Shown piece after piece: positions 1 to 64,000 of a stretch of DNA of 64,000 nt. The stretch is from an uncultured delta proteobacterium (GTDB lineage Bacteria > Desulfobacterota > Binatia > UBA9968), in assembly GCA_963767275.1 (NCBI GenBank), contig CAVYDL010000004.1:96421-160420 (forward strand), in the 5' to 3' direction. Within the stretch, counting starts at the first letter, position 1. Every line of letters begins with the position of its first letter. A model generated the notes under the pieces. That model searched no databases. It saw only the letters and a program-made list of their open reading frames with translations, and was not told the origin of the DNA. A program made the position numbers and the translations under genes.

Positions 1-9894: not shown

Positions 9895-10174
9895 AGAGCT
9901 CTAGGCGGGTTCCATACGAGGCAAAAAAGCGCCGGGAGTCAATCAAACAATCTTAAATCTTAGGCCGGCCACCAGGACTCGGTGACGAAATCAAGTCGAG
10001 TCGCTTCGCGGTTTTTACTCTTCACCAACAGACTGCTTTCTTTGTGCTGCTGATCTTAGATCCTCCAAGTCCGACTCGCTCTCAGAACTATTGACCAAAT
10101 CGCTAAGGGGGCCGGGTCAAAATTTCGAGTCCCAAGAGCCTATCGCTGTCGATTCGCTTTCACATGTGGGTCTG

Positions 10175-11149
10175 TTACGGCACAAGATTTCTCGGCTCAC
10201 CGCGGTGAAATGATTCAATGTTGGCTTTGACTTCCACCAATAGCCGCTGGCGCGCTTCGCTCGAACTCCATGCGGTGTGCGGTGTCACAATCAAATTAGC
10301 CAATTGCTTGGCCGCGACAACGATCGGGTGATCGCCAGGCGGCGGCTCTTGGCTAATGACATCGAGGGCGGCGCCGGCGATGCGCTTGGCGCGTAACGCT
10401 TGGATCAGCACAGGCTCTTCAACCAGGGCGCCGCGGGCTGTGTTGATTAAAAATGCGCTGGATTTCATCAATGCCAGCGTGTGTGGGTTGATTAAATTTT
10501 TCGTATCAGGCGTCAGCGGGCAGTGCAGCGAGATGAAATCGGCTTGGCGGAACAGTTCCGCCAAAGGCACTCGATCCGCTGCGGGTGTCGGGTCGCCGGG
10601 GCGGGCGCCGACCAAAATTTCCATGCCAAAGCCGCGCGCCATGTGGGCGACGGTTCTGCCAATATTGCCGTAACCAATGATGCCGAGTTTTTTGCCAGAT
10701 AGTTCGATATTCGGAAAAGTCAGGAGCGTGAAGACCGGACTCTTGTGCCATTCGCCGGCTTTGACGGCGGTGGCGTAGCTGCTGGCGCGACTGGCCAGCT
10801 CCAAGATCAACGCCATGGTGAATTGGGCCACCGATTGACCGGCGTAGCCTGGTACGTTGCAAACTTTGACCCCGCGTTTGGCCGCGGCTTTTTTGTCGAT
10901 GATGTCGGTGCCGGTGGCGGCGACGGCGATGAGTTTTAGCTCAGCCGCTTCGGCACAATTCAGAATCGCTGTGTCGAAGGCGACTTTATTGGTGACGGCG
11001 ATGGCGTGGCCCGCGAGGCGGGCGCCGGTTTGCGCCGCGCTCGTGACTTGATGGACCGTACAGTCCCAGGAGTCGGTGAATCCCGCTAGCGGCATGTCGC
11101 CATAGGTGGCGGCGTCGAGAAAGACGATTCGAGTTTGCGGCTTGCTCAT
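10175..11149 (-). CDS. D-isomer-specific 2-hydroxyacid dehydrogenase (glycerate dehydrogenase/hydroxypyruvate reductase-like)
   Basis: 324 aa with the NAD fold GIIGYGNIGRTVA and a catalytic region ...NTARGALV...ALDV...EPP...TPHTAWSS. Confidence 0.85.
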   Translation of the reverse strand: MSKPQTRIVFLDAATYGDMPLAGFTDSWDCTVHQVTSAAQTGARLAGHAIAVTNKVAFDTAILNCAEAAELKLIAVAATGTDIIDKKAAAKRGVKVCNVPGYAGQSVAQFTMALILELASRASSYATAVKAGEWHKSPVFTLLTFPNIELSGKKLGIIGYGNIGRTVAHMARGFGMEILVGARPGDPTPAADRVPLAELFRQADFISLHCPLTPDTKNLINPHTLALMKSSAFLINTARGALVEEPVLIQALRAKRIAGAALDVISQEPPPGDHPIVVAAKQLANLIVTPHTAWSSSEARQRLLVEVKANIESFHRGEPRNLVP

Positions 11150-11973
11150 TTCGCCAACTTCCCTTGCGCTTCGAGTGTTTTTGCTTGATCCCAGTAGTGA
11201 TCCATCTCTTCGAGGGACGATTGAGCAAAATCTTTGTTCGCCTGGCGCAGCTCGGCTTCGATGTGATGAAATCGGCGGGTAAAGCGGTCGATGGTCTGTG
11301 CCAGGACTTCTTCCGATTCGACATCGAGAAAACGCGCAATATTGACCAGGGTGAAAAGCAAGTCGCCAAGCTCCTCGCCGGTGTGGCTCTTGTCACCAGC
11401 GGCCACGGCCTCTTTGAGCTCGCGCATCTCTTCGTCGACCTTGGCCCAGACCTGGTCAATATTGGGCCATTCGAAGCCAAGGCCGGCGGCGCGCCGCGAG
11501 ATCGCTTGCGCTCGTGCCAGGGCCGGCATGGCTTTCGGGACATTGCCAAGCGCAGAGTGGCTTGCGCCAGTTTTTTTATCATTCTGATTTTCTTGGGCTT
11601 TGAGTTGGGCACGCTGTTTGAGCGCAGCCGCCGCATCTTCCGGCAGCGGCTCGCCGGCGAAGACATAGGGATGGCGCCGCACCAATTTATCGGTGAGCAG
11701 CGCGATGACATCCTCAATGGTGAAGCGGTTTTCCTCCCTGGCGATCTGGGCGTGAAAAATTACTTGCAGAAGCACATCGCCGAGCTCCTCTGTGACTTTT
11801 TTCGCATCGCCGTCATCGAGGGCATCGAGTAATTCATAGGTCTCTTCGAGCAGGCAGGGCTTGAGCGAAAGATGGGTCTGATCCCTGTCCCATGGACAGC
11901 CGGCGTCGCTGCGCAGTTGCGCCATGACATTTAGCAGTTCGGTGAATTTTTGTTCGGTCTTGCGATCGCTCAC
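11146..11973 (-). CDS. mazG: Nucleoside triphosphate pyrophosphohydrolase MazG
   Basis: 275 aa with tandem MazG domains (CPWDRDQTHLSLKPCLLEETYELLDALD, EELGDVLLQVIFHAQIA, EELGDLLFTLVNIARF). Its stop overlaps the start of the downstream dehydrogenase (ATGA, 11146-11149). Confidence 0.9.
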   Translation of the reverse strand: MSDRKTEQKFTELLNVMAQLRSDAGCPWDRDQTHLSLKPCLLEETYELLDALDDGDAKKVTEELGDVLLQVIFHAQIAREENRFTIEDVIALLTDKLVRRHPYVFAGEPLPEDAAAALKQRAQLKAQENQNDKKTGASHSALGNVPKAMPALARAQAISRRAAGLGFEWPNIDQVWAKVDEEMRELKEAVAAGDKSHTGEELGDLLFTLVNIARFLDVESEEVLAQTIDRFTRRFHHIEAELRQANKDFAQSSLEEMDHYWDQAKTLEAQGKLAK

Positions 11974-12088
11974 GATGTGACCTCCACGCCGCTTGAGTTG
12001 TCAACTTTCCTTCAAGGCCGGCAGCGTGCTAAATCTTACTGGTCGTTATTATTGAAGTCCAGCAAGTCGATTGTAAGGAGCGTCGTTT

Positions 12089-12937
12089 ATGCCAGTTGCC
12101 AACGTCGATGGGATCGATACCTACTATGAAACTCTTGGTTCGGGCACGCCGATCTTGATGTGCGCGCCGGGCGGCTTCGACGCGACCATCGATAAGTGGC
12201 GGGTGGCGAGCGCTTGGACTGGCATTGATCCGATCCAAGCGTTATCCGCGGAACATACGGTGATTCTCTATGACCGGCGCGAGTGCGGTCAATCGGGCGG
12301 CCGGGTCGAACGGTTGAGCTGGGGGAGTTTTAGCGAGCATGGCAAAGCGCTGCTCGATCATTTGCACATCGATGCGGCGTGGATCATGGGCGGCTGCATG
12401 GGCTGCTCCGTGGCGATGGCGTTTGGCGTGCATTATCCCCAAGCGACCCGCGGTTTGTTGCTGCATTGGCCGGTGGGCGGTTATCGTTGGAAGGTCAATA
12501 GCCAAGCTCGCTTCATGCGCCACTATGCGTTCGCCAAGCAGAATGGCCTCAAGGGCGTGGTCGAGCGCGCCGCCGGCGGCAAAAGTTTTTGGATGGATCC
12601 GGAGGCCGGACCTTGGGCCGGTACGATTGCCCGCGATGCCGGCTTCGCGGAGCGCTTTTTAACGCAGGATTTAGAACGTTACCTGGGTATGATTATCACC
12701 AGCGGCCGCACACTGTTTGACCGCGACACCGCGCCCGGCGCGGAGCCGGAAGAGGCGATGGGGATCAAAGCGCCGTCGTTACTCATCCCCGGCGATGATC
12801 AGTCCCACGCGACCTCCGGCGCGCATTATTTGCGTGAACTCCTGCCCAATGCCGATTTCTGGAATGTCATGCCGCCGCAGCAGACGACCCAGACCGTGGT
12901 CGATCGGATTCTCGAATTCTGCCGCAAGCATGGGTAA
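12089..12937 (+). CDS. Alpha/beta-fold hydrolase
   Basis: 282 aa. The layout (PILMCAPGG..., IMGGCMGCSVA at the nucleophile-elbow position, C-terminal ...GDDQSH) fits the alpha/beta hydrolase fold. No specific subfamily recognised. Confidence 0.7.
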   Translation: MPVANVDGIDTYYETLGSGTPILMCAPGGFDATIDKWRVASAWTGIDPIQALSAEHTVILYDRRECGQSGGRVERLSWGSFSEHGKALLDHLHIDAAWIMGGCMGCSVAMAFGVHYPQATRGLLLHWPVGGYRWKVNSQARFMRHYAFAKQNGLKGVVERAAGGKSFWMDPEAGPWAGTIARDAGFAERFLTQDLERYLGMIITSGRTLFDRDTAPGAEPEEAMGIKAPSLLIPGDDQSHATSGAHYLRELLPNADFWNVMPPQQTTQTVVDRILEFCRKHG

Positions 12938-13034
12938 CTTCGTCCAGTCGGTTCGCTAGAGTGTGGACCGCAGCGGTGAAATTTGATAGACAAAATTTAC
13001 CCTAAACTGCAATCACAAATTTAAGGAGGTCCTG

Positions 13035-13754
13035 ATGGACGTTTCTAATTCTACAGTGCAACTCAATACTTCCGACGGCAAGATGGATGCCTATGTGGCG
13101 CAGCCGAAGGAGGGCGGCAGCTATCCCGGCGTGGTGGTGATTCAAGAGGCTTTCGGCGTCAACGATCATATGAAGAAAGTCACGGATCGGATCGCGGCGG
13201 AAGGCTACGTGGCGATCTGTCCGGATATTTATCATCGTGAGAGCGAGCGGGTGATTCCATTTTCCGATATGGCCAAGGCGATCGCGACCTTGCAGCGGGT
13301 GCAAGATCCCAAGGCGATGGAAGATGTCGGCGCGGCGATCGCCCATTTGAAATCGCAGGGCAATGTTAAAGGCGGTTCCATCGGCGTCGTCGGTTTCTGC
13401 ATGGGCGGCCGGCTAACCTATTTAGCCGCGGCGCATCACGCCAGCGACGTGAAGTGCGCGGTGCCGTACTATGGCGGCGGCATTCCCATGGGCAATCCGA
13501 GCCCGCTGTCGCGCACCGGTGAGATCAAAGCCCCGATGTACTTGTTCTTTGGCGCCAAGGATCAGCTGATCCCGATGGATCAAGTGGGACAAATCAATAC
13601 GGAGTTGACCACCAAGCAGGTGCCTTTCCAGATGAAGATCTATCCTGATGCCGGCCACGGCTTTTTCTGCGACGAGCGTGGCAGTTATAACGAAAAAGCG
13701 GCGACCGACGCGTGGGACAAGACCAAGTCCTTCTTGGCGCAGCATCTGAAATAA
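13035..13754 (+). CDS. Dienelactone hydrolase family protein
   Basis: 239 aa with PGVVVIQEAFGVNDHMK, the nucleophile GVVGFCMGG and a C-terminal YPDAGHGF. Confidence 0.85.
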   Translation: MDVSNSTVQLNTSDGKMDAYVAQPKEGGSYPGVVVIQEAFGVNDHMKKVTDRIAAEGYVAICPDIYHRESERVIPFSDMAKAIATLQRVQDPKAMEDVGAAIAHLKSQGNVKGGSIGVVGFCMGGRLTYLAAAHHASDVKCAVPYYGGGIPMGNPSPLSRTGEIKAPMYLFFGAKDQLIPMDQVGQINTELTTKQVPFQMKIYPDAGHGFFCDERGSYNEKAATDAWDKTKSFLAQHLK

Positions 13755-13776
13755 TTCTTCCTGTCGATACAGTCGT

Positions 13777-13815
13777 GGGAGAGGCGAAGTGAAAACTTTT
13801 CCTCTCCCTTTTTTT
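13777..13815 (+). terminator. Rho-independent terminator after the dienelactone hydrolase gene
   Basis: Stem GGGAGAGG (13777-13784) pairs with CCTCTCCC (13801-13808). It is followed by T7 (13809-13815). Confidence 0.6.
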
Positions 13816-13849
13816 GTTTCTTCGAGTTATTTCAGTTAGATTGACCGTC

Positions 13850-14737
13850 ATGGCAAGCACGAAAAAGTCGCAACAGGTCAAAGTCGCTCTCGTGCAGATG
13901 AGTTGCGCCAAGGATCCCGCGGCCAATCTCGCCAAGGCGGTGCAACGCATCGAAGCCGCGGCTGAAAAAGGCGCGCAGATCGTTTGCCTGCAGGAGCTGT
14001 TTCGCTCGCGCTATTTTTGCCAGAGCGAGGACCAGGGCAATTTCAAGCTCGCGGAAGCTATTCCTGGGCCGAGCACCGAGATTTTGGGCGAGGTCGCCCG
14101 GCGAAAAAAAGTCGTCATCGTCGCCTCGCTTTTCGAGCGGCGCACGGCTGGGATCTACCACAACACCGCCGTGGTGATCGATGCCGACGGCTCGCTCGCC
14201 GGCAAATACCGCAAGATGCATATCCCGGACGATCCGCTCTATTATGAAAAGTTCTATTTCACCCCAGGCGATTTGGGGTTTCCTAGTTTTCAAACGCGTT
14301 ACGCCAAGATCGCAGCGCTGGTCTGCTGGGACCAATGGTTTCCCGAAGGGGCGCGGGCGGCCGCCCTCGCCGGCGCACAGATTCTTTTCTATCCGACGGC
14401 GATTGGTTGGATTCCCAAAGAGCCGCGTGCCGTGGCGCTAAATCAACGCAATGCCTGGGAGCTGATACAACGATCACACGCTGTTGCCAACGGCGTCTTT
14501 GTCGCATCGGCCAATCGAGTCGGAAACGAAGGCAGTATCCGTTTCTGGGGTAATTCATTCGTAGCCGGGCCGTTGGGCGAAATCGTCGCCCATGCCGGCG
14601 AACAGCGCGAAGAAATTCTTTTTGCTAAATGCGATCTCGCTAAGATCGAAGAGACGCGCCAGGCCTGGCCGTTTCTGCGCGACCGGCGCATCGACGCTTA
14701 TGGCGCGCTGCTGAGCCGTTCTCTCGATGGTCAATAA
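13850..14737 (+). CDS. aguB: N-carbamoylputrescine amidase (carbon-nitrogen hydrolase)
   Basis: Nitrilase-superfamily E-K-C signature (VCLQELF, YRKMHIP, ALVCWDQWFPE). It is adjacent to agmatine deiminase. The track ORF starts at 13814; ATG 13850 (MASTKKSQQVKVALVQ) is more likely. Confidence 0.8.
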   Translation: MASTKKSQQVKVALVQMSCAKDPAANLAKAVQRIEAAAEKGAQIVCLQELFRSRYFCQSEDQGNFKLAEAIPGPSTEILGEVARRKKVVIVASLFERRTAGIYHNTAVVIDADGSLAGKYRKMHIPDDPLYYEKFYFTPGDLGFPSFQTRYAKIAALVCWDQWFPEGARAAALAGAQILFYPTAIGWIPKEPRAVALNQRNAWELIQRSHAVANGVFVASANRVGNEGSIRFWGNSFVAGPLGEIVAHAGEQREEILFAKCDLAKIEETRQAWPFLRDRRIDAYGALLSRSLDGQ

Positions 14738-14760
14738 GTCGAGCGAGAAAAGATTATTTC

Positions 14761-15825
14761 GTGGCGCATTCCTTCCCAAGTTCATTTACGCCTGCAGCTC
14801 TCGGCTATGCCATGCCGGCCGAATGGGCGGCGCATCGCGCCACTTGGCTGTCCTGGCCGGAAAATTTAGAAACTTGGCCGACCTCTTTGGAGCAAGTCCG
14901 GGAGATTTGGCTGCGCATGGTGGTGACGCTTGCGCCGCATGAGCATGTCTATCTGCTGGTCAACGATGGCGTGGTCAGGCAGGACGTCGCGGCGCGACTG
15001 AAGGCCGCGCAAGCGGCGCTGGCCAATATCACCCTGCTGGAGGTGCCGACAGTCGATGTCTGGATGCGCGATTACGGACCGACTTTTATAACCCGGAATG
15101 CAGCGGATCGACCCTTGGCCTTCAACGATTGGACGTTCAACGGCTGGGGCGGCAAATACCAGGCCTATGAAGAAGACGAACGGGTCGCGCGCGCGATCGC
15201 CGAGCTTTTACAAGTGCCGGTGTTCGATCACAAGATGATCCTCGAGGGCGGTTCCATTGAAGTCAACGGCGCGGGCACCTGTCTGACCACCGCCCAGTGT
15301 TTGCTCAACCCGAATCGTAACCCCGACTTGAACCGCACGCAGATCGAAGAACGTCTTAAAGCCTCGCTTGGGGTGAGCCATATTCTCTGGCTGGGCGACG
15401 GTATCGTCGGCGACGATACCGACGGTCATATCGACGATATCGCGCGCTTCGTCGATCCGACGACCGTTGCCTGTATTATCGAGGCCAATCCGCGGGACGA
15501 TAATTACCGCTGCTTGCAAGAGAACTACGAGCGCTTGCAGAGCGCGCGCGATCAGGACGGCCGGAAATTGGAGATAATTTCTTTGCCCTGTCCGGCGCCG
15601 CTTTTCTACGACGGCGCGCGCCTGCCGGCGAGTTACGCCAATTTCTACATTGCCAATGAGGTGGTGCTGGTGCCGGTGTTCGACGATGCCAACGACCCAA
15701 AAGCCCTGGGAATATTGCAGGAGTGTTTTCCCAAGCGAAAAATAATCGCGCTGCGCTGCAACGATGTGATCGCCGGCTTGGGCGCGATCCACTGTGTGAC
15801 GCAGCAGGAGCCGTTGGTGCGCTGA
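14761..15825 (+). CDS. aguA: Agmatine deiminase
   Basis: 354 aa with MPAEWAAH near the N-terminus, then GGSIEVNGAGTCLTT, DGHIDD and the C-terminal catalytic GAIHCVTQQEP. Confidence 0.85.
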   Translation: MAHSFPSSFTPAALGYAMPAEWAAHRATWLSWPENLETWPTSLEQVREIWLRMVVTLAPHEHVYLLVNDGVVRQDVAARLKAAQAALANITLLEVPTVDVWMRDYGPTFITRNAADRPLAFNDWTFNGWGGKYQAYEEDERVARAIAELLQVPVFDHKMILEGGSIEVNGAGTCLTTAQCLLNPNRNPDLNRTQIEERLKASLGVSHILWLGDGIVGDDTDGHIDDIARFVDPTTVACIIEANPRDDNYRCLQENYERLQSARDQDGRKLEIISLPCPAPLFYDGARLPASYANFYIANEVVLVPVFDDANDPKALGILQECFPKRKIIALRCNDVIAGLGAIHCVTQQEPLVR

Positions 15826-15895
15826 CGCTTGACCATCGCGTTTTCTTTTCCGGGGCCTTGACTATTTTTCGTGCTCGCCTATCCTGGCCGCTGCT

Positions 15896-16108
15896 ATGGG
15901 TCAGATCATTCAAATCGAGGAGCTGCACCAAGCCCGACGGCGCAAGTCGGAAAAGGTCAGCATGCATCAATGCCTCGAGCTTTTGGAATGGAATTTGAAA
16001 AAGAGCGTCGATGATTATTTCGCGGCGCCACGAGAAGAGCGCTCCATGCGCGCAACCCAAATCCGCAAGCTCAGCGAAATACTCGAGTACGCGCTGAGAC
16101 TGCTCTAG
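15896..16108 (+). CDS. Hypothetical small protein (70 aa)
   Basis: The only sizeable ORF in the spacer upstream of rmuC. No motif recognised. Confidence 0.25.
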   Translation: MGQIIQIEELHQARRRKSEKVSMHQCLELLEWNLKKSVDDYFAAPREERSMRATQIRKLSEILEYALRLL

Positions 16109-16125
16109 CCCCACCACGGTTAGTC

Positions 16126-17254
16126 GTGGATTCTGCCCATTTCTTAGTTTTGCTGGCTATCTGTGTAGCCGGGTTTATCGTGCTTGCCTGGTTCTTTCTC
16201 GGCCGTTTGCGTACGCTACTTCAGGAAAAATCGGCAGATCAGTCGTCTGCTGCTGATGCAGCAGCAGATCGATCAACTGCGCGCCCAGTTGACCGCGACT
16301 CTCGATAACAACTCCCGATCATTGCAACAGCAGCTGGGCCAAATGACCGCTCAGGTCAACGAGCGCCTGAAGGAAAATGCCCAGGTGCTCAACGACACCC
16401 AGCAGAGTCTCGGGGAGCGGCTCGACAACGCGGCGCAGGTCATTGGCGGTGTGCAGAAGAGCTTGGGCGGTCTCGAGGAGGCCAATCGGCGCATCTATGA
16501 AGTCGGCAAGGATATCTCGTCGTTGCAGGAGATTCTGCGTGCGCCCAAGTTGCGCGGCGGCCTCGGCGAATTTTTCCTCGAAGACTTGCTCGGGCAGATT
16601 TTACCGCCGCAACATTTTTCGATTCAGCATGGCTTTCGCAGCGGTGAAAAAGTCGACGCGGTGATCAAGCTGGGCGCTTCTCTGGTTCCGGTGGACGCCA
16701 AGTTCCCCTTGGAAAATTTCAAACGCTTGCTCGAGGCGACGAGCGACGATGAGCGCGGCCGGGCCAAGAGGCAGTTCACGGCCGATGTGCGCAAACATAT
16801 TGACGCCATCGCGGCCAAGTATATTCTTCCCGATGAAGGCACCTACGATTTTGCTCTCATGTATATCCCGGCGGAAAATGTTTACTACGAAACGGTCATC
16901 AAGGACGAAGCCGCAGACGACCGCAATTTGTGCCTGTATGCCATGAATAAACGAGTGATACCGGTGTCACCCAATAGTTTCTACGCCTACTTGCAGGCCA
17001 TCGTCTTGGGTCTCAAAGGCATGCGCATCGAAGACCGAACCAAAGAAATCATTCAGTATTTGGGCCGGCTGCAGGGAGACTTTGCCAAATTTCGCGACGA
17101 TTTCGTCGTTCTCGGCAAGCATATCAACCATGCCCTGTCGAGTTATCAGAGCGCTGACAAGCGGCTCGAACAGTTCGGCCAGAAATTTTTCGCCGCCGAG
17201 TCCATGCCGAGCGAATTGATTGAAGCGGTTCCCGCCGCTGTTAAGGCTGACTAG
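16126..17254 (+). CDS. rmuC: DNA recombination protein RmuC (apparent frameshift near 16230-16245)
   Basis: The N-terminal TM helix (MDSAHFLVLLAICVAGFIVLAWFFLG) is in ORF 16126-16308. The coiled coil and RmuC nuclease core (...VDAKFPLENF..., YIPAENVYYE, VIPVSPNSFYAYLQ) are in ORF 16184-17254. The junction lies at an A5 run. Confidence 0.8.
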
Positions 17255-17262
17255 CGCACGCC

Positions 17263-18705
17263 ATGCATTTGAGCTTATTTTCCCGTCTGACGATCGGCTA
17301 TCTGGCGATTTTTGCGATCGTTGCGGCGGCGAGCGCTTATGCGATTGTCGAGCTCACCGATTTCGGCCACCAGGCCGAGTCGATCCTGCGCGTCGACACT
17401 CGGGTGCTCGACCATGAAAAATTTCTTACCGATCTGTTGCTGACGCAGAGCCGCGCGGAGCAAAAGTTTGTCATTAGCCGGGACGAGGCCTGGTATCTGC
17501 AATTCGTCCGTTCGAAGATCGATTTCGAAGCGCGTGCCGAGAGCGCCGCGGCGGTCGCCGACGTTTTAGCCAAACCAATCTTATTACGGGTCCGCGAAAG
17601 CTATCGGCGTTACGTGGATTTGGTCGACAGCGAGGCGCGCCGGGTGCGCACCAGGAAAGAATATCCGCAGGCGCGGTTTAAGCAGGACAAAGATATCCTG
17701 GTCGATGGCATGTTGGACGAACTGGATCGCTTGCGCACAAATCAGCAACTGACGACCTACGCCAAGGTCAAAGATTTAGCCGCGGCCGCGGCGCACGCGC
17801 GCGATGCTTCGTTGTCGATCACCGCGGGCTGTCTGTTGGCGCTCGTTCTGATGTCGCTGTTGATCACCAAGAGCATTACCCGGCCTCTCACTGCGCTCAA
17901 AGCAAAAATTCAGGAAATTGCCCGCGGCAATTTCGATAATCCCATTCAGGTCAAGTCGCCCCAGGAAATCCGCGAACTGGCGGCGGCGCTCAACTCGATG
18001 AGCCAGCGCTTGAAAGAGCTCGACCACATGAAGGCGGATTTTTTTGCATCCATGTCCCATGAGCTGCGCACGCCTTTGACCTCGATCAAAGAGGGCACCG
18101 GGCTATTGCTCGACGGCATCGGCGGTGCGACTACCGAGAAACAGCAAAAGTTGCTCGGTATTATCACCGAGGAAAGTAACCGCTTGATCAGCCTGGTCAA
18201 TACTTTTCTCGATCTGGCAAAAATGGAAGCCGGCATGATGCGTTACGAGTTTGAGATAAGCCCGATCGAGCCCTTGATCAAACGCGCCGTCGCGGAAATC
18301 ACGCCGTTGTTGGAAGCCAAGCAGATCCATTTCGAAAGCGCACTGGATGAGCCGATGCCGGCACTGCGGCTCGATCCCGAGCGGATGCTGCAAGTGCTGC
18401 GCAACCTGATGGGCAATGCCGTGAAATTCACGCCCAAGGGGGGGCAGGTGTCGGTCGCGGTCAAGCGCCGCGATGGCATCCTGGAAGTTTCTGTGAAAGA
18501 CTCCGGCCCGGGGATCCCAACGGAGAGTCTGGGATCGATCTTCGAAAAATTCAGCCAAGGCAGTCACGCGGGCGCCAGTCATCGTCAAGGCACGGGTCTC
18601 GGTTTGGCGATAGCCAAAAATATTATTTCATCGCACGGTGGAAACATATGGGCGGAAAGTCAATTGGGCAGTGGCAGCAAATTTGTATTTGTCTTGCCGT
18701 GCTGA
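17263..18705 (+). CDS. Sensor histidine kinase (TM-sensor-HAMP-HisKA-HATPase)
   Basis: 480 aa with two TM segments, the H-box SHELRTPLTSI, the N-box LMGNAVKFTP, G1 DSGPGIP and G2 GTGLGLAI. Confidence 0.85.
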   Translation: MHLSLFSRLTIGYLAIFAIVAAASAYAIVELTDFGHQAESILRVDTRVLDHEKFLTDLLLTQSRAEQKFVISRDEAWYLQFVRSKIDFEARAESAAAVADVLAKPILLRVRESYRRYVDLVDSEARRVRTRKEYPQARFKQDKDILVDGMLDELDRLRTNQQLTTYAKVKDLAAAAAHARDASLSITAGCLLALVLMSLLITKSITRPLTALKAKIQEIARGNFDNPIQVKSPQEIRELAAALNSMSQRLKELDHMKADFFASMSHELRTPLTSIKEGTGLLLDGIGGATTEKQQKLLGIITEESNRLISLVNTFLDLAKMEAGMMRYEFEISPIEPLIKRAVAEITPLLEAKQIHFESALDEPMPALRLDPERMLQVLRNLMGNAVKFTPKGGQVSVAVKRRDGILEVSVKDSGPGIPTESLGSIFEKFSQGSHAGASHRQGTGLGLAIAKNIISSHGGNIWAESQLGSGSKFVFVLPC

Positions 18706-19259
18706 TAATGGTTTCGGGCTGCGGTCTGTTTCAGGAATCGTCGAACCGGCGCCGGGAGTTGCGTGAAGCGTTGACCCAAGGGCATCAATTGCTCGCCCGC
18801 GGCGACTACGACGGTTCGCTCAAAGCCTTTCAAAACGTGATCGTTATCGCTAAGGATCAACCGCCGGCGGATGCGGCGATTTTTTATATGGGCGTGGTGC
18901 ACGCGCACCCGCAGAATCCCGGCAAGGACCGGCGGAAGGCTGTCGATTCATTCGACCAGGTGTTGATGCGATATCCGGACAGCCCGTTTGTCGAGCAGGC
19001 GAAGGCCTGGATCAGTGCCCTTAACGAAGTCGACGCAACCAGACAGGAAATTGAGCGAACCAAACTCGAGGTTGAGAAGTCTAAGCAAGAAATTGAAAAT
19101 TCCCGGCTCACCGCCGACCGCTCCAAGCAAGAAGCCGAAAAGTCCCGCGTAGAACTTGAGAGGTCCCGGCAGGAAATCGAAAAAATTAAGCAGGAAATCG
19201 AAAAATCCAAGCAAGTGGACATTCAGATCGAGAAGAAGCGACGCGAGCGGGGCAGATGA
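18648..19259 (+). CDS. Lipoprotein with TPR-like region and eight charged heptad repeats
   Basis: Lipobox LIMVSGC and a TPR-like segment (ARGDYDGSLKAFQNVI...YPDSPFVEQAKAWI). This is followed by QEIERTK/LEVEKSK/QEIENSR/LTADRSK/QEAEKSR/VELERSR/QEIEKIK/QEIEKSK (19044-19211). The gene sits between the kinase and regulator genes. The start is uncertain because it overlaps the kinase 3' end. Confidence 0.6.
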   Translation: MGGKSIGQWQQICICLAVLIMVSGCGLFQESSNRRRELREALTQGHQLLARGDYDGSLKAFQNVIVIAKDQPPADAAIFYMGVVHAHPQNPGKDRRKAVDSFDQVLMRYPDSPFVEQAKAWISALNEVDATRQEIERTKLEVEKSKQEIENSRLTADRSKQEAEKSRVELERSRQEIEKIKQEIEKSKQVDIQIEKKRRERGR

Positions 19260-19269
19260 GGGTTTCGAC

Positions 19270-39120: not shown

Positions 39121-39480
39121 TAATGTTAGATGCGATGGATAGATGTTAGGTTGTATCTTTTGATGTTTGCTCAGTGCTGTACGAGTTATGATGGGTTGGA
39201 TATGATGTTCTTAGTTAAAGGGAGTTTTGTATGATTGTAAGTTGAAGACTTGATGTGTTCGGTCGATTTGTTGGGTGTATTTGGTGAGTACAGTGACTCA
39301 GATATTACAACATTGATTGGAGATAGAGCATACTATGTTGGTGAGGATATTTGATTTCACTTTGCGCGTGAAGAACGATTAGAACATTATGTTTGGATTG
39401 AAGCTGATACGTTGCGAAGAAACAAAGCTGGGACGAATGATTTTATTTATGTTGGAATGTTGGGTGAGGGCTTGTGTAGG
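39121..39480 (+). other. Extreme G>C strand-skewed, C-depleted tract with a residual reading frame (possible hypermutated coding relic)
   Basis: Hand count over 360 nt gives G 107, T 132, A 91 and C 30, with no CC dinucleotide. The track has no ORF of 60 aa or more between 38843 and 39576. The frame starting at ATG 39130 is broken only by TGA 39232, TAA 39238, TGA 39352, TAG 39559 and TGA 39574. It then runs on into ORF 39577-39789. Confidence 0.6.
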
Positions 39481-39917
39481 TACTTACTCAAGAACTTTCA
39501 GTTTAGGTTTCGAACTAACACGATGGATTATGGAAGCGGTAGCGTAAAGCTTGAAGCGTAGTTACTTTATATTTGATTGACGCATCGAGACGACGTTGCA
39601 CGACGACTCATGTGTATGTTATGTGGCTCAAAGGAATACGTGTTTAGCGATATATTCAATGTTTTTCTCGCAAGGATCCTCCTACAGCCGGTTAAAAGAC
39701 AAAGCCTTTGCGAGAGTTCTAAAGCAGAGCTTGATGCTCATGAGATCAAATGCAAGGATCATTTGCACATTCTTGGAGCATCTGCATAACAAGTGCTCAT
39801 CTCCACGGCTAACTACGTCTACCGCTACTACTTCCGCCACCTGCAAATGATCTTCTTGAGTTTCGTTCGCTGGCAAGGATGAAAGTTTTTCAGATGTTAT
39901 CGAGCTAATTTTTACGA

Positions 39918-40516
39918 TGAATTACTCCGGTATAACGTGGCCAGATAACCTCTCATTCCCGCTATCAACCAGTTTTTCAGCGTAGATGATCTGCTCTACC
40001 AACTCACTGGCTACTGCATGGAGGACTTTGAAACCAATTTCCATGGTCAAATTCACACGGCAACAAGAATCTCCGAATTTCCACGGATCATTCGCAAGAA
40101 CAGCGAGGTGATTCACCAGCGGGCCATTGAACGCCTGCTTCTTCTCAGATCGACCTCATTCAAACATGCCAATTGGAATTTCTTGGGCGTTGGAAGACTA
40201 TCGGAAAGGTGATTATCAAGATTGCCTGACAAAATGTGGCAGCGCGTTTGAGAGCACGATGAAGGTAATTTGCCAGAGGAAAAGAATTCCTTTTAAGCAA
40301 ACGGATACGGCATCTACCTTATGAAATTATACTCACAAATAGTTCGCTAGAAGCATTTTGGGAGTAACCCTGATATTGATTGCAACCTTGAGGAACAGGC
40401 TCAGTTCATCGCACGGCGCTGGCACTGTACCGAAAGCTGTTCCCGACCATGTTGCCGCCTACGTTATTAATGCAACAGCATCAGCGATCGTATTTTTGGC
40501 AGATGAGTTCGCTTAG
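39918..40516 (+). pseudogene. Abortive-infection (Abi_C-domain) family protein remnant, several frame changes
   Basis: ORF 40127-40324 has ISWALEDYRKGDYQDCLTKCGSAFESTMKVICQRK. A later frame gives LRNRLSSSHGAGTVPKAVPDHVAAYVINATASAIVFLADEFA*. This matches the Abi_C C-terminal pattern (RN..g.aHG........A.y.vn.a.....fL). Confidence 0.4.
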
Positions 40517-40649
40517 CCTATCGCCACATAACAGCGCATGCACGCGCGTCATCGCCTCCGATTCGCTGCGGCAATGGCGCGCGTGAAGCGGGACGTTAAG
40601 CGGCAACTGCCTTGTGCTGAGTTAGCGCGCGTGATAGAGGAGGTAAACC

Positions 40650-41475
40650 ATGATGGGCACCGACGCGGTACTACAGCGATACGCGATGAGTGGAATCCTG
40701 GATCGCGTGATCGCATTTCTCCAGGAGCGCGGCATTGATTGGAGTGCCTGACTTACCAGGATTTCTTTCCCTTCGATCAACTCCACGGGCGCGGAATCGA
40801 AGCTACACGCGAGCATATCGAGCGGGCTGGTATCCATTCGAGCATGCACGTGTTGGACTTAGGGTGCGGGGTCGGCGGTTGCTCGCGTGTCATTGCCGAG
40901 ACATGCGGCTGCCGCGTTACCGCCATTGACCTTACGCCACAGTTGATCGAAGTTGCACGGGACCTGACCCGTCGATGCGGGATGACCGACAGCATCGAAT
41001 TCCGGCAAGCGGACGCCTCGATTTACCATTCGCTGAAGGTACGTTCGATCACGTTTGGTGCCACAACGTCACTATGAACATTGAGGATAAGAGAAAGCTG
41101 GCCTCAGAAGTAGCGCGAGTACTCAAACCCGGCGGTCGCTTCTCCTGCTCCGAGAATGGGCAAGGACCTGGCGGCCCCCTTATCTTTCCCTTGCCTTGGG
41201 CTACCGACGCATCGGCCAGCTTTCTCGTCACGCCAGCGATGATGCGTCAGGCACTCGAGGAGGGTGGCCTGCGGATCAGTGAAGAGATCGACCTCAGCGA
41301 CCCATGGATCGCGTTCCTCAAGGAGATGCGTGCTCGTGCCGAGCGCGGCGATCCACCGCTCAACGCGAATCACGTGATCATGGGTGACGATATTGGCGAG
41401 CGCATCAATAACGCTGGCAGGTGTGCGATGGAAAAACGCGTGGTTGAGCACGTCATCCTGGCGAAGAAACCATGA
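40650..41475 (+). pseudogene. Class I SAM-dependent methyltransferase, two frameshifts
   Basis: The gene is in three frames. MMGTDAVLQRYAMSGILDRVIAFLQERGIDWS is frame 1. LTYQDFFPFDQLHGRGIEATREHIERAGIHSSMHVLDLGCGVGG...RVTAIDLTPQLIEVAR is frame 2, with motif I. DLPFAEGTFDHVWCHNVTMNIEDK...LKPGGRF is frame 3. Confidence 0.65.
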
Positions 41476-41651
41476 GTTACAACGTGGATTGCTCAAGACG
41501 TCTATGGATGGCGCGTGAAAAAGAGTGTGCGAGTGAAACTGCCGCTGCATCACTTTTTGGTGCGGACGGGCATGGATCGCCATGACTTGATTGTCGTCGC
41601 AGTGGCCTCCTCCGCCACAACACACCGTTGCGCGTCTTACGAGGCAGTAGG

Positions 41652-42602
41652 GTGAAAATATTTCTTAGCTGGTCAGGAGACTTGAGCCAGAGCGTAGCCG
41701 CGACGCTTCGAAAGCATTTGCCTCTCATGATCCAAAGCTTGGACGTGTTCATGTCGAAGCATGACATCGAATCGGGTGCGCGCTGGACAAACGAATTAGC
41801 GCAGGAATTGGAGCGGACAAGTTTCGGTATCCTTTGCCTTACGAAGGAGAGCCTTTCTAGCTCTTGGCTTAATTTCGAGGCCGGTGCCTTGGTGAAGCAT
41901 GCCGAGGGACGTGCATGTGGCCTACTACTCGCTGGGTTAGGGTCTGCGGACGTTTCGGGACCACTCACGCAATTTCAGCATCGCCGTTTTCAGCAGGACC
42001 AATTTCTTCACTTGCTAAAAGATATCAACAAGCGGCTCGAATCACCGTTGCCAACTGATTCGTTGGCCGCGGTGCTGGCGAAATGGTGGCCGGACATAGA
42101 AGAAGACTACAACGTAGCCATTCGCTCTTCGGGAGTTTCCCAGCCGGCAACACAGCGGCCAGAAAGAGAAGTGCTGGAGGAACTCGTTCTTCGAGTCCGT
42201 GCACTTGATGGCCAAAAACAAATTGCGGCCACTGCTCCTCAAGTTGAGCCAAGTGATGTATTGAGTAGACCGGTGACTTACGATTCCTTAGCATGGTATA
42301 CGCTTTGGAAATTCCCAGGGCGAGCCATCTCAGAAAGGCTTCAAATTTTACTTCTTAGGGACATCGATCTCCGCAAATACTCCACCATTGAGGACTTGGA
42401 TAAGGTAATCGAACGTGCTCGACCACCTGTGGAGCGGTACGCATCTGAAAACCCGGACTGGTTCCAGTTCGGCACAGACTACATCACGAAGAGTTTAGGG
42501 TTTATCGATCCTGATTTCAGACGAAGACATGGCTTCGCTGCTCGTACCCGAGAGGCATTTGAGAAGTATGGTGGCCTCGTCCTTACACGTGATCACGAGT
42601 GA
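41652..42602 (+). CDS. TIR-domain protein with ~190-aa C-terminal domain of unknown function
   Basis: From GTG 41652: KIFLSWSGDLSQSVAATLRKHLPLMIQSLDVFMSKHDIESGARWTNELAQELERTSFGILCLTKESLSSSWLNFEAGAL. This is the bacterial TIR layout, including the conserved Glu in FEAG. I recognise no family for the remainder. The track ORF starts at TTG 41628. Confidence 0.75.
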   Translation: MKIFLSWSGDLSQSVAATLRKHLPLMIQSLDVFMSKHDIESGARWTNELAQELERTSFGILCLTKESLSSSWLNFEAGALVKHAEGRACGLLLAGLGSADVSGPLTQFQHRRFQQDQFLHLLKDINKRLESPLPTDSLAAVLAKWWPDIEEDYNVAIRSSGVSQPATQRPEREVLEELVLRVRALDGQKQIAATAPQVEPSDVLSRPVTYDSLAWYTLWKFPGRAISERLQILLLRDIDLRKYSTIEDLDKVIERARPPVERYASENPDWFQFGTDYITKSLGFIDPDFRRRHGFAARTREAFEKYGGLVLTRDHE

Positions 42603-42730
42603 AGAGACGCCCAACCATCGGCTTGACCAGATCTTCAGCTCGCTCGCTTTGCTTGCTGGCTTCGTCTGGTCAGCCTGACGCGTTAGACGTTCTCAGTGAT
42701 TCCGACAGGTTTCTCAATGGATATTAGACA

Positions 42731-44070
42731 ATGACCAAGACCGACAAGAGGGGAAATCCGGTTTCGTACGGATCGCAGGCAGCGATCGAGCGTCTGGACC
42801 GAGTATTCGACATGATGCACGCCTATCAGGCCGATCCGCTGGCCGAGGTCGATGTGATCATTGCAGAGCATCCGGACTTTGCGCTGGCCCACGCGTTTCG
42901 CGCCGGTGCACTGGCGACGGCAACCGACAAAGCGTTCGAGCCGGAACTGATCAAGAGTGTGAACGCCGCCGAAGGACTCGCCCGGGAGGCCAACGAACGC
43001 GAGCGCCTGCACATCGCCGCTTGTCGCGCCTGGCTCGACGGCGAATGGGAGCGCGGTATCGAGGCGTGGGGCCGAGCCTCGACCGAGTATCTGCGCGACT
43101 TGCTGGCGCTGCAGTATGCGCATCTCGGAGACTTCTATCTGGGATACTCGCACTTGCTCCGCGATCGCGTTGCGCGCGTGTTGCCGCATTGGAATCGCAG
43201 CGTTTCAGGCTATGGTTTCGTCGAAGGCATGTACGCGTTCGGGCTTGAAGAGGCAGGCGAATACGCAAAGGCTGAACAACGCGGTCGCGAGGCCGTTGCC
43301 ATGAACAGGCAGGATGGGTGGGCAGTGCACGCGGTGACGCACGTGATGGAAATGCAGGGCCGCGCGAACGAGGGCGCAGACTATCTGACTGCGGCTGCCG
43401 ACGGTTGGGCGCCGAACAGCATGTTTGCATTCCATTTGTGGTGGCACAAGGCGTTGTTCCAGATCGAAGCGAACGACATGGTTTCAGCGTTGAAGCTGTT
43501 CGACGAGAACATTCCTGGCGGCGGATTCGTCAGGTGAACGAGCTTGTCGACGGATCGTCCCTACTGTGGCGGCTGTGGCTGCTCGGGCACGATGTTGGCG
43601 ACCGGTGGGCCGACCTCGCAGACAAGTGGGAACCGCGAGTCGATGATGCGTACTATGCTTTCAACGACGTGAACGCGATGATTGCATTTGTCGGCGCGGG
43701 CCGCGCCAACGCACAGCAGCGATTGCTAGCTGCTGCCAAGCGCGCGGCCGCCGGTCAAGGTACGAATGCGATGATGAGCCGCGAGATTGGTGTGCCCGCC
43801 TGCGAAGGTATTGCGGCGTTCGGTCGCGGCGATTATGCGCAGACGATCGAGCGCTTGATGCCTGTGCGCGGCAAGGCTAACCGTATGGGCGGCAGCCATG
43901 CGCAGCGCGACATGCTCTCGTGGACGCTCACCGAAGCGGCGATCCGGCTCGGCGACCGTGCGCTGGCCGACGCGACCGTCGCTGAACGACTGTCATGGAA
44001 GCCGGAGAGCCCGATCAACCGAGCGTGGGCGACCCGCGCCGAGCAACTGAAACGCAAGCAGGCCGTCTAA
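42731..44070 (+). CDS. TTC38-like tetratricopeptide-repeat protein, apparent frameshift near 43525-43540
   Basis: ORF 42731-43537 (...GWAVHAVTHVMEMQGR...FHLWWHKALF...) continues in another frame as ...LVDGSSLLWRLWLLGHDVGDRWADLADKWE... (ORF 43318-44070). Together the two give the length and order of the TTC38 family. Confidence 0.6.
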
Positions 44071-44154
44071 GCCTTCGTTCCAGTGGACTGTCTTCGTCAG
44101 CCACTGAACTCAAACGTTGGGTGCCATATCCGGGGGTCTTCGATTGTGAATGCT

Positions 44155-44547
44155 ATGCGTCTGGTCGAGTGCATTGCCTTTATGCTCATACAAGGCGGTC
44201 AGATCCTCGCTGAGAAGCGCAAGCCCACCAAACGGGTGATGCCTGGAGCCGTTGCTCTGCCTGGCGGGCACATCGAGGCCCGCGAGAGCGCGGAAGAGGC
44301 GCTGTATCGTGAAATGCAGGAGGAAGTCGGGATTGTCCCCATCGAGAGCGCCTACGTTTGTACCCTCCTGCATCGGTCGCAAGAATTCCGGAAGCTCCAC
44401 TATTTCGCCGTGACGCGCTGGGAGGGAGAGATGGTCTCCCAGGAGGCGGAAGCCGTGGTGTGGATTCCGCTCAACGCCTTGGAGACCTTGGACCTTGACG
44501 TCGATAAGATCGCCGTACAAGAATACCTGCGTGTCTACGCATCGTGA
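44155..44547 (+). CDS. NUDIX hydrolase
   Basis: Nudix box GGHIEARESAEEALYREMQEEVGI. ATG 44155 (MRLVECIAFML...) is preferred over the track start 44083. Confidence 0.8.
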   Translation: MRLVECIAFMLIQGGQILAEKRKPTKRVMPGAVALPGGHIEARESAEEALYREMQEEVGIVPIESAYVCTLLHRSQEFRKLHYFAVTRWEGEMVSQEAEAVVWIPLNALETLDLDVDKIAVQEYLRVYAS

Positions 44548-44611
44548 TGATGCGCTGCGGAGTTCTTGCACAGCGTGAGGGGTATGCACAGGGCGCAGAC
44601 GGCGTTAAGTC

Positions 44612-45345
44612 TCAACAGGCAGCACAGAGAGCGATTGCGAGCACATAGTACTTCCTGAAGTCGCCCTGCATCGGAATAGATTCACCAATGATGGCAACCT
44701 CGTAGCCACAGCTTTCCGCCAAGCTGATCAAATCAAGGATGTCTGGATAGTTGGCTTGCACCATAAAGATTTTCCCGCCGGGCCGAAGATGAGTCCGTGC
44801 CTCTGTGAATAACGCTTGATGCGCACGGTATTGCGTGTCCCACTGAGCTGCGGAGGTGTCGTCGTGGGCTGCTTTGTTCCTCCGGGAAGATTCGCTACGA
44901 TGATGTCGAAGGTCTCAGATGGAGTGATGCTCGAGAAAACATGACCCGCCCGAACATCAACCCGATTACCTAATCCGAGGCGCTCGACGTTTCGTTTCGC
45001 ATTTCTCACAGCGGCCGCGGCAATGTCCACTGCGACCACGCTGGCTGCACCCTGCAGAGCGGCCAACAACGCTAATGCTCCTGTTCCTGTACCAACGTCA
45101 AGTACACTCGATCCAGCACTGACATGTAAGTGTTCCGCCAAAAACACTGTGCTTTCGTTCGGTGGAAAGACTCCAGGCAGTACCAATAGCGCCATATCAA
45201 TTAAGCGTACGATTTTCCCCTCAGGGGGAATCGACCTCGATTCGGACTGTTGCTTAATTTGGCGTTGGTCAATCGCTTCCATCTGAGCCTGTGACAGTAC
45301 GTCGATGCTGAGCATTTTGCTTTCTTTTCGCATCATTGGGTACAC
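44612..45345 (-). CDS. Class I methyltransferase (small-domain/PrmC-RsmC-like), apparent frameshift near 44875-44890
   Basis: Motif I VLDVGTGTGALAL, then DIIVANLPG. The sensible continuation lies in another frame that I translated down to the stop at 44612-44614: AAHDDTSAAQWDTQYRAHQALFTEARTHLRPGGKIFMVQANYPDILDLISLAESCGYEVAI... Confidence 0.65.
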
Positions 45346-45360
45346 GTGGACAGCATTGAA

Positions 45361-45767
45361 TTAATGCCTTTGCCGGCCTTGGACTAAACCGTCGACATAC
45401 AAGATCGCTTCGTCGACGCACATCTGAAAGCGCCGTGTCATCGCGGCATCGGCGCGTTGTTGGAGTTTCGCGGCGTGAAGAATCTCGAGCATCTGCGGTG
45501 TGGCAAACGCTACTGGCCCGTCCAGCGCCTGTTGCCATGCTTCTTCCGCCGCTTCGTGGAGCACTTCGATGATGAAAGCGGATGACTGCTCTTCGCGGCG
45601 TTCCCAGGCGACTTTACCTAGAAAGGCGCGTCCTCCGGAACCTTTTCACCCTGAAGGCCTGGATTAACGCCGGCAAAAGCTCCTGTTCCCTCTCAAGTAA
45701 AATCAACGCCGACTCTTCGTCTCCCGCGCGAAAGTTAGTCTCGATGATATCTTTTTTCGCGTTCCAT
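45361..45767 (-). pseudogene. Small hypothetical protein, frame-disrupted
   Basis: ATG 45767 lies 6 nt after the isochorismatase stop. Pieces are spread over at least 3 frames: MEREKKDIIETNFRAGDEESALILLEREQELLPALIQAF, then ..GKVAWERREEQSSAFIIEVLHEAAEEAWQQALDG... No family recognised. Confidence 0.3.
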
Positions 45768-45773
45768 GTATAT

Positions 45774-46406
45774 CTAACTCTTCCAGATCTCGATCAACTC
45801 TTTCGACTCGACCACATCGGCGAAGCGCTCGATGCGTTTTAGCGCCGCATTGTGGCCTTCCTCGGTGTAAGTTCCGACGCAGTCACCTACGATGACCATT
45901 GAAAAGCCGCGGTTGTGGCCGTCGCGCACGGTCATCTCGACGCCGCCGTCGGTGGTGCAGCCGATCATGACCACGGTGCTGGCACCGCGGTTGTGCATGA
46001 TGGTTTCAAATTCATTGCCGATGAACATGCTCGGCCGGCGCTTGTCAATGACGATGTCTTCGGGGGCCGGTAGGAAGGGTTTCATGATCTCCCAGTTGGT
46101 GCTGCCCTTCAAACGTCGCGGTTTGAGCTTGCTCGGATGATCGACCTTCTCGTTGATCATCGCTCGGCGTATCCAGGTGACCGCCTCTTCACTCCAGAGA
46201 AACGGCGTCTGGCGCGTGTAAACGGTCTTGACGCCGGCGTTGGCGGCGGCGGCGATCAGCGGCGGCGCAGTGCGGATAAGCGCTTCTTTGTTGAATGCAC
46301 CTCCTGCCTGATCGTTCTGCATGTCCCAGACCAGCAGCACGCTGCGTTTTGGATCGACGATCTCTGTTAGCTCAGTGGGGATCTGCCGGCCTGCGAATTC
46401 GAGCAT
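45774..46406 (-). CDS. Isochorismatase-family cysteine hydrolase
   Basis: 210 aa with LLVWDMQND (catalytic Asp region) and VMIGCTTDGGVEMTVRDG (nucleophilic Cys). Confidence 0.8.
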   Translation of the reverse strand: MLEFAGRQIPTELTEIVDPKRSVLLVWDMQNDQAGGAFNKEALIRTAPPLIAAAANAGVKTVYTRQTPFLWSEEAVTWIRRAMINEKVDHPSKLKPRRLKGSTNWEIMKPFLPAPEDIVIDKRRPSMFIGNEFETIMHNRGASTVVMIGCTTDGGVEMTVRDGHNRGFSMVIVGDCVGTYTEEGHNAALKRIERFADVVESKELIEIWKS

Positions 46407-46425
46407 AGCGCCTCCTTGTTATGAA

Positions 46426-47415
46426 CTACCGAACCAAGTCTTTACGCGCTTTTTCGAGAAAACTGAAATCGACGACCTGGGCTCCGGGGATCGGTTGAGC
46501 CACGTTGGAGGTCTCGCGCGTCAGGTCAACGAAATATTGCACCGCTTGTGGACTGATCACAGCGTCTTTGGCCAGGCCGCGCTTCAGGTAACCGAGCATT
46601 TCGGCGGCAAGCTTTTGATCGCTGACCCGCCATTGTTTCATCATGACATCGCGCGCCTGCTCACGATTGGCATCGTCGCTGACGAACAGCAAGCCGCGCA
46701 AGGTCGCGCGCACCATGTGGTAGACTTCATCCGGCTGTTGTTGGATGCGCGCCACCGATGTGCCGAAGCCATTTTGTGGAAAACTCACGACGTCGCCCAA
46801 AAAGATCAGCTCGTTGTAGCCTTTGTTCACCGCGATAATGTTCTCCGGCACCGAGAGTAAAGCGGCGTCGACGACGCCCTGTTCCAATACCGCCAGCCGC
46901 CCGGCGCCCGACCCCCCCATCGGTAACACCTGGACATCTTTTCCCGGCTCAAGACCGAAATGCTTCAAAGCCTGGTACGCCAGGATCGTCGCCGAGCCGC
47001 CGGGCGAGCTGCCGGCGACTTTTTTTCCTTTCAGATCGCGTGGCTCTCTGATCTCCTTGCGGCTGACGAAGGATTGCAGCGGTTTGGCGATGGTGAAGAT
47101 CAAAATCTTTGCCGGGTAGTTGCGGGTCGCGGCAAGCGCCAGGCCGGTGAGCCCGGCGCTATATTCGATCTCGGCTTTGAAGAAGGCGTTGTTTGCGGCG
47201 GCGAGAGACATCAGGATGATTTCCAGATCGATGCCTTCGTCACGGTAAAAACCTTTCTGATACGCCGCGTAGATTGGCAGAAAACCGACGCTGGTGGCGG
47301 CGATGCCGAGGCGGAGCTTTTTGACTGCCGACTGCGCCGATGCCGGCGAGCAGAGCCAACTGTCGACGGCAAGCACGCCGAAGCAGCAGAGCATTGGCAG
47401 GTAACGTCGAGACAT
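46426..47415 (-). CDS. NMT1/SsuA-type ABC substrate-binding protein
   Basis: Signal peptide MSRRYLPMLCCFGVLAVDSWLCSPASAQ, then KKLRLGIAATSVGFLPIYAAYQKGFYRDEGIDLE. The track ORF extends to 47472. Confidence 0.75.
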   Translation of the reverse strand: MSRRYLPMLCCFGVLAVDSWLCSPASAQSAVKKLRLGIAATSVGFLPIYAAYQKGFYRDEGIDLEIILMSLAAANNAFFKAEIEYSAGLTGLALAATRNYPAKILIFTIAKPLQSFVSRKEIREPRDLKGKKVAGSSPGGSATILAYQALKHFGLEPGKDVQVLPMGGSGAGRLAVLEQGVVDAALLSVPENIIAVNKGYNELIFLGDVVSFPQNGFGTSVARIQQQPDEVYHMVRATLRGLLFVSDDANREQARDVMMKQWRVSDQKLAAEMLGYLKRGLAKDAVISPQAVQYFVDLTRETSNVAQPIPGAQVVDFSFLEKARKDLVR

Positions 47416-47458
47416 GAGAATGCCTCCGCAAATTTTATCGAGCCTTGGCGCAATGCGT

Positions 47459-48448
47459 CTATGGGTTTGCAATCTTTGCTTCCATCTCTTTGCGCACTTC
47501 TTCCGCCCAGCGCAGGTCGAAAAAATTTTCCGCGGCGAGCGGCTTATCGAGCTTGAGCGGGATCCGCAATTCGTTTTCGAGGATGCTCTTCACTCCTTCG
47601 GCGGAAGGCACGCCGGGGATGCCTGGCGGAAAGGCGCGGGTGTAGCTGCGGATCGCCTCGGTCAACATCGGCTTGGTGAGGTTTCTAATTCGCAAGCGGC
47701 GTAGCGCGATGTCGGCAGCGTCTTCGGGCCGCTCTCGGATGAACAGTAAAGAGCGGGTCATCGCCCGGAGCCATCTTTTGACCTGCGCCGGGTTTTCGGC
47801 GAGCTTCTGATTGGTCGCGACGTAGCCCTGAAAGGGTAGGGTGAAAATATCGCCCATGAAGACAAGTTTGCGCAGCCCTTCACGTTCGGCGGCGACGGTG
47901 CCGGCGGGATCGAGCACGACGGCGGCAACGTTACCGCTTTTGAGGCCGAGGATTTTGTCGCCGATGCTCGTGCCTAATGAGATTCTAGTGATCTCCTTGG
48001 CCGACACGCCGGCACGTTCGGCATACAGCGTGATGAAGCGGTCTTCGCTGTCGCCGATCAGGGCGACGCCGATTTTCTTGCCCTTGAGGTCGGATCCCTG
48101 GCTGATGCTTGGATGAACGACTAAATACCACGTCGGTTTTTCGGTTTGATAGAAGATCGCCTTGAGCGGCGCACCGCGCACGGCGCCGCGCAGGCCGCTG
48201 CCGCCGGCGCCGCTGAAGTCGACGTCGCCGCTGACCAATGCCGCGATGCCGGCCGGGCCGCCAATGGCGATGGTTTCGTTGTCCAAGCCTTCGTCGCGGA
48301 AGAATTTACGCTCCTCGGCGCTGTACACGCTCAGATAATTGAGATTCGCGCCGGGGATGGCGGTGCGAATCTTTTCGGCGCGCGCGCTGGCGGCGAGCCA
48401 AGCGACGCAGAACAGGACAAGTAAGAAACTAACACGTCTGCCGATCAT
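47459..48448 (-). CDS. NMT1/SsuA-type ABC substrate-binding protein
   Basis: GGAGG lies upstream of ATG 48448. The product begins MIGRRVSFLLVLFCVAWLAASARAEKIR... The extra 45 codons of the track ORF translate intergenic repeat DNA (FFFAPFAFFAAI). Confidence 0.75.
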   Translation of the reverse strand: MIGRRVSFLLVLFCVAWLAASARAEKIRTAIPGANLNYLSVYSAEERKFFRDEGLDNETIAIGGPAGIAALVSGDVDFSGAGGSGLRGAVRGAPLKAIFYQTEKPTWYLVVHPSISQGSDLKGKKIGVALIGDSEDRFITLYAERAGVSAKEITRISLGTSIGDKILGLKSGNVAAVVLDPAGTVAAEREGLRKLVFMGDIFTLPFQGYVATNQKLAENPAQVKRWLRAMTRSLLFIRERPEDAADIALRRLRIRNLTKPMLTEAIRSYTRAFPPGIPGVPSAEGVKSILENELRIPLKLDKPLAAENFFDLRWAEEVRKEMEAKIANP

Positions 48449-48459
48449 GGAACCTCCAA

Positions 48460-48580
48460 TAAGAAGAATGGCCGCAAAGAACGCAAAGGGCGCAAAAAAG
48501 AATCGAGAGCCGTTGGGGGGGTTGAATCGCGGCCCTGCGAAACATCGTGCTCTTGGTATCCTTCGTGGTGAATACTCTTT
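48460..48580. repeat. Intergenic REP-like repeat cluster
   Basis: GCCGCAAAGAACGCAAAGGGCGCAAAA (about 48466-48495) matches the 26.9-kb cluster. CGTGCTCTTGGTATCCTTCGTGGTGAA (about 48546-48572) is the reverse complement of a motif resembling ACGACGAAGGAGAGGAAGAGCACGAAG at about 33035-33062. Confidence 0.5.
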
Positions 48581-48633
48581 CACACTACACCTGGAGGCCC
48601 CTTACTTTAGAGGCGAGCAGGGTTCGTGAGCCA

Positions 48634-64000: not shown

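What the first reader, a model, noticed from the sequence alone, without database searches (positions are those of the whole stretch)
39121..39480. Extreme strand-specific cytosine depletion over a residual reading frame: a possible C>T hypermutated gene relic
**Composition.** My hand count over 360 nt gives G 107 (30%), T 132 (37%), A 91 (25%) and C 30 (8%), so (G-C)/(G+C) is about 0.56, and there is no CC dinucleotide. The adjacent 60-nt lines carry 15-25% C. G is at the level expected for this high-GC backbone, C has collapsed, and T is inflated by about the same amount. That is what conversion of most +strand C to T in native-like DNA would produce. Imported AT-rich DNA would be low in both G and C.

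**Reading frame.** The frame from ATG 39130 is interrupted only by TGA 39232, TAA 39238, TGA 39352, TAG 39559 and TGA 39574. It then continues in phase into ORF 39577-39789. With this composition I expect about one stop per 13 codons, or about 11 in the first 144 codons. I see 4 there, and an alternative frame that I translated has about 13.

**Mutation signature.** Every interrupting stop is one C>T step from CGA, CAA or CAG. The conceptual product has no Pro and is rich in V/I/M/F/L/Y/C/W, the residues generated when coding-strand C becomes T.

**Interpretation.** I know of no described bacterial locus with this signature. Candidate causes are a ssDNA cytidine deaminase (toxin or defence) acting on an exposed strand, extreme transcription-associated deamination, or a sequencing or chimera artefact.
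Basis: partly seen in the sequence, partly recalled or inferred. Interest (0 to 1): 0.75.

Follow-up and report, generated by a model that had tools for sequence, protein, structure and literature searches.

The report
Cytosine-stripped gene relic, one strand only
This 0.5-kb stretch is the wreck of a small secreted-protein gene in a decayed defence islet that, compared with a near-identical relative, has lost two-thirds of its + strand cytosines in a gradient fading over about 2 kb. That is either a rare natural burst of single-strand cytosine damage or a long-read sequencing artefact, and only the raw reads can tell.

Summary
The composition claim is exact: 39121-39480 has A91 C30 G107 T132, no CC, and GC skew 0.56, the most extreme 360-nt window in 64 kb.

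An orthologous copy of the locus (L009, a metagenome contig) explains the tract. It is homologous to a 656-nt stretch of normal composition (24% C) that encodes a signal-peptide protein of about 186 aa.

The window copy is 156 nt shorter and keeps only 32% of the ortholog's C, against 70% of G, 82% of A and 86% of T. C is lost as much by deletion as by C>T.

The damage starts sharply at about 39113 and decays exponentially rightward (length constant about 0.5 kb), through an AbiJ-like pseudogene into a methyltransferase gene. In 39939-41100, 27 of 33 differences fall on + strand C. Outgroups show the changes arose in the window's lineage. The native flanks show no such signature.

So the relic and the strand-specific cytosine process are real in this sequence.

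Best reading: a kataegis-like burst on exposed + strand DNA, fixed by uracil or abasic-site bypass (confidence about 0.45). Main rival: a local long-read consensus artefact (about 0.35).

The parts
39118..39617 (+). Hypermutated core, which contains the reported tract 39121-39480. These 500 nt are homologous to 656 nt of L009 (1256-1911).
   Evidence: ancestral C kept 0.32 (82 deleted, 19 to T, 6 to A/G), G 0.70, A 0.82, T 0.86, with a single inserted base; window composition A132 C54 G139 T175. L009 composition A152 C159 G188 T161. C versus non-C, Fisher p = 9e-27.
39130..39561 (+). Relic of a gene for a small secreted protein of unknown family. In L009 the ortholog starts with the signal peptide MAWQRLVLLLLMVLATQVAARA and is about 186 aa after stitching 3 frameshifts.
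   Evidence: L009 translation; window frame-0 translation against the L009 conceptual protein, E = 8e-8; no Pfam or NCBIfam hit; against PDB sequences only two marginal chance-level matches (best E = 0.004); the window translation finds no homologue.
38993..39117 (+). Upstream region conserved with L009, ending at the sharp onset of hypermutation. It holds GTATATT (38993) and AATATAC (39110). L009 has three AATATAC(T) copies here, one of them in a 7-bp palindrome.
   Evidence: No sigma-70 consensus promoter was found on the + strand. A role as promoter or nick site is inference only.
39640..40516 (+). AbiJ-like abortive-infection pseudogene (AbiJ_NTD4 + Abi_C/DUF7014) with frameshifts and stops.
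   Evidence: DUF7014 1.3e-12 and Abi_C; intact 300-aa homologues, P0001 at 83% identity; alignments.
39618..39938 (+). Shoulder of the gradient, over the 5' third of abiJ. Changes are dense, led by C>T and C deletion.
   Evidence: C kept 0.71-0.76; 39618-39895, 13 C>T, 10 C deleted, 1 C>A of 81 C; over the whole abiJ cassette (39618-40540), polarised with the contig L001, 98 window-specific changes against 9 L009-specific.
39939..41100 (+). Tail of the gradient, where almost only + strand C is affected. It includes the 3' part of abiJ and a class-I methyltransferase gene (40538 to about 41300) that is fragmented here but intact (242 aa) in L009.
   Evidence: 27 of 322 C changed (11 to T, 11 deleted, 5 to A/G), against 2 of 302 G, 3 of 285 A and 1 of 260 T. 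C versus G p = 1.3e-6. for the methyltransferase.
38385..38880 (+). DinB-family relic left of the core. It carries extra single-C deletions relative to L009, so the ORF 38446-38820 is partly out-of-frame text.
   Evidence: in 38501-39117, C kept 0.80 (18 deleted), others 0.88-0.94.
37942..45469 (.). A 7.5-kb islet of decayed or accessory defence-type genes (DinB relic, secreted-gene relic, AbiJ-like, methyltransferases, TIR, TPR). It is absent from four otherwise closely related contigs (92-99.9% identical in the flanks).
   Evidence: L010 is 99.1-99.6% identical in both native flanks and has 118 unrelated nt in place of the islet. L009 carries the islet.

Best explanation
**What it is.** The tract is the remains of a small secreted-protein gene lying just upstream of an AbiJ-like gene in a 7.5-kb accessory islet.

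**What happened (shown).** In this lineage only, and recently, the + strand cytosines of a roughly 2-kb zone were hit by a localised mutational burst. The rest of the islet is still 99-100% identical to the relative. The burst has a sharp left edge at about 39113. The hit frequency is about 0.8-0.96 per C at the edge and decays exponentially rightward, with a length constant of about 0.5 kb.

**How it most likely works (inferred).**
1. The + strand was repeatedly or persistently single-stranded from a fixed point rightward. Candidate causes are the non-template strand of an R-loop or transcription bubble from a promoter just upstream of the relic gene, or the strand exposed by a site-specific nick followed by gap or flap formation.
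2. Its cytosines were deaminated or otherwise damaged, spontaneously or by an ssDNA cytidine deaminase.
3. The resulting uracils and abasic sites were copied by bypass synthesis. This fixed C>T, some C>A/G and many one-base deletions, with collateral small deletions where lesions were dense.
4. All the genes involved were dispensable, so nothing was purged.

The outcome is the bacterial counterpart of kataegis, somatic hypermutation or APOBEC-type hypermutation.
For: - **An orthologous locus exists.** L009 has the same gene order, and its version of the tract has normal composition.
- **The loss is base- and strand-specific.** In the core, C kept 0.32 against G 0.70, A 0.82 and T 0.86. In 39939-41100, 27 of 33 differences are at C. 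The asymmetry survives a different aligner: with MAFFT, C>T to T>C is 43:6 while G>A to A>G is 20:20.
- **The direction is known.** In abiJ, L009 agrees with the independent contigs L001 and L005, giving 98 window-specific changes against 9 L009-specific. L009 keeps the DinB frame of the intact protein P0122 where the window has C deletions. The methyltransferase is intact in L009 and broken here.
- **The shape is a clean saw-tooth.** The fraction of C changed fits 0.96*exp(-x/507 nt) + 0.026 from 39113.
- **There is a context preference.** C>T favours 5'-CC (odds ratio 3.6-4.6, p < 4e-4). YC contexts and C runs are hit about twice as often as RC contexts and isolated C.
- **The signature is local.** About 20 kb of native flank compared with L010 shows balanced SNPs, almost no indels and no C bias.
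- **The burst is recent.** Many 150-nt bins to the right are 100% identical to L009.
- **The spectrum fits.** The triad of C>T, C>A/G and one-base deletion at C is what uracil or abasic-site bypass is expected to give (established knowledge, not tested here).
Against: - There is no independent sequence of the mutated version. Its ORF product P0121 is unique among about 15 billion proteins.
- The related contigs are named 'contig_N', which is Flye style, so this family of assemblies is probably long-read metagenomic. The window carries another likely indel in a housekeeping gene, a split Topo VI B.
- Deletions outnumber substitutions in the core, and G, A and T are also affected there. Known deaminase clusters do not look like this.
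- No deaminase domain or motif lies in the 64 kb.
- No consensus promoter or known nick site lies at the onset.
- The ancestral tract had only weak GC skew (0.08), so there was no pre-existing tendency to form R-loops.
- Hitting 80% of C in a burst demands very long or repeated ssDNA exposure.
Confidence: 0.45

Rival explanations
1. Technical artefact. The real DNA is L009-like, and the consensus over about 38.2-41.1 kb rests on one or a few poor long reads of a single orientation, or on a physically damaged or modified template strand. The base-caller then dropped or miscalled one base type.
For: - Relatives come from assemblies with Flye-style contig names.
- L009's own contig end is visibly noisy.
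- The islet is strain-variable, so its coverage may be low.
- Deletions vastly outnumber insertions (157:1 in the core).
- Nanopore reads have strand-specific, modification-induced errors and a G>A/A>G substitution bias on the read strand (PMC11610603; bioRxiv 10.64898/2026.01.14.699587). For minus-strand reads this would appear as + strand C>T and T>C, which are the two commonest transitions here (20 and 8).
- The mutated ORF is unique to this contig.
- Topo VI B is split by a frameshift elsewhere in the window.
Against: - The specificity for C is at least 10-fold in the tail (8.4% of C against 0.7% of other bases). Generic read noise is not that base-specific.
- Error levels of 60-80% per C are far above raw-read error.
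- The exponential decay from a fixed point over 2 kb has no obvious technical cause.
- The right half of the same islet and 20 kb of flanks are clean.
- C>T occurs inside C runs (CCCCCC to CCTCCT) rather than as simple run shortening.
- Described methylation artefacts are confined to motifs, not regions.
Confidence: 0.35
2. In vivo, but through synthesis errors rather than template damage. The + strand right of about 39113 was repeatedly resynthesised from a fixed nick by a low-fidelity polymerase under dCTP shortage. Such a shortage could follow activity of a dCTP-deaminase-type defence. T was misinserted for C, and template G was skipped.
For: - The zone has a fixed origin and exponential tract-length decay.
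- Losses favour consecutive C.
- Other bases are also altered near the origin.
- The changes are C>T plus one-base deletion at C, as expected from dNTP-pool imbalance (established knowledge).
Against: - Even error-prone polymerases err at 1e-2 or less per base, so reaching 80% of C would need hundreds of passes.
- No nickase, Rep or error-prone polymerase gene lies nearby. The DinB-family fragment here is not DNA polymerase IV.
- A genome-wide dCTP shortage should also mark the flanks, and it does not.
Confidence: 0.08
3. Ordinary evolution. This would be an old, freely decaying pseudogene, or a recombinant patch from a divergent allele, whose composition happens to be skewed. Alternatively it is imported AT-rich DNA.
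For: - The region is made of pseudogenes in an accessory islet.
- Bacterial pseudogenes decay with a deletion bias (established knowledge).
- The + strand has the positive GC skew of a leading strand across the window.
Against: - Neighbouring islet DNA is 99-100% identical to L009, so there has been no time for neutral decay.
- A divergent functional allele would not carry dozens of frameshifts.
- The changes are C-specific and on one strand, at 7:1 C>T to T>C.
- Replication skew in the flanks is about 0.05, not 0.56.
- The homologous L009 tract has normal composition.
Confidence: 0.05
4. A functional G/U-rich non-coding RNA, such as a protein sponge, a type III antitoxin or a reverse-transcriptase template, placed upstream of the AbiJ-like gene.
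For: - The tract lies upstream of a defence gene and has no long ORF.
- It contains many GGA and UGGAU strings.
Against: - No Rfam match even at E = 10.
- The fold is no better than shuffles (z = -0.06).
- GGA is not enriched (11 against 10.2 expected).
- There are no internal repeats.
- AbiJ-like genes elsewhere have unrelated upstream DNA.
- The ortholog of the tract is a protein-coding sequence of normal composition.
Confidence: 0.02

Closest known systems
Kataegis: AID/APOBEC-induced strand-coordinated mutation showers on ssDNA (Taylor et al. 2013, PMC3628087; Lada et al. 2012, PMC3542020)
   Same: - Kilobase-scale cluster.
- All hits on cytosines of one strand.
- A preference in the 5' neighbour.
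- Some C>G/A alongside C>T.
- Occurs as a burst against an unmutated background.
   Different: - Described in yeast and human cells, and in E. coli only with a transgenic deaminase.
- Hits are normally spaced tens to hundreds of nt apart, whereas here up to 80% of C are hit.
- Indels are rare in kataegis and about equal to C>T here.
- No deaminase has been identified here.
Somatic hypermutation of immunoglobulin genes by AID (textbook knowledge)
   Same: - Sharp 5' boundary near the start of a transcription unit.
- Exponential decay over 1-2 kb downstream.
- Second-phase mutations at non-C bases through error-prone repair.
   Different: - A vertebrate programmed process that ends up hitting both strands.
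- Here no promoter has been demonstrated, only one strand is affected, and deletions dominate.
APOBEC3G hypermutation gradients in HIV-1 cDNA (textbook knowledge)
   Same: - 5'-CC preference.
- Up to half or more of target sites edited.
- Saw-tooth gradients set by how long the strand stays single-stranded next to a priming site.
   Different: - Acts on retroviral minus-strand cDNA.
- Gives pure transitions without deletions.
- There is no reverse-transcribed intermediate here.
Transcription- and replication-associated cytosine deamination in E. coli, affecting the non-transcribed strand and the lagging-strand template (Beletskii & Bhagwat 1996; Bhagwat et al. 2016; from memory)
   Same: - C>T on the strand that is transiently single-stranded.
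- The + strand here is both the coding strand of all the islet genes in the affected zone and, from the GC skew, the lagging-strand template.
   Different: - Those effects are a few-fold and spread genome-wide.
- Here the excess is more than 100-fold, local and burst-like.
Strand-specific base-calling errors in nanopore data caused by DNA modification (PMC11610603; bioRxiv 10.64898/2026.01.14.699587)
   Same: - Errors confined to one strand.
- Transition-type miscalls.
- Can survive into consensus sequences.
   Different: - Restricted to methylation motifs.
- Occur at single positions at modest frequency.
- Not a 2-kb exponential gradient removing most C.
Interbacterial deaminase toxins DddA and SsdA mutagenising survivors (de Moraes et al. 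2021; from memory)
   Same: - A bacterial source of C>T mutagenesis by a DNA deaminase.
   Different: - Their mutations are scattered genome-wide, with DddA at 5'-TC on both strands.
- The native flanks here carry no such signature.

Membership tests
Deaminase-type clustered hypermutation (kataegis / SHM / APOBEC-like) | Clustered changes confined to cytosines of one strand | tested here: met
   C versus G Fisher p = 9e-13 in the core and 1.3e-6 in the tail. In the tail, 27 of 33 changes are at C.
Deaminase-type clustered hypermutation (kataegis / SHM / APOBEC-like) | Changes derived in the affected lineage, against an otherwise unmutated background | tested here: met
   98 window-specific against 9 L009-specific changes, polarised with L001 and L005; clean right half of the islet and clean native flanks.
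Deaminase-type clustered hypermutation (kataegis / SHM / APOBEC-like) | Sequence-context preference at the 5' neighbour of the target C | tested here: met
   C>T at 5'-CC in 22 of 135 sites against 22 of 433 elsewhere (odds ratio 3.6, p = 7e-5). In the reliably aligned zone the odds ratio is 4.6 (p = 3e-4). Positions inside C runs are partly ambiguous in the alignment.
Deaminase-type clustered hypermutation (kataegis / SHM / APOBEC-like) | Spectrum dominated by C>T (with or without C>G) substitutions and few indels | tested here: not met
   C deletions equal C>T in the reliable zones (21 against 24) and exceed it in the core (82 against 19). The tract is 156 nt shorter than its ortholog.
Deaminase-type clustered hypermutation (kataegis / SHM / APOBEC-like) | A DNA cytidine deaminase available in the cell | not testable with these tools
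   None lies in the 64-kb window (Pfam scans, covering the islet and neighbouring ORFs only; motif scan of all six frames).
Transcription-coupled or R-loop-coupled mutagenesis | Onset at a promoter or TSS, with the affected strand being the non-template strand | tested here: inconclusive
   The onset at about 39113 lies about 20 nt upstream of the ancestral start codon, and the affected strand is the coding strand of all downstream genes in the zone. No consensus promoter was found, and there are no expression data.
Interbacterial deaminase-toxin mutagenesis (DddA/SsdA) | Genome-wide scattered C:G>T:A changes | tested here: not met
   in the 11 kb of left native flank compared with L010, only 4 C>T in 3070 C; across both flanks (about 20 kb) transitions are balanced.
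Diversity-generating retroelement | Adenine-specific changes between a template repeat and a variable repeat, with a reverse transcriptase nearby | tested here: not met
   The changes are at C, not A. There is no paralogous copy in the window and no RT domain in the scanned ORFs.
Repeat-induced point mutation (RIP)-like | A duplicated sequence as trigger, with C>T on both strands | tested here: not met
   There is no second copy, even in a C/T-collapsed alphabet, and only one strand is affected.
Structured RNA family (Rfam) | Match to a covariance model, or a fold better than shuffles | tested here: not met
AbiJ-like abortive-infection proteins (neighbouring gene 39640-40516) | AbiJ_NTD4 plus Abi_C/DUF7014 domains in one intact ORF of about 300 aa | tested here: not met
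   The domains are present, but the reading frame is broken by about 15 deletions and several stops. It is a pseudogene of the family.

The most novel reading that the evidence does not exclude
A natural, locus-anchored, strand-specific cytosine hypermutation process in a bacterium. An ssDNA cytidine deaminase, or an equivalent cytosine-damaging activity, would act on the displaced + strand from a fixed start point next to the AATATAC motifs, which could mark a promoter/R-loop or a nick site. The lesions would then be processed by uracil excision and bypass synthesis into C>T changes and one-base deletions. This would be a prokaryotic analogue of somatic hypermutation or kataegis, caught in a defence islet.
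Probability: 0.2. Interest if true: 0.88.

Novelty: new variant of a known kind. Interest (0 to 1): 0.6.

Why it matters
**If the sequence is real.** To my knowledge it would be the first natural bacterial example of a kilobase-scale, strand-coordinated cytosine hypermutation cluster with a defined origin and decay length.
- It would show that bacterial chromosomes can undergo kataegis-like or SHM-like bursts.
- It would give a concrete locus at which to look for the responsible deaminase or lesion, the source of ssDNA and the bypass polymerase.
- It would warn that extreme local skew can arise in one step rather than over evolutionary time.

**If it is an artefact.** It documents a striking base- and strand-specific failure mode of long-read metagenome consensus. 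That failure manufactures pseudogenes and orphan ORFs in public databases.

Either outcome can be tested directly from the raw reads.

Tried and rejected
**Explanations tested and dropped**
- *Structured RNA.* Rfam found nothing at gathering threshold or at E = 10; there are no tRNAs; the fold z-score is -0.06.
- *CsrA-type sponge.* GGA is not enriched, and only a few k-mers are mildly over-represented.
- *Internal or tandem repeats.* None of note.
- *Paralogous source copy in the window (RIP- or DGR-like).* None found, even after collapsing C and T.
- *Native gene plus C>T only.* A collapsed-codon model trained on native genes scores the best frame at -26. Simulated native genes with 70% C>T score +36 +/- 11. 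The best of six frames is not significant (P = 0.15).
- *Tract as part of the abiJ cassette.* Cassette homology starts at 39617. The upstream DNA of L001, L002 and L005 is unrelated, and an apparent L001 similarity is not significant (P = 0.11).
- *Conserved partner gene upstream of abiJ in distant homologues.* None.

**Homology searches on the window's own translation**
- Pfam on all six frames hit only the downstream abiJ.
- The 5.8-billion-protein word search found nothing.
- Full HMMER of the 68-aa stop-free segment against 1.84 billion representatives gave one chance hit to a repeat protein.
- tblastn against plasmids found nothing.
- blastn against plasmids and phages found nothing.

**Other dead ends**
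- The family of the ancestral gene is unidentified: no Pfam or NCBIfam hit and only chance-level PDB sequence matches for the L009 conceptual protein.
- No cytidine-deaminase domain or zinc motif is present in the window.
- L008 was of no use for polarising the methyltransferase zone, because it shares only 271 nt.
- Exact-protein look-ups for three window ORFs returned nothing.
Full report
Region 39121-39480 contains A 91, C 30, G 107 and T 132, has no CC, and has a GC skew of 0.562. Across all 360-nt windows of the 64 kb, skew averages 0.046 (sd 0.075), and the 15 most extreme windows all overlap this tract. The frame from 39130 has 4 stops in 148 codons, against 8 and 18 in the other + frames. 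Dinucleotide-preserving shuffles give P = 0.017 for the best of three frames (0.03 for the core), and there is no codon-position periodicity (p = 0.40). So the composition anomaly is strong, while the within-sequence evidence for coding is weak. The argument that every stop is one C>T step from CGA, CAA or CAG is true of any stop codon and carries no weight.

**2. What the tract is not.**
- *Not a known structured RNA.* Rfam finds nothing, the fold is no better than shuffles (z = -0.06), GGA motifs are not enriched, and there are no repeats.
- *Not a copy of anything else in the window*, even with C and T merged.
- *No detectable homologue.* The translation finds nothing in Pfam, the 5.8-billion-protein collection, plasmids or phages. 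A full HMMER scan of 1.84 billion representatives returned one chance match to a repeat protein.
- *Not a native gene altered by C>T alone.* A codon model trained on native genes, blind to C/T, scores the frame at -26. Simulated native genes with 70% C>T score +36 +/- 11.

**3. Surroundings.**
- *Downstream.* Region 39640-40516 is a pseudogene of the AbiJ-like abortive-infection family (AbiJ_NTD4 + Abi_C/DUF7014). Intact relatives are 300 aa, and P0001 is 83% identical. Cassette homology begins at 39617, and other abiJ copies have unrelated upstream DNA, so the tract is not part of that cassette.
- *Upstream.* The ORF 38446-38820 is a scrambled fragment of a DinB-family gene.
- *The islet.* The whole block 37942-45469 is a 7.5-kb islet: DinB relic, the tract, abiJ, a methyltransferase, TIR, TPR and a second methyltransferase. 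It is absent from four otherwise closely related contigs. One of them is the 1.75-Mb contig L010, which is 99.1-99.6% identical in both flanks.

**4. The key comparison.** A homologue of the DinB fragment led to L009, an 8.2-kb metagenome contig that carries the same islet in the same order.
- Right of about 41.1 kb, the window and L009 are 98-100% identical.
- Opposite the tract, L009 has 656 nt of ordinary composition (A152 C159 G188 T161, measured over 660 nt). It begins with a signal peptide, MAWQRLVLLLLMVLATQVAARA, and reads through to about 186 codons after three frameshifts are stitched.
- The window's frame-0 translation aligns to this conceptual protein over nearly its whole length (30% identity, E = 8e-8).
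ATG 39130 itself is a by-product of a lost C; the ancestral ATG aligns near 39135.
- The ancestral protein belongs to no known family.

**5. What happened to it.** I aligned the window to L009 allowing cheap gaps and tabulated the fate of each L009 base.
- *Core, 39118-39617.* C kept 0.32 (82 deleted, 19 to T, 6 to A/G); G kept 0.70; A kept 0.82; T kept 0.86. One base is inserted, and the tract is 156 nt shorter.
- *MAFFT check.* MAFFT prefers fewer, longer gaps, and the asymmetry persists: C>T to T>C is 43:6 while G>A to A>G is 20:20.
- *Further right,* the alignment is unambiguous and the signature is cleaner. In 39939-41100, 27 of 322 C are changed (11 to T, 11 deleted, 5 to A/G), against 2 of 302 G, 3 of 285 A and 1 of 260 T.
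- *Shape.* The fraction of C altered fits 0.96*exp(-x/507 nt) + 0.026, with x measured rightward from 39113. The left edge is abrupt, immediately after a conserved AATATACT motif.
- *Left of the edge,* C is still lost about twice as often as other bases, mostly by deletion. L009's own noisy contig end blurs that region.
- *Context.* C>T prefers 5'-CC (odds ratio 3.6-4.6, p < 4e-4). C runs and YC contexts are hit about twice as often as isolated C and RC contexts.

**6. Direction and locality.**
- In abiJ, the independent contigs L001 (Iowa soil) and L005 (a SPAdes-named MAG contig) agree with L009. That gives 98 window-specific changes (20 C>T, 20 C deleted, 6 C>A/G) against 9 L009-specific ones.
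- L009 keeps the DinB reading frame of the intact protein P0122 where the window has C deletions.
- The methyltransferase is intact in L009 and fragmented here.
- About 20 kb of native flank compared with L010 shows balanced transitions, many spaced in multiples of three. It shows almost no indels and no C bias.
- The process is therefore derived in this lineage, local, confined to one strand and recent.

**7. Interpretation.** A cytosine-specific, single-strand-specific process with a fixed origin and exponential reach points to exposure of the + strand as ssDNA from about 39113 rightward. Its products are C>T, C>A/G and one-base deletions.
- *Preferred reading.* Cytosines on the exposed strand were deaminated or damaged, and the resulting uracil or abasic sites were bypassed. 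This would be a bacterial counterpart of kataegis, SHM or APOBEC-type hypermutation (PMC3628087, PMC3542020).
- *Source of the ssDNA (inferred only).* One option is an R-loop or transcription bubble. The onset lies about 20 nt before the ancestral start codon, and the affected strand is the non-template strand of all downstream genes in the zone. The other option is a nick-initiated gap or flap at the AATATAC motifs.
- *Against this reading.* No promoter consensus, nickase or deaminase was found in the window. The abundance of deletions and the collateral damage to G, A and T are atypical of known deaminase clusters.

**8. The main rival is technical.**
- *For it.* L009 and L010 carry Flye-style names. 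The islet is strain-variable. Deletions outnumber insertions 157:1. The mutated ORF is unique among about 15 billion proteins. The window has another suspicious frameshift, in Topo VI B. Nanopore reads are known to make strand-specific, transition-type errors (PMC11610603; bioRxiv 10.64898/2026.01.14.699587).
- *Against it.* The specificity for one base is at least 10-fold. Up to 80% of C are hit. The decay is smooth over 2 kb. The rest of the islet and the flanks are clean.
- *Estimates.* About 0.45 for in vivo template damage, 0.08 for in vivo low-fidelity resynthesis under dCTP shortage, 0.35 for artefact, and the remainder for ordinary decay or an RNA element.

**9. Verdict.**
The gene relic and the strand-specific cytosine process stand. 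"C>T conversion of native-like DNA" is only half the story, because deletion of C is at least as important and the DNA belongs to an accessory islet.
- If real, this would be a new bacterial variant of deaminase-type clustered hypermutation, and very surprising.
- The decisive test is inspection of the raw reads, which are outside these tools.

Noticed in passing
window 37942-45469: A 7.5-kb accessory islet is absent from L010-L013, where 118 unrelated nt take its place. It holds a DinB relic, a secreted-gene relic, an AbiJ-like pseudogene, a class-I methyltransferase, a TIR protein (41628-42602), a TPR protein and a PrmA-like methyltransferase (44728-45345, minus strand). No integrase or recombinase was seen.
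   Followed up: partly
window 42731-44070: The TPR-like gene is truncated here to 268 aa (42731-43537). Twenty-odd cluster mates at 90% identity or more are 446 aa. The overlapping ORF 43318-44070 looks like the frameshifted remainder.
   Followed up: no
window 57823-59872 (minus strand): The DNA topoisomerase VI subunit B gene is split into two ORFs, 58640-59872 and 57823-58608, by a frameshift near 58610-58640, next to an intact subunit A gene (56742-57848). It is either a real split or an indel error, which bears on assembly quality.
   Followed up: partly
window 38993-39117; L009 1128-1270: The motif AATATAC(T) occurs three times in L009, the first copy as a perfect 7-bp palindrome, GTATATT-GCAGT-AATATAC. 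Hypermutation in the window starts immediately after the copy at 39110-39117. It could be an operator, a promoter element or a nick site.
   Followed up: partly
window 38890-38975: Two mutually exclusive hairpins are conserved in L009: TGAAACAGAATTGC/GCGATTCTGTTTCA, and TTCTGTTTCACGCGGA/TCTGCGGGAAACAGAA. They lie just after the DinB relic and resemble a terminator/antiterminator pair.
   Followed up: no
window 31497-32388: Against L010, about 20 SNPs are spaced mostly in multiples of three, inside the Rieske-oxygenase genes. This is ordinary synonymous strain variation and served as the contrast to the C-specific zone.
   Followed up: partly
window 45470-45770: The first 300 nt right of the islet junction are far more diverged from L010 (dozens of mixed substitutions) than the following 9 kb, which are about 99.5% identical. 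This may be a junction scar or a recombination patch.
   Followed up: no
L009 1-40 and 2572-2832; window 41628-42602: L009 has defects of its own. Its contig start is noisy where the window and L010 agree. A 4-nt deletion splits its abiJ. Its TIR ORF is 136 aa, against 324 aa intact in the window. Neither assembly is error-free or decay-free.
   Followed up: partly
window 8000-10000 and 61000-64000: Two further low-GC stretches (0.43-0.50 against about 0.57) contain ORFs without Pfam matches, for example 8971-9894. They may be other accessory segments.
   Followed up: no
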